Assembly (NCBI GenBank): GCA_001791715.1 | Contig: MGFD01000030.1 | Location: 9,246-41,609 of the forward strand | Reading direction: 5' to 3' | Source: Candidatus Uhrbacteria bacterium RIFOXYB2_FULL_45_11 | GTDB lineage: Bacteria > Patescibacteriota > Patescibacteriia > UBA9934 > GWF2-40-263 | DNA length: 32,364 nucleotides | In this document: in pieces, positions 1 through 32,364 of the stretch | How positions within the stretch are numbered: position 1 is the first letter of the stretch | Layout: the number at the start of each line of letters is the position of its first letter | Notes under the pieces: generated by a model | What the model was told of the DNA's origin: nothing | Seen by the model: the letters and a program-made list of their open reading frames with translations, nothing else | Database searches by the model: none | Position numbers and translations under genes: made by a program

Positions 1-16
1 AACGGAATCGATCTTT

Positions 17-1111
17 TTGACGGTTCTGTATCTGCTCATCGAGTGTCGGCAGCAACTGCCGGTTGTGTCAGACAGTACAACGGATATCGGGTTCCTTGAA
101 AAAGAACTCGGCGACATGCATGCCCGCGGTCTCATTAAGATCGACGGTCAGTACTGGAAAGCCACGAACGAAAACGATCGTGGTGTGAATGGAACGCGTG
201 TTGGCGCAGCAAACGGTACGGCCTTTTTGGGCCAGGCTGTTGCCATGTGCGATCAGCTCATGAAGTTCGAGATTTTCGGTGGTGTGCGTTTGCAACGCAT
301 GCTCACACCAGACGAACGTCTCGACGATGACGAATTCATGGTACGCGATCACATTTGGGATCCGCGTTTCGTGGGTCCAAAAGAAGAAGATCCAGACGCA
401 ACGGATTTGCGTGTGGGAATGATCCGATTTTTTTCAGAAATGATGATGGATCAGATTGGCGGCGTCGTTGATCCTCATCGCATTGTGTTTTTGCAAAAGC
501 TTGCATCGGGTCAACTCAAAGGGGAGAGCTTCTGGTTCAACCTTAGGCTCGGTACGTTTTTCAAGGAAGTGGAAACGATTGTAAATACGGCTTATCAGTG
601 GCGTCAGATTGCTCCAGACGACGAGGCTCAGGCCATCGAAGTCATGAAGATTCTGTACGCCGCCGGCATGATCGAGTCGCGCAAGCGTGCTCCGGATGCG
701 AGCGAGTGTTCCAACTGTCACATCCCGCTTGCACTGTTTGAAGCTGAGGCTCATGGAAACGGTCAACGGCTCAGCGAATGTCCGAATCCGGACTGTGGCG
801 CAAGCTTTGATCCGCCAGCTCCGCAAGGTGCTGCAGAAGCGTGTGCGTGTTGCCATGAAGACATCTGGCCGGGCATGCGTCAGTGCACCAACTGTGGTGC
901 GATCGTTGATCGTCGTTACACGCCCGGTAAAGTTGTGGAAACGGAACGCGTCACCCAAACGACCACGGTCGACTCGGTGTACGATCCGTACTATGACACC
1001 TGGGGCTACGGCTACGGGTACTACGGTTACACGCCGTATGGTTACTACGATCCCTGGAATCCAGTGGCTGACGTTGTTGCCTTCGGTGTACTTTGCGCCA
1101 TTCTGCTCTAG
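17..1111 (+). CDS. hypothetical protein with two zinc-ribbon-like Cys pairs, a Tyr/Gly-rich tail and a C-terminal hydrophobic anchor; the 5' end is uncertain
   Basis: 364-aa ORF starting at TTG 17. The frame has no stop back to nt 2, so it may be 5'-partial; an internal ATG lies at 119. Cys pairs: CSNCH..CPNPDC and CACCH..CTNCG. Tail: YDPYYDTWGYGYGYYGYTPYGYYDPW followed by VVAFGVLCAILL. A terminator hairpin follows. Confidence 0.6.
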   Translation: MTVLYLLIECRQQLPVVSDSTTDIGFLEKELGDMHARGLIKIDGQYWKATNENDRGVNGTRVGAANGTAFLGQAVAMCDQLMKFEIFGGVRLQRMLTPDERLDDDEFMVRDHIWDPRFVGPKEEDPDATDLRVGMIRFFSEMMMDQIGGVVDPHRIVFLQKLASGQLKGESFWFNLRLGTFFKEVETIVNTAYQWRQIAPDDEAQAIEVMKILYAAGMIESRKRAPDASECSNCHIPLALFEAEAHGNGQRLSECPNPDCGASFDPPAPQGAAEACACCHEDIWPGMRQCTNCGAIVDRRYTPGKVVETERVTQTTTVDSVYDPYYDTWGYGYGYYGYTPYGYYDPWNPVADVVAFGVLCAILL

Positions 1112-1122
1112 GTATTCTCCTT

Positions 1123-1151
1123 GCGATCTCCCAAAAAGAGATCGCTTTTTT
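1123..1151 (+). terminator. rho-independent terminator hairpin between convergent genes
   Basis: gcgatctc (1123-1130), loop ccaaaaa, gagatcgc (1138-1145), then T6. Confidence 0.6.
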
Positions 1152-1180
1152 ATTTACATCAAAAAATCCACACAAGTGGA

Positions 1181-1726
1181 TTAATGGTGATGATGCTCAA
1201 ATTCAGGAGCATCTGTTTGATACGTAAGCGTCACGATTCCGTTTTCTCGTTCTTGTTTTGATGTGAATGTCAGCTTCTCCAAAAAATCATCTTCCGCAAA
1301 CACACGTTTTCCTTCACCAACAAGAACGGGTTCGATGTTTAAAATGATTTCGTTGATCAGATGTTCTTTTAAGAACGCTGTGTTCACTTGAGAGCCGCCG
1401 CACACAAACGCGTGATCAAAACCGGATTCTGCAAGAAAGTGCATGGCTTCATGAGGGGAGGGAAGCACGACGAATTCGGGCGGAACTTCCATGTTCACAT
1501 CATTTGAAAGAATAATTTTTGTGACACCGAGTAAATCATCAAATCCATTATGATCCGTCCAGTTCATGACCGCTTCATAGGTTTTTCGACCAAAGATGAC
1601 GTTGCCATACATGTGTGCGAAGCGGACATAATCCGCCCAGTGTGCCATCGATAAAAAATCCTCCTCACCGTCTGGGCGAGCAATGAAGCCGTTGAGGGAC
1701 ATGGCCATGAAAAGGGTGGTGCGCAT
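1181..1726 (-). CDS. dihydrofolate reductase-like protein (RibD C-terminal domain family)
   Basis: From ATG 1726: MRTTLFMAMSLNGFIARPDGEEDF...FGRKTYE...VCGGSQV, typical of RibD_C/DHFR-like proteins. The 39 upstream codons in the ORF track run through a repeat element and were dropped. The protein ends in a natural HHHH. Confidence 0.75.
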   Translation of the reverse strand: MRTTLFMAMSLNGFIARPDGEEDFLSMAHWADYVRFAHMYGNVIFGRKTYEAVMNWTDHNGFDDLLGVTKIILSNDVNMEVPPEFVVLPSPHEAMHFLAESGFDHAFVCGGSQVNTAFLKEHLINEIILNIEPVLVGEGKRVFAEDDFLEKLTFTSKQERENGIVTLTYQTDAPEFEHHHH

Positions 1727-1808
1727 AGGGGAAGGTTTGAAATGTCGGAAACCTGCCTGCCGGCAGGCAGGGGTCGGAGAGGTTTGAATGTCGGAAAGGT
1801 CGAGGTGT
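1727..1808 (-). repeat. leader element H1: 9-nt units (TCGGAAAGG / TTTGAAATG family) flanking a perfect 20-nt palindrome, directly abutting the ATG
   Basis: The + strand reads cat|AGGGGAAGG|TTTGAAATG|TCGGAAACC, then CCTGCCTGCCGGCAGGCAGG (1752-1771), then TCGGAGAGG|TTTGAATG|TCGGAAAGG|TCGAGGTGT. The same units occur at 25646-25681. Confidence 0.8.
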
Positions 1809-1814
1809 GAGGGG

Positions 1815-1820
1815 ATTATA
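1815..1820 (-). promoter_or_regulatory. candidate -10 box (TATAAT) for the DHFR-like gene
   Basis: The reverse complement of attata at 1815-1820 is a perfect TATAAT. A weak -35 (GTGCAA) lies 17 nt upstream. This would make H1 the whole 5' UTR. Confidence 0.35.
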
Positions 1821-1884
1821 TAGCAATAAATCTGAGTTTGCACGAGGGTTTTTTGAATGGTGGTAATCAGGCTAACATGGGAAA

Positions 1885-1912
1885 TAAAAAATACCTCTTA
1901 GAACAGAGGTAT
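1885..1912 (-). terminator. rho-independent terminator after the M15 peptidase gene
   Basis: Minus strand: ATACCTCT-GTTCTA-AGAGGTAT followed by T6, directly after the TGA stop. Confidence 0.7.
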
Positions 1913-2442
1913 CAGGAATGCACTTCGTTTTTTTGAAAGTGCTGGTAGTCTTTGCGATCTGTCCACCGTCCGCCCCATTCCCATCCGAATTGTTCGAATG
2001 TTCGGACTACGATATCTCCATCAAGAATTGTTCCGGGTTGCAGAGGATTGTATGTAGACGTTTCTGGATGAACGGAACCGTCAATCGCAATGTATGGATT
2101 TTGCATCGGGTTTATATCAATTGCACGACCAAAGGAATGAATCGATAACCGATTGGTTAGGTGTATGGGCCGGTAATTGAACGCTGACGAATTGTTGTCG
2201 TCTGTGGATCGTTCGTCCGACCAATTGTATTTGGAGATCGGAATCATTTTTTCGATCGGAAATTTCGCTTCAAAGATGATACGGAAAATTTCCCGCACTT
2301 CATTCGCAAGGTCATTGCATACCACGAGTTGTCCGACATGTTCTTGTTCATCAAATCCCCAGTAGGGAATGGACAGTAACACCATTTGTAAACGTATGTT
2401 GTCCGGAGCAAGAGTTCCGTTCAACGCTTCGATGAGTGTCAT
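1912..2442 (-). CDS. M15-family zinc metallopeptidase (VanY / L-Ala-D-Glu peptidase-like cell-wall hydrolase)
   Basis: The ATG at 2442 is preceded by AAGGAG 7 nt upstream. Motifs: SIHSFGRAIDIN and FGWEWGGRW..KDYQHF. The 67-codon N-terminal extension in the ORF track reads through repeat R1 and was rejected. Confidence 0.8.
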   Translation of the reverse strand: MTLIEALNGTLAPDNIRLQMVLLSIPYWGFDEQEHVGQLVVCNDLANEVREIFRIIFEAKFPIEKMIPISKYNWSDERSTDDNNSSAFNYRPIHLTNRLSIHSFGRAIDINPMQNPYIAIDGSVHPETSTYNPLQPGTILDGDIVVRTFEQFGWEWGGRWTDRKDYQHFQKNEVHS

Positions 2443-2567
2443 GTGAGGTCTCCTTGGTTGGTTTGTAAAATATGCACTTAGACTCTTGTGATATTTTGTT
2501 GCATTGTTTCCGATCGCACAATAGAAGTTTTGAATAAATTGTGCAATAGCTTCGTTTTGAGCTTGAT

Positions 2568-2665
2568 GGAGAGTGTGAGATCGGAGGTCTCGCCCAACAT
2601 CCCGCTTCGCGATCTGTCCAAACCTTCGGTTTGGCTCCGCCAATAAAAAACACCTAATGTAAATA
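2568..2665 (+). repeat. R1: copy 1 of a structured tRNA-like repeat
   Basis: GGAGAGTGTGAGATCGGAGGTCTCGCCCAACATCCCGCTTCGCGATCTGTCCAAACCTTCGGTTTGGCTCCGCCA plus about 20 nt of trailer. Nearly identical to 3616-3710. It contains three hairpins, including CCAAACC-TTCG-GGTTTGG. Confidence 0.85.
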
Positions 2666-2683
2666 TATAAAATTTATTTTTTA

Positions 2684-2692
2684 TGGTAAACT
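2684..2692 (+). promoter_or_regulatory. candidate extended -10 (TGGTAAACT) 9 nt before the ATG; possible leaderless mRNA
   Basis: tggtaaact at 2684-2692, ATG at 2702, no SD in between. Confidence 0.3.
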
Positions 2693-2701
2693 CCCACTAA
2701 T

Positions 2702-3535
2702 ATGAGTGAATACAATCCAGAGCGTGCACAACAAGAACGCATTGAGGCTGAACGCATGGAGTATAAAATAATCTCTCGGCGTGTTTTGAACGATCTTTTC
2801 AAAGACGTGCTTGATGCCCGTGAACTTGAAAGAAGATTGATGCTTGTTGATCGGGTAAAATTCGTTACACATGATCAGATGGATGTCATTGCAAAAAGCA
2901 ACCCGCAAGATGCGGGTGCTGACGGATTGATCCAGTATGAGGTAAGTGAATCTGAGGTTCGTCGGCTACCAATTGTTCTTCATTCTTCGTCGCGTGTAGA
3001 AACATTGCATACATTGGTGCATGAGGGCACTCATCTCATGACTCCTGAGTCTGTACTTGTTACGAACATAATAGCAGAACCGGATGAAGAAACTTTTTCA
3101 GATTATGTTGGAGGATTTCGGTTTGAACGTAACAGAAAAACAAAACAAATTGATCTGATGTCGATCCATAAAGATACACCAGCTCGTTTTCTCTTTTGGG
3201 AATCGGTTACGGATTGGATTGCGGAACTTGGACTTGAGAGTGAGATGAGTGATCAGGAGAAAGAAGAACTTGCAATGAGTGGTTACTTTGAGCGCCATTG
3301 GATCGATTACTTGATGCGTAAGTCGCCCGATGCACCTGGATTGATGCAAGCAATTAAAGAATCTTATGCAGCAGGGAGCGAAGATTCTTTACGTTGGTGC
3401 CTTCAAAAACAGTTAGATGTCCAGGATGATCATTTTTATGATGCACTTATAAAGATCATCGGACGCGATCGAACAGATGAAAAGCGGGTCGATGATTGGA
3501 TGCAAGTCGTTGATGACGCGTTTAAGTCGTCCTAA
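2702..3535 (+). CDS. hypothetical protein with an HExxH motif (putative zinc metalloprotease-like)
   Basis: 277-aa ORF containing LHTLVHEGTHLMTPE. No family recognised by eye. Confidence 0.6.
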   Translation: MSEYNPERAQQERIEAERMEYKIISRRVLNDLFKDVLDARELERRLMLVDRVKFVTHDQMDVIAKSNPQDAGADGLIQYEVSESEVRRLPIVLHSSSRVETLHTLVHEGTHLMTPESVLVTNIIAEPDEETFSDYVGGFRFERNRKTKQIDLMSIHKDTPARFLFWESVTDWIAELGLESEMSDQEKEELAMSGYFERHWIDYLMRKSPDAPGLMQAIKESYAAGSEDSLRWCLQKQLDVQDDHFYDALIKIIGRDRTDEKRVDDWMQVVDDAFKSS

Positions 3536-3583
3536 GCCTTGTTATTGGTTACGTCCTTTCAGCTTGGTTTCGCCATAAAAAAC

Positions 3584-3610
3584 ACCCAACGTAAAGCTGG
3601 GTATTTTTTT
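3584..3610 (+). terminator. rho-independent terminator
   Basis: ACCCAAC-GTAAA-GCTGGGT (one mismatch) followed by a T-run. Confidence 0.55.
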
Positions 3611-3615
3611 ATGTC

Positions 3616-3687
3616 GGAGAGTGTGAGATCGGAGGTCTCGCCCAACATCCCGCTTCGCGGTCTGTCCAAACCTTCGGTTTGGCGCCA
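3616..3687 (+). repeat. R2: copy 2 of the structured tRNA-like repeat
   Basis: Identical to R1 except for one A/G change and a 3-nt CTC indel. It ends in GCCA, and similarity to the R1 trailer continues to about 3710. Confidence 0.85.
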
Positions 3688-3729
3688 TACAAAAACACCG
3701 AACGCAAATGTTCGGTGTTTCTGTATGGC
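3684..3729. terminator. 20-bp-stem palindromic hairpin shared by convergent R2 and tRNA-Ser(UGA)
   Basis: Arms at 3684-3703 and 3710-3729 pair at 19 of 20 positions; the loop is GCAAAT. U-runs follow on both strands. The stem includes the GCCA 3' end of the tRNA. Confidence 0.7.
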
Positions 3730-3814
3730 GGAGAGGGCGAGATTCGAACTCGCGGAAGCTATTAACTTCGACAGTTTTCAAGACTGTTGCCATCAACCAC
3801 TCGGCCACCTCTCC
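3726..3814 (-). tRNA. tRNA-Ser (anticodon UGA), long variable arm, CCA encoded
   Basis: Reverse complement: GGAGAGGTGGCCGAGTGGTTGATGGCAACAGTCTTGAAAACTGTCGAAGTTAATAGCTTCCGCGAGTTCGAATCTCGCCCTCTCCGCCA. Anticodon loop CTTGAAA. Confidence 0.9.
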
Positions 3815-4058
3815 GTAAATTTTCAATGAGTCGCTTGTTTCTGAATGCCTGTCCTGAACCTGATTTGAGATATGTCTCAAATTGTCTTGCTTGAATCCTT
3901 GAGGGGAATGCGCAGTACCAAATAAGCATAACGGGCCTAAGGTTCTTTGTTGATTCTGCTTTCCCAATCTGGTGTTCTTCGAGTCTTCTTTTTAAATCTG
4001 GAGTACAACCTGTGTAGATTGAACTGTTCGATAATTTGAGAAGATAAACGTAGTACAT
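3762..4058 (-). CDS. small GIY-YIG nuclease-domain protein (YhbQ/UPF0213-like)
   Basis: MYYVYLLKLSNSSIYTGCTPDLKRRLEEHQ... from ATG 4058 (the ORF track starts at TTG 4067). The last 17 codons and the stop lie inside tRNA-Ser(UGA). Confidence 0.8.
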   Translation of the reverse strand: MYYVYLLKLSNSSIYTGCTPDLKRRLEEHQIGKAESTKNLRPVMLIWYCAFPSRIQARQFETYLKSGSGQAFRNKRLIENLRRGGRVVDGNSLENCRS

Positions 4059-4134
4059 ATTGGCCAAAGGCCACCCGAAACTTCAACAGATCATCAACTC
4101 TCTTCGCGTCACCCTTCGCCAAGGCTTCGGGTGA

Positions 4135-4179
4135 CACCCTACACTTCAACAATGGTAAACACTGTTGAAGTGTAGGGTG
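4135..4179 (-). terminator. perfect 17-bp hairpin directly after tRNA-Ser(GCU), overlapping its terminal CA
   Basis: caccctacacttcaaca (4135-4151) pairs with tgttgaagtgtagggtg (4163-4179), 17 of 17 positions, with an 11-nt loop. A second hairpin, gtcaccc/gggtgac, lies at 4108-4135. Confidence 0.6.
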
Positions 4180-4272
4180 GCGGAGAGAGAGGGATTTGAA
4201 CCCTCGCGCCGGTTTTAAAGCCGACCTAGGAGATTAGCAATCTCCCCCCTTCAGCCTCTTGGGTATCTCTCC
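4178..4272 (-). tRNA. tRNA-Ser (anticodon GCU), long variable arm, CCA encoded
   Basis: Reverse complement: GGAGAGATACCCAAGAGGCTGAAGGGGGGAGATTGCTAATCTCCTAGGTCGGCTTTAAAACCGGCGCGAGGGTTCAAATCCCTCTCTCTCCGCCA. Confidence 0.9.
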
Positions 4273-4479
4273 TTGAAGGTGCCGTCAGGATACGATATTT
4301 GAGTGAATTGGGCAAGACCTCTTTGTTTGTGCAATGTTCTGCTTTAGAAAAATGAGATTGAGTGGTATTACACTTGACTTTTCTGGGCAAATAATGATAA
4401 GAGGTGCCATTGCTCGTAGGACAAAAAGGTTCTGCTTGCAATGTGTTGCTCTTCACATGAAGAGAAAGGAAGGTGAAAC

Positions 4480-5154
4480 GTGGAATTGCTCGCTGTTCAT
4501 AACCTCGTGTACGAAATGGCGCTTTTGATTGGATGCTTCCTTTCTGTCGGCGCGGTTTTTGGAGGTCATGGTCACGATAGTTCCCATGATCATAATTTGG
4601 ACCATGATGCACATGGTGATTCTCATTCCGGTCATGACCACGAATCAAAGGATTCGAAGAATAGTGATATCTCTGTGCGTTCAAAGTTGAGTCAAGTAAG
4701 TCTGGGAAAATTCCTCTTTTCCGTGCTCGGAATCGGGAATATGCCGATTATGCTTTGGCTCATGATCTTTAACCTGTTTTTTGGAAGCATTGGCATGCTT
4801 ACGAATTTGGTCTTTGGTCCTAACTTGGGATTTGAGATCGTTGGTTTGCTTGTCTCGGTTCCTCTTGCGGGTTTTGGTGCGCTAGTTTTTACAAGCGGAA
4901 CAAGTCATCTGTTTGGGAGATTTGTTCCGACAGATGAAACGTACGCTGTGAAGCGTAAAGAACTTGTTGGATGTGCGGGCATGCTCACACTTCCAGCATC
5001 GAAAGAAACTGGACTCGCGCAAATCTACGATCGTCGTGGAAATTTGCAACAGATCTCAGTTCGTACAATTGAAGGCGAATTGCCAAAAGAGACAAAGATT
5101 ATTGTGATTTATTTCGATGAGGTCGGCGGTTTCTATGTGGTTATCGCTGATTGA
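4480..5154 (+). CDS. NfeD/YqiJ-like membrane protein with a His-rich N-terminal segment and a C-terminal OB-fold
   Basis: GTG at 4480 follows AGGAAGG; an alternative ATG lies at 4516. His-rich run: GGHGHDSSHDHNLDHDAHGDSHSGHDHE. TM helices are followed by ...GLAQIYDRRGNLQQISVRT..KIIVIYFD. It lies upstream of a flotillin gene, as in yqiJ-yqiK. Confidence 0.7.
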   Translation: MELLAVHNLVYEMALLIGCFLSVGAVFGGHGHDSSHDHNLDHDAHGDSHSGHDHESKDSKNSDISVRSKLSQVSLGKFLFSVLGIGNMPIMLWLMIFNLFFGSIGMLTNLVFGPNLGFEIVGLLVSVPLAGFGALVFTSGTSHLFGRFVPTDETYAVKRKELVGCAGMLTLPASKETGLAQIYDRRGNLQQISVRTIEGELPKETKIIVIYFDEVGGFYVVIAD

Positions 5155-5233
5155 TGAGAGATTAGTAGAATGCGGTGAATGGTTCACCGCGACTACTATT
5201 ACCGCTCGCTAAGCGCGAGCATAGAGGTTACCC

Positions 5234-7123
5234 ATGCAACTCGGACTACTCATGCTACTTGGAATTGTTTTCATTTTGGGGCCCGTCGCTGCGAATGTCG
5301 CTGGTCATCCCATGGGTGGGGTTCCGACGACACTTCTTGTTGGAACGGGTCTCATCTTGACTATCGTTTCCGCAGTTCTCGTCATAATCACAAAACTGTA
5401 CGTGAAGACCAAGGCAAACGAAGCCTTCGTTCGTACGGGTATGGGTGGCGTGAAGATTCTGCAGGATGGCGGCGCGATCGTGTTTCCGGTGATTCACGAG
5501 ATCGTCAAGATCACGCTCACTACCATTAAGCTTCAGGTCACGCGTCAGGGTGCAGATGCACTCATCACGCTCGACAAGCTTCGTGCAGATGTGGCAGCTG
5601 AATTCTTTGTTCGTGTGCAGCCCAACACGGAGAGTATCCAGGCTGCGGCGCGAAGTTTCGGTGCCAAAATGGATGATCTCGAATTTGTGACTCGGCTCGT
5701 TGAAGACAAGCTCATTTCCGCGCTGCGTACGGTTGCAGCAACGAAAACCCTTGAGGGTCTCAACACGGAACGCAATGCATTCATCGAGCAGGTAACGCTG
5801 ATCGTTGCGCCGGACTTGGCTCACAACGGCCTCACGCTCGAAACGGCCACGATCAGCAAGCTGGATCAGACGGATCCAAAGAACTTGCGCGATAACAACA
5901 TCTTCGACGCACAAGGGCTGAAGACGATTGCGGAAACGACACAAAAGGCAAAGACCGAGACGAACAATCTTGTTCGCGCCGGAGAGCTTGCGCGTACGCA
6001 GAAGGATGTGGAGACGCGTCAAGCAACGCTTGCACTCGAGCTCACGCAGAAGCAGGCGGAAGCAGATCAGGAAGCTTCTGTCGTTACGGTTCAGGCAGAG
6101 AAGCGGAGCGAGGGTCGTCGGAGGGCGATTGAAGCCGAGCGTCTGTCCGATCTTGCGGATGTGGAAAAGACCACGAACATCGAAGTTGCACAGCAGCAGC
6201 GCTCACAAGCAACGGAAGTTGCCGAGCGCGAGAAGCAGGCGGCTGTCGTTGTGGCGGAACAGAAGGTTGCAGTCGCCGAACGCGACAAGCAGTCTGCTGT
6301 TGCCGCCGCAGAACAGAAGCGTGCGTTGGCAGAAGCCCAGCGTGCGACAGCTGAAGCGGAACTCGAAAAGGCCAAGCAGTCGGTCACGACCGTTCAGGTC
6401 ACGTCCGAAGCGGAGCGAGCAGGTCGCAAACAAGTCATCGAAGCGACAGCTGCGGCAGAGAAGACGTATGTCACTGCGACCAAGCAGGCTGACGGTGATG
6501 CGTACAAGGTGCAGAAGGAAGCTGAAGGTCGCAAGGCGGCGGCAGCGGCAGATGCGGAAGCCATTCGCCAGAAGGCTGATGCGGAATCCGATGCGCAAAA
6601 GAAGAAGGCTGAAGGCGCTAAGGCTGAGCAGTCTGTTCCGGTCGATATCGCGTCGAAGCAAGTCGAAGTCGACAAGGCTCGCGGCATGATCCCCGTGGAC
6701 ATCGCTGCAAAGCAGGTCCTTGTGGACAAGGATCGCGTCGAGACCGTGCTCAAGCCCGAGCTCGAAGCGCGTGACAAGAACGGCAAGGCGGCGCAGGAAT
6801 TCGAACTCGCCAAGTTGCAAGTGACCAAGGAAGCCGAAGTCCGGATCGCGGCCGCGGGTGCTGTGGCTCAGGTTTACGGCAAGATCACGGCTACGGTCTA
6901 CGGTTCGCCCGAAGACGTTGCCAAGGTCGGCGCAGCTGTGGTCAGTGGTATCTCGAAGGCTACGGTCATCGAGAGTTTCATGGGCGAGGCTGGTCCGCTC
7001 ACCAAGGCTGGTCTTCAGGGTGCTCTCAAGTCCCTGCAGCACCTCGTCGACTCCGCGTCCGATCGTCTCAGTGGCGATGCGGCTGTGAAGTCCGGCGAAG
7101 CTCCCAAGGCCGACGAAAAGTAA
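5234..7123 (+). CDS. flotillin-family SPFH/band-7 protein (YqiK-like) with a long Ala/Glu/Lys-rich coiled-coil
   Basis: N-terminal TM, then KANEAFVRTGMGG..IVFPVIHE...LDKLRADV.. SPFH core, then a flotillin-type EA-rich repeat region. Confidence 0.85.
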   Translation: MQLGLLMLLGIVFILGPVAANVAGHPMGGVPTTLLVGTGLILTIVSAVLVIITKLYVKTKANEAFVRTGMGGVKILQDGGAIVFPVIHEIVKITLTTIKLQVTRQGADALITLDKLRADVAAEFFVRVQPNTESIQAAARSFGAKMDDLEFVTRLVEDKLISALRTVAATKTLEGLNTERNAFIEQVTLIVAPDLAHNGLTLETATISKLDQTDPKNLRDNNIFDAQGLKTIAETTQKAKTETNNLVRAGELARTQKDVETRQATLALELTQKQAEADQEASVVTVQAEKRSEGRRRAIEAERLSDLADVEKTTNIEVAQQQRSQATEVAEREKQAAVVVAEQKVAVAERDKQSAVAAAEQKRALAEAQRATAEAELEKAKQSVTTVQVTSEAERAGRKQVIEATAAAEKTYVTATKQADGDAYKVQKEAEGRKAAAAADAEAIRQKADAESDAQKKKAEGAKAEQSVPVDIASKQVEVDKARGMIPVDIAAKQVLVDKDRVETVLKPELEARDKNGKAAQEFELAKLQVTKEAEVRIAAAGAVAQVYGKITATVYGSPEDVAKVGAAVVSGISKATVIESFMGEAGPLTKAGLQGALKSLQHLVDSASDRLSGDAAVKSGEAPKADEK

Positions 7124-7153
7124 GCAATCGTTCGATTCGACGATCATCTCTCA

Positions 7154-7199
7154 CCTCTGAAATCAATGTGCATGCACAAAGATGTCAGAGGGTTTTTTT
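7154..7199 (+). terminator. terminator-like hairpin after the flotillin gene
   Basis: cctctga (7154-7160) pairs with tcagagg (7185-7191), followed by T7. The large loop carries a gtgcatgcac palindrome. Confidence 0.5.
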
Positions 7200-7282
7200 A
7201 TTGTGTTTCCCTTGACTTTTTATTAAAAAATGATACGGTGCGGCCGCTCGTTCTTGTTCCTTTTTCACTTGGAGGTGTGTTC

Positions 7283-8254
7283 ATGTCTGACTTTGTTGAA
7301 CAAACACGTTTGCGATTCGAACAGATGTTTCGTGGTCATCGGACAAGGTTGTCAGAGGTAGCCACACGTTGGCGTCCGGAAATGGATCAGCTCGCACATC
7401 GTGTTGTGGAACTTGTTTGTATGGATGGTCGGATCTCTCCGATCATGCCGTATGGTCTTGCTCCTATTGTTCCAATTGCAGGTGGGGTTCCGCAAGATCA
7501 GAATAAGCCCTATCAGGAATGGCTCAAGCGAAATGTTGGACGCGCAAAAAAAGAAAAGGGCGGACTCATTCAGCTTGTGCAACTTCACACAGAATGCGCA
7601 GCGTTTGATCGAAGTACCGATTTGGCAATTCGGGCCGCGACTCATTTTGACAAACGTGTTCATAAAGCCTATGCGGATGATGTGCACAACATCATTCTGC
7701 TCTATAACGTAATTCATGGAGGTGTGAGTATCTTTGAATCAACGCAACAGCGATGGTATGAACTACTCTCGCTCGATCGTGACCAGAAGCCAAATCCGGA
7801 TTCCGGTTTTTTCAAAGCCGGTTCCATGGCGGCAGGAAATGAAGACCTTGTTTCAGATCTCGCACGCATTGCATACATGGCACGCTTCACACGACAAATA
7901 GCTGGTCGTGTTGTGCAAAAACATCGTGAGCTCGGTATCGTCGCCGGAGACATCACTGTTCCGTGGCGAGGTAATGCAGATTTTCTTAGTTATCGCATGG
8001 ACTTGGTCGATGACACAAGTCACGTACTTCAGTTAAAGCGCGCTGCTGCTGTTGTGCGCGGTGCGCTCAACTCAAGTGGAAAATCTTGTGAACCAATTTG
8101 TATTTTTGTTGTGCGTCGCACAGAAGCCGCGCAAGAAGATGGAAAAAATTCGGTTCAGAAGATTCAAAAGCTTATTGCATCCGTTCTTCCTCAGGAAGAA
8201 GTTGTGCTTTTTCCGTATCACATAACGAAGGCAGATCATCTTGTGGCAGAATAG
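7283..8254 (+). CDS. hypothetical protein with a beta-carbonic-anhydrase-like CxDxR...HxxC motif pair
   Basis: GGAGG lies 7 nt before ATG 7283 (the ORF-track start at 7166 was rejected). VCMDGR places C46/D48/R50 and LHTECAAF places H102/C105, a C-to-H spacing of 56 aa. Confidence 0.6.
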   Translation: MSDFVEQTRLRFEQMFRGHRTRLSEVATRWRPEMDQLAHRVVELVCMDGRISPIMPYGLAPIVPIAGGVPQDQNKPYQEWLKRNVGRAKKEKGGLIQLVQLHTECAAFDRSTDLAIRAATHFDKRVHKAYADDVHNIILLYNVIHGGVSIFESTQQRWYELLSLDRDQKPNPDSGFFKAGSMAAGNEDLVSDLARIAYMARFTRQIAGRVVQKHRELGIVAGDITVPWRGNADFLSYRMDLVDDTSHVLQLKRAAAVVRGALNSSGKSCEPICIFVVRRTEAAQEDGKNSVQKIQKLIASVLPQEEVVLFPYHITKADHLVAE

Positions 8255-8264
8255 AACTCTTTAT

Positions 8265-8295
8265 CACTCTGATCAGAAATGACAGAGTGTTTTTT
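8265..8295 (+). terminator. rho-independent terminator
   Basis: cactctg-atcagaaatga-cagagtg followed by T6. Confidence 0.65.
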
Positions 8296-8357
8296 ATTCA
8301 ATCATCTGAAATAGATGAGTTTTTCTTTTGTGATATTCGATGTAAAATAAACCTGAT

Positions 8358-8615
8358 ATGAAAAAATATTGGTTCAAAGCAAAAACCTATGGCTGGGGTT
8401 GGTATCCTGTAACGTGGCAGGGGTGGCTTGTTATTGTCGGTTTTCTTATTTTGGATGTTGGGAATGTGTATCGGTTAGATTTGGCGCAGGGAACGACGAA
8501 CGAAAAAATCGCCCTTGAATTTGTTTTGGAGACTTTTTTGCTTATTAGTGCCCTTGTCTGGATTTGTTACAAGACCGGAGAAAAACCTGGTTGGAGATGG
8601 GGAAATAAAAAATAA
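8358..8615 (+). CDS. small Trp-rich membrane protein, hypothetical
   Basis: 85-aa ORF with two hydrophobic helices. A TAAAAT hexamer lies 9 nt before the ATG. Confidence 0.55.
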   Translation: MKKYWFKAKTYGWGWYPVTWQGWLVIVGFLILDVGNVYRLDLAQGTTNEKIALEFVLETFLLISALVWICYKTGEKPGWRWGNKK

Positions 8616-8625
8616 ATGATATCGT

Positions 8626-9423
8626 ATGGATTTTCTTCCTGTTTTGAAAGCGATCATTCTCGGAATTGTGGAAGGGGTGACGGAGTTTCTCCCAATCTCA
8701 TCCACAGGGCATTTGATTCTTGTAAATCAATGGGTTTCGTTTGATCCGGCGTTTACCAAACTATTCGATGTTATTATTCAGCTCGGAGCGATTCTTGCAG
8801 TCGTTGTGTATTTTCGAAACGAGATTTGTCCGTGCACGGCACCTAAGGAAAAACGTCCAGAGATTTTTGCCCTTTGGAAAAAGTTACTTATCGGTGTACT
8901 TCCTGCGATTGTGCTTGGCGCATTGTTTGCAAGTAAAATTGAAGAGAAGCTTTTTAATCCGCTCACTGTTTCTATTGCGCTTGTCATTGGGGGTGTTGCG
9001 CTTGTTATGATTGAGAAGCGTAAACACAAAGAAGTATTTACATCGATCAAACAATTGGGTGTTAAAACTGTTTTGCTCATTGGACTCTTTCAATGTCTCG
9101 CCATGATTCCGGGAACGTCTCGATCCGCTGCAACGATTATTGGCGCGCTGCTTCTTGGTGCATCTCGTGTTGTTGCGGTTGAATTTTCATTTTTTCTTGC
9201 GATCCCAACGATGATCGCTGCTTCCGGATATACGCTCATCAAACATTGGCAAAATCTTTCGAGCATGGATTTTGCTCTTCTTGCCGTTGGATTCCTCACC
9301 GCATTTTTTGTTGCGTATCTTGTCATTTCGCAATTCATGCAATTTATCCGAAAACACTCACTCGCTGTGTTCGGTCATTATCGTATTATTTTAGGAATTT
9401 TAATTTTGTTGTTTTTGAATTAA
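8626..9423 (+). CDS. uppP: undecaprenyl-diphosphate phosphatase
   Basis: GIVEGVTEFLPISSTGHLIL...PGTSRSAATI, the classic BacA/UppP motifs; 265 aa. Confidence 0.95.
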   Translation: MDFLPVLKAIILGIVEGVTEFLPISSTGHLILVNQWVSFDPAFTKLFDVIIQLGAILAVVVYFRNEICPCTAPKEKRPEIFALWKKLLIGVLPAIVLGALFASKIEEKLFNPLTVSIALVIGGVALVMIEKRKHKEVFTSIKQLGVKTVLLIGLFQCLAMIPGTSRSAATIIGALLLGASRVVAVEFSFFLAIPTMIAASGYTLIKHWQNLSSMDFALLAVGFLTAFFVAYLVISQFMQFIRKHSLAVFGHYRIILGILILLFLN

Positions 9424-9428
9424 TTTTT

Positions 9429-9506
9429 GTGTCATTCCGACCGACCAAAGGGAGCGGAGGAATCTCGCGTGTACGAGAGATCCCTCGGCTGCGCTCGGGA
9501 TGACAA
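9429..9506 (+). repeat. P1: GTCAT...ATGAC palindromic element directly upstream of the next start codon
   Basis: It shares tgtcat..., atctcgcgtKtacgWgagatccctcggctgcgct and cgggatgaca with 27163-27272. Outer arms gtcattccga / ctcgggatgac. Confidence 0.8.
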
Positions 9507-9514
9507 AGTAACGT

Positions 9515-10123
9515 ATGAATCGTCGCCTTGTTCCTTGGGCTTTATCTCTTGTTTTGGTGACGTTTTTTTGTTTGCTATTGTTGTTTGTTGTGCAAAGGAT
9601 GTATCGACAATCGGCAAATCATCCGCAGATTCAGATTGCGGAAGATGCGTCGGTGGCGTTCGAGCAAAATCAATTCACAAACGAAACACTCAAATCCAGC
9701 TTTGAATCGTTTGTCCCAAGCATTGGACAAGTCGATCTCGGTACAAGTTTGTCTCCGTGGATTCAGATTTATGACGCGTCTCATGAAGTGATCGAATCCT
9801 CCGTGTCGATTCAAGAAGCACAAACAACCCCGCGCGTTTCATCAGAACTGTTCGAAGGGCTTGCCAAGCATGATCAAATTCGTCTGACATGGCAACCACG
9901 AAAGGGGATTCGCCAAGCGATCGTCATCACAAAATTTTCCGGACTCAGAAGCGGATACATTGTTGTTGGTCGATCCCTTCGCGAGGTGGAAGATCAAATG
10001 AAAATTTTGACGGTGATTATTTCGGCAGCGTGGTTTGTGATGATGTCTATGATTGTGTGTACGGCTGCATGGACGTTTGGATGTTTTACAAAGTTTACGA
10101 AAGTAAACAAACTTCGTACGTGA
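9515..10123 (+). CDS. hypothetical membrane-anchored protein (N- and C-terminal TM segments)
   Basis: 202-aa ORF. No family recognised. Confidence 0.55.
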   Translation: MNRRLVPWALSLVLVTFFCLLLLFVVQRMYRQSANHPQIQIAEDASVAFEQNQFTNETLKSSFESFVPSIGQVDLGTSLSPWIQIYDASHEVIESSVSIQEAQTTPRVSSELFEGLAKHDQIRLTWQPRKGIRQAIVITKFSGLRSGYIVVGRSLREVEDQMKILTVIISAAWFVMMSMIVCTAAWTFGCFTKFTKVNKLRT

Positions 10124-10139
10124 TCTTTCGTTTTATTTT

Positions 10140-10148
10140 TGGTATACT
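10140..10148 (+). promoter_or_regulatory. candidate extended -10 (TGGTATACT) 8 nt before the ATG; possible leaderless mRNA
   Basis: tggtatact at 10140-10148, ATG at 10157, no SD. Confidence 0.3.
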
Positions 10149-10156
10149 GTGCACAT

Positions 10157-10678
10157 ATGCAAGAAGAGGAAACACAATCCGGTGTTTTTGAATATCACCC
10201 AGATGAGTTTGGGGATATTTTGGTGAATTGGGAGGTAGATGAATATCCACAACATGAACGTTCTCGCATGTGGTATATCCTTGCAGGCGTCGCTGGAGTT
10301 GGATTGATTATCTACGCCGTTTTTACGTCCAACTTTTTGTTTGCGATCATTATTCTCATGATCGCTGTCATCATGTTGCTTTCCATGTTCACGAAGCCAG
10401 AAAAGATCCCGGTGATTATCACAACAACGGGAATTATCGTCGGAGATATCTATTACGATTATCAGTCCATCAGAGATTTTTCTATTGTGTATGATCCGCC
10501 GGAAGTAAAATTGTTGTATCTGGATTTCTTTGCATTTTCGCACCCACTTTTGTCTGTTTCTCTTGAAGATGTGGACCCAAATATCGTCAGAGAAAACTTG
10601 TTGCCATTTTGTTTAGAGAATCTCAAGAGAAATCAAGAAGACTTGACGGATGTCATGCGAAGGCTGTATAAACTGTGA
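10157..10678 (+). CDS. hypothetical membrane protein
   Basis: MQEEETQSGVFEYHPDEFGD..., two central TM helices. ATG 10157 was preferred over the ORF-track start at 10139. Confidence 0.55.
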   Translation: MQEEETQSGVFEYHPDEFGDILVNWEVDEYPQHERSRMWYILAGVAGVGLIIYAVFTSNFLFAIIILMIAVIMLLSMFTKPEKIPVIITTTGIIVGDIYYDYQSIRDFSIVYDPPEVKLLYLDFFAFSHPLLSVSLEDVDPNIVRENLLPFCLENLKRNQEDLTDVMRRLYKL

Positions 10679-10687
10679 GTCTATTCT

Positions 10688-10764
10688 GCGCTCGTAGCTC
10701 AGCTGGATAGAGCATCAGCTTGCGGAGCTGAGGGTCGTAGGTTCAAATCCTGCCGGGCGCACCA
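10688..10764 (+). tRNA. tRNA-Arg (anticodon GCG), CCA encoded
   Basis: GCGCTCG TA GCTC AGCTGGATA GAGC A TCAGC TTGCGGA GCTGA GGGTC GTAGG TTCAAAT CCTGC CGGGCGC A CCA. A20, C35 and G36 fit Arg identity. Confidence 0.85.
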
Positions 10765-10772
10765 TAACAATT

Positions 10773-11102
10773 ATGGCTTGGGTATATATATTAAAAAGCG
10801 ATCTTGATGGTCGTTTTTATGTTGGAAGTACGACGGATATTGAGCGTAGAATTATTCAGCATGAACGAAATCAAACACCATCAACATATCGAATGCAGGC
10901 GCATAAACTGGTTTTCTCTCAAGAATATTCAACGCTTCGTGAAGCTCGAGAAATTGAGAGGCGACTTAAAAAACTGAAACGAAAAGATTATTTACAAAAG
11001 ATTATAAATGAGGGTTTGATTCGAATGCGACCTGGCGAGAGCCCCGACGCGCCGAATGATAAACTGTCGGCGGTCGGGGTCCCGACAATCGACAGTATTT
11101 AA
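10773..11102 (+). CDS. small GIY-YIG nuclease-domain protein
   Basis: MAWVYILKSDLDGRFYVGSTTDIERRIIQHE... The ATG lies only 8 nt after the tRNA-Arg CCA. The stop codon sits in the loop of a hairpin (arms at 11081-11094 and 11105-11119). Confidence 0.8.
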   Translation: MAWVYILKSDLDGRFYVGSTTDIERRIIQHERNQTPSTYRMQAHKLVFSQEYSTLREAREIERRLKKLKRKDYLQKIINEGLIRMRPGESPDAPNDKLSAVGVPTIDSI

Positions 11103-11120
11103 CGTGTCGATTCGTCGGGA

Positions 11121-11157
11121 CTGAGGGTCGTAGGTTCAAATCCTGCTGGGCGCACCA
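11121..11157 (+). repeat. duplicated 3' half of tRNA-Arg (direct repeat of 10728-10764)
   Basis: ctgagggtcgtaggttcaaatcctgcYgggcgcacca. 36 of 37 positions are identical to the 3' part of the intact tRNA. Confidence 0.9.
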
Positions 11158-11164
11158 CAAAAAA

Positions 11165-11189
11165 CTTGATCTTCACGATCGAGTTTTTT
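11165..11189 (+). terminator. terminator after the partial tRNA copy
   Basis: cttgatc-ttcac-gatcgag followed by T6. Confidence 0.55.
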
Positions 11190-11211
11190 GTTTTGCCCTC
11201 CCTCTGTTACC

Positions 11212-13371
11212 ATGTCTTCATCTATGTCTCTTCGACTCACAACGCCTGTTTCTGGACTTCCGGGAATAGGGGATAAAGCTGCGACCGATCTTGCCTCGAT
11301 TCATGTGAAAACCGTTCGGGATCTTTTGTGGTATGTGCCGTTTCGTTACGATGACTTTTCGAAGCGTGTACCGATTGCGAAGGCTCCAATCGATACTCCT
11401 GTGACGATTGATGCACGCATTAAGTCGATTGGGCTTCGTCCTTCAAGATCAAGTCGTGTGAAGATTGTGGATGCGGTGATTGAAGATGAGACGGGAGAGT
11501 TGAAAGTGATATGGTTCAATCAACTGTATTTGTTAAAGACGATGCTGGTTGGATCGAAACATTCCTTTGCAGGTTTGATCGACCATCGATTTGGAAAAAC
11601 GTTTTCGAATCCGATCCATGAACCTGTTGGACAGAATGTGAATACTGGTCGCATTGTTCCGGTGTATGGATTGACGGGCGGAATCACGATGCGCAAACTG
11701 CGTGACGCGATCAAACGCTCGCTTACGATTGTCGACACACTTCCAGATTGGTTGCCGAGCGAGATTGTCGCATCAAAAGAATTGCCAGCATTGTCAGCGG
11801 CACTTTCGAGCGTACACTTTCCAGAATCACACGAAGCCTTGCAGCGCGGAATAGATCGTCTCAAGTTCGACGAATTATTTTTGCATCAGATGTTGTTCGA
11901 AGAAGTACGCCGCGATCGCAAGACCAAGAATGCGACCGCGATCCCAATCGATGAGGCATCGATTAAAACGTTTGTTGCAACACTTCCGTTTACGCTTACG
12001 CGCGCGCAAAAAGTGGCGGCCTGGGAAATTGTTCAAGATCTCGCGAAGGATGTTCCGATGAATCGTTTGCTCGAGGGTGATGTTGGATCTGGAAAAACGG
12101 TCGTCGCCGCGATCGCCGCACACGCTGCGATGGAACCCCCTCTCCCTTTGGGGGAGAGGGATGGGGAGAGGGGTGTTTCGGTTGTGTACCTTGCGCCAAC
12201 GGAAATTCTCGCAACACAACAACACAAAGCGTTTTGTAAAATGATGCCTTCTCGAAACATTGCACTCCTCACACATAATCAAATTTTTTATAATGCGGAG
12301 AAAGTTAAACGCGCAGAGTTGATCGAGAAAATCTCGAGCGGCGCGGTCGACTGTTTGATCGGAACACATGCGGTTTTACAAGAGGGAATTGATGTTTCAA
12401 ATGCGTCGCTTGTGATTATCGACGAGCAACACAGATTCGGTGTTGCGCAACGTCATGCGCTTTTGCATCGTAACCCCTCTCCCCAACCCTCCCCCTCGCA
12501 GGGGAGGGAGTACGCGCCGCATTTACTTTCGATGACCGCAACGCCAATCCCTCGCTCGCTTGCGCTCACGATTTACGGTGACCTCGAACTTTCCATTCTC
12601 GACGAGCTTCCAAAAGGCCGCAAGCCCATCGGAACCGCAATGGTGCCGGTCGAGCAACGCGTTGGTATGTGGAAACATGTTCGGTCCGAGATTGAAAGCG
12701 GAAGACAAGCATTCGTGATTTGTCCGCTCATCGATCCATCCGATTCGCTTGGAAGCAAATCTGTGACAGAAGTTGAGAAAATGCTCACAGCCCTCTCTCC
12801 TCATCGAGGAGAGAGCGGGGAGAGAGGTGTTCTGAACGGTTTACGTGTCACAACGCTTCATGGAAAGTTGAAGTCGGACGAGAAACAAAAACGCAATGAG
12901 GATTTTCGTGACGGAAAGATCGACGTGCTTGTTTCCACAACTGTGGTCGAAGTCGGTGTCGACGTGCCGAATGCGACCGTCATGGTCATCATGAGCGCCG
13001 AGCGATTCGGCCTTGCACAGCTTCACCAGCTGCGAGGACGTGTCGGACGATCTGATCTGCAATCGTATTGCTACTTGTTGCCCGACGATTTGAATCCACA
13101 TTCGAACAATCGTTTGCAAGCCGTGGTCGAGTCGCAGAACGGATTTGAGCTTGCCGAGCGCGATCTTGAATTGCGCGGCGCCGGAAACGTCTTTGGGAAC
13201 GCCCAGTCCGGATTCCCAGACTTCCAGTTCGCAACGTCTGCGGACGTTCCGCTCATGAAACAAGCGCGCGATTGGTCGCAAAAACTTCTTCTCGAAAAAG
13301 ATTTCTTTGAGAAACATCCACTCGTGCGTGCGCGGATCGAAGAAGCACTCGAACAGATTCATTTGGAATAA
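11212..13371 (+). CDS. recG: ATP-dependent DNA helicase RecG
   Basis: GDVGSGKTVVA, DEQHRFGV, MTATPIPRSLA, TTVVEVGVDVPNAT and QLRGRVGR motifs. ATG 11212 was preferred over TTG 11188. Confidence 0.9.
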   Translation: MSSSMSLRLTTPVSGLPGIGDKAATDLASIHVKTVRDLLWYVPFRYDDFSKRVPIAKAPIDTPVTIDARIKSIGLRPSRSSRVKIVDAVIEDETGELKVIWFNQLYLLKTMLVGSKHSFAGLIDHRFGKTFSNPIHEPVGQNVNTGRIVPVYGLTGGITMRKLRDAIKRSLTIVDTLPDWLPSEIVASKELPALSAALSSVHFPESHEALQRGIDRLKFDELFLHQMLFEEVRRDRKTKNATAIPIDEASIKTFVATLPFTLTRAQKVAAWEIVQDLAKDVPMNRLLEGDVGSGKTVVAAIAAHAAMEPPLPLGERDGERGVSVVYLAPTEILATQQHKAFCKMMPSRNIALLTHNQIFYNAEKVKRAELIEKISSGAVDCLIGTHAVLQEGIDVSNASLVIIDEQHRFGVAQRHALLHRNPSPQPSPSQGREYAPHLLSMTATPIPRSLALTIYGDLELSILDELPKGRKPIGTAMVPVEQRVGMWKHVRSEIESGRQAFVICPLIDPSDSLGSKSVTEVEKMLTALSPHRGESGERGVLNGLRVTTLHGKLKSDEKQKRNEDFRDGKIDVLVSTTVVEVGVDVPNATVMVIMSAERFGLAQLHQLRGRVGRSDLQSYCYLLPDDLNPHSNNRLQAVVESQNGFELAERDLELRGAGNVFGNAQSGFPDFQFATSADVPLMKQARDWSQKLLLEKDFFEKHPLVRARIEEALEQIHLE
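12136..12175 (+). repeat. in-frame palindromic mini-element A within recG
   Basis: CCCCCTCTCCC-TTTGG-GGGAGAGGG-AT-GGGGAGAGGGGTG, translated as PPLPLGERDGERGV. Confidence 0.8.
12474..12510 (-). repeat. in-frame palindromic mini-element B within recG (reverse orientation)
   Basis: The reverse complement reads CTCCCTCCCC-TGCGAG-GGGGAGGG-TT-GGGGAGAGGGG. In the recG frame it is translated as NPSPQPSPSQGRE. Confidence 0.75.
12791..12829 (+). repeat. in-frame palindromic mini-element C within recG
   Basis: CCCTCTCTCCTC-ATC-GAGGAGAGAG-C-GGGGAGAGAGGTG, translated as SPHRGESGERGV. Confidence 0.8.
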
Positions 13372-13377
13372 ACATAA

Positions 13378-13410
13378 AACCACCCTTCGACAAGCTCAGG
13401 GTGGTTTTTT
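13378..13410. terminator. terminator hairpin between convergent recG and the 13415 gene
   Basis: aaccaccct-tcgacaagctc-agggtggtt followed by T-run. Confidence 0.7.
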
Positions 13411-13414
13411 GTGG

Positions 13415-14275
13415 TCATTCAACCGAGGTTGTGATCAGATTAGCCAGTTGTTTTCTGAGTTGTTCAAAGGATGTTGCGGTAAGAAAAACGGAAACAAGGG
13501 TCTCTGTTGGTTCGAATGCGATCTCTTTGAGTGTGAGAAGTTGTTTGCGAACATCGCGCCATGTTTCAACAGCTTTTTGTAAATCGGGATTCTTCGTTGA
13601 TTTCAGACCGTCTATGCTCATGTGCATCGGAATCAAATGCGCTGTTTTTGTTTCGATTTTTCCTTCATTTGCATAGGCGGCGAGTTCATCCATGACGTCG
13701 TGAAAAAATTGTGCTGTTTCAAGATCTGTATATTCAAACGCATCGCGATTTGATTCTGGGGAAGGAAGATACGTTTGATTCAGGAAATGCACATACTCAT
13801 GCAACACCGTTTTTTCCATGGATTCTGCTGGTTGTGAATATGTGATGATAATGCGGTTGAATAATCGCACATCTTTGTGTTTGGGTCGAAAATGATACAG
13901 ACCTGTGATTGTTTCATCTTGTTTGAATCCAAATGTTTGATCAAAGGTCGATTTTGAATCCAATTCAACGATTATACATCCATGAAACACGGTTCGTTTT
14001 GCAATGGTTGTTTCTGGTGATGGAATATTTAAATATTCAAGACCAAACTGTTGGATAAATTCCGACGCAGTTGTGCGTCCAGATTGTTTCAAAAGATGTT
14101 CGTGGTCGATTTGTATTTCTTTTGAAAGGGGCTGTTGTGTCTTTTTGTCACGATGTGTTGTTTGTGAAATTTGATCAATCATCAAGATGATGTGCGCATC
14201 AAGATGATGAAATGGATTTGATTCTTTCGGTTCTTGTTTTACATCCAAGATGTTTGCTCGAGATTCTGTAAACAT
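13415..14275 (-). CDS. hypothetical protein with an HExxH motif
   Basis: 286 aa containing KTVLHEYVHFLNQ. Its start lies 1 nt after the radA stop, so the two are likely co-transcribed. Confidence 0.6.
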   Translation of the reverse strand: MFTESRANILDVKQEPKESNPFHHLDAHIILMIDQISQTTHRDKKTQQPLSKEIQIDHEHLLKQSGRTTASEFIQQFGLEYLNIPSPETTIAKRTVFHGCIIVELDSKSTFDQTFGFKQDETITGLYHFRPKHKDVRLFNRIIITYSQPAESMEKTVLHEYVHFLNQTYLPSPESNRDAFEYTDLETAQFFHDVMDELAAYANEGKIETKTAHLIPMHMSIDGLKSTKNPDLQKAVETWRDVRKQLLTLKEIAFEPTETLVSVFLTATSFEQLRKQLANLITTSVE

Positions 14276-14276
14276 A

Positions 14277-15569
14277 TCAATAAGAGGAAAGCTCTTTAAC
14301 GCTCTTCATGGTCTTTGGTGTCACGGATTTCTCAATCCCAACACGCTTTGCCTCCGTCACGCGTTTTTCAACCGCCATCACGTTTCGAATCTCGCCACCG
14401 AGTCCGACTTCGCCGATGTAGACGATCGGCTCACTATCGATGCGATTCTTTGCTGCGCTCATAATCGCCGCGCACACCGCGAGATCAGACGCAGGCTCTT
14501 TTAGTTGCATGCCTCCGACGACGTTCACATACACATCCGATTCGCCAAGATGTAATCCGGCACGCTTCGAGAGGATCGCAATTAACATCTGCAATCGATT
14601 TTGATCCATGCCGTTCGCTCTTCGAACCGGCGTTCCATAAAAGGATTTCTCGACGAGCGCTTGAACTTCTACAAGAAAAATTCTCGAACCTTCGCGCACG
14701 GTCGCAATGACAGACCCAGGAACACTCACGCGTTCCGCAAGAAATCTTGCACTCGGATTCTCGACGGCCTTTAGTCCCTCGCTTGTCATCTCAAATACAC
14801 CAATTTCATCCGTCGCACCAAAACGATTTTTTGTTGCTTCGAGAATACGCAATTCATGTGAAGGTTCACCTGTAAGCGAGAGAACAGTGTCGACAAGGTG
14901 TTCGAGTGTCTTTGGTCCTGCGACGGATCCATCTTTTGTCACTTGGCCGACGAGGAGAAGGGAAATGCCTGTGCGCTTTGCGAGTTCAAGGAGGCAGGAC
15001 GTTGCGTATCGTACGAGCGTGGGCGATCCACTTTGTGCTTCGACGGCGTTTGAAAACATTGTTTGTACAGAATCCACAATCGCGAGTGTGGGCTTTTCTT
15101 TTTCGAGGGTTGCAACCAGTTCTTCAACGGAAACCATCTCAAGAAACTTGATGCGCGAGAGATCTGCGTTTAATCGATCGAAGCGAGACTTGAGCTGCAT
15201 TGCGGATTCCTCACCCGAAACATACAAAACATCATGCTTCGTTGAAGCGATCTTTGCCGCCATGCCTGCAACGAGCGTGGACTTTCCGATTCCAGGCTCG
15301 CCCGAAAGCAATGTGAGCGACCCCGTTACGATCCCTCCACCAAGGACGCGATCAAGTTCATGTTCACCGATGGAGAGGCGTACATGTTCGTCTTGTGCTT
15401 TGATATCTTTAAGCGATGTTGTTTCTTTTGGTTTTGCTTTTGATCCGCTTGCGCGTGTGGCAGGGGAGGGGTGTTCCGTTTCTTCTTTGATCGTGCCCCA
15501 ATGATCGCACGTCAAACATTTACCAGACCATTTCAGTGATTGTGCATCGCAGTGGGTACAATGGAACAT
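14277..15569 (-). CDS. radA: DNA repair protein RadA/Sms
   Basis: N-terminal CxxC..CxxC zinc finger (CTHCDAQSLKWSGKCLTCDHW), GEPGIGKST Walker A, KNRFG motif and a Lon-like C-terminal domain. Confidence 0.95.
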   Translation of the reverse strand: MFHCTHCDAQSLKWSGKCLTCDHWGTIKEETEHPSPATRASGSKAKPKETTSLKDIKAQDEHVRLSIGEHELDRVLGGGIVTGSLTLLSGEPGIGKSTLVAGMAAKIASTKHDVLYVSGEESAMQLKSRFDRLNADLSRIKFLEMVSVEELVATLEKEKPTLAIVDSVQTMFSNAVEAQSGSPTLVRYATSCLLELAKRTGISLLLVGQVTKDGSVAGPKTLEHLVDTVLSLTGEPSHELRILEATKNRFGATDEIGVFEMTSEGLKAVENPSARFLAERVSVPGSVIATVREGSRIFLVEVQALVEKSFYGTPVRRANGMDQNRLQMLIAILSKRAGLHLGESDVYVNVVGGMQLKEPASDLAVCAAIMSAAKNRIDSEPIVYIGEVGLGGEIRNVMAVEKRVTEAKRVGIEKSVTPKTMKSVKELSSY

Positions 15570-15592
15570 ACATTAAGGTTTTGGATTCAGTG

Positions 15593-17101
15593 CTAGTCAC
15601 CAATTGGTCTGCTTATTTGAACAACGATATCTTGTGCACCAAATTTTGTTGTACTCATGTGAACAAAATGGCGTCCGTCAGCACTTTCGATATTCGCAAC
15701 ACGATTTGTTTTATCCTGCCACCCAAGAAACATTGCGGAGTGAGCTGCACCCACAGATGGATTCCAGTTCACGATCACGTAATAATCACCTGGCTGCAAG
15801 TCGTCTACCCAAGACGGTGACCAGTTTTTTCCACCTGTTGCAGTTTGAAGTAATTGCGTTAGTCGTTGGGCGGCTTCTTGTTTTGTTTTGTAACACGGTT
15901 CTTTCCATTTTCCATTACCAAATGGTGCTGCTGGGCAAAAGATTCCTTTCGTAGCATCAGCAATTGTTAATCCATCAATTGTTTTTAAGCTGAGTGCGTT
16001 GTGTAATATTTTTCTTCCGTTACCGTATCCAAGTGAATTACATTCTTTTGTGACATCCTTGTTTATTAGACAGCGCTCAGCTTCAGGAGATGATCCGGGT
16101 TTTGATGCAAGAGCATATATAGCATGAGTCGCTGCTCCACAGTTTGCATATTGAATTTTACATAGTGAAGCGGCCTCTACAGCCTGAAGCACTCGCTCGA
16201 CTCTTGTGGATCCTGTCAGCAGACTTCTAATTTTTTCATGAAATTCAAGACGTCTAGGAAGATTGTGTGCGACATATTTGATCGGTTTTGTATTTTTTGG
16301 TGGATTGACGTACTCGTTATCATGTGTCAATTGGACTGGGCATTTACCGTCTTTAAAATACTTATAATCAAAAGGACCGGCTTCGTATTGATCTGGAGAC
16401 AAAGTCTCTGGACTAAAATTATATTCCACCTCCTGCACGTTTTGTAGCTCAATCATTTTTTGTAAGACTAACTGTGGATTTGTTGTTTTTAAAACAAGAA
16501 AGACACAGAGCAAAAGAACGAGTCCCGTCACTCCGTTTTTTATACGATCTTTACCTTTTTCAACTTGTGCCGAACTTGCTGCACCGATAGTATATTGTAA
16601 ACCGCCAACCATAATCATAACGATTGCAATGATCGTCGCCGTGCCAATAAGAAAAGCGTAAATTGCATTTAAATAGTCCGCAACAAAACTTGTTTTTATC
16701 GTTGTTGCTGTGATGATTGGATCAGAAAATTTTAGTCCCGGAATTTCTACGTTGAGTATTGGGGTAATGAGAGCTTTAGGGGCCGCCTTGGTTGGACTGG
16801 GTGCTGTGGATGTAGCTGTTTTGGTTGCAATAAACTTCTCGTGTGTTTGTCTACATTGTTGAAACACAATTTCTCCCTCAATATCTTCTGCAAATTTGGA
16901 AGAAGCAAAATTATCTGTAAGGTTTTTTTTGCATGCGGCGGTACAGGCAGCTTCCGTTTCGTCTTTTATGGAAAGAGGTGCTGCCTGACAATCGTTTTCG
17001 GTTGTTGTGCAAACACAGGTTCCGGCAAAGGCAACATGGATCGGCATGCATGTGCCGAGCATGAGAAAAAATGCGAAGAAGAGTTTCCAAAGAGATGTCA
17101 T
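15593..17101 (-). CDS. exported protein: Cys-rich N-terminal domain, T4SS-pilin-like two-TM module and a papain-fold (NlpC/P60- or CHAP-like) C-terminal domain
   Basis: Signal peptide; GTCVCTT..DC..C...C pattern; TPILNVEIPGLKFS; IVMIMVGGLQYTIGA...; NPQLVLQKMIELQNVQEVE. C-terminus has NCGAATHAIY and LQPGDYYVIV..AAHSAMFLGW. The first ~230 aa are paralogous to the 17111..18505 protein. Confidence 0.7.
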   Translation of the reverse strand: MTSLWKLFFAFFLMLGTCMPIHVAFAGTCVCTTTENDCQAAPLSIKDETEAACTAACKKNLTDNFASSKFAEDIEGEIVFQQCRQTHEKFIATKTATSTAPSPTKAAPKALITPILNVEIPGLKFSDPIITATTIKTSFVADYLNAIYAFLIGTATIIAIVMIMVGGLQYTIGAASSAQVEKGKDRIKNGVTGLVLLLCVFLVLKTTNPQLVLQKMIELQNVQEVEYNFSPETLSPDQYEAGPFDYKYFKDGKCPVQLTHDNEYVNPPKNTKPIKYVAHNLPRRLEFHEKIRSLLTGSTRVERVLQAVEAASLCKIQYANCGAATHAIYALASKPGSSPEAERCLINKDVTKECNSLGYGNGRKILHNALSLKTIDGLTIADATKGIFCPAAPFGNGKWKEPCYKTKQEAAQRLTQLLQTATGGKNWSPSWVDDLQPGDYYVIVNWNPSVGAAHSAMFLGWQDKTNRVANIESADGRHFVHMSTTKFGAQDIVVQISRPIGD

Positions 17102-17110
17102 AGTGGGGTA

Positions 17111-18505
17111 TTAGCAGTGTGCGGGAAACGGACAATTTGGATAACTGCATCGACAATAGGTGTCTGCTTTACTTTTTAGCTCAAAGTGCCAGATTTCTTC
17201 TGCGTATCTTACAAAGCCGGCTTGTGTCATGATTTGCGACAAGAGTTGCGCACCATCTTTGTATTTTTGGTTTTGTTGATTGGTGGTGTTAAAGGATGGA
17301 TCTGTAAGAGCCGTACTTCCTTTTTTCAACATGATGTCGATTGCAATACCGCTTCCGTGATTGGATCCACCTGGATAGGCGATTGCTGTTCCGATGCCGG
17401 CGATCTTTTTTTCATCTCCAGTTGCAATGACATCGCAAACCATTTCAATTTGTCGCTTGAGTGGACGATAGGCTGAAATAAGATGAATGGTATAAGCGCT
17501 ATCCATGGACTGTGCAATTTCTCCTGCTTTTTTTAACGCATCTTGCACTTCTTTTGTCACTTGTCCTTTTGGTCCGCTTCCACCTTCATTTACAAAACCG
17601 GGTGCATTTGGTGCTTTTGAAACAAGATTCGGATCGATTGTTTTTGGATTGCTTGATGGCCATGTGTTTTTATCCGTCGCACAAAGTGTTTTACATGCTT
17701 CGGGGTTGCCGCAAACACGTATAGAGCTTGCACTTATTCCACTTGAAGCCATTTGTTCGTCCGACACAACATCTCCTTTGTGTTCTGGAACTTCGACCGT
17801 TTGTACATTTTGAAGTTCAATCGTTTTCATGAGGGTGAGTTGTGGATTGGATGTATACAAAATAAGATAAACCCCAAGAAGCAGGACAAGCCCTGTGAGG
17901 GCGTTTGTGATGCGTGTTTTTCCTTTAGAAACATCCCCGCCACTTGCGGCCATCACATATTGCAATCCTCCAACCATCACCATGACGATTGCGATGGTGA
18001 TGGAGGCGAAAATGAGGAATTTATAGACAGCCGATAGGTAATCAGCGAGGAAGGATGACTTTACAGATGTGGTCGTTGCGATGGCTTTTGAAAAGGAGAG
18101 ACCTGGAATGGGAACGTTGAGGATTGGGGTCGTGGTGGCAGAAGGAGTTTTTGAAGCGGAGGTGTCTGAGCTTGAATCGGTTTTTGATGCAAGAAATGCA
18201 TTATGTTTTTTTTGACAGGAGGATGCAAGAATTTCACCTTCCGTACCATCTGCAAATTCACTTGATGCGAAACTTTTTCCGACGTCTTTTACACAAACTT
18301 CTTTACAACTGTTTGTAGATTGTTGTGAGACAGAAAGAGAAACCGCGCGACAATCTGTGTCTTTTGTTGTGCACACGCATGTTCCGTCTGCAAACGCAAA
18401 CGAGGATGGAAGTGAAAAACCCATCAAGACAAAAAAGAAGATGAGATGTTTTGTGAAACGAAAAATAGAAGCAAGATTATTTTTGTGCAGCAAGTTCGTC
18501 TGCAA
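17111..18505 (-). CDS. exported protein: the same Cys-rich and T4SS-pilin-like module fused to a VanY/M15B-type D-Ala-D-Ala carboxypeptidase domain
   Basis: DGTCVCTT..DC; TPILNVPIPGLSFS; IVMVMVGGLQYVMAA; NPQLTLMKTIELQNVQTVE. C-terminus has SAYRPLKRQ, GGSNHGSGIAIDI and EEIWHFE. The start is uncertain (TTG 18505 or 18493) and overlaps the dsbA-like stop. Confidence 0.75.
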   Translation of the reverse strand: MQTNLLHKNNLASIFRFTKHLIFFFVLMGFSLPSSFAFADGTCVCTTKDTDCRAVSLSVSQQSTNSCKEVCVKDVGKSFASSEFADGTEGEILASSCQKKHNAFLASKTDSSSDTSASKTPSATTTPILNVPIPGLSFSKAIATTTSVKSSFLADYLSAVYKFLIFASITIAIVMVMVGGLQYVMAASGGDVSKGKTRITNALTGLVLLLGVYLILYTSNPQLTLMKTIELQNVQTVEVPEHKGDVVSDEQMASSGISASSIRVCGNPEACKTLCATDKNTWPSSNPKTIDPNLVSKAPNAPGFVNEGGSGPKGQVTKEVQDALKKAGEIAQSMDSAYTIHLISAYRPLKRQIEMVCDVIATGDEKKIAGIGTAIAYPGGSNHGSGIAIDIMLKKGSTALTDPSFNTTNQQNQKYKDGAQLLSQIMTQAGFVRYAEEIWHFELKSKADTYCRCSYPNCPFPAHC

Positions 18506-19133
18506 TCGCTTTTGTTAAATCATTCGCAGAAGGTACGCCCACAATGGATGTGCTGTTGATAAAAAGCGTTGGGGTTGCGAGGATTCCCAAATTCAGAGCC
18601 TCCTGAAGATTTTTTTGCACAATGGGTAATGTATCTTTTGAAGAAAGACATTTTGAGAACGTTGTTTCATTTAATCCAAGTTCTGTGCCAATTTGTGTAA
18701 ATTGTGTTTCGGATAAGTATGTTTGTCGATCAAACAAGGCAGATGCATATTCCCAAAATTTTCCTTGGCGCGCGGCACAGTGTGCGGCAACGGATGCGCT
18801 TGTTGCGTTTGGGTGTGCGGAATCGTTTGGCATGTCTTTCCAAACAAAACGTACATCATTTGGAAACGTCATGAGAGCGACATCGATAATCGGGTTGAGT
18901 TGTTTACAGGCCGCACACTCAAAATCGGAATAGACAACAAGAGTGACTTTTGCCTTTGGAGCTCCGCGTATCGGATCAACAAACGTGACGCTTGGGGTTT
19001 TTAGTGTGGCAGAATTTGTGTTCGTTATTTTTGGTTTTGGAAGCGGAATGGGTTGTGTGCGAATGAAAAAAAACACAAAAACCATGACGGTTAAAAAGCC
19101 AATCACGAGATATGCAAGGAGACGATCGCGCAT
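18477..19133 (-). CDS. DsbA-family thiol:disulfide oxidoreductase, membrane-anchored
   Basis: From ATG 19133: MRDRLLAYLVIGFLTVMVFVFFF (TM segment), FECAACKQ (CxxC) and a thioredoxin-fold remainder. The upstream 27 codons in the ORF track read through element H2. Confidence 0.8.
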   Translation of the reverse strand: MRDRLLAYLVIGFLTVMVFVFFFIRTQPIPLPKPKITNTNSATLKTPSVTFVDPIRGAPKAKVTLVVYSDFECAACKQLNPIIDVALMTFPNDVRFVWKDMPNDSAHPNATSASVAAHCAARQGKFWEYASALFDRQTYLSETQFTQIGTELGLNETTFSKCLSSKDTLPIVQKNLQEALNLGILATPTLFINSTSIVGVPSANDLTKAIADELAAQK

Positions 19134-19255
19134 AGGAATGTTTGAGGTACAGATTACAGATAAGACATACAGATATACAGATGGGAAAAAAGCAGACGTG
19201 CTCTCCGCCTTCATTTGTATATCTGTATGCCGCCATTTGTAATCTGTACCTCAAA
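19134..19255 (-). repeat. intercistronic element H2: TACAGAT-type heptamer arrays forming a long inverted repeat, abutting the dsbA-like ATG
   Basis: Arms at 19141-19184 and 19212-19255. An outer 18-bp and an inner 13-bp perfect helix are separated by an internal loop. Junction on the mRNA strand: CATTCCT-ATG. Confidence 0.8.
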
Positions 19256-19258
19256 TGT

Positions 19259-20506
19259 TTACTTCAACTTAATAAGCTTAAGCTGTCCGGAAAAGGCGTC
19301 TGTGTAATATAAGGAGGAACCGTCTGCGCTTACGGAAAGATTTGACATGGTTGTGTCTCTTTCTGGAATGGCGACAACTTCGTTGCGACCGTTTGTGAGA
19401 TTGAGTTTATAAAGCGTGTCCGGACGGTTTTCATAAAGGGTTCTTTGTAATCCGGCATTGCTTGGAAGGTTTTGCGGTACGGCACAGTAGACAATTGTTT
19501 CTGAACTCCATGTACATTTATCAACCCATGTATTGATGCCAAGGCTGTGTCGATTTTCTCCCATACTTGCCGATGTTCCGTTCACAAGCCACAAGAGTGG
19601 CTTGCCTTGTGAATAATCGCCATAAACGGAATAGAGAATCGTTTTTCCGCTCGGGGACCAGGAAGGGGAAAAACCAAATCCCTCTACCACAAGTCCTTTG
19701 AAATTTTCTTGATTTTTTCCAACCGGATAAATCACCTTTGTATCAAATCCAGATGTGCTGTTGTTTCCGACAATGGATGACGTGTCGGCAAAGGCGATCA
19801 CTTGATCGTTTGGAGACCAGCTGACATCTACCTTGTCCGCATTTTCTCCGAGGGCCTGAACGGAAGTGACGTTTGAACCGTTGTCGTTTGAAAGTACGAG
19901 CCAGCGATTGTTTGGATCGAGCGCAAGGCTTTTTGCGATCAAGTTATCTGATGACGGAGAAAATTCTACGTCTTCCCAGTGTTTTGGAAGCGTGACTTGT
20001 GATTGTGTTTGAAAATTGTAAACGATTTTTGAATCATCCGGAAAAACCATGACTGCTTTTTCTGCATCGCGATTCCATTCAACACTTTGAACGTTTGGAA
20101 ATGTTTGATTTGAAAGTTTTACGATATTTCCATCTTTATCGATGGTATAAAAAAATCCATCATCTTCATTATAAAAATTGATTTTGTTTCCGTCTTTGCT
20201 CAGTGTTGTATTTTGAACCGGGGCTGATGTGAGCGTGATGGTTTTTGTGATTCCTCCATCAGCAATACTTGCAGCCTCTGGAAGCGTACCGTCATTTGTT
20301 GTACTTAATCCGTTTCCTGATCCAGGAGTTCCGTCAAGAGAAGGGGTAAGAGAACCTGTTGGGGTCTCTGTTGTTGAGACGGGTTCGCCGTTAGACGTTG
20401 TGCTTGGACTTTCCGTAAAAAAGACAATATACATGGCAAGACCAATCACAATGACGGACCCAATGAACCCAATGATGAGTAAGATGCGTTTTGGACGTTC
20501 TTGCAT
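19259..20506 (-). CDS. TolB-like PD40 beta-propeller repeat protein with an N-terminal TM anchor
   Basis: WSPNDQVIAF, WSPSGKTILY and FSPSSDNLIA repeats; an N-terminal hydrophobic helix. Confidence 0.7.
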   Translation of the reverse strand: MQERPKRILLIIGFIGSVIVIGLAMYIVFFTESPSTTSNGEPVSTTETPTGSLTPSLDGTPGSGNGLSTTNDGTLPEAASIADGGITKTITLTSAPVQNTTLSKDGNKINFYNEDDGFFYTIDKDGNIVKLSNQTFPNVQSVEWNRDAEKAVMVFPDDSKIVYNFQTQSQVTLPKHWEDVEFSPSSDNLIAKSLALDPNNRWLVLSNDNGSNVTSVQALGENADKVDVSWSPNDQVIAFADTSSIVGNNSTSGFDTKVIYPVGKNQENFKGLVVEGFGFSPSWSPSGKTILYSVYGDYSQGKPLLWLVNGTSASMGENRHSLGINTWVDKCTWSSETIVYCAVPQNLPSNAGLQRTLYENRPDTLYKLNLTNGRNEVVAIPERDTTMSNLSVSADGSSLYYTDAFSGQLKLIKLK

Positions 20507-20565
20507 ATGTGTAAGGGCGGGTCTTGTGCCCGTCCTGTTTCGTTATAAGGAAAAAACGTGAAGGA

Positions 20566-21471
20566 TCAAAATAATTTGCTGATCCCGAAGCCAACAAGAA
20601 GCGCTGGAGAAGCCATGAGAAGAAGCATCAAAACTTGAACGGCAAACAGGATAACAACAATGGTAATGACAATGAGATCGGCCATGATGACCATTCCTTG
20701 GAGGATGATTCCATTTTTATCAATGGGCATTGGGATCGGATCCCAAGAGAGTCTGCCAATGACAGGATCTTTTCCTTTTTTGAGCCATGTTCCATACACC
20801 ATTTCTACGTTGAGCCAACCTAGGCTGAGCAGGTGAATAAAAATGGTGACAACAAGACCAGCTCCTCCTGTTCCTAAATCAAGGGCCGTTGAAATAAAAT
20901 TTGCTCCTGCATTTGCGGCTTTTGGAACCATTTTTTTGGCTGCTTGTTTGGCAGCATCTTGTGCGGCTCTTGTTGCATCGGCTTGTTGTGCGCGCGCATT
21001 GTCATTTTGTGGAAGATCCGCCGCATCTATGAGTGCGCCTTTAATGCGCACAAGCTGCATGAACGACTGAAAAGAAACTCGTCGTTGCTCTTCTTGTTCT
21101 TCTTCCTCTTGATCCTCGTCCTCATTTTCTTGCGCGCGTGCCGCCTGTGCGGGTTGTCTGAGTGGATTTTGTGCTTGTAATTGATTCGTTCGTAATGTGG
21201 ATTGCCTTTGTAGGGGAGACTGCATGGGTGCTCTTGGGGTTTGCGATGATCCTGTGCGCATGATTTGATCGATGTTTGATTCACGATTCATGCCAGGAAT
21301 ACGATTTTGAGCGAAGACACTTTTACGTTCCGCAATACTGCGTGTCTCTTGCGAGGTTGTACTTCCTGCAGACTTAATCATTTGCCCACCAGCTTTGGCG
21401 ACACCTTGTGTGAGTTTTGCGGCGCCCTGTCCCATTTTGACAGCGCCTTGTGCGACAGCTTGTAAGGCCAT
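20566..21471 (-). CDS. hypothetical low-complexity protein (Gln/Ala-rich, acidic stretch) with C-terminal TM helices
   Basis: 301 aa. The start lies 2 nt after the clpC stop. Contains ENEDEDQEEEEQEEQ and a hydrophobic C-terminal third. Confidence 0.55.
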   Translation of the reverse strand: MALQAVAQGAVKMGQGAAKLTQGVAKAGGQMIKSAGSTTSQETRSIAERKSVFAQNRIPGMNRESNIDQIMRTGSSQTPRAPMQSPLQRQSTLRTNQLQAQNPLRQPAQAARAQENEDEDQEEEEQEEQRRVSFQSFMQLVRIKGALIDAADLPQNDNARAQQADATRAAQDAAKQAAKKMVPKAANAGANFISTALDLGTGGAGLVVTIFIHLLSLGWLNVEMVYGTWLKKGKDPVIGRLSWDPIPMPIDKNGIILQGMVIMADLIVITIVVILFAVQVLMLLLMASPALLVGFGISKLF

Positions 21472-21473
21472 GT

Positions 21474-23951
21474 TTATTTTGATTTACGAATCGCGAGTTG
21501 TTTTTTCTCGATCGTAAGGGTGAATTTTTTGTTTTTTTCTTGTTTCAGCAGTCGTTCTGCGAGAATGGATTCCACGTGTGTCTGGATGAGTTGTCGGACA
21601 GAACGCGCGCCGGATTTTGGATCGAGTTTTTCAATCAAGTGGCGCGTGACAACATCCGGAATGGAAAGATGCACACCTTGTTCCATCATGCGGGTGGAGA
21701 ATTCATCTAATTGTTTGCGACAGATTTCGGACAGCACTTCATTCGACAATGGATTGAAGACACAGGTGTGATCAATACGATTCAACAGTTCTGGGCGGAA
21801 ACGTTCTTTGAGTTCTGTCTCGATGTCGCTCGACAAACGCTTCGAAGTCTCAACATCTCCTCCCGAAAAACCAATGCCGCCAGATTCGAATCGTTCAAGT
21901 CCGACGTTCGATGTGAGAATCACAATCGTGTTTCTAAAGTTTACCATTTTTCCGCTTGCGTCACATAGTTCTCCTTCTTCTAAAATTTGCAAAAGCAAAT
22001 TTTGCACATCACGGTGTGCTTTTTCAATCTCATCAAATAAAACGACGGCGTACGGTTTTTGTCGAACGCGATCCGTCAGATTCGCTTGTTCTTTGTAGCC
22101 GATGTATCCCGCCGGCGCACCGATCAACTTTGACATGGTGAAGCCTTCCGAATATTCCGACATGTCGAGGCGGATGAGGTGTTTGGATGTGTGGAAGAAT
22201 TGTTGAGCGATTCCGCGAGCAAGTTCTGTTTTTCCAACACCGGATGGGCCGAGGAATAAGAACGATGCAAGGGGACGCGCCGGATGCGCAACGCCCGTCT
22301 TTGCGCGCTTAAGCGCGTTTGCAACACGAGCAACAACCTCGGTTTGTCCAAGAACATGAGAAGCAAGTTTTGTTTCAATGTCCGCAAAGCTGGATTGATC
22401 TTTTGCGAGCAGATCATTGAGTGGAATGCGCAGCATGCGTGAGATTACGCGTGCGACATCTTCGTGATCAATCACGAGTCCGCTTGTTTCTTCTGTGGCG
22501 AAGGTGTGTGCTTTCAGTTCGCTCTGAAGGAGTTCTTCTGTTGCTTTGAGGTGCACTGCGTCCAAAAAACGTTCTTCAATCACCGCTTGTCGTTTGTCGT
22601 TCTTTAAAAGTTCGATTTGTTTTTCGATTGCTTTACGCTTTTCCTGTGGGCGCAGTTCCGTTGCGTGAATGCGTGCGGATGCGGCGGCTTCATCTAAAAG
22701 ATCAATCGCTTTGTCTGGGAGTCGGCGATCTGTGAGATATCGAGTTGAGAGTTTTACTGCATGTTCAATGGCGGCAGGTGCGATGCGTACTCCGTGAAAC
22801 GATTCGTAATGCGGCGCGATACCTTGAAGAATTTCGATGGCTGCTTCAACGGTTGGTTCTTCGACGGTGACAGTTTGAAAACGTCGTTCAAGTGCGCTGT
22901 CGGATTCAATATGTTTTTTATATTCCGCCTGCGTGGTTGCGCCAATACAATGAATGTCACCGCGTGCGAGGGCGGGTTTTAAAATGTTTGCGGCGTCCAT
23001 GGATCCGGAGGCTGCACCTGCGCCGACGATGGTGTGTAATTCATCGATAAATAAAATAACATCATCGGATTTACTTGCTTCGTCGATGAGTTGTCGCAAG
23101 CGTCCTTCAAATTCACCGCGATACATGGTTCCGGCGACGAGGAGCGCGAGGTCAAGTGCGAATACACGTTTGTTTTGGAGAAGGGGAGGAACCGTTCCTT
23201 CAAAAATACTTTTTGCAAGACCTTCAACAACGGCAGTCTTTCCAACACCCGGTTCGCCGACTAACAATGGATTATTTTTTGTACGGCGACACAAGATTTC
23301 CATCACGCGTTCAATCTCGGCTTCGCGCCCAATCACCGGATCGATCTTCTTTTGCATTTCGGGAGACGTAAGCTCTCTGGAAAAATAGGAGAGTGCTTGG
23401 AATTTTTCTGGTGGTTTTTCTTCTGGTGTTGCGGTTGCGATTTCTTGAAGCAGTCCGAGTTCGTCGGGTTTCATGACTTCTGTCATTTCTGGAAACTTGG
23501 AAGTATTTTTAAGAACAAGAGAGAGCTGTTCACGCAAATATTTTAAATCGATGTTTTGATCTTTCAGAAACGTCAAAATAGACGGAAGTTCAATCTGCGC
23601 GAGTCCAGAGAGCAAGTGTTCTGTGCCAATGTAGCGGTGGCCGTAAATGTTTGCGGTGAGAACGGCTTTTTCAACTGCGCGTTTTGCGTCATCGGATAAA
23701 TGAAGAATCATTCCGTCTGCGGTTGCAGGGAGTGTTTCTGTGACACGAATACTTCCGGCGATTTTTTTAAAATCCGCTTGTTGCATTCCTACCTTTTTTA
23801 AAATCTCTGCAGCGATACATCCTTTTTGCGTGCCAAGCGCCCAAAGCAAATGTTCCGGCAAAATGACCTGTTCATCTGTTTCAACCGCAAAACACAGCGC
23901 TCGCGTGAGCACTGTTTTCAAGTTCGAGGAAAATTTGTCGATAATGTCCAT
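21474..23951 (-). CDS. clpC: Clp ATPase, ClpC-type (two AAA+ modules, Clp_N repeat, short middle domain)
   Basis: GEPGVGKTAV and GPSGVGKTEL Walker A motifs. 825 aa, ClpC-like rather than ClpB-like in length. Confidence 0.85.
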   Translation of the reverse strand: MDIIDKFSSNLKTVLTRALCFAVETDEQVILPEHLLWALGTQKGCIAAEILKKVGMQQADFKKIAGSIRVTETLPATADGMILHLSDDAKRAVEKAVLTANIYGHRYIGTEHLLSGLAQIELPSILTFLKDQNIDLKYLREQLSLVLKNTSKFPEMTEVMKPDELGLLQEIATATPEEKPPEKFQALSYFSRELTSPEMQKKIDPVIGREAEIERVMEILCRRTKNNPLLVGEPGVGKTAVVEGLAKSIFEGTVPPLLQNKRVFALDLALLVAGTMYRGEFEGRLRQLIDEASKSDDVILFIDELHTIVGAGAASGSMDAANILKPALARGDIHCIGATTQAEYKKHIESDSALERRFQTVTVEEPTVEAAIEILQGIAPHYESFHGVRIAPAAIEHAVKLSTRYLTDRRLPDKAIDLLDEAAASARIHATELRPQEKRKAIEKQIELLKNDKRQAVIEERFLDAVHLKATEELLQSELKAHTFATEETSGLVIDHEDVARVISRMLRIPLNDLLAKDQSSFADIETKLASHVLGQTEVVARVANALKRAKTGVAHPARPLASFLFLGPSGVGKTELARGIAQQFFHTSKHLIRLDMSEYSEGFTMSKLIGAPAGYIGYKEQANLTDRVRQKPYAVVLFDEIEKAHRDVQNLLLQILEEGELCDASGKMVNFRNTIVILTSNVGLERFESGGIGFSGGDVETSKRLSSDIETELKERFRPELLNRIDHTCVFNPLSNEVLSEICRKQLDEFSTRMMEQGVHLSIPDVVTRHLIEKLDPKSGARSVRQLIQTHVESILAERLLKQEKNKKFTLTIEKKQLAIRKSK

Positions 23952-23967
23952 AAAGGTGGAAATATTG

Positions 23968-24070
23968 GTAGATACGGATTACAGATGAATACAGATAGGG
24001 ATGACGTATCTGAAAAACGTTTTTCGGAACCGAATATCTCCATCTGTATTCATCTGTAATCCGTATCTAC
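23968..24070 (-). repeat. intercistronic element H3: perfect 29-bp inverted repeat between htpX and clpC
   Basis: gtagatacggattacagatgaatacagat (23968-23996) pairs with its exact complement at 24042-24070. The 45-nt spacer holds the 14-nt palindrome gaaaaacgtttttc (24012-24025). Confidence 0.9.
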
Positions 24071-24076
24071 ACACGT

Positions 24077-24973
24077 TTACAAACCAGCTTTCTTTAATCT
24101 CGCGATACGTTCTTCGATTGGTGGATGAGTGCTGAACATCTGTTCAAACTTTTTTGTGACGTGTGGGTCGAATGGATTTGCGAGGAAGAGGTGGGCTGTT
24201 GCGTGGTTTGCTTTTGACATGGGTTGGTCTTGTACGCTGATTTTTTCGAGTGCGCGAATGAGTCCATCTGGATAACGTGTGAGCAAACATCCGGATGCGT
24301 CTGCGAGATATTCGCGTTGGCGTGAAACCGCGAGTTTGATAAGTTGGGCAAAAATAGGGGAGAGAATCGCAAGCACGATTCCAACGATCAGGATGATTCC
24401 CGCACTACTGTTGTTGTCATTGTCTCGAGAGCCGCGGCCAAAGAAAAACGATCGTGTCATCATGTCAGATAAAAGCAAGACGACTCCGACAAGAACAACC
24501 ACAATGGTCATGACGCGAATATCGTAATTTCCAATGTGTGAGAGTTCATGCGCAAGAACACCTTCCAATTCTTGTCGATCGAGCGCTTGAAGGAGTCCGG
24601 TTGTGACGGCGACCGACGCGTGTTTTGGATCTCGGCCTGTTGCAAAGGCGTTCATGGCAGAGTCTTGGATCACGTAAATTTTTGGGGTTGGGAGTCCGGC
24701 GGTAATCGCGAGATTCTCGACGAGTCGAAACAGTTCTGGGTTATCTTGTTTTTCGATCGGTTTTGCACCAGACGCGGCAAGCGCAACAGAATCACCTTGA
24801 AAATATCCAACAAGCGTCATGACGGTGGAAATAATCACGGCAAGAAAAATGCCAGAAAAGGCATCACCCATCCAAAGACCAAATGCATAGCCGAGCAAAA
24901 TAATCACGACCGAGAAGAGTGAGATCAGAAACCAGGTTTTGTATTTGTTCGCAGAGATTTGGTCGTAGAGCAT
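24077..24973 (-). CDS. htpX: zinc metalloprotease HtpX
   Basis: VLAHELSHIGN (HExxH), four TM segments and C-terminal STHPPIEERIARL. Confidence 0.9.
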   Translation of the reverse strand: MLYDQISANKYKTWFLISLFSVVIILLGYAFGLWMGDAFSGIFLAVIISTVMTLVGYFQGDSVALAASGAKPIEKQDNPELFRLVENLAITAGLPTPKIYVIQDSAMNAFATGRDPKHASVAVTTGLLQALDRQELEGVLAHELSHIGNYDIRVMTIVVVLVGVVLLLSDMMTRSFFFGRGSRDNDNNSSAGIILIVGIVLAILSPIFAQLIKLAVSRQREYLADASGCLLTRYPDGLIRALEKISVQDQPMSKANHATAHLFLANPFDPHVTKKFEQMFSTHPPIEERIARLKKAGL

Positions 24974-25081
24974 AGGGGGAAGTAGAAAGTAGAGAGTAGA
25001 AAGTAGAGAGGAGATAGAAACGTTTTTTAAAATAGCTGCACCAACTAAAACCTTTCTACTTTCTACTTTTCCCTTTCTACT
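24974..25081 (-). repeat. intercistronic element H4: GTAGARA heptamer arrays in inverted orientation, filling the lemA-htpX spacer
   Basis: cat|AGGGGGA|AGTAGAA|AGTAGAG|AGTAGAA|AGTAGAG|AGG. The 31-nt arms at 24981-25011 and 25051-25081 pair at 26 of 31 positions. The spacer contains GAAACGTTTTTT. Confidence 0.85.
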
Positions 25082-25084
25082 TTT

Positions 25085-25636
25085 TTAAAACTTTACTTCT
25101 GGAACCACTTTTTCTGCTTCGTCCATGTCAAAAAATTCTTTTGCGGTAAAGGCAAATGTTCCGGCGATCATGTTGACCGGGAAGGATTGTAAACGTGTGT
25201 TATATTCACGAACGTTTCCGTTGTAAAAGCGACGTGAAGCTTGGATTTTGTCTTCCGCGTCGCGGAGTTCGTGTTGGAGTTGCAAAAAGTTTTGTGAGGC
25301 TTGAAGAGCTGGGTAGCTTTCTGAAACCGCAAACAAAGACTTGAGAGTGCTTGTCAGTACGCCTTCAGCTTGTGCATGTTCTGGAAGCGTGTGCGCGCCC
25401 ATGGCCGCGGAGCGAGCTTTTGTCACGTTTTCAAAGACGCTTGATTCGTGTGAAGCGTATCCTTTTACGGCATTCACCAAGTTTGGAATCAGATCATAAC
25501 GGCGCTTCATTTGAACTTCAATGTCAGACCACGCTTCGTCTACACGGTTTCTGAGCGTGATAAGACCGTTATATGATAAGATGAGCCAGAGTCCGACGAG
25601 GGCGAGAACAATGATAACGATCCAAAGGGTAGACAT
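25085..25636 (-). CDS. lemA: LemA family protein
   Basis: N-terminal TM, then YNGLITLRNRVDEAWSDIEVQMKRRYDLIPNLV..., typical of LemA. Confidence 0.9.
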   Translation of the reverse strand: MSTLWIVIIVLALVGLWLILSYNGLITLRNRVDEAWSDIEVQMKRRYDLIPNLVNAVKGYASHESSVFENVTKARSAAMGAHTLPEHAQAEGVLTSTLKSLFAVSESYPALQASQNFLQLQHELRDAEDKIQASRRFYNGNVREYNTRLQSFPVNMIAGTFAFTAKEFFDMDEAEKVVPEVKF

Positions 25637-25743
25637 AGGGGAATGTTGGAAAGGTTTGAAATGTCGGAAAGGTCGGAAAGGAAACGTTGTAAAAACGTTT
25701 TGGATTACCTTTCAAACATTTCAGACCTTTCCGACCTTTCAGA
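25637..25743 (-). repeat. leader element H5: four plus four inverted 9-nt units (TCGGAAAGG family), abutting the lemA ATG
   Basis: AGGGGAATG|TTGGAAAGG|TTTGAAATG|TCGGAAAGG|TCGGAAAGG, then a 26-nt spacer (AAACGTT-GTAAA-AACGTTT), then CCTTTCAAA|CATTTCAGA|CCTTTCCGA|CCTTTCAGA. Confidence 0.85.
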
Positions 25744-25760
25744 CTAAGTATTACGTTTAA

Positions 25761-25789
25761 ATTCTACGAAATTTACAAGCTTTCGTCAA
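25761..25789 (-). promoter_or_regulatory. sigma70-like promoter for lemA (TTGACG-17 nt-TAGAAT)
   Basis: Minus strand: TTGACG (25789-25784), a 17-nt spacer, TAGAAT (25766-25761). It places H5 inside the transcribed leader. Confidence 0.5.
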
Positions 25790-25794
25790 AAAAT

Positions 25795-27138
25795 ATGGAG
25801 ATACCAAAACACATTTTTCGTGCCTATGATATTCGCGGACTTCTCGCTGAAGTGACGCCTGATATTGCTCGCGTAGTCGGGATGGCGCTTGTTTCAAAAA
25901 CAGGGGCAAAAACCGTGATTGTCGGGCGCGATATGCGTGCAACGAGTCCAGAGCTTGAGCAAGCGGCGATCGAAGGAATTACGTCGATGGGCGCAAACGT
26001 CATCGCAATCGGACTTTGCAGTACATCGATGTTCAATTTTGCGGTTTCAAGCCAAGAACATATTGACGCTGGCATCATGATCACCGCCTCACACAACCCA
26101 CCAGAATTTAATGGAATGAAAATGGCACTCGCAAGCGGATTGCCGATTTCTGGTCTTGAGATTCTTGAAGAGGTGGAGCGTTCCCCCTCTCCTTTCGAAG
26201 GAGAGGGCAGGGGAGAGGTGTCCCATCAAGATATTCTTGGTGCTTACATCGACAAATGTCTCGCTGTCGAGAACTTACCCGATCTCTCTGGAACAAAACT
26301 CGTTATCGACTACGGAAACGGCATGGGAGCAATGTCGGTTCGTGAACTTTGTAAGCGTCTGAAGATCGAAGTGGTCGAACTTTATCCAGAACCAGATGCA
26401 CGTTTTCCAAACCATGAAGCGAATCCGGCAAAAGAAGAAACACTCGCGGATGTGAAAGCGGCTGTTGTTCGAGAAGGCGCAGATTTCGGAATCGCCCTCG
26501 ATGGCGATGCAGATCGTGTAGGGTTTATCGACAATGAAGGAGTTTCGTTGCGCGGTGATCTTACGCTCGCGCTTCTCGCGAAAGAGACGCTCTCGAGAAA
26601 ACCTGGATCAAAAGTTGTTGTCGCACCAAATCAAAGTTGGACCACGTTTGATTCGATCACAGAAAACGGTGGCGTTCCTCTTGAATGTCGTATTGGTCGC
26701 AAATTTGTCGTCGAGGCGGTGCAAAAACAAGGTGCGGTTCTTGGTGGGGAGGTTTCGAGCCATTTCTTCTTTGAAGAATTCCATGGGCTTGAAGCCGTCG
26801 ATCATGCGATCGTTCGCATCTTGTCGATCTGGAAACAATCCGGACAATCATTCGCCGATCTCGTGCGTCCATATCGCGCATATACAAATAGTGGCGAGGT
26901 GAATATTGAAGTGCACAATAAAGAACAGGTTCTGAGCAAGCTCGAACAGTATGCGGGGACAGCATCGAAAGTGAATAAGCTCGATGGAATTCGCTGTGAA
27001 TTTGATCGTGACTGGTGGTTTATTGTGCGACCATCGAATACGGAGCCATTACTTCGATTGATTGTGGAAGCAAAGACGCCGGAACTGATGGTACAGAAAC
27101 GCGACGAATTGGTTGCTTTGATTCAGACGAACGGGTAA
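25795..27138 (+). CDS. phosphomannomutase/phosphoglucomutase (alpha-D-phosphohexomutase)
   Basis: GIMITASHNPPEFNGMKM active-site loop, DGDADR metal loop, GGEVSSH sugar loop. 447 aa. Confidence 0.85.
   Translation: MEIPKHIFRAYDIRGLLAEVTPDIARVVGMALVSKTGAKTVIVGRDMRATSPELEQAAIEGITSMGANVIAIGLCSTSMFNFAVSSQEHIDAGIMITASHNPPEFNGMKMALASGLPISGLEILEEVERSPSPFEGEGRGEVSHQDILGAYIDKCLAVENLPDLSGTKLVIDYGNGMGAMSVRELCKRLKIEVVELYPEPDARFPNHEANPAKEETLADVKAAVVREGADFGIALDGDADRVGFIDNEGVSLRGDLTLALLAKETLSRKPGSKVVVAPNQSWTTFDSITENGGVPLECRIGRKFVVEAVQKQGAVLGGEVSSHFFFEEFHGLEAVDHAIVRILSIWKQSGQSFADLVRPYRAYTNSGEVNIEVHNKEQVLSKLEQYAGTASKVNKLDGIRCEFDRDWWFIVRPSNTEPLLRLIVEAKTPELMVQKRDELVALIQTNG
26183..26220 (+). repeat. in-frame palindromic mini-element D within the phosphohexomutase gene
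   Basis: CCCCCTCTCCTT-TCG-AAGGAGAGGG-C-AGGGGAGAGGTG, translated as SPSPFEGEGRGEV. Same architecture as the recG copies. Confidence 0.8.
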
Positions 27139-27162
27139 TCTTTTATTGTTCTTGTTTATATT

Positions 27163-27272
27163 TGTCATCTTGAGCGACCGTTTTATGTCTAGTCGAAAGA
27201 TCTCGCGTTTACGTGAGATCCCTCGGCTGCGCTAAGAGGCTGCTTCGCAGTGCGCTCCGCTCGGGATGACAC
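27163..27272 (+). repeat. P2: GTCAT...ATGAC palindromic element directly upstream of tyrS
   Basis: It shares both ends and a 33-nt core with P1 and carries an extra 26-nt internal segment (aagaggctgcttcgcagtgcgctccg). It ends 8 nt before the tyrS ATG. Confidence 0.8.
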
Positions 27273-27279
27273 AAAATTT

Positions 27280-28482
27280 ATGTCCACAAATACCGATAAA
27301 GATGCAATCAATCACTTGCTTACGCGCGGGGTAGAAAATATCTACCCGTCTTTCGATTATCTTGAGGCGCGCTTGAATGAGGGGAAACAACTCACATTGT
27401 ATCTTGGAATCGATCCAACCGGTCCAGATTTACATTTGGGTCACGCGATTCCACTTCGCAAAATGGCAGAATTCCAAAAACTTGGTCACAAGTTGATTTT
27501 GCTTATTGGGGATTTCACGGCGATGATTGGCGATCCAACAGATAAATCCGCAACGCGTGTGCAGCAAACGCGCGAGCAAGTTCTTGCGAATGCCGCGAAG
27601 TATAAAGAACAAGCGAGCAAAATCATTTCGTTTGAAGGCGAGAATGCGGCTGAACTCAAATACAACAGCGAATGGCTCGCGAAACTCGGATTCACAGATG
27701 TTGTTGAACTCGCGTCGAACTTTACGGTTCAACAAATGCTTGAACGTGATATGTTCGAAAAGCGTATTGCAGAAGGAAAGCCCGTTCATCTTCATGAGTT
27801 CCTCTATCCATTGATGCAAGCGTACGATTCGGTTGCGATGGATGTCGATGGTGAAATTGGTGGAAACGATCAAACATTCAACATGCTTGCGGGTCGCGAT
27901 TTGATGAAATCGTTGAAAGGAAAAGAAAAATTCGTCATCACTTCGAAATTGCTTACGGATCCAACTGGAAAGAAAATGGGAAAGAGTGAAGGGAACATGA
28001 TCACGCTCTCAGACACACCAGACGATGTGTTCGGCAAAGTCATGAGTTGGACCGATGGAATGATTATTCCTGGATTCGAGATTCTGACGGATCTTCCAAA
28101 CGGAGAAATTAAAGAGATGAAAATCGCGATGGGAGACGGTGTGAATCCACGCGACTTCAAGGTGAAGCTCGCGGCAGAAGTAGTTGCGACGTTTTTCGAC
28201 AGAGCAACGGGTGACGCAGCCGTTGATCGATTCAACAAATTATTCCAAGAACACGCCGTACCGGAAGATGTTCCAGAAGTAAAACTCGAAGGTGCGATGA
28301 GTATCGTTGACGCACTCGTTGCAACCAAGCTTGCGCAATCAAAAGGCGACGCGCGTCGATTAATCGACGGCGGGGGAGTAAAGGTGAACGAGGAAGTCGT
28401 GACCTCATATGATTTTGTTGTGGATCCTGCAATGAGTCCGTTGTTGCAAAAGGGAAAAAGACATTTTGCGCGTATTGTGTAA
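27280..28482 (+). CDS. tyrS: tyrosine--tRNA ligase
   Basis: PTGPDLHLGH (HIGH), KMGKS (KMSKS) and a C-terminal S4-like domain. ATG 27280 was preferred; the ORF-track start at 27250 lies in P2. Confidence 0.95.
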   Translation: MSTNTDKDAINHLLTRGVENIYPSFDYLEARLNEGKQLTLYLGIDPTGPDLHLGHAIPLRKMAEFQKLGHKLILLIGDFTAMIGDPTDKSATRVQQTREQVLANAAKYKEQASKIISFEGENAAELKYNSEWLAKLGFTDVVELASNFTVQQMLERDMFEKRIAEGKPVHLHEFLYPLMQAYDSVAMDVDGEIGGNDQTFNMLAGRDLMKSLKGKEKFVITSKLLTDPTGKKMGKSEGNMITLSDTPDDVFGKVMSWTDGMIIPGFEILTDLPNGEIKEMKIAMGDGVNPRDFKVKLAAEVVATFFDRATGDAAVDRFNKLFQEHAVPEDVPEVKLEGAMSIVDALVATKLAQSKGDARRLIDGGGVKVNEEVVTSYDFVVDPAMSPLLQKGKRHFARIV

Positions 28483-28584
28483 TGTGGATGCGAATGTGTT
28501 ATTTATTTTTCGAGCGAAGTCGAGAGACTGAATGCGTTCATGTTCGAATAGTCTCTCCATAAAGTCGAGAAATAAGTTAGAAAA

Positions 28585-28606
28585 GAACCCGTTACGGGTT
28601 CTTTTT
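28585..28606 (+). terminator. rho-independent terminator of tyrS
   Basis: gaacccg-tta-cgggttc followed by T5. An A-run lies upstream. Confidence 0.75.
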
Positions 28607-28728
28607 CGTATAAGAATAATTATCCACAAGACGCTTGTTTCCTTTGTGTTGATAGAAGAAAATGTATCCAATATGAAAAAACAAACATCCATAAAGACCT
28701 GATTATTTATCAGGCAAAAGATGGGGCG

Positions 28729-29652
28729 TTGGAATTTAAAGCGGACAGTAAAAAAGAAACGATTTGGTTAACACAGCAACAAGTTGCGCAGCTTTTTGAT
28801 GTTCAAAAGGCCGCAATTTCAAAGCATGTTAAGAACATCTTTGATACAAAAGAACTTTCTTATCAAGCAACTGTTTCCAAAATGGAAACAGTTCAAATTG
28901 AAGGAGAGAGAAAAATTAAACGTTCGGTTGAGTATTACAATCTTGATTTAGTTTTGTCTGTGGGTTATCGCGTAAATTCGATTAAAGCTACGCAATTCCG
29001 CCAATGGGCAACCAAAACGTTGCGTCAGCACATCACAAAGGGGTACACCATTAATCCAAAAGTCATTAAAAATCATTACGCCGAATTTCAGAAAGCGATT
29101 CAGAATATTAAACAGCTTTTGCCGGCAGAAACAAATATTGATCACGCAAGTGTATTAGAGTTGATCTCTGCGTTCGCGGACACATGGATTTCGCTTGAGG
29201 CGTATGACAAAGACACATTTGCCACAAAAGGAACAACAAAAAAATCCATCACCATTACCTCTGACATGCTTTCTCAAGCGCTCGCAGAATTAAGGCGCGT
29301 GCTTATGAAGAAAAAAGAAGCAACCGAGTTGTTTGGATCTGAACGCAAATCAGGAAGTGTTCAGGGAATTGTTGGAAACATCATGCAAACATTTGGCGGC
29401 AAGCAACTCTATCCAACCATTGAAGAGAAAGCCGCGAACCTTTTGTACTTCATGGTCAAAGATCATCCATTCTCTGACGGCAATAAGCGCAGTGGTGCGT
29501 ATGCGTTTGTTTGGTTTTTAAATCAAGCCGGTGTTTTGAATCGCTCAACACTCACCCCACCAGCTCTTACGGCACTTACGCTTTTCATCGCGGAAAGTGA
29601 TCCAAAACACAAAGATAAAATGATTGGTCTTGTTTTGCAGCTTCTGAAATAA
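28729..29652 (+). CDS. RhuM-like N-terminal domain fused to a Fic/Doc domain (Doc-type HPFSDGNKR motif); the 5' end is probably disrupted or mis-called
   Basis: TIWLTQQQVAQLF..YYNLDLVLSVGYRVNS..QFRQWAT parallels the RhuM gene at 30535. C-terminus has DHPFSDGNKRSGAYAF. Homology to the paralogue continues upstream of 28729 in the same frame, with no ATG there. Confidence 0.75.
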   Translation: MEFKADSKKETIWLTQQQVAQLFDVQKAAISKHVKNIFDTKELSYQATVSKMETVQIEGERKIKRSVEYYNLDLVLSVGYRVNSIKATQFRQWATKTLRQHITKGYTINPKVIKNHYAEFQKAIQNIKQLLPAETNIDHASVLELISAFADTWISLEAYDKDTFATKGTTKKSITITSDMLSQALAELRRVLMKKKEATELFGSERKSGSVQGIVGNIMQTFGGKQLYPTIEEKAANLLYFMVKDHPFSDGNKRSGAYAFVWFLNQAGVLNRSTLTPPALTALTLFIAESDPKHKDKMIGLVLQLLK

Positions 29653-29711
29653 CCCTTGATGTTTTGATGAAAATAAGGCAAGCTTGCCTCAAATTCACCT
29701 AACGTCCATCT

Positions 29712-30425
29712 ATGTCCACAAAATTGGAACAAATCGAATCCCTTTCGGAACAAAATTCCCTTGAAGCGATCCAAGCGCTTCTTGAGATCTTGCAAGATGA
29801 AACACTCACAGAAGAAGAGCTTGAAGCCGCAGAAGAAGCGTTTGAGACCGTCTCTTTTTTGCACGCGCTTCCACAAAATGAAGAAGAAGAGCGTGATGTC
29901 AAACTTTGTGCGCTCATTGCAAAGCGTCTCGACTATTTGCAAGACCTCGCGTTTGATTTTTACGAAGAGTCTGAAAATTTGGAACGTTGTAAATTAGAAT
30001 CTGAAGTTGCGGCTCGTATGCTGGAGCTTGCAACAGAAGATCAAAAGCAAGATCGCGAAATTGGCGTAAGTGTTGCGCATGACATGCTCGTCATGGCAGA
30101 AGAATCCTGCTCAACGGTTGAAGCTGAACTTGAACGCACAAACGAATGGATCGAATGCGCACACGACATGCTTCTCACACAAAAGTACCGCGCGCTCCCT
30201 GAAGAATGTTTTGAAGTGTTGTTCCCATCGGATGATGAGGATGAAGATGAAGAAGAATTTGATTGCTGCGGCGAGGATGATTGTGGAAGTGAAGAGTGTG
30301 AAGGATGTGACGATTGTACTGGTGGATGTAACGGAGAAGGATGTGAAGGCGGATGTGAGGAAGATATTGTGGAGGATGAAGAAGAGATGGAGGAAGGATG
30401 CTGCGGCGGAGGATGCTGCAAGTAA
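29712..30425 (+). CDS. extremely acidic hypothetical protein with a Cys-rich C-terminal tail
   Basis: 237 aa, Glu/Asp-rich throughout. The last 54 residues contain 13 Cys (DCCGEDDCGSEECEGCDDCTGGCNGEGCEGGC...GCCGGGCCK). Confidence 0.65.
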   Translation: MSTKLEQIESLSEQNSLEAIQALLEILQDETLTEEELEAAEEAFETVSFLHALPQNEEEERDVKLCALIAKRLDYLQDLAFDFYEESENLERCKLESEVAARMLELATEDQKQDREIGVSVAHDMLVMAEESCSTVEAELERTNEWIECAHDMLLTQKYRALPEECFEVLFPSDDEDEDEEEFDCCGEDDCGSEECEGCDDCTGGCNGEGCEGGCEEDIVEDEEEMEEGCCGGGCCK

Positions 30426-30431
30426 ATAAAA

Positions 30432-30459
30432 AGCCGAGCCTGTGAGGGCTTGGCTTTTT
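30432..30459 (+). terminator. terminator hairpin T1 (identical copy at 31590)
   Basis: agccgagcc-tgtgag-ggcttggct followed by T-run. Confidence 0.75.
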
Positions 30460-30534
30460 ATATCCACACAAACCTTTCTTTTTTGAGGGCAATAGGGAAA
30501 GATTGGGATAACTATTTTTTTTACACACAACCCT

Positions 30535-31569
30535 ATGGAAAAGAAAGAATTAAACAACGAAATTATTATCTATCAATCCAAGGATGGACTTACAAAAGTC
30601 GATGTTCAAATGGATGGCGATACGATATGGGTTTCTCAAGCACAACTTGCCGAATTGTTTGGTGTGACTTCACAAAACATCACTATTCACTTAAAAAATA
30701 TCTTTTCCGATGGTGAATTAGATGAAAATCGAACTTGTAAAGAATCCTTACAGGTTCAAAAAGAAGGTGATCGTGAAGTGCAGCGAAAGATAAAAATGTA
30801 TAATTTAGATGTAGTGATTTCGGTTGGTTATCGTATTAACTCTAATATTGCCACGAATTTCCGTATTTGGGCTACAACGCGTCTGCGTGAATATATCGTT
30901 AAGGGTTTTACAATGAATGATGATTTTCTCAAAGAGAGTGGTGGTGGCAAATATTGGCATGAATTGCTTGATCGCATTCGTGACATACGTAGTAGTGAGA
31001 AGGTTTTGTATCGTCAGGTGCTTGATCTGTATGCCACCAGTCTTGATTACAATCCAAAAGCATTGGAATCTATAACGTTCTTCAAAATCGTACAAAATAA
31101 ATTGCACTACGCGGCCCATGGCAACACCGCTGCGGAGGTCATTGCCGCACGAGCAAATGCCGGCAAGCCATTTATGGGTTTGTTGAGTTTTTCGGATGGC
31201 GGAGTAAGTAAAAAAGATATTGCTATTGCAAAAAATTATCTTGATGAGAAAGAGTTAAAGATTTTAAATAATATTGTTTCCGCATTTTTTGATTTGGCGG
31301 AAGTGAAGGTATTGGAACGCCATCCCATGTACATGAAAGACTGGATAACCCAACTCGATAAGTTGATCAGCGCTTTTGACAAAAAAGTTCTTACAGAAAC
31401 TGGCTCAATCAGTCATGAACAGGCAAATGAAAAAGCCGTGAGTGAATATCGCAAGTATCAAGCAAAGATATTGTCTCCGGTTGAGGAGGTGTATTTGGAG
31501 AGTTTGAAGGTGTTGGAAAAGGAGGTGGGGAAGAAGATGAAGGGGGATAGAGTGAAAGAAGGAAAATAG
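30535..31569 (+). CDS. rhuM: RhuM family virulence-associated protein
   Basis: IIIYQSKDGLTKVDVQMDGDTIWVSQAQLAELF..MYNLDVVISVGYRINS..NFRIWATTRLREYIVKGF...KYWHELLDRIRDIRSSEK, the canonical RhuM layout. Confidence 0.85.
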   Translation: MEKKELNNEIIIYQSKDGLTKVDVQMDGDTIWVSQAQLAELFGVTSQNITIHLKNIFSDGELDENRTCKESLQVQKEGDREVQRKIKMYNLDVVISVGYRINSNIATNFRIWATTRLREYIVKGFTMNDDFLKESGGGKYWHELLDRIRDIRSSEKVLYRQVLDLYATSLDYNPKALESITFFKIVQNKLHYAAHGNTAAEVIAARANAGKPFMGLLSFSDGGVSKKDIAIAKNYLDEKELKILNNIVSAFFDLAEVKVLERHPMYMKDWITQLDKLISAFDKKVLTETGSISHEQANEKAVSEYRKYQAKILSPVEEVYLESLKVLEKEVGKKMKGDRVKEGK

Positions 31570-31589
31570 GGTTGATTTTGAACTGTGGG

Positions 31590-31618
31590 AGCCGAGCCTG
31601 TGAGGGCTTGGCTTTTTT
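31590..31618 (+). terminator. terminator hairpin T2 (identical to T1)
   Basis: agccgagcctgtgagggcttggctttttt. Confidence 0.75.
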
Positions 31619-31661
31619 GTTTCATGTTCAAATAAACGGGAAGGGAATAAAATAGACGTAT

Positions 31662-32132
31662 ATGAAAATCCCCTCCAAGCTCAAGCTCCCGATTTCAATC
31701 CTTGTCGCCGTCCTTGTGGGTGCACTCGGTTCGCTTTTTACGTCGTCGTCTGTCACAACGTGGTACGCAACCATCAATAAACCCGCGTTCAATCCGCCCT
31801 CCTGGCTCTTTGCTCCCGTCTGGACGATTCTTTACATCCTTATGGGAATTTCATTCTGGCTCATTTGGAAAAGTCGTTCTCCAGAAAAGCATCGCGCGAT
31901 GGGATTATTCGTCATCCAGCTCATCTTAAACGGAATCTGGTCGCCCATCTTTTTCGGTGCGCAAGCGATCGGCGGAGCACTCGCCCTTATCGTGTTGCTC
32001 TGGGCAGCGATTGTTTTGACCATCCTCGTCTTCAAGAAAATCTCCAAACCAGCCGCCTGGCTTTTGGTGCCGTACATTGTGTGGGTGAGTTTCGCAACCG
32101 TGTTGAACTTTGCGATTTGGAGGTTGAATTAG
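31662..32132 (+). CDS. tspO: TspO/MBR tryptophan-rich sensory protein
   Basis: WYATINKPAFNPPSWLFAPVWTILYILMGIS..., five TM helices, 156 aa. Confidence 0.9.
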   Translation: MKIPSKLKLPISILVAVLVGALGSLFTSSSVTTWYATINKPAFNPPSWLFAPVWTILYILMGISFWLIWKSRSPEKHRAMGLFVIQLILNGIWSPIFFGAQAIGGALALIVLLWAAIVLTILVFKKISKPAAWLLVPYIVWVSFATVLNFAIWRLN

Positions 32133-32173
32133 GGGTTTGATATAAAAATTTCAATTTTAGATTGATGAGAGTT

Positions 32174-32364
32174 ATGTATAGCGAAAATCCGTTTCATTCG
32201 ATGAAACATCTGGATGGAAGTTTGGAAAAAAAAGATGTCGTGAGTCTGGATGCGTCTCTTGATTCTGCAAAAAAGATTGAGAGACTTGGTGGTGGTCAAA
32301 CGGCGAGTGTTTGGAAGATGGAAACAGAGATTGATCATAAGCCATTTTATTTTGCACGAAAACA
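32174..32364 (+). CDS. 3'-truncated ORF running off the window; possible kinase-like N-terminus
   Basis: ATG at 32174 (or 32165), no stop before the window end. LGGGQTASVWKME...FYFARK resembles a Gly-rich loop plus an A-x-K lysine. This ORF is not in the supplied track. Confidence 0.35.
   Translation, partial: MYSENPFHSMKHLDGSLEKKDVVSLDASLDSAKKIERLGGGQTASVWKMETEIDHKPFYFARK

Follow-up and report, generated by a model that had tools for sequence, protein, structure and literature searches.

A replaceable hairpin cassette between htpX and clpC in Candidatus Uhrbacteria RIFOXYB2_FULL_45_11

Described hairpin and word-repeat elements

The REP, BIME and REPIN palindromes of proteobacteria and the Correia elements of Neisseria are extragenic hairpins, often intercistronic and co-transcribed. 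REP/Correia-type elements vary in presence between strains and stabilise upstream mRNA, Correia elements being also cut by RNase III, and both REPs and Correia elements form high-copy families with conserved arms. The element considered here, E1, occupies the spacer between htpX and clpC in the co-directional lemA-htpX-clpC…dsbA gene cluster of Candidatus Uhrbacteria RIFOXYB2_FULL_45_11, a groundwater bacterium of the CPR. The likeness extends to position, as bona fide REP-like palindromes fill the identical spacers in Uhrbacteria relatives. In contrast, the Uhrbacteria cassettes are low-copy in the loci examined, carry tandem-word arms that differ by locus, and show neither a transposase link nor a target duplication.

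In the hmw1A 5'UTR of H. influenzae, tandem pyrimidine-rich heptamers (AUCUUUC) base-pair with a segment rich in purines/G, giving a hairpin of more than 100 nt ahead of the start codon, and cleavage of this heptamer-repeat hairpin by RNase III, which sets expression, has been experimentally established (PMC12721329). E1 is comparable in that tandem short words form one arm of a long leader hairpin and the repeat region is fast-evolving. The hmw1A repeat, however, is the 5' arm and varies in number by phase variation within a strain, whereas E1 lies between two cistrons, its arms are perfect and specific to the locus, and its copy number does not vary among 10 contigs. Moreover, Uhrbacteria exchange whole cassettes and not just repeat numbers, and cutting of E1 by RNase III is a prediction.

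Heptamer direct repeats near start codons have been described as STRR in cyanobacteria and as TAACTGA in Beggiatoaceae, Cyanobacteria and Bacteroidetes; few canonical ribosome-binding sites occur in the surrounding intergenic regions, and a post-transcriptional role has been proposed (PMC4679880). The Uhrbacteria elements likewise place tandem 7-nt words a few nucleotides before start codons, but STRR and TAACTGA are each one conserved word used genome-wide as direct repeats, whereas the Uhrbacteria words are family-specific and usually mirrored by a complementary arm, so that a hairpin results. The intervening sequences of 23S rRNA, excised by RNase III and mentioned for CPR (PMC11270868), are also sporadic, horizontally exchanged hairpin insertions that are tolerated by folding out; they differ in lying in rRNA helices instead of mRNA spacers and in lacking word-repeat arms. 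With an intrinsic terminator E1 shares a stem-loop after a stop codon, but it has a 45-bp AT-rich stem, a 45-nt loop region and no U-tract. CPR bacteria are uncultured and have streamlined genomes with few recognisable regulators, and to our knowledge almost nothing is known about their control of gene expression.

Anatomy of E1 and its sister hairpins

The window analysed is a stretch of 32,364 nucleotides, and the cluster lies on its minus strand. The first gene is lemA (25085–25636), followed by htpX (24077–24973), which encodes an M48 zinc metalloprotease, and by a gene for a ClpC-like double AAA+ chaperone (21474–23951; Clp_N, AAA, AAA_lid_9, AAA_2 and ClpB_D2-small); E1 lies downstream of htpX and upstream of clpC. 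The original prediction of a perfect inverted repeat was borne out, as GTAGATACGGATTACAGATGAATACAGAT reads on the plus strand at 23968–23996 and on the minus strand at 24042–24070 with no mismatch. The 29-bp arms were matched in none of 100 dinucleotide shuffles (chance expectation 0), and the repeat extends imperfectly into 46-nt arms (23957–24002 and 24036–24081) with 85% complementarity. The remaining geometry was also as described: a 45-nt spacer (23997–24041) carries GAAAAACGTTTTTC (24012–24025) within 0.5 base of its centre, the perfect arms reach from 6 nt past the htpX stop to 16 nt before the clpC ATG, the clpC leader (TTTCCACCTTT-ATG) lacks any SD-like run of purines, and the stem is not followed by a U-tract.

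On the mRNA strand, the 5' arm (24042–24070) is the purine-rich perfect repeat GTAGATACGGATTACAGATGAATACAGAT, and the 3' arm (23968–23996, ATCTGTATTCATCTGTAATCCGTATCTAC) is pyrimidine-rich and G-poor and adjoins the clpC leader (23952–23967, CAATATTTCCACCTTT), which lacks an SD and is single-stranded in the predicted fold; the last 45 nt before the clpC ATG contain 7% G. Each arm is built of two 10-nt words, GATTACAGAT and GAATACAGAT. Against an expectation of 1.85, the window contains eight words of the GATTACAGAT type, six of them in E1 or in the element at 19134–19258. Folded as mRNA-sense RNA, the E1 spacer has a predicted minimum free energy of -62.1 kcal/mol, compared with -22.5 ± 3.2 for shuffled sequences (z = -12.3); the centroid and MFE structures are the same. 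The predicted hairpin (23966–24073, minus strand) comprises about 45 pairs including the perfect 29-bp duplex, 31 of them uninterrupted, which amounts to at least about two helical turns of dsRNA, and the 45-nt loop region bears an inner mini-hairpin on GAAAAACGTTTTTC. A stem of this size is far beyond what a terminator needs, as had been argued, and canonical terminators, with a GC stem followed by a T-run, are present elsewhere in the window. An intrinsic terminator was also rejected, as there was no terminator-like site at E1 and the sequence past the stem reads CAAUAUUUCC.

The same architecture recurs at three further places in the window, namely the lemA|htpX spacer, the lemA 5'UTR and the PD40|dsbA spacer; all other intergenic regions of at least 25 nt lack it. 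E2 (lemA|htpX, 24974–25084, minus strand) has arms of GTAGAAA/GTAGAGA heptamers and a loop containing TATTTTAAAAAACGTTTCT; E3 (lemA 5'UTR, allele A, 25637–25760, minus strand) has arms of GGTCGGAAA nonamers and the loop AAAACGTTTTTACAACGTTT; and E4 (PD40|dsbA, 19134–19258, minus strand) is built of TACAGAT heptamers, the word arrays of these three having a period of 7 or 9. In all four the 5' arm is rich in purines, and the 3' arm, C-rich and poor in G, consists of tandem 7–10-nt words and ends 4–19 nt before the ATG; where a gene precedes, stems start 2–11 nt past its stop. The element upstream of dsbA had been noticed in the original prediction for its shared words; it does exist, with its end corrected from 19255 to 19258 (the ATG being at 19133), and the words reflect relatedness, since the aligned E1 and E4 spacers are 75% identical (z = 11.7 relative to shuffled sequence). 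E4 is thus a diverged paralogue of E1, 4.7 kb away. Between the two we counted three compensatory pairs in which both sides had changed, two G-U changes and no broken substituted pair.

E4 was the only other copy of E1 found in the 32-kb window and about 1.6 Mb of related loci, a sample centred on lemA-htpX-clpC operon loci, and no identical copy was present. This bears on a classical MITE or a REP/REPIN-type element moved in trans by a transposase (RAYT, for instance), for which the inverted-repeat build of about 110–150 bp, the presence/absence polymorphism and the occurrence of one family at different spacers in different genomes (see below) would speak. GTAG is a tetranucleotide typical of REPs, and it is contained in the arms of E1, which begin GTAGATAC, and in the GTAGAAA words of E2; E3, E4 and the other families carry no GTAG/CGTC tag. 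Against such an element, besides the missing second identical copy, no flanking direct repeat was visible at E1 on sequence inspection, plasmid and phage collections gave no match (pattern scans of IMG/VR returned single chance-level matches or none), and the arms, which are the conserved part in MITEs, are the most variable part here. We consider this origin unlikely. Many identical scattered copies, which according to the original prediction would point to a plain MITE, were not seen in these loci. What that prediction did not anticipate is that E1 is one of a population of hairpin cassettes that are mobile or replaceable.

The loops of the hairpins raise a different possibility. The original prediction took E1 for a singular, site-specific element with a protein-binding AACGTT core, and a DNA operator might be envisaged in which the AACGTT/AAACGTTT core at the tip of the inverted repeat binds a dimeric regulator of lemA, htpX and clpC. 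The cluster does consist of stress genes, the window has five copies of AAACGTTT where 1.8 would be expected, three of them in the loops of the consecutive hairpins E1, E2 and E3, and a second allele of the lemA 5'UTR (allele B, see below) carries AAAAACGC at the equivalent place. The motif is changed, however, to AAAAAACTTCC in the orthologous E2 of a relative (L081) and to GCACGTCTGC in E4, and relatives in which the same operon and promoter are kept, with spacers of 2–8 nt, lack it. AACGTT itself is not over-represented (17 observed against about 14 expected in the window), the sites precede internal ATGs by 45–65 nt and have no promoter close by, and known heat-shock operators were not found beyond chance: the CIRCE/HrcA operator TTAGCACTC-N9-GAGTGCTAA had 0 matches, and the CtsR box RGTCAAA-NAN-RGTCAAA had five against 5.0 expected, none of them in spacers. 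A specific AACGTT-binding regulator is therefore unlikely, and we give the operator as a whole very little credence. A purely structural model does not explain why three neighbouring loops have AAACGTTT in common. The AACGTT count likewise gave no reason to see an avoided or enriched restriction-type site.

Other identities were rejected as well. Rfam 15, including RNA thermometers, gave no family at E1, E2 or E3 at a permissive threshold, and only a spurious plant miRNA match, far below the gathering score, at E4. An integron attC site, a DGR and an inverton are at odds with genes that are core and syntenic, with AAC/GTT being central and not terminal, and with the lack of orientation polymorphism; the E1 loop has the same orientation in 10 of 10 contigs, and a 45-bp spacer is very short for inversion. 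Small ORFs opposite the hairpins were inconsistent between elements.

Turnover among relatives and strains

Within the species, E1 is stable. Its sequence is identical in the nine same-species contigs that cover it fully, and the part covered by a tenth, which ends inside the E1 loop, is identical too. No repeat-number variation, and hence no phase variation, was found among the 10 contigs, so that a tuning role for E1 has no support from repeat number. Outside the species, E1 is absent from every relative examined (HtpX 96–83% identical), while the operon is otherwise kept. The claim of a site-specific regulatory element is hard to reconcile with this, and E1 must be dispensable for the operon. 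It is not a conserved control site, but one of several rapidly replaced hairpin cassettes.

The relatives fill the same gap with 2–8 nt, with C-rich word tracts, with REP-like palindromes or with unrelated hairpins. At 83% HtpX identity the htpX|clpC spacer measures 3 nt in L004, 26 nt (C-rich) in L003 and 35 nt in L154; it measures 53 nt in L150 (85%), 43 nt in L149 (88%), 61 nt in L147 (90%) and 60 nt, with C-rich words, in L001 (93%). A REP-like palindrome occupies it in L148 (88%) and L145/146 (96%), and an unrelated 32-bp perfect hairpin in L151–153 (86%).

Cassettes also move between spacers. Family B lies in the lemA 5'UTR in L056 and L145, but at PD40|dsbA in L150 (81% identity, z = 33), with an arm-only copy at htpX|clpC in L001. 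The GAGTGATGGAGTGG family precedes htpX in L147 and L154, whereas in L151 it sits at htpX|clpC (89% identity, z = 19), and the GTAGAAA family lies at lemA|htpX in the window and L081, but at PD40|dsbA in L002. The E2 orthologue of L081 differs from that of the window in repeat number. Orientation relative to the genes is kept clearly in family B (132 vs. 49) and the E2 family (133 vs. 67), and only moderately clearly in the GAGTG family (63 vs. 51). Among family members, arms differ more than loops.

The lemA 5'UTR demonstrates that replacement reaches the level of strains. Alleles A and B are wholly different hairpins in otherwise near-identical strains, whose flanks over about 10 kb (window 17347–27400) differ by only two SNPs, both on the lemA side; on the glmM side the first difference is about 1.6 kb away. 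No silent donor copy of allele B was found in the window. The locus as a whole shows the gaps of a conserved stress-protease operon to be hot spots of structured, fast-evolving elements at the RNA level.

Two further features are shared by these spacers. In the 45 nt that precede the ATG, the mean content of C is 43% and that of G 5%, compared with 25% and 21% in the genome, and spacers without a hairpin are alike in this. For 14 of 17 Uhrbacteria hairpins the more stable fold is that of the antisense strand and not that of the mRNA strand, and the mismatches on the mRNA are A·C, not G·U; had selection simply favoured the most stable sense-RNA helix, a different pattern would be expected. Across Patescibacteria loci, about 40% of non-coding hairpins lie within 100 nt of htpX, which represents 11.5% of non-coding space, a count on which we do not rely, all loci having been chosen via htpX and the ORF mask being crude.

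Considering these results, the cassettes could be tolerated passengers, that is, selfish or mutational insertions without a regulatory role, arising by word slippage, fold-back or template-switch copying or a mobilisation of unknown kind. They would persist in tight gaps only because a self-complementary insert loops out, leaves stop and start adjacent and does little harm. Presence/absence and wholesale replacement among close relatives, the REP-like palindromes in the same spacers, the unconserved cassette sequence, the mRNA-sense helix that is not optimised, and cassette ends flush with stop and start codons all agree with passengers. Passengers would not be expected, on the other hand, to be confined, as the word-repeat hairpins of the window are, to the spacers of one gene cluster, to keep their gene-relative orientation (clear in families B and E2, moderate in GAGTG) or to undergo compensatory changes that preserve pairing, and the C-rich, G-poor tract before the ATG in hairpin-less spacers also suggests selection on the leader. 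We hold this explanation to be a serious possibility, though not a probable one; if it applies, the cassettes are an ordinary palindromic repeat of unusual build.

A putative post-transcriptional role

The best sigma-70-type promoter in a scan of 18900–26000 is TTGACG-N17-TAGAAT (25761–25789, minus strand, 10 of 12 matches), which lies upstream of lemA only and is kept in relatives as TTGACG…TAnnAT. In the same scan E1 and E2 showed no sigma-70-like site on the coding strand, and manual fits of ECF-type (GGAAT-N18-GTT) or Bacteroidetes-type promoters inside the loop were dropped for inconsistent spacing. The lemA|htpX and htpX|clpC spacers contained no terminator-like site; on the coding strand such matches fell within the coding sequences of htpX and clpC and within the loop of E4. 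With the only good promoter upstream of lemA and no terminator between the genes, we infer that E1 is part of a polycistronic mRNA.

We lean towards the explanation that E1, a hairpin cassette of recent origin that is specific to the species and prone to turnover, is transcribed as part of the operon mRNA and may tune clpC relative to htpX post-transcriptionally. A cassette of this class has a purine-rich 5' arm, a 30–45-nt A/T-rich loop and a C/U-rich, G-poor, word-built 3' arm that reaches up to the start codon, and such cassettes populate the 5'UTR and intercistronic gaps of the lemA-htpX-clpC…dsbA cluster in Uhrbacteria. From species to species, and even from strain to strain, they come and go, are replaced and are copied from one spacer to another while the pairing of their arms is kept, presumably through word slippage together with arm-to-arm copying or selection for pairing. 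In the mRNA, E1 would fold co-transcriptionally into a duplex of about 45 bp, which would bring the htpX stop and the clpC start close together and bury all but about 14–16 nt of an otherwise unstructured, G-poor clpC leader.

The duplex would also be long enough for cutting by RNase III, an enzyme whose gene, rnc, is one of the ribonuclease genes that at least 90% of CPR genomes have kept (PMC12641178). With the predicted long helix and the hmw1A precedent, the earlier suggestion of a substrate for a double-strand-specific RNase is sound, provided that E1 is transcribed, and E1 probably both serves as a target of RNase III and hides the clpC leader. The net effect may be that clpC is uncoupled from htpX, or tuned relative to it, through processing, segmental mRNA stability and leader access, a post-transcriptional effect that would involve no sequence-specific regulation.

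A more specific version would make the masking conditional. The C-rich, G-poor 3' arm could serve as a standby site for ribosomes or as a rut-like loading site for Rho that is masked by the purine arm and released by heat, by processing or by upstream translation, where a terminating ribosome would open the base of the stem 2–11 nt past the stop; thermosensing, translational coupling or putative Rho-dependent polarity control might result. The composition of the leaders (43% C, 5% G, word periods of 7–10 nt), the fit of the stems between stop and ATG and the proteostasis and envelope-stress functions of the genes would suit such a switch. Helices of -30 to -62 kcal/mol, however, are far above the stability of known RNA thermometers, and Rfam gave no thermometer match. 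Conditional unmasking consequently appears doubtful to us, somewhat more so than mobilisation by a transposase.

Taking the cassettes together, we raise tentatively the broader idea that they may represent a previously undescribed class of orientation-specific cassettes, conserved in structure and hypervariable in sequence, which would give evolvable post-transcriptional control of a proteostasis operon in Uhrbacteria and perhaps in other CPR bacteria; we think this somewhat less probable than passengers without function. The idea would encompass hopping or copying between intercistronic spacers, exchange of whole 5'UTR alleles between strains, and RNase III processing combined with masking of a ribosome- or Rho-loading tract. 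If true, it would amount to a system resembling contingency loci in organisms with very few transcription factors. If the hairpins are processed or mask leaders, they would offer a cheap and evolvable tuning of operon stoichiometry, and they could also be used as markers of microdiversity. The hairpins have practical consequences too: they break assemblies, as several contigs end inside them, and they mislead gene callers, for example at the dsbA start.

E1 and its sister hairpins in the lemA-htpX-clpC…dsbA gene cluster

The spacer between htpX (M48/HtpX protease, 24973..24077) and clpC (ClpC-like double AAA+, 23951..21474), both on the minus strand, carries the hairpin E1, a perfect 29-bp inverted repeat with GTAGATACGGATTACAGATGAATACAGAT at 23968-23996 and its reverse complement at 24042-24070 (0 mismatches), as was originally noted. 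The 29-mer had no match in 100 dinucleotide-preserving shuffles, and with some imperfect pairing the arms reach 46 nt. The 45-nt interval is centred, within half a base, on GAAAAACGTTTTTC (24012-24025). Because htpX ends at 24077 and clpC starts at 23951 on the same strand, the quoted distances of 6 nt past the htpX stop and 16 nt short of the clpC ATG are also right, and the clpC leader indeed has no Shine-Dalgarno (SD) sequence and the stem no U-tract after it. As mRNA-sense RNA, the spacer was predicted to fold into a hairpin of about 45 pairs at -62.1 kcal/mol, against -22.5 ± 3.2 kcal/mol for shuffled sequence (z = -12.3).

E1 had been regarded as a singular element, but four spacers of one co-directional gene cluster share this type of structure. 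Their arms are built of tandem 7-10-nt words: GGTCGGAAA nonamers in the lemA 5'UTR (E3, 25637-25760), GTAGAAA/GTAGAGA heptamers between lemA and htpX (E2, 24974-25084), GATTACAGAT/GAATACAGAT in E1, and TACAGAT heptamers between PD40 and dsbA (E4, 19134-19258). On the mRNA strand of all four, a purine-rich 5' arm begins 0-11 nt past the upstream stop, the loop is A/T-rich and 30-45 nt long, and a pyrimidine-rich 3' arm stops 4-19 nt short of the next ATG, mostly as …CCCCT/CCTTT-ATG. The window's remaining intergenic regions of at least 25 nt lack this build and contain ordinary GC-stem and T-run terminators, tRNAs or REP-like palindromes.

HtpX matches the protein of Candidatus Uhrbacteria bacterium RIFOXYB2_FULL_45_11 at 100% identity. 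The host is a Candidate Phyla Radiation (CPR; Patescibacteria) genome from aquifer metagenomes, and the gene order, lemA-htpX-clpC-orf301-PD40-dsbA-vanY-… with glmM divergent, is kept across Uhrbacteria. In a scan of 18900-26000, the sole good sigma-70-type promoter was TTGACG-N17-TAGAAT, immediately upstream of E3; on the coding strand of E1 and E2 the same scan gave no promoter-like site, and the lemA-htpX and htpX-clpC spacers had no terminator-like sites, from which we infer that E1 is transcribed within a polycistronic lemA-htpX-clpC mRNA. The start given by gene callers for the dsbA-like gene (19214; 18477-19214, 245 aa) lies inside E4. Since the orthologues have 218-230 aa and an ATG at 19133 gives 218 aa with the transmembrane-like MRDRLLAYLVIGFLTVMVFVFFF first, this annotated start is probably too far upstream.

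Gain, loss and replacement of spacer hairpins

The locus was compared in 54 GTDB species genomes and 80 metagenome contigs, and further in 10 contigs encoding an identical HtpX and in 10 from relatives whose HtpX is 96-83% identical. E1 was present and unchanged in all same-species contigs, the 10 with identical HtpX, and absent from every other genome of the locus sample. The htpX-clpC gap measures 3 nt in L004, 26 nt (C-rich) in L003, 35 nt in L154, 43 nt in L149, 53 nt in L150, 60 nt with GCCTCTC words in L001 (93% HtpX identity) and 61 nt in L147; it holds a REP-like palindrome in L148 and L145/146 (L145/146: 96% HtpX identity) and an unrelated hairpin with a 32-bp perfect stem in L151-153, and in more distant Uhrbacteria it is 2-18 nt or the genes overlap. 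The lemA-htpX gap and the lemA 5'UTR show the same turnover, and the ancestral arrangement appears to have been a gap of 6-8 nt together with a leader of about 33 nt behind the conserved promoter (L146, L148, L065).

Replacement was also found between strains. The contigs that share the HtpX sequence do not vary in E1 or E2, but their lemA 5'UTR has two unrelated alleles, A (that is, E3) in the window, L055, L058 and L060, and B in L056, L057, L059 and L061-64. Across 17347-27400, L056 differs from the window by 2 SNPs plus 56 differences inside one lemA 5'UTR segment of about 120 nt (window 25637-25760, L056 9221-9337), and because this segment starts directly past the -10 box, the entire leader has been exchanged. 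Allele B is also present in L145, a 96% relative. In L146, the sister contig of L145, the leader is the short ancestral one, and the leader junction of this pair coincides with a recombination breakpoint, with glmM 92% and lemA-htpX 99% identical.

The REP-like nested palindromes form a family (GTGTCATYCCGA…GGAATCTCGCG…CGAGAGATCC…TCGGGATGACA) with two copies in the window (9424-9514, 27139-27249) and others in L001 (9894-10000), L002 (4905-5214 and 5767-5874), L148 (5572-5693), L150 (6130-6337) and L145 (7898-7930), those of the relatives occupying the same lemA, htpX and clpC spacers as the word-repeat hairpins of the window. Several metagenome contigs end inside hairpins or such palindromes (L064 end, L145 7898-7930, L146 4567-4599, L147 1-134), which seem to interrupt the assembly of CPR genomes from short reads.

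Copying between spacers and the AACGTT core

Sequence alignment revealed that non-orthologous spacers share hairpin families; spacer hairpins, or cassettes, have been copied from one spacer to another. Family B (GCTTGAGATGCCGAAAAAAACGCATTCAAAAAGCCTCTC…) occupies the lemA 5'UTR in L056 and L145 and the PD40-dsbA spacer in L150 (81% identity, z = 33), and its 3' arm alone forms the htpX-clpC spacer of L001. In L147 and L154, the GAGTGATGGAGTGG family is found upstream of htpX, but in L151 it occupies the htpX-clpC spacer (89% identity, z = 19). E2 has an orthologous copy in L081 (90% identity, extra 3'-arm words), and its family also occurs in the PD40-dsbA spacer of L002. The link first noticed between E1 and the element upstream of dsbA was borne out, E4 being a paralogue 4.7 kb away with 75% whole-spacer identity (z = 11.7). 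Pairing has been maintained between the two: three pairs changed on both sides, two changes gave G-U, and no substituted pair was broken. Copies keep their orientation relative to the genes where loops or tails permit a call, clearly in families B and E2 and moderately in the GAGTG family, and the near-palindromic E1/E4 pair gives no call.

The AACGTT core had been proposed as a protein-binding regulatory site. AACGTT is not unusual in the window (17 against about 14 expected). A dedicated operator would be favoured by AAACGTTT, observed 5 times versus 1.8 expected, with three copies in the loops of E1, E2 and E3, and by AAAAACGC at the equivalent position of allele B; by a rough estimate, an 8-mer common to three loops of about 40 nt is unlikely by chance. 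However, AAAAAACTTCC stands in its place in the orthologous E2 of L081 (the adjacent TATTTTAAAAAAC is retained) and GCACGTCTGC in E4, and relatives keep the same operon without any AACGTT-core site, which together with the ordinary AACGTT count makes an operator very improbable. In our reading, the core is a mini-palindrome (A-run, CG, T-run) at the tip of the hairpin, which may be a shared-ancestry or nucleation feature of the cassettes.

The orf301-PD40 spacer holds a further type common to different spacers, a small GC-rich hairpin at 20514-20536 (GGGCGGGTCTTGTGCCCGTCC, with …TACA(C/A)AT-ATG after it), with similar ones in the lemA 5'UTR of L151 (6414-6434) and L149 (3316-3336) and between htpX and clpC in L002 (6790-6812). 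Words of the ATTCGTA/TACGAAT type recur in spacers of distantly related Patescibacteria (L009 10871-10965, L149 4902-4944, L010 773-898, L050 9722-9803, L052 6720-6833, L023 9912-9975), which may point to a vocabulary of words held in common. In the L009 hairpin, the 5' arm includes AAGGAGGTGATCC, a sequence exactly complementary to the canonical 3' end of 16S rRNA.

Leader composition and possible function

Averaged over 16 spacers with a hairpin and 10 without (window, L001-L154), the last 45 nt ahead of the ATG contain 43% C and 5% G, versus 25% and 21% in the genome. Spacers with and without hairpins match in this C-rich, G-poor composition, and the C-rich leaders commonly finish in CCCCT-ATG. 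Such leaders are G-poor, unstructured and rut-like or standby-site-like in place of an SD sequence; the other window genes showed no consistent SD. We consider it quite unlikely that the C-rich arm serves for ribosome standby or as a rut-like site and is unmasked conditionally. Of 17 Uhrbacteria hairpins, 14 were predicted to fold better as the antisense strand than as the mRNA, by up to 18 kcal/mol, A·C mismatches on the mRNA being G·U on the antisense. This predicted bias is opposite to the pattern from selection purely for a stable sense helix; it would fit separate pressures on the two arms, for C in the 3' arm (leader) and for A in the 5' arm, and also DNA-level upkeep of pairing through arm-to-arm copying.

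Once co-transcribed, E1 would fold, and its helix would place the htpX stop beside the clpC start, hide all but about 14-16 nt of the otherwise unstructured clpC leader and give RNase III a perfect RNA duplex of over two turns. The RNase III gene rnc is among the ribonuclease genes kept in at least 90% of CPR genomes (PMC12641178), and in Haemophilus influenzae a 5'UTR hairpin of AUCUUUC heptamers at hmw1A is cut by RNase III and sets expression (PMC12721329). Considering the anatomy and turnover described here, the putative RNase III substrate and this literature, we lean towards E1 being a hairpin cassette prone to turnover; any action it has would be post-transcriptional, by way of processing, segmental stability or masking of the leader. 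The chief alternative, that E1 is a tolerated passenger whose self-complementarity only renders an insert harmless in a tight operon, seems possible though rather unlikely. The readings considered here overlap, and their probabilities do not add up to one.

In its working, the E1 cassette would be closest to the hmw1A repeat hairpin and to co-transcribed REP or Correia palindromes; it also resembles the heptamer repeats that precede start codons in Beggiatoaceae and cyanobacteria (PMC4679880) and the RNase III-excised intervening sequences of rRNA. A classical MITE or REP is an unlikely identity, E1 lacking high copy number in the window and about 1.6 Mb of related loci, conserved arms and, by inspection of the flanks, target-site duplication. 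An intrinsic terminator would require a U-tract, and CIRCE and CtsR operators a consensus match, neither of which E1 has; no Rfam covariance model matched at E1, and no orientation polymorphism indicative of an inverton was seen there in the same-species contigs.

Literature searches on related questions found no account of such cassettes in CPR bacteria. A single inverted repeat is ordinary in principle; the unexpected part is how the families behave in the stress operon of a CPR bacterium, with entire leader alleles swapped between near-identical strains, which is open to testing with existing metatranscriptomes. Elsewhere in the window, tRNA-Arg(gcg) (10688-10764) precedes an ORF for a GIY-YIG nuclease of 109 aa (10773-11102; PF01541, E = 2.7e-14) and a second tRNA-Arg 3' half (…GGGTCGTAGGTTCAAATCCTGCTGGGCGCACCA, about 11118-11155), and from its sequence 10688-11155 resembles a small element of GIY-YIG type that has integrated at a tRNA 3' end.

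Follow-up and report, generated by a model that had tools for sequence, protein, structure and literature searches.

An inverted pair of heptamer arrays fills the lemA-htpX junction of a Candidatus Uhrbacteria genome and probably belongs to a fast-turnover class of repeat-built hairpins

The 111-nt spacer between lemA and htpX in a Candidatus Uhrbacteria bacterium, an uncultured CPR/Parcubacteria organism from Rifle groundwater, is in our assessment (probability roughly 85%) an inverted pair of simple sequence repeat (SSR) arrays, a purine-rich GTAGAAA array and its pyrimidine-rich complement, standing in place of the usual 6-8-nt lemA-htpX junction. On this reading the element, here termed E2, is a member of a group of fast-turnover 'periodic-arm hairpins' in the stop-to-start gaps of Uhrbacteria, other CPR and other uncultured bacteria, whose arms lengthen and change by slippage of 7-10-nt units, whose copies are exchanged or replaced between sites, and whose pyrimidine arm extends the G-poor, C-rich leader found 5' of most start codons in this SD-poor lineage (SD, Shine-Dalgarno). 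The stretch of DNA analysed, hereafter the window, is 32,364 nt in length, and all positions are counted from its first letter. The operon and the component parts of E2 are as follows.

25761-25789, minus strand: sigma-70-like promoter TTGACG-17-TAGAAT 5' of lemA (10/12 consensus matches)
25085-25636, minus strand: lemA, 183 aa (ORF; Pfam PF04011 LemA)
25051-25082, minus strand: 5' arm of E2 on the mRNA, a purine-rich heptamer array of GTAGAAA units that begins 2 nt past the lemA TAA stop
25012-25050, minus strand: central 39 nt of E2, the apical region, with AAAAAACGTTTC (sequence, inverted-repeat search)
24980-25011, minus strand: 3' arm of E2 on the mRNA, a pyrimidine-rich heptamer array, CTCTCTAC / TTTCTAC (TRF)
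24974-24979, minus strand: unpaired CCCCCU directly 5' of the htpX AUG (RNA fold)
24077-24973, minus strand: htpX, 298 aa, M48 zinc protease (ORF; Pfam Peptidase_M48)
21474-23951, minus strand: clpC-like AAA+ chaperone gene, 825 aa (ORF, Pfam)

The original prediction that the lemA-htpX spacer is in its entirety a heptamer-array inverted repeat was borne out by an inverted-repeat search, by TRF and by RNA folding. E2 takes up the whole of positions 24974-25084 and is composed of two heptamer arrays in inverted orientation, the arms of which (24980-25011 and 25051-25082) are 32 nt each, 84% complementary and 39 nt apart; the pairing of the arms first proposed thus stands, with these values in place of 26 of 31 positions. 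TRF detected the heptamer periodicity at 24980-25007 (period 7, 4.0 copies, 90% match) and at 25052-25083 (period 7, 4.6 copies), while a 14-nt super-period (95% match) is present in the 3' pyrimidine arm only. On the mRNA strand the junction reads UAA-AA[AAGUAGAAAGGGAAAAGUAGAAAGUAGAAAGG]...AAAAAACGUUUC...[CCUCUCUACUUUCUACUCUCUACUUUCUACUU]CCCCCU-AUG and is predicted to fold into a hairpin of approximately 34 bp, extending from 2 nt after the lemA stop to 6 nt before the htpX ATG, at -36.6 kcal/mol (z = -4.6), a stability reached by none of 200 shuffled sequences. The CCCCCU preceding the htpX AUG is a C-rich, G-poor start context typical of the lineage. The loop contains AAACGTTT, an 8-mer that occurs five times in the 32-kb window, three of these occurrences being in the loops of the lemA leader, the lemA-htpX spacer and the htpX-clpC spacer. 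Ten independently assembled metagenome contigs carry the same E2 sequence, which is therefore no assembly artefact, and no polymorphism in its repeat number was observed across these contigs. The lemA-htpX spacer contains no ORF. A mini-ORF considered in the E2 loop (UUG GUG CAG CUA UUU UAA after GAAAGG) was dropped, being without a counterpart in the other elements.

The genes that flank E2 are syntenic housekeeping genes in all relatives examined. HtpX of the window is 100% identical to that of Candidatus Uhrbacteria bacterium RIFOXYB2_FULL_45_11. The TTGACG-17-TAGAAT site is the top promoter-like site within positions 18900-25900, it is kept in relatives (the leader 3' of it being variable), and it is likely to be the promoter of a lemA-htpX-clpC transcript. 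Scanning of the same interval yielded no promoter or terminator calls inside E2 or the htpX-clpC element E3. With a single good promoter 5' of lemA and neither signal within these two elements, these promoter calls make it likely that lemA, htpX and clpC are co-transcribed, E2 included. The original prediction also drew attention to the absence of a Shine-Dalgarno (SD) sequence before htpX, which is correct but not special to this gene, as an SD-like 4-mer precedes just 3 of the 26 window genes. G makes up 15% of upstream bases versus 25% overall, and 59 of 72 genes at the related loci have T at position -1. The missing SD is a trait of the whole lineage and not specific to htpX; roughly half of Parcubacteria 16S genes are reported to lack the anti-SD motif (PMC9297842).

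E2 is one of four hairpins of the same build in the window, situated 5' of lemA, htpX, clpC and dsbA within a single run of co-directional genes and each on the mRNA strand, and the window additionally holds one leader with a pyrimidine array only.

25637-25745, minus strand: E1, lemA leader hairpin with 9-nt units GGTCKGAAA / CCTTTCCGA and a loop with two AACGTT (inverted-repeat search, TRF, fold)
23952-24076, minus strand: E3, htpX-clpC hairpin with 46-nt arms, TACAGAT-type units and tip GAAAAACGTTTTTC (inverted-repeat search, fold)
19134-19258, minus strand: E4, hairpin between a PD40-repeat gene and a dsbA-like gene, with TACAGAT units (inverted-repeat search, TRF, fold)
1727-1830, minus strand: half element in the leader of a RibD_C/DHFR-family gene (direct-repeat family D1, 96% over 23 nt)
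1181-1726, minus strand: RibD_C/DHFR-family gene (Pfam)

Fold energies of E1-E4 range from -37 to -65 kcal/mol (z from -4.6 to -10.4), and the repeat units measure 9 nt in E1, 7 nt in E2, about 10 nt in E3 and 7-8 nt in E4. E1 lies between the -10 box and the lemA ATG; its arms (25642-25673 and 25707-25738) have a TRF period of 9 with 3.8 and 4.2 copies, and it folds at -42.2 kcal/mol (z = -6.3). The arms of E3 (23957-24002 and 24036-24081) are 85% complementary and give a fold of -64.8 kcal/mol (z = -10.4), compared to -63.6 kcal/mol (z = -10.2) for E4, with which E3 shares 87 of 110 positions (79% alignable). The half element consists of two direct copies of the E1 pyrimidine array (TTTCCGACATTTCAAACCTT..CCCCT-ATG) around a GC palindrome and is without a purine arm. 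All three spacers adjoining lemA, htpX and clpC are occupied by a hairpin, versus roughly 1 of 17 other spacers in the window. The claim that the lemA leader and the htpX-clpC element share the architecture and AACGTT-type loop of E2 while having a different unit was confirmed, and the same build extends to dsbA and to other CPR genomes.

E4, the fourth hairpin of this architecture, was absent from the list of elements originally reported. Gene callers wrongly extend the dsbA-like ORF into E4; orthologous dsbA genes encode 218 aa, and the true dsbA ATG is probably at position 19133.

Orthologous loci were collected via HtpX relatives, and their lemA-htpX spacers, given here with the identity of each HtpX to that of the window, differ widely in length and content.

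L091/L092, HtpX 96% identical: spacer of 8 nt
L102, 88%: spacer of 8 nt
L093-L096, 86%: spacer of 6 nt
L099, 85%: periodic hairpin of 111 nt with a different 8-nt unit, AGTCAAAA
L101, 84%: GC-rich hairpin of another type, 112 nt
L097, 83%: small hairpin of 59 nt
L103, 81%: spacer of 18 nt

The original prediction proposed that orthologous spacers be compared for compensatory changes, and regarded spacers devoid of inverted arrays as evidence against its functional reading; in the three nearest lineages the spacers (8, 8 and 6 nt) indeed contain no inverted arrays, so that this outcome was in part obtained. The hairpins of L099, L097 and L101 at the same junction are unrelated to E2. Given the 6-8-nt spacers of the nearest relatives and the unrelated hairpins of others, E2 is not conserved at this junction, and the comparison indicates that it would have been either gained recently or lost repeatedly. 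Since close relatives manage with a 6-8-nt junction, E2 would also appear to be dispensable. As judged from these alignments, E2 thus presents itself as a young, dispensable insertion and not as a conserved regulator. The remaining junctions follow the same pattern of non-conservation among relatives, and the AAACGTTT motif is not conserved in the corresponding loops. Pyrimidine-only arrays directly 5' of an ATG were encountered in the htpX-clpC spacer of L099 and L097 and in the groES-groEL gap of L031.

Strain comparison revealed that turnover may be abrupt. The lemA leader of the window species exists in two forms, E1 and E1', with different 9-nt units, and in 7 of 10 strain contigs another array takes the place of E1. 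Between strains L001 and L002 there is one mismatch in 3.2 kb of flank, against 35 mismatches plus indels in the lemA leader of approximately 115 nt, a distribution that would indicate cassette-like replacement or ectopic conversion rather than point mutation. The E1' leader shares 88 of 105 positions with an element located 5' of dsbA in L099. Repeat number also varies, as the orthologous loci L117 and L170 carry 3 and 7 units, respectively, with both arms changed in parallel.

The distribution of these hairpins was assessed in two samples. A metagenome scan for AGTAGARAGTAGARAG returned at least 120 contigs, and among the matches listed about 14 contain inverted GTAGAGA/GTAGAAA/GTAGCGA hairpin arrays, mostly running from directly after a stop codon to just before an ATG, in contigs of 37-58% GC; among the same listed matches, periodic hairpins built from other units form 34 clusters versus 3 in shuffled sequence. 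The genes downstream in this sample are diverse (GreA, RecO-like, AccD-like and UbiA-like, named from N-terminal sequences only). In a survey of 80 other CPR htpX loci, L011, a Parcubacteria MAG whose HtpX is 62% identical, has periodic hairpins with the unit AAATWCG on both sides of htpX, and periodic hairpins were also found at htpX junctions in L018, L053, L054 and L055 and in the groES-groEL gaps of L042, L049, L058, L077 and L120. Seven of the eight automated positives adjoin LemA, HtpX, ClpC or GroES/EL, against a base rate of 133 of 235 spacers (Fisher p = 0.07); the hits varied among three detectors that differed in strictness, and this p value is taken from the cleanest test. The link of periodic hairpins to proteostasis genes is accordingly suggestive. 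Among compositionally skewed elements the purine arm is first in 31 of 33 and the pyrimidine arm in 2. A palindrome reads alike on both strands, and this order is therefore no signal of the mRNA strand, for which reason a gene-relative orientation (purine arm 5', pyrimidine arm 3') was rejected; the order does mean that the arm beside any downstream ATG is pyrimidine-rich, as in the G-poor leaders of the lineage.

The original prediction took a common structure with a divergent unit as the mark of a functional RNA or a protein-binding scaffold, a view that the present data do not support. Arm mismatches in a strand-symmetric alignment of 30 hairpins comprise 52 sense-strand G·U and 59 A·C (p = 0.57), with 3 G·U and 4 A·C in E2 itself, and transversion-type mismatches (152) outnumber those of transition type (111). 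Arms defined by RNAfold gave 53 G·U versus 33 A·C, but such a definition favours G·U and the strand-symmetric alignment was used instead. No compensatory or wobble signature of selection on an RNA helix was thus evident in the 30 aligned hairpins, and the fold of E1, E1' and E2 is better on the antisense than on the sense strand. Since G·U and A·C mismatches are about equally frequent and the antisense strand folds better, the complementarity of the arms looks like a legacy of DNA origin and not the product of compensatory selection. Nothing points to a sequence-specific protein: a single genome contains different repeat units, and the CtsR and CIRCE consensus sequences are absent.

Searches against known families were likewise negative. 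At the gathering score of Rfam 15 only three tRNAs pass in the window and no hairpin does, while under permissive settings the hairpins match only miRNA-precursor models, far below threshold, as generic long hairpins would. A CIRCE operator (TTAGCACTC-N9-GAGTGCTAA) has no match in the window at up to 3 mismatches, and the CtsR box (RGTCAAA-NAN-RGTCAAA) yielded chance-level matches only, none of them in the operon. Integron attC sites were dismissed, as neither end of E2 carries GTTRRRY or RYYYAAC on either strand and the flanks are syntenic housekeeping genes; HutP-like (UAG-N4)x3 motifs and CtsR-like heptads were dropped because they fit only some units. Comparison with a phage database produced only 25-nt chance matches, the 32-kb window holds no near-identical copies of E2, and Pfam searches of the window and of neighbouring loci detected no transposase, RAYT, RT or Y1-transposase domain. 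A melting RNA thermometer was also rejected: in partition-function folding from 10 to 75 °C there is no opening below about 65 °C, and the predicted unpaired probability of positions -30 to -11 is 0.05-0.30 across the elements and 0.12-0.16 for E2 from 10 to 55 °C.

The explanation that we favour overall, to which we assign somewhat less than an even chance, is that E2 is an SSR-array hairpin that is co-transcribed with the operon and acts in cis on the mRNA via RNase III-type processing or ribosome access. A tentative mechanism, framed by analogy, is that of an operon-transcribed stem which would control htpX translation through an RNase III cut or a terminating ribosome. Transcribed from the lemA promoter inside the lemA-htpX-clpC mRNA, E2 would form an imperfect double-stranded stem of approximately 34 bp that sets the lemA stop beside the htpX AUG, leaves only CCCCCU-AUG single-stranded and buries the upstream 30 nt or so of the CU-rich leader. 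RNase III usually needs roughly 22 bp, and the E2 stem, being longer than this, may serve as its substrate. Translation of htpX could then depend on an RNase III cut of the stem, as in the Haemophilus influenzae hmw heptamer-repeat hairpin; alternatively, the ribosome terminating on lemA may open the stem base. In either case the hairpin may set the stability of both mRNA halves, and changes in repeat number or sequence would provide heritable tuning of htpX output. A far broader proposition, which we consider unlikely, is that in SD-poor Parcubacteria repeat-built hairpins serve proteostasis operons (lemA-htpX-clpC, groES-groEL and dsbA) as a general post-transcriptional switch that does not depend on sequence, in which the purine array would mask the pyrimidine-rich ribosome-loading leader until release by RNase III, a terminating ribosome or a heptamer-binding RNA chaperone, thereby replacing HrcA/CIRCE and CtsR circuits, with the arrays making the set-point rapidly evolvable.

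A purely neutral origin is a strong rival to cis action on the mRNA, if on balance a somewhat doubtful one. E2 would in that case be a neutral or selfish repeat, a by-product of slippage together with template switching or ectopic conversion, devoid of any regulatory role and tolerated only since a self-folding insert keeps stop and start adjacent and places G-poor sequence beside the ATG. The patchy presence of the element among close relatives, the strand-neutral mismatches (52 G·U, 59 A·C), the commonness of transversion mismatches (152 versus 111 transitions), the independent drift of the arms exemplified by a 14-nt super-period in one arm only, and the diversity of flanking genes in the metagenome sample are all consistent with such an origin. 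It accounts less readily for the recurrence of hairpins with unrelated units at a few junctions (lemA leader, lemA-htpX, htpX-clpC, dsbA and groES-groEL) in distant CPR genomes, for the occupation of every spacer adjoining lemA, htpX or clpC against roughly 1 in 17 elsewhere in the window, and for a purine-first order that exceeds the reverse by 31 to 2. These junctions are also what would lend substance to a dedicated CPR stress-operon regulator, in which the hairpins would conceal the leader on which ribosomes load at proteostasis genes (lemA-htpX-clpC, groESL and dsbA) until heat, a Csp-like RNA chaperone or helicase that binds the pyrimidine heptamers, or regulated RNase III opens them when required. 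Periodic hairpins at five htpX and five groES-groEL loci, the proteostasis neighbours of 7 of the 8 automated positives, and a window without a CIRCE or CtsR operator to do the job instead agree with this proposal; we nevertheless regard it as quite unlikely, as the enrichment in the unbiased test is weak (p = 0.07, 133 of 235 spacers adjoining such genes anyway), the predicted accessibility of positions -30 to -11 stays at 0.05-0.30 throughout 10-55 °C, the element is missing in the closest relatives, and elements of the same kind elsewhere precede unrelated genes.

Insertion of a transposase-driven miniature mobile element (MITE, REP or REPIN-like) at the junction would explain why sequence-related copies exist at different junctions in different genomes, and E2, being intergenic, about 110 nt long, hairpin-forming and located between unidirectional ORFs, resembles a REP dimer (PMC3733652), with units that even carry GTAG, the tag of one REP superfamily. 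Such an insertion is very improbable, however, given that there is neither a target-site duplication nor retained empty-site sequence, the entire 8-nt spacer having been replaced, that the units lack a REP body (a 6-13-bp stem-loop next to GTAG), that copies are few and diverse instead of many and near-identical, and that no transposase, RAYT or RT domain is encoded in the window or in neighbouring loci. Scarcely probable at all is a function at the DNA level, either as a binding-site array (iteron- or operator-like, with AAACGTTT as a palindrome core) or as a supercoil-dependent cruciform, that would modulate transcription of the operon. The presence of AAACGTTT in the loops of E1, E2 and E3 (3 of its 5 window occurrences), the location of E1 between the -10 box and the ATG, a frequent operator position, and complementarity that looks to be maintained at the DNA level may be cited in its favour; against this, AAACGTTT is not kept in the corresponding loops of relatives, the units differ among elements of one genome, E2 and E3 are internal to the transcription unit and have no promoters, and there is no adjacent regulator gene.

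Several characterised systems share individual features with E2. RNA thermometers such as ROSE and fourU are found in heat-shock gene leaders, and the N. meningitidis cssA thermosensor contains an 8-bp repeat. E2 resembles these in that its hairpin lies directly 5' of the start of a heat-shock-type gene and in that tandem short repeats can be part of the stem; unlike them, it has no SD to mask, its stem is far too stable according to the 10-55 °C prediction, and orthologues do not share it. CIRCE/HrcA and CtsR heptad-repeat operators control chaperone and clp genes, and the likeness here is that of inverted or heptad repeats 5' of clpC- and groESL-type genes, whereas the consensus sequences are absent from the window and the units vary within one genome. 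REP/REPIN/BIME sequences and Correia-type MITEs form intergenic hairpin doublets of approximately 100 nt between unidirectional genes, are co-transcribed, are thought to affect mRNA stability or processing, and are patchy between strains (PMC3733652, PMC3116915). E2, a patchy intergenic hairpin of about 110 nt between unidirectional genes, is comparable; in contrast, a REP is a short, GC-rich stem-loop that bears a GTAG or CGTC tag, exists in many near-identical copies and is linked to RAYTs, while the E2 family has few and highly diverse copies and the heptamers of the E2 arms, plain GTAGAAA/GTAGAGA, contain no stem-loop.

The TAACTGA heptamer direct-repeat arrays located 5' of start codons in Beggiatoaceae, Cyanobacteria and Bacteroidetes (MacGregor 2015, PMC4679880) would be the closest descriptive parallel to E2. 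A post-transcriptional role was proposed for these arrays, of which only one indirect repeat was reported (PMC4679880), and long simple sequence repeats of 5-11 nt are attributed to Mrazek 2007 as cited in that paper. Both are short, mostly heptamer tandem arrays a few nt from a start codon in lineages with few canonical ribosome binding sites (the E2 array ends 6 nt before the ATG, with no canonical site), and the pyrimidine-only half elements described above are a further likeness. The TAACTGA arrays, however, reuse one heptamer genome-wide as direct repeats, unlike E1-E4, each of which has its own unit (within the 32 kb of genome seen), mostly paired with an inverted copy. By the same kind of comparison, the nearest experimentally characterised analogue would be the 5'-UTR of H. 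influenzae hmw1A, in which an (ATCTTTC)n array pairs with a G-rich arm, the hairpin is cleaved by RNase III, and both expression and repeat dynamics depend on the hairpin (Rapun-Araiz et al. 2025, PMC12721329). As in hmw1A, pyrimidine-rich tandem heptamers form one arm of a long imperfect hairpin in E2 with a purine-rich partner arm, the hairpin separates the start codon from the promoter or the gene upstream, and the number of repeats changes readily in evolution; action on the mRNA, observed for hmw1A, is proposed for E2. The two differ in that the hmw pyrimidine array is the left arm and its partner a non-repetitive G-rich tract, whereas both arms of E2 are arrays and the pyrimidine array is the right arm, abutting the ATG. 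Unlike hmw1A, furthermore, E2 bridges two cistrons and shows no strain variation in repeat number, such variation being seen only in L117/L170 and in E1/E1'.

Literature searches turned up no account of inverted repeat-array hairpins that bridge cistrons in CPR bacteria, while each of the ingredients is already known: palindromic repeats between genes, SSR arrays next to start codons and SSR hairpins processed by RNase III. Almost nothing is known of gene-expression control in CPR bacteria or of how translation starts there without SD pairing. The class as defined here, a purine array, a loop and a pyrimidine array in a stop-to-start gap, is easily searched for, occurs in many metagenomes and offers a handle on the role of G-poor, C-rich leaders, on intercistronic double-stranded RNA and RNase III in setting protein ratios within operons, and on the making and destruction of regulatory structure by SSRs within very short spans of evolution. 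A practical aspect is that gene callers extend ORFs into such hairpins, as observed for dsbA here and for clpC in a relative. Should the class prove neutral, it would still represent a useful strain-level marker and a clean example of the birth of a palindrome from repeats, and confirmation of either its association with chaperone and protease operons or its involvement in SD-independent translation would make it notable.

The hairpin of the lemA leader occurs as two unrelated-looking alleles, which are built from the 9-nt units GTCTGAAAG and GCTTGAGAN, respectively. Comparison of window positions 25637-25750 with the strain contigs L002, L003, L005 and L007-L010 revealed 35 mismatches in approximately 115 nt between the alleles, as against a single mismatch in 3.2 kb of flank, the flanks of strains with differing alleles being otherwise approximately 99.97% identical. 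The allele difference looks like the outcome of cassette replacement or ectopic conversion.

The pyrimidine array of the lemA leader hairpin is also found, without a purine arm, in a further leader:
1727-1830, minus strand, leader of the RibD_C/DHFR-family gene, two direct copies of the array
Both arrays flank the GC palindrome CCTGCCTGCCGGCAGGCAGG, and the leader ends in CCCCT-ATG, as does that of lemA. The GTG at 1843 that the ORF finder took as the start makes this gene too long. Gene calls run into hairpins for dsbA (18477-19214, minus strand; 27 codons too long) and for clpC of a relative (L093/L094; 24 codons too long), and these two over-extensions are annotation artefacts caused by the hairpin elements.

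The start-codon context of the lineage is unusual in that position -1 is T in 82% of genes (59/72) of related loci (L091-L103). In the window and these loci, leaders are G-poor (14-15% G) and frequently end in CCCCU-AUG or CUCCU-AUG, while a clear AAGGAGG precedes only a handful of genes. The apical regions of the lemA leader, lemA-htpX and htpX-clpC hairpins hold three of the five copies of AAACGTTT found in 32 kb (25693-25700, 25018-25025 and 24015-24022, respectively). Most relatives do not keep this motif in their equivalent loops; its presence in all three elements could mean that they share an ancestor or that it is a binding site.

Two genes of the window are preceded by a second, GC-rich repeat family (ATCTCGCG..GAGATCCCTCGGCTGCGCT / GTCATTCCGAC..GGGATGAC), and a small GC hairpin (GGGC..ACAAG..GCCC) followed by TACA(C/A)AT-ATG recurs as a leader whose gene differs from one genome to another:
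9462-9495 and 27200-27233, GC-rich family, window
L099 9170-9300, L102 5575-5690 and L101 1040-1150, GC-rich family, relatives
20507-20545, minus strand, small GC hairpin, window; also the L093/L096 lemA leader
In relatives the GC-rich family forms full-length hairpins of approximately 110-200 nt occupying the lemA, htpX and clpC spacers, and it is MITE-like.

Other repeats were also noted. The 3' half of tRNA-Arg (10723-10770) has a second copy 393 nt downstream (11116-11163; 90% match); the duplicates bracket a 109-aa ORF and look like the att sites of a small element that has integrated here, or of what is left of one. One copy of a 71-nt direct repeat (2568-2638 and 3616-3686; 97% match) adjoins tRNA-Ser while the other overlaps the Peptidase_M15_4 ORF start. 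Two consecutive genes are each followed by the same 28-nt terminator-like hairpin, AGCCGAGCCTGTGAGGGCTTGGCTTTTT (30432-30459 and 31590-31617).

Beyond this lineage, periodic-arm hairpins (inverted pairs of short-repeat arrays) or a pyrimidine-only array are situated between groES and groEL in several CPR genomes, the hairpin units including TACGAAT, AGTTCATAA and AAGTCNNN, among others:
L042 1582-1665, L058 371-483 and L120 2230-2349, gap elements; also in L049, L077 and L031

Follow-up and report, generated by a model that had tools for sequence, protein, structure and literature searches.

Repeat-armed palindromic elements in the leader and spacers of the lemA-htpX-clp operon of a Candidatus Uhrbacteria bacterium

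The window analysed in this work is the whole stretch of 32,364 nt taken from contig MGFD01000030.1 (GCA_001791715.1) of Candidatus Uhrbacteria bacterium RIFOXYB2_FULL_45_11, and the lemA leader element under study, together with its promoter, lies within positions 25637-25789 of it. Three genes run together on the minus strand: lemA (25085..25636, 183 aa; Pfam LemA, E = 3.9e-59), whose homologues come from Candidatus Uhrbacteria and other Patescibacteria; htpX, which encodes an M48 peptidase (24077..24973; Pfam Peptidase_M48, E = 1.8e-35); and a gene for a Clp/Hsp100-family AAA+ chaperone (21474..23951; Pfam Clp_N, AAA_2 and ClpB_D2-small). A phosphoglucomutase/phosphomannomutase gene (PGM/PMM; Pfam PGM_PMM domains I-IV) is transcribed divergently on the plus strand (25795..27138). 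Its ATG lies 5 nt away from the -35 hexamer of lemA, and this divergent arrangement was retained across the relatives. No transposase-like ORF was noticed among the annotated genes of the window.

The sigma-70-type promoter of lemA, TTGACG-17-TAGAAT (25761..25789, minus strand), was the best match in a scan of 18-28 kb, agreeing at 10 of 12 positions. The -35 hexamer, the spacing and the TAnnAT -10 hexamer were kept in the relatives L081-L088, L209 and L211, with the element present or absent, and the promoter was conserved in all nine distinct close-relative sequences. Since the element lies downstream of this conserved promoter, it would be transcribed as a leader of ~118 nt, with a start probably near 25754. 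The sequence-only reading, made before this analysis from the letters of the DNA, had proposed both this promoter and a leader of about 115 nt, and was borne out on both points. For the divergent PGM gene, the promoter scan gave no convincing match within the lemA element.

The trinucleotide CAT at 25634-25636 is the complement of the lemA ATG. Directly after it, the plus strand of 25637-25681 consists of five 9-nt units, AGGGGAATG, TTGGAAAGG, TTTGAAATG, TCGGAAAGG and again TCGGAAAGG. A 26-nt spacer, AAACGTTGTAAAAACGTTTTGGATTA (25682-25707), separates this array from four inverted units, CCTTTCAAA, CATTTCAGA, CCTTTCCGA and CCTTTCAGA (25708-25743). The arrays, spacer and inverted units were thus as first described, and period-9 arrays were recovered by TRF at 25648-25681 (3.8 copies) and 25707-25744 (4.2 copies). 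The array had also been described as in phase with the start codon, which is true; the phase is automatic, however, because the array abuts the ATG. In the leader RNA, which is read from the minus strand, the TRF-defined 5' arm (25708..25744) is purine-rich, with the units GUCUGAAAG, GUCGGAAAG, GUCUGAAAU and GUUUGAAAG, and shows CCTTTC units on the plus strand. It pairs with a G-poor, C/U-rich 3' arm (25637..25681, from TRF and autocorrelation) made of the five 9-nt units and ending CAUUCCCCU right at the AUG. Between the arms, sequence reading and folding gave an A/U-rich loop with a 7-bp mini-hairpin, AAACGUU...AACGUUU (25682..25707). The unit core G-U-x-x-G-A-A-A is kept throughout the element, and AAACGTTT is shared by its loop and those of the elements at 24015 and 25018.

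The repetition was far above background. The lag-9 autocorrelation of 25637-25681 was 0.75, the highest among all 45-nt windows in 32 kb (mean 0.28, sd 0.08), and in 2000 shuffles of the intergenic region 0.75 was not attained once at any lag from 6 to 12. A repeat search gave inverted arms of 26-36 nt with a complementarity of 78-88%. The leader RNA was predicted to fold at -41.5 kcal/mol (z = -6.1; 0/200 shuffles equally stable) into an imperfect hairpin of 28 to 36 bp, interrupted by a mismatch about every 9 nt. An intrinsic terminator was considered for the element and rejected: it lies downstream of a promoter and between divergent genes, it has no U-run, its 3' arm passes into CCCCUAUG, and it was absent from the terminator scan. 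The earlier view that it is not a plain terminator was therefore upheld. At gathering score, only tRNAs matched Rfam 15 within the window, and over 23800-25900 the sub-threshold matches were to miRNA-precursor models only, as for generic long hairpins. A leader mini-ORF was also rejected. Its AUG in the 5' arm is invariant in four homologues, yet the ORF has 4, 5 or 24 codons or runs on, and it is not conserved because its length varies in this way. A metagenome scan with the 14-mer ATGTCGGAAAGGTC, common to two copies in the window, returned at least 120 chance matches, none with neighbouring units.

Elements had also been noted at 1727, 19134, 23968 and 24974; all of them exist, lie on the minus strand and form a set with the lemA element. 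The lemA-to-htpX spacer is filled by an element with hairpin arms of 7-nt AAGUAGA / UCUACUU units (24974..25084; fold -36.9 kcal/mol, z = -4.4), and in element-free strains this spacer is 8 nt (L081/L084) or 6 nt (L209/L210) long. The htpX-to-clp spacer is filled by a near-perfect 45-bp hairpin of TACAGAT-type units (23952..24076; -67.4 kcal/mol, z = -10.4); at this junction L081, L085 and L086 have no more than a C/U-rich 9-10-nt array, and other relatives have unrelated sequence. TACAGAT-type units are found again in the element before a DsbA-like gene (19134..19258; -64.3 kcal/mol, z = -9.1), a junction where the spacer of L081 is 5 nt. An ORF call at 18477-19214 extends through this last element and, in another case of a gene caller misled by repeat elements, the LemA of one relative was called 38 aa too long. 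The copy in the leader of a RibD_C/DHFR-like gene (1727..1810; gene family by Pfam) is a single-orientation version with no inverted pair, in which the pyrimidine units CCTTTCCGAC/ATTTCAAAC stand in direct orientation around a GC hairpin, CCTGCCTGCCGGCAGGCAGG. The last 24 nt of the lemA 3' arm (CGACATTTCAAACCTT..CCCCTATG), minus one 9-nt unit, also precede this RibD_C-family gene, and the elements at 1727 and 25637 thereby share units across two loci of the window.

The predicted stems have 28 pairs in the consensus lemA-leader helix and 34-51 pairs in the sister elements. Intercistronic copies begin 0-8 nt past the preceding stop codon and end 4-25 nt short of the next AUG; in the lemA leader, ~14 nt separate the stem base from the 5' end, and 4 nt lie between it and the AUG. 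Added together, the unpaired sequences on either side of a stem come to 8-25 nt, compared with spacers of 5-8 nt in element-free strains.

Pairing was examined in four homologous lemA leaders (the window, L085, L211 and L082), which align at 76% column identity with an invariant AAAACG loop core. They share a common 28-pair helix with 92% of cells paired, and eight of its pairs were changed on both sides (GAAAGG:CCUUUC to GAGAGG:CCUCUC); this pairing was matched by 0/500 shuffles, and slid controls were 36-57% paired. The two arrays can therefore pair, as had been supposed, and the search for covariation in related genomes that the sequence-only reading had recommended found pairing kept through compensatory changes. 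A second compensatory change was found in the lemA-htpX element, whose L088 homologue is 88% identical and carries a U-A to C-G replacement. A test for RNA-level selection acting through sense-strand G.U pairs gave the opposite result. The antisense hairpin was more stable than the sense one in 9 of 10 elements (-51.0 against -39.2 kcal/mol for the lemA leader), and the sense mismatches were mostly A.C. Selection for the strongest possible sense RNA helix is thus not apparent, and maintenance of a palindrome at the DNA level would explain the covariation equally well. Moreover, single-arm arrays without a complementary partner occur at the same junctions (the copy at 1727 in the window, the htpX-clp junctions of L081, L085 and L086, and L001) and fold at about 0 kcal/mol (0 to -5), so the hairpin cannot be the sole selected feature. 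The order with the purine arm first was tried as a gene-relative orientation and rejected, because the polarity of a palindrome is the same on both strands and the rule fails in L027, L033 and L052. It is a clade-level bias only, which fits G-poor start regions: the G-poor arm adjoins the start codon in every one of the 6-7 unit families found in the window clade.

Close relatives differed strongly in what stands before lemA. Strains L081 and L084 share an identical LemA protein (P0001) and have a 66-nt intergenic region from which the element is absent; with the same protein, L082 and L083 have a 154-nt region holding a diverged homologous element on a different unit. The lemA element is dispensable, as close relatives live without it. 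Filled and empty leaders were unalignable between the -10 hexamer and the ATG, the spacers being replaced wholesale, and comparison of filled with empty leaders revealed no target-site duplication, no defined terminal inverted repeats and no clean empty sites. The lemA leader of L082 is 88% identical, loop included, to the dsbA spacer of L086, and the first 28 nt of the dsbA element in the window recur, with 27 of them identical, where the lemA-htpX spacer of L087 begins, directly after lemA. Because near-identical elements occupy other junctions in other strains, the element can be described as a portable, rapidly replaced cassette; as with MITE or Correia elements, presence/absence polymorphism among strains is combined with copies at several loci.

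These observations are arguments for the main rival explanation, in which the elements are neutral or selfish repeats (slippage arrays, inverted duplications or a MITE-like hairpin) without regulatory function, which accumulate where a compact genome tolerates them and persist in hairpin form as structurally inert sequence. Near-identical strains differ by presence or absence and by full replacement of the units, the same element sits at non-orthologous junctions, its loss is tolerated, and an antisense fold at least as stable as the sense one is what a DNA-level palindrome would give. There is also a precedent in the long simple-sequence repeats of 5-11 nt, mostly heptamers, which are described as driven by slippage (Mrazek 2007, as summarised in PMC4679880).

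The same turnover weighs against a binding-site array for a sequence-specific DNA- or RNA-binding protein, that is, an iteron or operator resembling the heptads of omega repressor or CtsR, perhaps serving a heat-shock repressor. Such a role would suit the short units in direct and inverted order ahead of stress genes, the unit core conserved within the element and the enrichment of elements at heat-shock-type genes. However, the units are wholly different between strains with identical LemA and ~95% identical flanks, and they differ even between the junctions of one operon. The arrays lie downstream of the promoter or between genes instead of over the -35/-10 region, and the lemA element lacks the conserved, promoter-overlapping unit expected of an omega-, CtsR- or MetJ-type array; a 9-bp spacing would set successive sites on different helix faces; and a search for the CIRCE operator gave no match within the window. 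We consider this protein-site idea, which the sequence-only reading had entertained, very unlikely, as strains with the same LemA have no element or have different units.

The context of translation start bears on two further explanations. An SD-like site was found in 1 of 64 genes of the clade, and its upstream regions are G-poor with U at -1 in 83%; the clade does not use Shine-Dalgarno sites, in agreement with the published finding that about half of Parcubacteria have lost the anti-SD motif (PMC9297842). The SD-like GAAAGG array and the missing separate SD had been offered as signs of translational control. That argument lost its footing, because the lack of a separate SD is the norm in a clade without SD sites and not a sign of masking. 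By partition-function folding, the predicted accessibility of lemA positions -15..+6 was 0.43-0.50 across 10 to 55 C, and the element-free leader gave 0.5 against 0.43 with the element. An unaltered start-site accessibility is again what a neutral repeat would show. An RNA thermometer, by which the start region of lemA would become open upon heat shock, would agree with the heat-shock-like gene context of lemA-htpX-clp and with a helix mismatched about every 9 nt. Against it, the predicted MFE of the leader at 55 C is still -25.8 kcal/mol, accessibility stays flat over the whole range, the sister stems of 45-51 bp are even more stable, there is no SD site to mask, and no Rfam thermometer family matched. 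With no weak helix that masks an SD or AUG and melts in the physiological range, the temperature switch suggested earlier is extremely improbable.

Close to the original idea is a masked ribosome landing pad, in which the C/U array at the AUG acts as an SD-independent enhancer recognised by S1 or a cold-shock-domain protein, and the purine arm keeps it hidden as long as no helicase, nuclease or upstream translation has opened the stem. The SD-less clade with its G-poor upstream regions fits this proposal, as do the single-arm C/U arrays directly before the AUG (htpX-clp junctions, and 1727 in the window), which are predicted to be unstructured (P(unpaired) 0.8). With the stem base 0-8 nt past the upstream stop, a terminating ribosome would open the 3' arm at the AUG. 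Binding of S1, Csp or CsrA has been proposed for TAACTGA arrays that abut start codons (MacGregor 2015, PMC4679880). On the other hand, lemA has no upstream ORF whose translation could open its stem, the array units of AT-rich relatives are not C/U-rich (AATTTTA, TGAAAAT, TGGCTAA), and the G-rich arm adjoins the start codon in at least three distant lineages (L027, L033, L052). We therefore judge the masked landing pad to be quite unlikely.

The placement of arrays was surveyed in 80 Patescibacteria species-level loci, all picked around lemA and with crude first-ATG gene calls, where an array was defined as tandem 6- to 12-nt units ending -6 to +40 nt before a start. Arrays were found at 18 of 194 LemA/HtpX/Clp/GroES/GroEL genes and at 8 of 583 others (OR 7.4, p = 1.6e-6); dnaK, grpE, hrcA, ftsH and lon are absent from the surveyed lemA loci, and the enrichment refers to the genes named. 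It persisted when only array-positive loci were counted (OR 10, p = 3e-7) and when only spacers of 40 nt or more were (OR 11.7, p = 1e-7). Junction lengths were bimodal, either 0-15 nt or 45-130 nt built of repeats, and many Patescibacteria arrays stop 0-17 nt ahead of a long ORF. The sequence-only reading had made its case depend on conservation of the array architecture upstream of lemA, and here the outcome was divided. The architecture is patchy in close relatives, and no comparable inverted array was seen by eye upstream of lemA in the 29 of the 80 species-level relatives so read (LemA <= 71% identical); by the TRF criterion, however, an upstream array precedes 7 of 83 lemA genes of the whole set. 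A 7- to 12-fold enrichment at proteostasis genes across species with unrelated units, which survives restriction to longer spacers and to array-positive loci, speaks against neutral or selfish repeats, as does the G-poor arm adjoining the start codon in every unit family of the window clade. That the same three junctions of a small genome have been filled repeatedly and independently is an argument that the elements are more than just tolerated. Absence of any function is possible, though in our view doubtful.

Among known systems, several resemble the elements in part. The cyanobacterial STRR heptamers are related long simple-sequence repeats. Known REP, BIME and REPIN hairpins, such as the malE-malF REP, bar the way to 3' exonucleases and cause the genes of one operon to be expressed at different levels. 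Like them, the Uhrbacteria elements are imperfect intra-operon palindromes between a stop and the next start codon; REPs, however, are conserved palindromes of ~35 nt with many identical copies and a RAYT transposase, whereas the Uhrbacteria arms are variable arrays, the unit sequences differ between elements and no RAYT gene was seen in the window. Long imperfect stem-loops in every intercistronic spacer and leader are also a feature of the RNase III signals of the phage T7 early genes, which are conserved unique sequences with proven cleavage; for the Uhrbacteria stems, RNase III cleavage is conjecture. The Correia or NEMIS (CREE) hairpins of Neisseria are bound or cleaved by RNase III and alter the expression of adjacent genes (PMC2649163). 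With these and other MITEs the elements have in common that they are palindromes of ~100-150 bp in transcribed intergenic DNA, present or absent according to strain and found at several loci, and they are probably likewise co-transcribed with neighbouring genes as long hairpins. Correia elements differ in having unique-sequence terminal inverted repeats, TA target duplication and hundreds of near-identical copies, while the Uhrbacteria arms are tandem arrays with strong divergence and no visible duplication or insertion boundary.

The likeness to start-proximal heptamer and other simple-sequence arrays is also close. The lemA element has at least about three tandem copies of a unit within 5-11 nt, above chance, and is a non-coding array a few nt from a start codon without SD. 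TAACTGA heptamer arrays abut start codons in Beggiatoaceae, Cyanobacteria and Bacteroidetes (MacGregor 2015, PMC4679880). In both cases tandem non-coding units of 5-11 nt end a few nt from SD-less start codons, and the units are lineage-specific, with S1, Csp and CsrA as proposed binding proteins. The Uhrbacteria arrays differ in that they usually form inverted pairs giving 28-51-bp hairpins and that their units vary by junction and strain, where the other systems use one heptamer genome-wide. The host is a Patescibacteria lineage, and the Patescibacteria arrays are biased to proteostasis genes, in contrast to the absence of a functional pattern in MacGregor's (PMC4679880). The lemA element is accordingly a variant of known repeat classes, the LSSR/STRR heptamers and the MITE/REP hairpins.

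It is well supported that the lemA element is one copy of a lineage-specific palindromic repeat family with arms made of tandem arrays of 7-9-nt units, laid out as a purine-rich arm, an A/T-rich loop and a G-poor pyrimidine arm. It is equally well supported that such elements take the place of transcribed spacers that are normally tiny, in the lemA-htpX-clp stress operon and at a few other genes, and that they turn over very fast between strains and behave as portable cassettes, because the same element appears at different junctions. The explanation which we favour overall, with a probability of about 0.45, is a portable repeat-armed palindrome family in which each copy is a self-contained stem-loop acting on mRNA stability or processing. 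The element would be transcribed from the conserved lemA promoter and fold into a long imperfect stem-loop. Since the stem runs from near the 5' end or the stop codon to near the AUG, the insertion would be structurally self-contained; it would bring the start codon close to the preceding stop codon or, in the leader, to the 5' end, and leave the G-poor, SD-independent start region with its U(-1)AUG about as open as in element-free strains. The likely effect would be on mRNA fate, through protection of the 5' end or of intercistronic 3' ends, or alternatively through a site of RNase III-type double-stranded cleavage that divides the operon mRNA. RNase III needs roughly 20 bp of double-stranded RNA, and the predicted stems of 28-51 bp within the transcript exceed this length. 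Control of processing or stability by the lemA leader is thus a plausible candidate function, whereas SD masking, thermosensing and termination form no part of the proposed action. Slippage is the probable origin of the arrays, and the two arms probably stay complementary through arm-to-arm correction by quasipalindrome template switching.

CPR/Patescibacteria are mostly uncultured, and their gene regulation and translation start are largely uncharted. The locus shows a Uhrbacteria clade whose translation starts have no SD sites and lie in G-poor sequence with U at -1, and a stress operon in which hypervariable hairpin cassettes built of repeats occupy precisely the gaps from stop to start codon; similar architectures from unrelated units recur at the same chaperone/protease junctions across the phylum. 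A broader and, in our opinion, unlikely proposal is that SD-less Patescibacteria carry an undescribed phylum-wide post-transcriptional module of repeat-built leaders and spacers, either single G-poor arrays or repeat-armed hairpins, recruited repeatedly from unrelated units to lemA-htpX-clp and groES-groEL as a stress regulon that depends on architecture and not on sequence. Its readers may be, for example, RNase III, S1, a helicase or the terminating ribosome, and if true it would be a new kind of heat-shock or proteostasis control. The elements also matter for annotation, as gene callers are misled by them. Should they be selfish, they would represent a repeat class that changes unusually fast within very small genomes; should they be functional, they would offer a first point of entry to the post-transcriptional control of CPR/Patescibacteria and a natural case of regulation by architecture rather than by sequence.

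The lemA element is real and not an ordinary feature. Its identity as a portable palindrome of tandem repeats that evolves quickly, is transcribed as the lemA leader and belongs to a set punctuating the lemA-htpX-clp operon is well supported. It occupies the 158-bp intergenic region (25637-25794) between lemA (25085-25636, - strand) and the divergent phosphoglucomutase gene (PGM, 25795-27138, + strand). Read on the + strand, five 9-nt units (25637-25681) abut the complement of the lemA ATG, followed by a 26-nt spacer containing the small palindrome AAACGTT/AACGTTT (25682-25707) and four inverted units (25708-25743). Period-9 arrays were detected by TRF at 25648-25681 and 25707-25744, an inverted-repeat search gave arms of 26-36 nt with 78-88% complementarity, and at lag 9 the first array has an autocorrelation of 0.75, the highest among all 45-nt windows in the 32 kb and a value matched by 0 of 2000 shuffles. 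Outside the arrays lies TTGACG-17-TAGAAT (25789..25761, - strand), which scored best as a promoter over 10 kb, and the arrangement described in the sequence-only reading was thus confirmed. If transcription begins near 25754, the leader has about 118 nt, and its predicted fold is a single long imperfect hairpin (-41.5 kcal/mol, z = -6.1), in line with the earlier proposal that the two arrays could pair. Only 5 nt separate the PGM start codon from the lemA -35 hexamer, and no convincing match to a promoter for PGM appeared on the + strand of 25745-25794; should PGM transcription begin further left, the mRNA would carry the element in the stabler-folding orientation (-51 kcal/mol).

An intrinsic terminator was ruled out, as the first reading had held, because the element has no U-tract and is positioned behind the promoter. 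An RNA thermometer was ruled out on predicted start accessibility: the mean unpaired probability from -15 to +6 of the lemA AUG was 0.43-0.50 across 10-55 C (0.48-0.64 in the element-free leader of a relative, L081), and the lemA stem still has -25.8 kcal/mol at 55 C, with the sister stems even stabler. The element matched no Rfam family, and no CIRCE operator is present in the window.

Three further spacers in the window are filled by elements of the same architecture: lemA-to-htpX (24974-25084, 7-nt AAGTAGA units, -36.9 kcal/mol), htpX-to-clp (23952-24076, TACAGAT-type units, -67.4 kcal/mol) and the spacer before a DsbA-like gene (19134-19258, -64.3 kcal/mol). The proposed set of the lemA element with those at 1727, 19134, 23968 and 24974 therefore stands in architecture for the last three; the 1727 element has units and a last 24 nt before the ATG identical to those of the lemA leader, but its direct-orientation units flank a GC hairpin and form no long stem. 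The intercistronic stems start 0-8 nt past the stop codon and finish 4-25 nt before the next AUG, and their unpaired flanks total 8-25 nt, resembling the 5-8-nt spacers of element-free strains. In these predicted folds, the elements appear as self-contained insertions drawing stop and start codons together.

ORF and gene callers were misled by the repeat elements: the mechanical ORF of the DsbA-like gene (18477-19214) runs 27 codons into the hairpin, its real start being 19133, and one relative's LemA (P0006) was annotated with 221 instead of 183 aa. A second dispersed palindrome of about 85 nt (TGTCATTCCGACCGA...GGAATCTCGCGT..ACG.GAGATCCCTCGGCTGCGCT...GGGATGACA; mean column identity 74%) is found in two window spacers (9424-9514 and 27160-27249) and inside the lemA leader of the relative L086 (9838-9935). 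Within 10688-11163, a 48-nt direct repeat (10723-10770 and 11116-11163, 90% identical) copies the 3' half of tRNA-Arg(gcg) beyond a 109-aa GIY-YIG ORF (10773-11102, Pfam E = 2.7e-14), an arrangement resembling a small GIY-YIG element that has inserted at the tRNA gene 3' end.

The window was placed in Candidatus Uhrbacteria (Patescibacteria/CPR) by LemA homologues, the closest database protein being 95% identical. PGM and lemA are likewise divergent in the 80 representatives taken at species level, whose LemA identity is 71% or less. In the 29 of these loci whose upstream 200 nt were inspected by eye, the intergenic region spans only about 70-100 nt, in which a TTGAC-type promoter is followed by a short, A/T-rich leader, and no comparable inverted array was seen upstream of lemA. 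All close relatives keep the lemA promoter (TTGACG, 17 nt, TAnnAT), and the stretch from the -10 hexamer to the ATG is entirely different among them. For example, one identical LemA protein (P0001) is encoded by loci with a 66-nt element-free intergenic region (L081, L084) and by loci with a 154-nt region carrying a diverged homologous element with a different unit, GCCTCTCTT (L082, L083). Units thus turn over between strains with identical proteins, and it is unlikely that they are sequence-specific protein sites, as the suggested protein-binding (iteron-like) module would require.

The window's unit recurs in the leader of L085 (LemA 91% identical), L211 (82%) has AACCTCTCT units, L086 (85%) has a different palindromic insert with a CCCTTAC array, and no array is present in L209/L210 (92%) and L088 (82%). 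The leader of L087 (94%; 3440-3515) has a purine 9-mer array of ACAAAGGCG-type units and then a non-complementary, telomere-like CCCTAA/CCCTAAT array, so the arrays of a single leader can turn over separately from each other. Element-free strains have a lemA-htpX spacer of 8 nt (L081/L084) or 6 nt (L209/L210); in others it is a repeat-armed hairpin of 88-112 nt. In L081, L085 and L086 the htpX-clp spacer consists purely of a partnerless C/U-rich 9-10-nt array (about 0 kcal/mol); the existence of such single-arm arrays makes a masked pyrimidine landing pad for S1 or Csp a possible role.

An alignment of the lemA leaders from the window, L085, L211 and L082 runs end to end with 76% column identity, the AAAACG loop core included. 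Their RNAalifold consensus helix has 28 pairs, in which 92% of cells are paired; both partners changed in 8 pairs, chiefly by A-U becoming G-C in every unit (GAAAGG:CCUUUC to GAGAGG:CCUCUC). Of 500 shuffles, 0 equalled these values, and slid registers were 36-57% paired. Covariation that keeps pairing while units change was thus found, and in L088 the lemA-htpX element, which has 88% identity to that of the window, shows a U-A to C-G double change. The antisense fold was predicted to be stabler than the sense fold in 9 of 10 elements (-51.0 vs -39.2 kcal/mol for the lemA leader), because sense mismatches are mostly A.C. The covariation therefore shows palindrome upkeep, not a sense RNA helix as the selected object, and DNA-level arm-to-arm correction would be expected to give the same signal. 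All four leaders have an AUG at one fixed place in the 5' arm (alignment columns 49-51; window ~25711-25713, - strand); its ORF has 4 codons in the window (MFER), 5 in L211 and 24 in L082 and runs on in L085, and since this length varies, the AUG is probably a by-product of the unit sequence.

Matching elements also occur at more than one junction. The L086 spacer preceding dsbA shares 88% identity, loop too, with the lemA leader of L082, and 27 of the first 28 nt of the window dsbA element match directly after lemA in L087; the elements are thus discrete cassettes copied or moved among junctions. Neither clean boundaries nor target duplication were found at filled versus empty sites of close relatives, and classical cut-and-paste insertion is therefore not demonstrated.

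TRF on 87 sequences (957 kb) gave 91 non-coding arrays of period 6-12, many ending 0-17 nt before the ATG of a long ORF, in many Patescibacteria lineages and with unrelated units (CCCTGTT, TATTTCG, TGGCTAA, AATTTTA). In length, the lemA-htpX, htpX-clp and groES-groEL junctions fall into two classes, 0-15 nt and 45-130 nt, and the long ones consist of single arrays or repeat-armed hairpins (GroEL and GroES identities confirmed). The chief alternative is a neutral or selfish repeat; the repeated, independent use of the same junctions and the enrichment of arrays at proteostasis genes speak against it. With a crude gene call (start at the first ATG), all loci selected around lemA and degenerate arrays missed by TRF, arrays ending -6 to +40 nt before the start were found over all sequences for 30/214 LemA/HtpX/Clp/GroES/GroEL genes vs 10/657 others (odds ratio 10.5, p 8e-12), and for 18/194 vs 8/583 in the 80 species representatives (7.4, p 1.6e-6), 18/47 vs 8/140 in array-positive species loci only (10.2, p 3e-7) and 18/117 vs 5/327 with an upstream spacer of at least 40 nt (11.7, p 1e-7). 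In each of the 6-7 unit families found in the window clade, the purine arm comes first and the G-poor arm lies beside the AUG, a polarity which for a palindrome is the same on both strands and which fails in three distant lineages (L027, L033, L052).

Start contexts were sampled for 64 genes of the window and three close relatives (L081, L085, L086). An SD-like site was found in only 1 of 64, G made up 14.7% of -30 to -1 (22% genome-wide) and, between -15 and -3, occurred in 3-12 genes at most positions, and T stood at -1 in 53. The anti-SD motif has been reported absent in about half of Parcubacteria (PMC9297842), which the scarcity of SD-like sites in this clade fits. These unusual start contexts suggest a Kozak-like, SD-independent initiation mode for this Uhrbacteria clade. 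The ending CATTCCCCT-ATG with no separate SD, read earlier as a sign of translational control, is thus the clade norm and no evidence of SD sequestration at lemA.

REP stabilisers and T7 RNase III sites are among the closest known systems. So are heptamer arrays near start codons and long simple-sequence repeats (MacGregor 2015, PMC4679880), such heptamers being known from Nostoc (bioRxiv 10.1101/2022.06.06.494920), and Correia elements, MITE-type hairpins that are RNase III substrates (PMC2649163). The lemA-type elements unite traits of these classes, namely tandem units, operon punctuation and long inverted arms. They differ in that their units are variable, their downstream genes are function-biased, and neither a partner transposase nor a target duplication is evident. 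Elements of this kind were not found described in the Patescibacteria/CPR literature searched in full text on intergenic tandem repeats and Shine-Dalgarno/translation initiation. We infer that the most economical mechanism would be a self-contained RNA stem-loop influencing mRNA fate, which could shield the mRNA 5' end, form a barrier between cistrons or be processed at an RNase III-type site. Such an element would leave the SD-independent, G-poor start context intact, and in operon spacers it may keep stop and start near each other for coupled translation.

Follow-up and report, generated by a model that had tools for sequence, protein, structure and literature searches.

The c4 element and its host gene

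The window, by which we mean the whole 32.4-kb stretch of Uhrbacteria DNA that was analysed, contains the genes for RecG and for a phosphomannomutase/phosphoglucomutase (PMM/PGM), and these two genes hold four copies (c1 to c4) of a short three-arm repeat that we refer to as TM (triplex motif). The copy in the PMM/PGM gene, c4, is the 39-nt sequence CCCCCTCTCCTTTCGAAGGAGAGGGCAGGGGAGAGGTGT; it is translated in frame as (S)PSPFEGEGRGEV (element label SPSPFEGEGRGEV), corresponding to residues about 130-142 of the protein, and lies between the Pfam domains PGM_PMM_I (6-120) and PGM_PMM_II (150-249). The coordinates of all features are collected in Table 1.

Table 1. Host genes, TM copies, arms and loops of c4, and the replaced patch, in window coordinates
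Feature	Position	Strand	Basis or remarks
Host gene recG	11188..13371	+	Pfam RecG_wedge, DEAD, Helicase_C
TM copy c1, recG site 1	12136..12174	+	repeat finder; reads PPLPLGERDGERG, frame 0
TM copy c2, recG site 2	12474..12508	-	reverse orientation; reads PSPQPSPSQGRE
TM copy c3, recG site 3	12791..12830	+	CTCTCTCCTC variant; three arms changed coordinately
Host gene PMM/PGM, 447 aa	25795..27138	+	four PGM_PMM Pfam domains
Replaced patch, codons 128-144	26176..26226	+	codon alignment with L001, L002, L127-L130
TM copy c4	26183..26221	+	hairpin and G-rich third arm; three-arm finder
c4 arm 1, pyrimidine, CCCTCTCCTT	26185..26194	+	pairs with 26198-26207 in MFE and centroid folds
c4 first loop, TCG	between 26194 and 26198	+	
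c4 arm 2, purine, AAGGAGAGGG, complement of arm 1	26198..26207	+	DNA fold
c4 second loop, CAG	between 26207 and 26211	+	
c4 arm 3, GGGAGAGGT, mirror repeat of arm 2	26211..26219	+	read off sequence

The hairpin of c4 has a 10-bp stem closed by the TCG loop, with a folding energy of -12.1 kcal/mol as DNA (z = -2.4) and -22.8 kcal/mol as RNA, and the third arm would add nine triads to it, of the types C-G*G, T-A*A and T-A*T. The hairpin energies were computed in ViennaRNA, whose model covers hairpins and leaves triplexes outside; within it, the hairpin was not beaten by a G-quadruplex fold in the mRNA. Rfam, run over the whole window at gathering thresholds, returned three tRNAs only and no match at c4.

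A finder built on four criteria (pyrimidine arm, loop, complementary purine arm, mirror third arm) returned these four copies only from the 32 kb of the window and none from shuffled sequence, one run adding a second, opposite-strand reading of c3. According to the repeat finder, c4 is 82% identical to c1 (12136-12174) over 39 nt, a similarity far above that of shuffles, none of which gave such a match, and the palindromic element that the sequence-only reading had placed inside the PMM/PGM gene is clearly real. The word CCCTCTCC occurs 7 times in the window against 0.42 expected, a count reached by 0/100 shuffles, and GGGGAGAGG, with at most one mismatch, occurs 12 times against 2.56. A tRNA or tmRNA origin was rejected, as the CCCTCTCC occurrence at 3730 sits inside a tRNA-Ser and is unrelated. 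Because three independent assemblies (L223, L224 and L225, with PMM genes 0-1 nt apart) carry the identical element, c4 is not an assembly artefact. The same comparison revealed no presence/absence of the TM at strain level; the polymorphism that the sequence-only reading had suggested looking for is found instead between species-level relatives.

In the AF2 model of PMM/PGM (pLDDT 94.8), residues 129-141 are predicted to be coil, with locally lower confidence, flanked by a helix (120-128) and a strand (142-144). Here 17 codons stand in place of 16 unrelated codons of the TM-less orthologues, a net change of +1, and not the 13-residue extra loop between domains 1 and 2 that had been raised as a possibility. 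Far from generally containing the segment, the closest orthologues (P0002-P0007, L002 and L127-L130, 88-90% identical) have no TM and a native loop, KKCIVAGDVQKG (KKCIVAGDV(Q/R)KG(T/N)V), that is unrelated to it, and the native loop DNA of L002 and L127 bears no likeness to the TM either. By this comparison with its nearest orthologues, the TM state is the derived one. All internal inserts of at least 6 aa among 120 PMM orthologues fall in the single loop occupied by c4: L139 has an inverted TM pair of a different variant there, with tails outward, and the L138 insert SPSKLERSGV contains no TM by the three-arm finder. P0010 carries the insert SPLLTKEGQGEV. A metagenome scan with the PMM protein gave 11 loci, the source genome not among these.

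Between the window and L001, the element differs at 2/39 nt, its immediate flanks at 19/63 (Fisher 0.002) and the remainder of the PMM/PGM gene at 230/1302. This conservation of the element above its flanks may reflect constraint or homogenisation. The distance from the window to L001 is about equal to the distances to TM-less genomes (16.7-17.7%), and therefore one TM gain and two separate gains in the window and L001 are indistinguishable.

Copies in recG and in other Uhrbacteria

The RecG protein is 720 aa long here, against about 680 aa in orthologues, and it owes the roughly 40 residues above the typical length to c1-c3, which the orthologue alignment resolves as net insertions of +13, +10 and +11 residues. 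In c1, arm 1 (CCCTCTCCC, 12138-12146) is followed by the loop TTTGG and GGGAGAGGG, then by ATG and a second GGGAGAGGG. The third arm of c3 matches arm 2 at 9/10 positions as a mirror repeat and poorly as a direct repeat, and c3 and the L222 copy both differ from c4 by matched changes across all three arms. At recG site 2, the window has the TM in reverse and L221 has it in forward orientation.

The four copies use three frames and two orientations (frame 0 for c1, frame +2 for both c3 and c4, the opposite strand for c2), and in c1, c2 and c4 all six frames are open. Since the copies lie in different frames and orientations, the unit is DNA and not a peptide motif, which supports a dispersed element family rather than a feature of RecG, as the sequence-only reading had held. 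Its further point, a likeness of the encoded Ser/Pro and Gly/Glu/Arg peptides, is explained by base composition alone. Strings such as PSPxxGEGxGE, PLLxKEGxGEV and PLSxxGRGxG in protein alignments should be annotated with this in mind: they are repeat DNA, not protein motifs.

TM density in this genome is four copies in about 38.7 kb (the 32.4-kb window and about 6.3 kb beyond it, taken from L223), in two genes 13 kb apart. All of the copies found in the Uhrbacteria loci, 12/12, are in-frame within genes (PMM/PGM, recG and radA); the search for intergenic copies, which covered the window and about 250 kb of loci from related Uhrbacteria, gave none. With a coding density of about 90%, 12/12 is not significant, and a preference for coding DNA was rejected on this basis; nor is the figure a positive sign of random insertion. 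The TM variants differ partly from genome to genome, and, judged from the alignments, the same loops gained TMs independently in different genomes. This recurrence, and the extra conservation of the element, could point away from a selfish or neutral repeat and to a selected function or a targeted mechanism. A target motif shared by the four empty sites was sought and rejected, since the junctions have no more in common than a nearby GAT codon, too little for a claim.

No target-site duplication is found in the filled-versus-empty alignments of PMM/PGM and recG. Because of this, and because a patch of sequence was replaced, we infer that the TMs entered during the repair of breaks or through gene conversion, and not by cut-and-paste transposition. 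The two features also separate them from MITEs, which are likewise non-autonomous, deriving from larger units bounded by terminal inverted repeats (TIRs), are known as intragenic in-frame fusions, and have a layout similar to that of TM-spacer-TM pairs; the window copies are single arms rather than TIR pairs, the PMM/PGM copy replaced sequence, and identity with MITEs was rejected as the copies are solo and have no target-site duplication. Rickettsia palindromic elements (RPEs) are alike in being in-frame palindromic repeats in unrelated housekeeping genes, apparently compatible with fold and function. RPEs, however, are confined to Rickettsia, are about 150 bp long and encode a conserved peptide, whereas the TM is a 35-39-nt unit with a mirror third arm, read in several frames, of a cross-phylum family; identity was rejected since neither the length of about 100-150 bp nor the conserved peptide applies to an element with frame-dependent peptides. 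The RAYT-mobilised REP/REPIN sequences resemble TMs as short (20-40 nt) G/C-rich hairpins with species-specific variants that occur as singletons and inverted pairs, but they are extragenic and lack the mirrored third arm, and no RAYT gene came to notice in the present analysis. The head of a REP is GTAG or CGTC (PMC3733652); these tetranucleotides occur in none of the four copies, all four of which are intragenic, and this identity was rejected as well. Finally, an intein or intron was rejected, the element comprising 13 codons only, without an Rfam match, in one continuous frame with Pfam domains on both sides.

The BoxC/PIT/TMECO family of intrastrand triplex motifs

By architecture and sequence, c4 belongs to a known family of intrastrand triplex motifs, which has been described on three occasions and named anew each time: first BoxC, next PIT (potential intrastrand triplex) elements and finally TMECO (Holder et al. 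2015, PMC4666352). The related G4-hairpin motif "HPGQ" has also been published (Kaplan/Doluca et al., 10.1101/032615). The TMECO consensus, CCCTCNCCC-N3-6-GGGNGAGGG-N3-GGGNGAGGG (Holder et al. 2015, PMC4666352), is fitted exactly by c1, and c4 deviates from it in a single coordinated triad, T-A*T instead of C-G*G. The 9-nt C-rich stem CCCTCNCCC is present, agreeing in c4 (CCCTCTCCT) at 8/9 positions with the change compensated in both other arms. In both c1 and c4, a loop of 3-6 nt leads into the complementary G-rich stem GGGNGAGGG, and a second loop, of 3 nt, leads into the mirroring G-rich stem of the class II purine motif. The identity of c1 with intergenic copies of E. coli (e.g., araA-araD), which are present in 3945/5426 genomes, is 87%. 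A scan of a genome collection extends the TM to many phyla, with at least 120 loci and at least 143 copies, the matches listed coming from other phyla and including no Uhrbacteria copies.

Three-arm architecture and sequence are thus shared with the BoxC/PIT/TMECO family, as are inverted pairs (L139), presence or absence between relatives and, within the 38.7 kb covered, multiple copies. The differences are that published E. coli copies are "always intergenic" while those of Uhrbacteria are in-frame within genes, that the host here is a CPR bacterium while the published TMECO survey covered 262 proteobacterial genomes, and that the third arm here, GGGAGAGG(G/T), is without the TGA of the common GGGTGAGGG form. 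In-frame copies are found in other phyla too, in IleRS, LigA and HsdR, and we take intergenic location to describe the E. coli copies, not to define the TM. What appears to be new, and apparently undescribed in the literature, is a CPR host with in-frame copies that lie inside essential genes and overwrite variable loops; so does the independent striking of the same protein loops in different genomes, as do the variants that differ partly among genomes, the joint change of the three arms and the covariation of third arm and stem.

The third arm covaries with the stem in the way that triplex triads demand. Among the distinct copies drawn from the cross-phylum set of at least 143, a C-G pair at stem position 8 goes with a third-arm G in 103/104, and a T-A pair with a third-arm T or A in 7/7 (Fisher 2e-10), while a control position was patternless; the T-A*T end triad of c4 agrees with this. 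According to the literature, purine-motif triads form in DNA and not in RNA. In published work the E. coli copies gave no stable triplex in vivo and had no promoter or terminator activity, and, given these negative results, a structural role of the TM fold in cells is unproven.

A reading in which the copies never moved at all is in our view improbable. Each would have arisen in place, time and again, by structure-driven mutation (template switching, quasi-palindrome correction, or slippage among GA-rich repeats), and their likeness would be convergence under physical selection on the hairpin, triplex or G4 fold. The arms do have a simple core, GGAGAGG, that reads the same in mirror image, and therefore fold-back copying or slippage could yield coordinated arm changes; published data associate such motifs with instability at the site, with small deletions and with mutated copies, and in PMM/PGM the element substitutes for sequence rather than adding to it. 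Template switching, however, yields inverted and not mirror repeats, and the third arm of c3 mirrors arm 2. Moreover, c4, c1 and the E. coli copies are 82-87% identical across 38-39 nt, bases beside the loops among them, the native loop DNA of L002 and L127 offers nothing from which a TM could grow, and inverted TM pairs surround a gene in several phyla.

We consider it more improbable still that the element is kept for its work in the mRNA or the protein, as a strong hairpin at a domain boundary, where slower ribosomes would aid co-translational folding, or as a beneficial flexible Pro/Gly-rich linker. The strong RNA hairpins of the copies (-17.7 to -27 kcal/mol), the position of the PMM copy exactly between domains I and II, the lower divergence of the element than of its flanks from L001 and the repeated use of the same loops would all suit such a role. 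Against it, the nearest relatives manage without the element, the peptides vary with frame and orientation, the third-arm covariation follows the purine-motif triads of DNA, and E. coli has this motif between genes; since c2 is reversed, its mRNA, moreover, has a C-rich tail ahead of the hairpin.

The copies are the same element at the level of DNA, and their three arms change together. The best explanation, and one we hold to be probable, is that c4 is a solo copy of a G/C-rich intrastrand triplex motif, a DNA-level repeat that is selfish or neutral and not a protein motif. The unit consists of a pyrimidine arm and two purine arms, one complementary to it and the other mirroring the first purine arm, so that a single DNA strand could fold as a hairpin, as a purine-motif triplex or as a G-quadruplex. 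In PMM/PGM, the copy would have taken the place of a variable loop at the boundary of domains I and II at the cost of one net codon, presumably neutrally for the enzyme. Several results weigh against this explanation: neither an intergenic copy nor a mobilising enzyme in the window and related loci, no polymorphism at strain level, and the negative in vivo results for E. coli copies. Persistence in a small, gene-dense genome would be favoured by arms of GA/CT only, which keep all six frames open, by an encoded Pro/Ser/Gly/Glu/Arg peptide that is probably a flexible coil, and by placement, copies being seen only in a few surface loops that would tolerate change, and with net lengths divisible by three. 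TMs may be a source of protein-loop variation where genomes have almost no intergenic space, and the copies form a natural mutagenesis series on whether a triplex-compatible fold is maintained.

A possible link to DUF559 endonucleases

Neither the window nor the related loci yielded a mobilising enzyme. A candidate is nevertheless suggested by other phyla, and it is possible, though we would not favour it, that c4 represents a lone terminal repeat, or the footprint, of a mobile unit that depends on a DUF559 (Vsr-like, PD-(D/E)XK) endonuclease. When complete, such a unit would read TM - DUF559 gene - inverted TM, inverted TM pairs (the classical BoxC pairs) would be its gene-less miniature derivatives, and solo TMs would result from homing-like break repair or gene conversion, with a patch replaced and no target duplicated. 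All four DUF559 genes in TM-selected loci (4/4; L021, L024, L045 and L055) are bracketed by inverted TMs with tails inward, and in L024 (MetRS) and L045 (LeuRS) the TM-DUF559-TM unit lies in-frame inside the gene, with synthetase domains on both sides (Pfam DUF559 E-values of 1e-32 and 3e-34). These bracketed loci came, however, from a set selected for TMs. When 80 DUF559 loci were fetched regardless of TMs, 8/9 strict TMs lay at most 250 nt from the gene and relaxed TM-like hairpins were 4.3 times denser near DUF559 (50 in 61 kb vs 32 in 169 kb); yet TMs near DUF559 are a minority, in 4/120 loci among the matches listed. Of the 120 best DUF559 proteins, 55 have a C-terminus ending in ...SP, although clusters of related sequences from Acinetobacter and E. 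coli dominate this count.

The literature classes DUF559 with Vsr and the homing endonuclease I-Bth0305I, and our literature search found no published link between DUF559 and BoxC or the TM. The replacement of a patch without duplication is the product of homing and gene conversion, and in this the TMs resemble the Vsr-like homing endonucleases (I-Bth0305I; the Vsr/DUF559/DUF2726 clade). Known members, in contrast, sit in splicing introns or inteins, whereas TM-DUF559-TM units stay in the protein, and the window copies have no accompanying endonuclease.

DUF559 genes were not found in the window, the 6 kb beyond it or about 250 kb of related Uhrbacteria DNA, and an HMM built from five DUF559 sequences had no match in the window or in CPR loci; a protein-database search with the DUF559 profile was dominated by E. 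coli and Acinetobacter and is uninformative on CPR. With no such gene beside them, the window copies could therefore only be solo derivatives. At hrpB-mrcB in E. coli the TM pair is present or absent between strains, the short alleles being about 100 nt shorter and presumably without the pair, and a DUF559-filled allele was never seen. The proposed link is drawn from sequence comparison, and Holder et al. (PMC4666352) reported no association with known mobile elements.

We therefore offer only tentatively the wider view that BoxC/PIT/TMECO TMs are the terminal inverted repeats, and the solo or paired remnants, of a selfish DUF559 element that occurs in many bacterial phyla and can settle in-frame in essential genes, as in MetRS and LeuRS, without splicing. 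Its footprints, 35-39 nt long, would alter surface loops such as those of PMM/PGM and recG. On this view, the DUF559 enzyme would recognise the three-arm fold as a single-stranded DNA structure, which would explain the covariation of third arm and stem. If the link is true, it names a candidate enzyme and makes the spread of BoxC directly testable in E. coli through ycjD, a DUF559 gene whose product ends in ...RRSPSP* inside a TM-like hairpin, and downstream of which lie a perfect TMECO and the remnant of a second DUF559 3' end.

A known triplex motif inside PMM/PGM

The element in the phosphomannomutase/phosphoglucomutase (PMM/PGM) gene, here called c4, is by sequence and architecture a member of a known cross-phylum repeat family, the intrastrand triplex motifs (TMs), composed of a pyrimidine arm 1, a complementary purine arm 2 and a mirror-repeat, G-rich arm 3. 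These were first named BoxC, next PIT elements and now TMECO, with the consensus CCCTCNCCC-N3-6-GGGNGAGGG-N3-GGGNGAGGG (Holder et al. 2015, PMC4666352). Of the three copies in recG (c1–c3), c1 fits the consensus exactly and is 87% identical to E. coli intergenic copies, such as that between araA and araD (CCCCCTCGCCCCTTTGGGGGAGAGGGCCGGGGCGAGGGG), with matches in 3945 of 5426 complete genomes; c4 departs from it at one position per arm, the three changes jointly converting a C-G*G triad to T-A*T. A hairpin-plus-tail scan of a species-representative genome collection gave at least 120 loci with at least 143 copies, the matches listed including Pseudomonas, Xanthomonas, Enterobacter, Nostoc, Chloroflexi, Planctomycetes, Bacteroidota, Akkermansia and Bifidobacterium.

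The sequence-only reading had proposed c4 as a fourth copy of a mini-element otherwise seen in recG, and the copy is real. It is 82% identical to c1 over 39 nt (repeat finder), and the word CCCTCTCC occurs 7 times in the window against 0.42 expected, a count reached in none of 100 shuffles. A finder built on the arm 1–loop–arm 2 hairpin followed by the mirror arm 3 recovered only c1–c4 in the 32-kb window and no motif in shuffled sequence, so the DNA likeness exceeds that of a shuffle. The c4 sequence is unchanged across three independent assemblies of near-identical strains and is therefore no artefact.

Membership in a known family lowers the novelty. In vitro, single-stranded TMECO folds into a stable intrastrand triplex of the purine-motif type; the motif has no detected promoter or terminator activity and is associated with local sequence instability (PMC4666352). 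In E. coli K-12 they are "always located intergenically" (PMC4666352), and Kaplan/Doluca et al. (10.1101/032615), who arrived at these E. coli motifs independently and propose a possible G-quadruplex/hairpin switch, likewise report intergenic copies only; the copies in the window, in contrast, lie in frame inside genes.

Coordinates of the triplex-motif (TM) copies, host gene and associated endonuclease units
Feature	Sequence	Position	Strand	Remarks
c4, TM copy	window	26183-26221	+	CCCCCTCTCCTTTCGAAGGAGAGGGCAGGGGAGAGGTGT
PMM/PGM host ORF	window	25795-27138	+	447 codons; all four phosphoglucomutase/phosphomannomutase Pfam domains present
c1, TM copy in recG	window	12136-12174	+	
c2, TM copy in recG	window	12474-12508	reverse	
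c3, variant TM copy in recG	window	12791-12830	+	
PMM/PGM loop TM	window; L001; L139			L139: inverted pair, different variant
recG TM	window; L221; L222			sites 1-3; sites 1 and 2; site 1
radA TM	L221	4304-4335		in frame
radA TM	L222	6875-6907		in frame
TM-bracketed DUF559 unit	L024	2107-2653		whole unit in frame in synthetase
TM-bracketed DUF559 unit	L045	about 6600-7100		whole unit in frame in synthetase
TM-bracketed DUF559 unit	L021	900-1467		
TM-bracketed DUF559 unit	L055	5595-6025		

Loop replacement and recurrence in Uhrbacteria

The top homologues of both PMM/PGM and RecG are from Candidatus Uhrbacteria (Patescibacteria/CPR). c4 encodes residues ~130–142, between Pfam domains I (6–120) and II (150–249). 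The segment is not general in PMM/PGM: the closest orthologues (88–90% identical, 446 aa) lack the TM and have instead an equally long but unrelated loop, KKCIVAGDV(Q/R)KG(T/N)V. In the codon alignment, window codons 128–144 (26176–26226; 17 codons) stand in the place of 16 codons without DNA similarity, so the TM replaces a loop rather than adding one, contrary to the suggestion of 13 extra residues. An AF2 model (pLDDT 94.8) places residues 129–141 in a coil that links a helix to a strand and where confidence dips locally, which fits tolerance of the position. This replaced patch, together with the lack of any visible target duplication at the TM copies, makes entry by break repair or gene conversion, and not by transposition, our best estimate of a candidate mechanism.

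The same TM occupies this position in one other genome (L001, GCA_964558785.1). The PMM genes of the window and L001 have 2 differences within the 39 nt of the TM, against 19 in the adjoining 63 nt of flank (Fisher 0.002; binomial 0.022 relative to the gene-wide rate), and 230 over the 1302 positions outside the TM, of which 166 fall on the 434 third positions. The sole arm change, A to T in arm 3, still gives an allowed triad, and the window's flanks are locally nearer to the TM-less genomes than to L001. DNA-level constraint on the element, homogenisation against other copies, and separate entry into both lineages all fit this conservation. In a further relative, L138 (10001–11371), the PMM loop is 9 residues longer (…GFASPSKLERSGVPAHSNG…), with no triplex motif recovered there by the TM finder.

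In recG, c1, c2 and c3 add a net 13, 10 and 11 residues that the nearest orthologues lack. c1 is read in frame 0 (PPLPLGERDGERG), c3 and c4 in frame +2, and c2 from the opposite strand (PSPQPSPSQGRE); c1, c2 and c4 have no stop codon in any of the six frames. The "PLLxKEGxG.." inserts of other Uhrbacteria proteins match what such a motif yields in frame 0; for the site-1 insert of L222 RecG (P0128) the DNA bears this out. The unit is DNA, not peptide, and the inference of a dispersed family rather than a RecG feature was right, the copies standing in different frames and one of them on the opposite strand. Patescibacteria RecG has two more recurrent insertion sites, after window residues 348 and 377, one with "PTPGVG"-type inserts and the other with "TTPSPSLKRRGTG" or "NRGLEKSSSE"-type inserts, which may be other mini-elements.

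Within ~250 kb of DNA from related Uhrbacteria, strict motifs were confined to the PMM/PGM loop, recG and radA; the window's radA-like ORF (14277–15569) has no triplex motif. The copy at recG site 2 is reversed in the window and forward in L221, and these must be independent events. Every internal insertion of at least 6 residues among 120 PMM/PGM orthologues lies in the TM loop, and recG has several recurrent insertion sites of this kind. The variant tends to be genome-specific, with the CTCTCC type in 3 of 4 window copies and the CCCCTCC type shared by PMM and recG in the genome behind L139 and L222. Recurrence at the same loops may reflect either targeting or no more than tolerance.

Covariation of the three arms

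Neither the eighth stem pair nor its third-arm counterpart was fixed in the scan pattern. In the matches listed, 103 of 104 distinct cross-phylum copies with C-G at pair 8 have G at that third-arm position, and those with T-A have T (6) or A (1), never G (Fisher 2e-10, indicative only, as the copies are not phylogenetically independent); the neighbouring base, taken as a control in the same copies, has no such pattern. Relative to c4, matched changes are seen in all three arms of c3 (CTCTCTCCTC / GAGGAGAGAG / GAGAGAGGTG) and of the L222 recG copy (CCCCCTCCTT / AAGGAGGGGG / GGGGGAGG), the latter including a matched two-base difference. A triplex-compatible constraint would predict such coordinated change, and so would a copying mechanism in which one arm serves to rebuild the others. 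According to the cited literature, DNA forms purine-motif triplexes but RNA does not, which favours DNA as the molecule that matters.

Outside CPR, solo TMs lie in frame inside the genes for IleRS (L068), NAD-dependent DNA ligase (L089) and the type I restriction protein HsdR (L049), and Pfam scans place host domains to either side of each. No description of in-frame TMs in genes was found in the literature searched. The literature within reach likewise reports neither the three-arm covariation nor coding, in-frame, loop-replacing and recurrent TMs in a CPR genome.

DUF559 endonucleases and other repeats

The most interesting reading, offered as a lead and not as the explanation, is that the Vsr-like DUF559 endonucleases are mechanistically linked to TMs. 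Complete DUF559 domains are found in frame, with TMs on either flank, in a betaproteobacterial MetRS (L024) and a Cytophagales MAG LeuRS (L045; Pfam 1e-32 and 3e-34, respectively). All four full-length DUF559 genes in TM-selected loci, among the matches listed, are bracketed by inverted TMs with the G-rich tails toward the gene; L063 has only a short C-terminal remnant near a TM. In E. coli K-12 (fabI-ycjD, L126 7205–7423) the C-terminus of the DUF559 protein YcjD, ...RRSPSP*, lies inside a motif-like hairpin, and a perfect TMECO 165 nt downstream of ycjD adjoins a short remnant duplicate of a DUF559 (ycjD) 3′ end. Among 80 DUF559 loci drawn from IMG/VR irrespective of motifs, 8 of 9 strict TMs are within 250 nt of the gene, and the density of relaxed motif-like hairpins is 4.3-fold higher near it. 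A C-terminal ...SP, as reading into a reversed TM would give, ends 55 of the best 120 DUF559 proteins, and the family is grouped with Vsr and the homing endonuclease I-Bth0305I. However, a DUF559 gene is absent from the window and from every Uhrbacteria locus fetched, only a minority of TMs are near one, and part of the evidence comes from TM-selected or closely related sequences. The link is a sequence-based candidate, and does not appear to be drawn in the papers found that mention DUF559.

The window holds further repeats. A 71-nt repeat (2568–2638 and 3616–3686, 97% identical) resembles in part the 3′ portion of the tRNA-Ser genes next to it and gets no call from ARAGORN or Rfam. Just upstream of recG (10688–11163), a 109-aa GIY-YIG-like ORF (10773–11102) is flanked on one side by tRNA-Arg(gcg) and on the other by a 48-nt direct repeat of that tRNA's 3′ half (10723–10770 and 11116–11163, 90% identical), an arrangement that resembles a small nuclease cassette having entered at a tRNA 3′ end; in L221 a GIY-YIG ORF (962–1201) is likewise directly upstream of recG. 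Long imperfect inverted repeats (23957–24081, 24980–25083 and 25642–25744; arms 26–46 nt, 84–88% complementary) occupy three intergenic regions that precede the cluster containing PMM/PGM. Another dispersed palindromic element, TGTCATTCCGA...ATCTCGCG-TGTAC-GAGAGATCCCTCGGCTGCGCTCGGGATGACA, is intergenic at 9431–9506 and 27165–27273, the latter copy lying directly after the PMM/PGM stop codon and carrying an internal insertion.

What the first reader, a model, noticed from the sequence alone, without database searches (positions are those of the whole stretch)
28607..31618. AT-rich accessory islet between tyrS and tspO: RhuM-Doc fusion, hyper-acidic Cys-rich protein, second RhuM
Two core genes, tyrS and tspO, flank three co-oriented genes whose sequence is visibly more AT-rich than the flanks.
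- A RhuM-like domain fused to a Doc-type Fic domain. Its HPFSDGNKR motif has Lys where AMPylating Fic proteins have Gly, as in the kinase toxin Doc.
- 60 nt downstream, a 237-aa protein made largely of Glu/Asp.
- A full-length RhuM paralogue.
The short gap after the Doc-like gene contains a 14-bp perfect palindrome, AGGCAAGCTTGCCT (29676-29689). No Phd-like antitoxin is visible, so the acidic protein is a candidate neutraliser, DNA mimic or partner. The layout resembles a toxin-antitoxin or defence-type module that I cannot assign to a described system.
Basis: partly seen in the sequence, partly recalled or inferred. Interest (0 to 1): 0.7.

Follow-up and report, generated by a model that had tools for sequence, protein, structure and literature searches.

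The report
Two RhuM defence genes flanking resident gene
The supposed three-gene toxin module in this Candidatus Uhrbacteria genome is better explained as two separately inserted single-gene RhuM-family phage-defence candidates (one fused to a Doc-type kinase domain) on either side of a resident, uncharacterised acidic gene, so it is mostly ordinary, though RhuM genes turn up beside that acidic gene unexpectedly often.

Summary

- **The two RhuM-family genes are known kinds.** The RhuM-N/Doc fusion matches PADLOC candidate PDC-S23 over its full length. The RhuM gene matches PDC-S05. Both are single-gene candidates.
- **The acidic gene is resident, not accessory.**
  - Relatives carry tyrS–acidic–tspO with neither RhuM gene.
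  - Its GC (0.456) equals the host's, whereas the RhuM segments are 0.39.
  - It diverges like tyrS and PGM.
  - It has its own conserved upstream element and terminator.
- **Relative to the closest genome, the window has two insertions.** The second duplicates a 28-bp terminator.
- **The palindrome is not conserved.** Only its left half recurs in relatives.
- **The RhuM-Doc gene has a 5' frameshift.** It is identical in seven assemblies.
- **The site is a defence-island hot spot.** Relatives carry type I and type III restriction-modification and other defence-type genes there.

One thing stays open. RhuM, Bro-N or Fic genes lie within two genes of an acidic-family member in 7 of 17 contexts, including one very distant member. 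A functional link is not excluded (about 0.2).

The parts
27250..28482 (+). tyrS, the core gene on the left flank
   Evidence: Pfam tRNA-synt_1b, SYY_C-terminal and S4. It is 84% identical in DNA to L015 tyrS.
28581..28606 (+). tyrS terminator hairpin (AAAAGAACCCGTTACGGGTTCTTTTT). In relatives it directly precedes the acidic gene's upstream element.
   Evidence: Sequence read. The same hairpin abuts CTTGAT in L006 and L001 and follows tyrS in L015.
28607..29652 (+). Insertion 1, the RhuM-N/Doc cassette (GC 0.395). It is absent between tyrS and the acidic gene in L015, L006, L001 and L045. The left boundary is approximate.
   Evidence: In blastn against L015, the L015 tyrS end matches the window up to 28469 and the L015 acidic unit resumes at window 29653. 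GC. Contexts.
28620..28628 (+). TTATCCACA, a perfect DnaA-box consensus at the 5' edge of cassette 1. It is the only perfect copy in the window.
   Evidence: The motif is conserved upstream of all six Uhrbacteria RhuM-type genes examined.
28673..28702 (+). The natural ATG of the RhuM-Doc gene followed by an A6 run (28676-28681). In this frame it reads MKKQTSIKT then a stop. A7 would restore MKKTNIHKDLIIYQAKDGAL..., so this is a 1-nt frameshift.
   Evidence: The sequence is identical in six independent ENA assemblies. Homologues are 325-330 aa and start MKK...IIYQAK. The PDC-S23 model match starts at model position 19.
28729..29652 (+). RhuM N-domain/Doc-type Fic fusion ORF: 307 aa from TTG, or 321 aa from ATC 28687 as annotated in GenBank. 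Candidate single-gene defence protein PDC-S23.
   Evidence: Pfam RhuM (model positions 1-92 only) plus Fic. PADLOC PDC-S23 E 9e-109. Foldseek top hits are P1 Doc 3K33, 3DD7 and 3KH2, TM 0.67-0.71. Best PDB sequence hit is a Doc-family protein, 9vzc.
29464..29490 (+). Doc-type active-site motif HPFSDGNKR
   Evidence: H, D, G, N, K and R are invariant in 43 homologues. Consensus from PMC4177925.
29653..29711 (+). Conserved upstream element of the acidic gene (CCTTGAT-N17/18-(T)CAGGCAAGCTT-N4-CAAATTCA...ATG).
   Evidence: Alignment A2 and 12 Uhrbacteria loci. It is clear in 9 loci and variant in L018 and L019, whatever gene lies upstream. Only AGGCAAGCT of the palindrome is conserved.
29712..30425 (+). 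Resident acidic gene ('ACID'). Residues 1-175 form a helical domain with a long hairpin. Residues 176-237 form a disordered Asp/Glu/Cys/Gly tail ending in GCCGGGCCK. The family is uncharacterised.
   Evidence: No Pfam, NCBIfam or PADLOC hit. AF2 pLDDT is above 90 for residues 1-175 and below 50 for the tail. No significant Foldseek hit in PDB or BFVD. 11 close homologues and 91 representative clusters. Synteny.
30432..30459 (+). Terminator of the acidic gene, copy 1 of a perfect 28-bp direct repeat
   Evidence: the repeat finder D5 and I7. L015 has a single copy that matches both window copies.
30460..31617 (+). Insertion 2, the RhuM cassette (GC 0.389) plus the second terminator copy. It begins with ATATCCACA (30460-30468).
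   Evidence: blastn against L015. In L007 and L015 the acidic gene's terminator runs directly into the tspO promoter region. GC and motif.
30535..31569 (+). Full-length RhuM gene (PADLOC PDC-S05)
   Evidence: Pfam PF13310 350 bits, model positions 2-247 of 252. PDC-S05 E 5e-141. It is 49% identical to the fusion only over the N-terminal ~105 residues.
31590..31617 (+). Copy 2 of the 28-bp terminator repeat
31662..32132 (+). tspO, the core gene on the right flank
   Evidence: Pfam TspO_MBR. It lies directly after the acidic gene in L007 and L015.

Best explanation
**What it is.** The window comes from Candidatus Uhrbacteria bacterium RIFOXYB2_FULL_45_11. The ancestral local order is tyrS, acidic gene, tspO. 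Two separate single-gene cassettes of the RhuM family have been inserted, one on each side of the resident acidic gene.

**The two cassettes.** Both start with the same promoter-region type: a TTATCCACA motif just after a terminator, then CTTGTT. Both encode the same N-terminal module, which the model suggests is a winged helix. They differ in the C-terminal part.
- Cassette 1 carries a Doc-type Fic domain.
- Cassette 2 carries the RhuM C-domain.

**How they probably work (inferred).** Each acts alone as a phage-defence or abortive-infection protein. The N-terminal module would sense or bind a cue. The C-terminal effector would then shut down the cell. For the Doc domain this would be phosphorylation of a translation GTPase such as EF-Tu, as in P1 Doc. 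In this population the Doc fusion has a 5' frameshift and may be crippled.

**The site.** The tyrS-acidic-tspO neighbourhood is a defence-island hot spot in this lineage. The downstream RhuM cassette appears to spread by recombination that uses the 3' end and terminator of the acidic gene as homology. That would explain the flanking direct repeats and part of the recurrent adjacency.

**The acidic protein.** It is a lineage-conserved helical protein with a probably metal-binding acidic Cys-rich tail. Its function is unknown. On current evidence it is not a dedicated antitoxin.
For: **Shown**
- Source organism and identical protein.
- Empty sites in relatives.
  - L015 (acidic protein about 90% identical) has tyrS-ACID-tspO. 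Its acidic unit aligns to window 29653-30459, and one terminator matches both window copies.
  - L006, L001 and L045 have tyrS next to ACID.
  - L007 has ACID next to tspO.
- GC is 0.395 and 0.389 for the two inserts against 0.456 for the acidic unit and 0.457 for the window.
- Core-like divergence between the window and L015: dS is 0.75 for PGM, 1.03 for tyrS and 0.75 for ACID.
- The acidic gene has its own conserved upstream element whatever lies upstream, and its own terminator.
- Family assignments.
  - PDC-S23 at E 9e-109 and PDC-S05 at E 5e-141.
  - The fusion family has more than 7,500 scored hits across phyla.
  - It sits with unrelated neighbours in L014, L046 and in Vibrio and Legionella plasmids.
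- Doc type is supported by the motif, a Doc-family PDB sequence hit and Foldseek top hits to P1 Doc.
- The two RhuM genes share only the N-module and share an upstream motif.
- Recombination scars.
  - A perfect 28-bp repeat in the window.
  - In L019 the RhuM gene is followed by a 270-nt second copy of the acidic gene's 3' end at 84-94% identity. The fragment is the native-like copy.
  - L016 has a second 'CAAGTAA + terminator + TATCCACA' after its own acidic stop.
- Defence-island neighbours next to ACID in relatives: type I R-M with SMODS/SLATT or OLD, a type III-like R-M, AAA_15 plus HNH, PIF1-WYL, Bro-N, DUF3800 and SNF2.

**From the literature**
- One PDC-S05 gene alone reduced plating of T7 and T5 about 1000-fold.
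Against: - RhuM-type or Fic genes lie within two genes of an acidic-family member in 7 of 17 contexts. That is more than a random location would give.
- One of these is the very distant member P0220, flanked by Bro-N plus RhuM on one side and a Fic gene on the other. A locus-specific hot spot does not explain this case.
- L016, a different species-level genome, has the same trio. The dS of the Doc 3' end is about equal to the dS of ACID (1.24 against 1.19). The upstream adjacency may therefore be old, not a recent insertion.
- There is no + strand terminator in the 59-nt gap between the Doc fusion and ACID, so co-transcription is possible.
- The function of the effector domains, of the TTATCCACA motif and of the acidic protein is inferred, not tested.
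- dS values are near saturation.
Confidence: 0.68

Rival explanations
1. The acidic protein is a functional partner of RhuM-, Bro-N- or Fic-type proteins. It could be a neutraliser (antitoxin-like), a DNA-mimicking decoy bound by their DNA-binding N-module, or a regulator. On this view the gene order reflects a real module in which the toxin genes are often lost and the partner is retained.
For: - RhuM-type gene immediately upstream and co-oriented in the window, L016, L007 and L002 (as a decayed remnant).
- RhuM immediately downstream in the window, L016 and L019.
- Bro-N immediately upstream in L019.
- The distant member P0220 lies between Bro-N plus RhuM and a Fic gene.
- There is no terminator between the Doc fusion and ACID.
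- The protein is extremely acidic, with net charge about -61.
- No Phd-type antitoxin is present.
Against: - ACID stands without any RhuM or Fic neighbour in 10 of 17 contexts, including the closest relative at both junctions.
- The RhuM-Doc and RhuM families are orders of magnitude larger than the acidic family: more than 7,500 scored hits against 91 representative clusters. They occur without it.
- A RhuM gene alone was tolerated and protective in E. coli.
- ACID has host GC, core-like divergence and its own upstream element.
- There is no fold similarity to known DNA mimics in PDB and no viral homologues.
- P0220's membership of the family is borderline (E 6e-4).
Confidence: 0.2
2. The RhuM-Doc gene is a decaying pseudogene, and the arrangement is a relic with no current function for that gene.
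For: - A 1-nt frameshift separates the natural ATG (28673) from the RhuM frame. There is no ATG, GTG or TTG in frame before 28729.
- The frameshift is identical in seven assemblies.
- The ORF lacks about 18-20 N-terminal residues that homologues conserve.
- A clearly decayed RhuM remnant occupies the same position in L002.
Against: - Apart from this one frameshift, the rest of the ORF (307 codons) is intact. It is 74-75% identical to full-length homologues, and all catalytic residues are present.
- L016 keeps a 96% identical C-terminus.
- An alternative start is possible, for example ATC 28687 as annotated in GenBank, or reinitiation.
- The assemblies may all derive from related samples.
Confidence: 0.4
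3. The whole tyrS-tspO interval, acidic gene included, is one horizontally acquired islet.
For: - All three genes are co-oriented and lie between two core genes.
- The acidic family is sporadic overall, with 91 clusters at 50% identity in 1.8 billion representatives.
Against: - The acidic gene is syntenic with PGM and tyrS in at least 8 Uhrbacteria loci out to dS above 1.5.
- It has host GC.
- It is present when both RhuM genes are absent.
Confidence: 0.05

Closest known systems
PADLOC phage-defence candidate PDC-S23, which NCBI names 'virulence protein RhuM/Fic/DOC family protein'
   Same: - Full-length profile match, E 9e-109.
- Same two-domain architecture and invariant HPFxDGNKR.
- 62-75% identity to many 325-330-aa members.
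- Single gene with no fixed partner.
   Different: - The window copy has a 5' frameshift that removes the conserved N-terminal ~18-20 residues from the ORF.
- I found no experimental test of PDC-S23 in the library searched.
P1 Doc toxin of the Phd-Doc type II toxin-antitoxin system
   Same: - Doc-type motif with Lys at position 8.
- The predicted fold superposes best on P1 Doc: 3K33, 3DD7 and 3KH2, TM 0.67-0.71, rmsd about 3 A.
- The best PDB sequence hit is a Doc-family protein.
   Different: - It is fused to a ~180-residue RhuM N-module and linker, not a free 126-aa toxin.
- There is no Phd/YefM-type gene upstream. The upstream neighbour is the tyrS terminator.
- TIGR01550 scores 32.6, below the cut-off of 38.65.
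- The target and kinase activity are untested.
RhuM (Pfam PF13310; PADLOC PDC-S05), first noted in Salmonella SPI-3 and commonly embedded in type I R-M loci
   Same: - The window's second gene is a full-length member: 350 bits and E 5e-141.
- In relatives RhuM genes sit beside type I R-M genes, as described in PMC3710099.
- One member protects E. coli alone.
   Different: - Here it is not inside an R-M operon. It lies between a resident acidic gene and tspO, flanked by a duplicated terminator.
- The mechanism of RhuM is unknown.
Acidic DNA-mimic anti-restriction proteins (Ocr, ArdA)
   Same: - Very acidic small protein, pI about 4.
- Found next to restriction-modification genes in relatives.
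   Different: - No sequence or fold similarity to Ocr or ArdA. No Foldseek hit reached E 0.001.
- It is chromosomal, vertically inherited and host-like in composition.
- It was not found in viral contigs.
Genomic islands that integrate into the 3' end of a gene and duplicate it (for example tRNA- or tmRNA-targeting islands)
   Same: The RhuM cassette downstream of the acidic gene is flanked by direct repeats made of that gene's terminator (window, 28 bp) or its 3' ~270 nt (L019). The displaced copy is the native-like one.
   Different: - The cassette has no integrase and is only about 1.1 kb with one gene.
- The L019 repeats are 84-94% identical, which fits single-crossover homologous recombination of a circular intermediate better than site-specific integration. 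This is an inference.

Membership tests
PDC-S23 / RhuM-Fic-DOC fusion family | Full-length match to the family profile | tested here: met
   PDLC04965 E 8.8e-109, protein residues 3-307 against model positions 19-324 of 327.
PDC-S23 / RhuM-Fic-DOC fusion family | RhuM N-terminal module followed by a Fic/Doc domain in one polypeptide | tested here: met
   Pfam RhuM at residues 47-135 (model positions 1-92 of 252) and Fic at residues 183-264.
PDC-S23 / RhuM-Fic-DOC fusion family | Intact reading frame from the conserved MKK...IIYQAK N-terminus (325-330 aa) | tested here: not met
   A frameshift in the A6 run at 28676-28681 leaves a 307-aa ORF.
PDC-S23 / RhuM-Fic-DOC fusion family | Confers phage resistance | not testable with these tools
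   No paper in the searched library reports a test of PDC-S23.
Doc toxin (Phd-Doc type II TA) | Active-site motif HxFx(D/N)(A/G)NKR with Lys at position 8 | tested here: met
   HPFSDGNKR at 29464-29490. K is invariant in 43 homologues. Consensus from PMC4177925.
Doc toxin (Phd-Doc type II TA) | Doc-type helical core fold | tested here: met
   Foldseek ranks 1-5 are P1 Doc chains, TM(target) 0.67-0.71, probability 1.00. In the model used, block-mean pLDDT is mostly about 70-92 over residues 185-320.
Doc toxin (Phd-Doc type II TA) | Score above the curated cut-off of TIGR01550 (DOC_P1) | tested here: not met
   32.6 bits against a cut-off of 38.65.
Doc toxin (Phd-Doc type II TA) | Adjacent upstream Phd/YefM-type antitoxin gene | tested here: not met
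   Upstream are the tyrS terminator and the cassette promoter region, with no such ORF. The downstream acidic protein has no antitoxin family hit.
Doc toxin (Phd-Doc type II TA) | Phosphorylates EF-Tu and arrests translation | not testable with these tools
   Needs biochemistry.
RhuM / PDC-S05 | Full-length PF13310 and PDC-S05 profile match | tested here: met
   350 bits, model positions 2-247 of 252. PDLC04843 E 5.3e-141.
RhuM / PDC-S05 | Stand-alone single-gene unit | tested here: met
   It has its own upstream region and terminator. It is present or absent as a unit relative to L015 and L007.
RhuM / PDC-S05 | Anti-phage activity | not testable with these tools
   Reported for one cold-seep homologue only.
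   - The trio is seen only in the window and L016.
- The acidic gene is alone in L015 (at both junctions), L006, L001, L045, L017, L018 and the P0003 locus.
- Only one RhuM neighbour is present in L007, L002 and L019.
   7 of 17 contexts, including the distant P0220. However, the loci are phylogenetically dependent, they lie in a defence island, and no control set was available.
DNA-mimic anti-restriction proteins (Ocr/ArdA) | Fold or sequence similarity to a known mimic | tested here: not met
   No PDB sequence hit below E 0.047. The best Foldseek E is 0.25, and the hits are generic coiled coils.

The most novel reading that the evidence does not exclude
The acidic family consists of a helical-hairpin domain plus an Asp/Glu/Cys tail. 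It has about 91 representative clusters and is absent from Pfam. It could be a partner of RhuM-, Bro-N- or Fic-type defence proteins in Uhrbacteria and related uncultured bacteria. For example, it could be a DNA-mimicking decoy or neutraliser that holds their DNA-binding N-module until infection.
Probability: 0.2. Interest if true: 0.65.

Novelty: new member of a known kind. Interest (0 to 1): 0.33.

Why it matters
- **For annotation.** The locus should be read as two known single-gene defence candidates (PDC-S23 and PDC-S05) inserted into a conserved tyrS-acidic-tspO backbone. It is not a new toxin-antitoxin system.
- **For the biology of defence islands.**
  - It shows a defence-island hot spot in a reduced CPR (Candidate Phyla Radiation) genome.
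  - The RhuM N-module is reused with interchangeable effectors (RhuM C-domain or Doc).
  - The repeat scars suggest that 1-kb defence cassettes spread by recombination anchored on a resident gene.
- **If the minority reading is right.** RhuM and Doc fusions, which have no known regulator, would gain a candidate partner, and the acidic family would gain a function.

Tried and rejected
- **Remote homology of the acidic protein.** Pfam, NCBIfam and PADLOC on the window protein, Pfam on 26 family members, and a PDB profile search gave only weak hits to coiled-coil or unrelated proteins.
- **Fold of the acidic protein.** Foldseek against PDB and BFVD gave no hit with E at or below 0.001. I considered a DksA/Gre-like secondary-channel factor because of the hairpin. 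I dropped it because the acidic hairpin tip is not conserved in distant members and no such structure ranked.
- **More loci.**
  - The metagenome contigs protein-pattern scan found nothing.
  - A DNA-pattern scan with the conserved upstream element gave 23 matches, none encoding the gene. All were chance matches.
  - Two viral-contig scans found nothing.
- **Rfam.** The interval 28000-32364 gave no RNA family at E up to 0.1.
- **Sigma-70 promoter scan.** It found fewer sites than shuffles and none upstream of the three genes. I could not assign -35 and -10 boxes to the conserved elements.
- **The palindrome as an operator or terminator.** Rejected because its right half is not conserved and such palindromes are not rare here.
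- **dS comparison to date the cassettes.** Values of 0.6-1.7 are too close to saturation, and the Doc fragment is too short (67 codons), to be decisive.
- **Third protein search with the family profile.** It added little because low-complexity words crowded the candidate list.

Full report
**Source and anatomy.** The acidic protein is 100% identical to a hypothetical protein of Candidatus Uhrbacteria bacterium RIFOXYB2_FULL_45_11, on a 41.6-kb contig.

| Gene | Coordinates | Length |
|---|---|---|
| tyrS | 27250-28482 | 410 aa |
| RhuM-Fic ORF | 28729-29652 | 307 aa |
| acidic ORF | 29712-30425 | 237 aa |
| RhuM | 30535-31569 | 344 aa |
| tspO | 31662-32132 | 156 aa |

- Pfam confirms tyrS and TspO. 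It finds only the first 92 of 252 RhuM model positions plus a Fic domain in the first protein, and a full-length RhuM in the third.
- The two RhuM-family proteins are 49% identical over about 105 N-terminal residues and nowhere else. They share an N-module and differ in the C-terminal part.
- The motif HPFSDGNKR (29464-29490) fits the Doc consensus HxFx(D/N)(A/G)NKR. Lys at position 8 is the feature linked to kinase rather than AMPylase chemistry (PMC4177925).
- H, D, G, N, K and R of the motif are invariant in 43 homologues.

**Is the Fic domain Doc-type?**
- The best PDB sequence match is a 'death-on-curing family protein', 9vzc, E 0.002.
- An AlphaFold model from a 43-sequence alignment has mean pLDDT 69, and is mostly about 70-92 (10-residue block means) over the Fic region. 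Its five top Foldseek matches are P1 Doc chains: 3K33, 3DD7 and 3KH2, TM 0.67-0.71, rmsd about 3 A.
- TIGR01550 (DOC_P1) scores below its cut-off, 32.6 against 38.65.
- There is no Phd-like gene.
- The domain therefore works like Doc on present evidence. The protein is not a member of the Phd-Doc toxin-antitoxin family in the strict sense.

**Known systems.**
- PADLOC profiles match both RhuM-family proteins end to end. The fusion matches PDC-S23 (E 9e-109) and the RhuM gene matches PDC-S05 (E 5e-141). Both are single-gene phage-defence candidates.
- The fusion family is very large: 7,556 hits at E ≤ 1e-20 among 8,000 scored candidates. Members are typically 325-330 aa, occur in many phyla, and NCBI names them 'virulence protein RhuM/Fic/DOC family protein'.
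- Anantharaman et al. 2013 noted that RhuM-like genes occupy the position of Doc toxins in restriction-modification loci. [quoted passage not shown]
- A cold-seep study reports that one PDC-S05 gene alone cut plating of T7 and T5 about 1000-fold in E. coli (bioRxiv 10.1101/2024.09.26.614923).

- The PDC-S23 match starts at model position 19. Homologues begin MKK...IIYQAK.
- In the window the natural ATG (28673) is followed by an A6 run and reads MKKQTSIKT then a stop.
- The RhuM frame (...KDLIIYQAKDGALEFKAD...) is open from 28576 but has no ATG, GTG or TTG before 28729.
- One more A would restore a protein of about 326 aa.
- The sequence is identical in six other assemblies, so it is not a one-off assembly error.
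- GenBank annotates a 321-aa product from ATC 28687.
- The gene may be crippled, or it may be translated from an unusual start.

**The acidic gene is resident.** Eleven close homologues exist. Their contexts decide the matter.
- In L015, the closest relative (about 90% amino-acid identity), the order is PGM, a GCS2-like gene, tyrS, acidic gene, tspO.
  - The L015 acidic unit aligns to window 29653-30459 at 85% DNA identity. PGM (84.6%) and tyrS (84.4%) are similar.
  - A single L015 terminator matches both window 30434-30459 and 31592-31617.
- L006, L001 and L045 have tyrS next to the acidic gene.
- L007 has the acidic gene next to tspO, with the same terminator-to-tspO-promoter sequence as the window.
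- GC is 0.395 and 0.389 for the two inserted segments, but 0.456 for the acidic unit against 0.457 for the window.
- dS between the window and L015 is 0.75 for the acidic gene, 0.75 for PGM and 1.03 for tyrS.
- The acidic gene carries its own upstream element, CCTTGAT-N17/18-(T)CAGGCAAGCTT-N4-CAAATTCA...ATG.
  - It is clear in 9 of 12 Uhrbacteria loci and variant in L018 and L019.
  - It does not depend on whether tyrS, a RhuM gene or something else lies upstream.
Only AGGCAAGCT is conserved and the right half varies. The window holds six perfect 14-bp palindromes against about two in shuffles.

**Two insertions.** Relative to L015, the window has two insertions.
- Insertion 1 spans about 28607-29652 and carries the RhuM-Doc cassette.
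- Insertion 2 spans 30460-31617 and carries the RhuM cassette. It is bounded by a perfect 28-bp direct repeat, which is the acidic gene's terminator.
- In L019 the acidic gene is followed by a RhuM gene and then by a second copy of the acidic gene's last ~270 nt plus terminator, at 84-94% identity. The fragment resembles the native allele (as in L018/P0008). The 3' end of the full gene is the divergent one. This pattern is what single-crossover integration of a circular piece carrying 'acidic 3' end-terminator-RhuM' would produce. That is my inference.
- L016 has a vestigial second 'CAAGTAA-terminator-TATCCACA' about 75 nt after its own acidic stop.
- All six Uhrbacteria RhuM-type genes examined share an upstream TATCCACA placed just after a terminator, followed by N5 and CTT(G/T). 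In most of them the motif reads TTATCCACA, the DnaA-box consensus.
- The only perfect TTATCCACA in the 32-kb window is at 28620.

**A defence-island hot spot.** Next to the acidic gene, relatives carry:
- type I R-M with SMODS/SLATT or an OLD-like ATPase;
- a type III-like methylase and ResIII endonuclease (L017);
- AAA_15/21 plus HNH (L002);
- PIF1-WYL helicase, Bro-N, HsdM and DUF3800 (L018 and L019);
- SNF2 and DUF3800 (L005).

**What the acidic protein is.**
- It has no hit in Pfam, NCBIfam or PADLOC.
- AlphaFold gives a confident helical domain for residues 1-175 (pLDDT above 90), with a long hairpin (helices 57-106 and 112-153). The tail (176-237) is disordered.
- The tail has 28 D/E, 13 Cys and 13 Gly in 62 residues and ends GCCGGGCCK.
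- Foldseek finds only generic coiled coils.
- A profile search of 1.8 billion representatives finds 91 proteins, 25 of them at E ≤ 1e-10.
  - The members I inspected are 188-252 aa.
  - They share W146, A150, P163 and an acidic tail.
  - Most, but not all, carry CxxC-type Cys clusters.
- Metal binding by the tail is my guess from composition only.

**The unresolved point.** RhuM-type, Bro-N or Fic genes lie within two genes of an acidic-family member in 7 of 17 contexts.

| Context | Neighbours |
|---|---|
| window | RhuM-type gene on both sides |
| L016 | same trio as the window; amino-acid identity 95/71/93% |
| L007 | RhuM upstream |
| L002 | decayed RhuM remnant upstream |
| L019 | Bro-N upstream, RhuM downstream |
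| L015 | RhuM after tspO |
| P0220 (very distant member) | Bro-N and RhuM on one side, a Fic gene on the other |

- Ten contexts have none of these neighbours, including the distant members L020, L021 and P0155.
- The closest RhuM-Doc homologues elsewhere (L014, L046) and plasmid copies have unrelated neighbours.
- Hot-spot location and recombination anchored on the acidic gene explain most of the Uhrbacteria cases. They do not explain P0220, whose membership of the family is borderline (E 6e-4).
- I could not enlarge the sample.

**Verdict.**
- The interpretation as a novel three-gene toxin-antitoxin or defence module is not supported.
- The best reading (about 0.68) is two known single-gene RhuM-family defence candidates inserted on either side of a resident, uncharacterised acidic gene in a defence-island hot spot.
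- A functional link between the acidic family and RhuM-, Bro-N- or Fic-type proteins remains possible (about 0.2) and is cheaply testable.

Noticed in passing
window 28673-28702 (A6 run at 28676-28681): A 1-nt frameshift separates the natural ATG of the RhuM-Doc gene from its reading frame. It is identical in six other assemblies. GenBank annotates an ATC start at 28687 (321 aa).
   Followed up: partly
window 28620-28628 and 30460-30468; L016 ~1213; L019 ~6730; L002 ~5440; L015 ~7440: Every Uhrbacteria RhuM-type gene examined is preceded by TATCCACA, placed just after a terminator and followed by N5 and CTT(G/T). In most of them it reads TTATCCACA, the DnaA-box consensus. L006 has the same motif in an 'empty' tyrS-acidic spacer. 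It could be a DnaA-dependent control site or a cassette boundary. This was not tested.
   Followed up: partly
window 30432-30459 and 31590-31617: A perfect 28-bp direct repeat, the terminator hairpin of the acidic gene, brackets the RhuM cassette. The closest relative has one copy.
   Followed up: yes
L019 6001-8420: The acidic gene is followed by RhuM and then by a second, partial copy of the acidic gene's 3' ~270 nt plus terminator (84-94% identical). The fragment is the native-like allele. This suggests single-crossover integration of a circular 'acidic-3'-end + RhuM' piece.
   Followed up: partly
window 29653-29711 and the equivalent region in most Uhrbacteria loci examined: A strongly conserved non-coding element (CCTTGAT...TCAGGCAAGCTT...CAAATTCA) lies upstream of the acidic gene, with no Shine-Dalgarno-like sequence and no Rfam match. 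Its role (promoter, operator or leader) is unknown.
   Followed up: partly
contig of P0220 (ENA ERZ1426841, no DNA available): A very distant acidic-family member lies between Bro-N plus RhuM (divergent) and a 262-aa Fic gene (co-oriented), close to an IS1595 transposase and polysaccharide genes.
   Followed up: no
L015, L019, L020 (record titles): These genome bins are titled 'uncultured Gammaproteobacteria'. However, the PGM and tyrS genes of L015 and L019 are 78-93% identical in protein to the Uhrbacteria window. These two labels look wrong.
   Followed up: no
L002 5473-5948: A decayed RhuM pseudogene, with frameshifts and a large internal deletion, sits immediately upstream of the intact acidic gene. 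Its N-terminus (KKDLIIYQAKDGAIEFKAD) closely matches the window's out-of-frame N-terminus.
   Followed up: partly
L008 4577-4676 against L009: One scaffold of the same population has about 280 nt of the acidic gene replaced by a 100-nt unalignable stretch, and the gene is called as 113 aa. This is probably a scaffold gap. I did not check it.
   Followed up: no
window 1755, 14024, 22304, 24012, 28355: Five further perfect 14-bp palindromes occur in the window: six in all, against about two expected from shuffles.
   Followed up: no
L047 (Vibrio plasmid NZ_AP027048.1) 4001-5261: In this plasmid the RhuM/Fic/DOC gene overlaps by 20 nt a downstream 91-aa helix-turn-helix gene. This could be a partner in that lineage. 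It is not seen in the Legionella plasmid copy.
   Followed up: no
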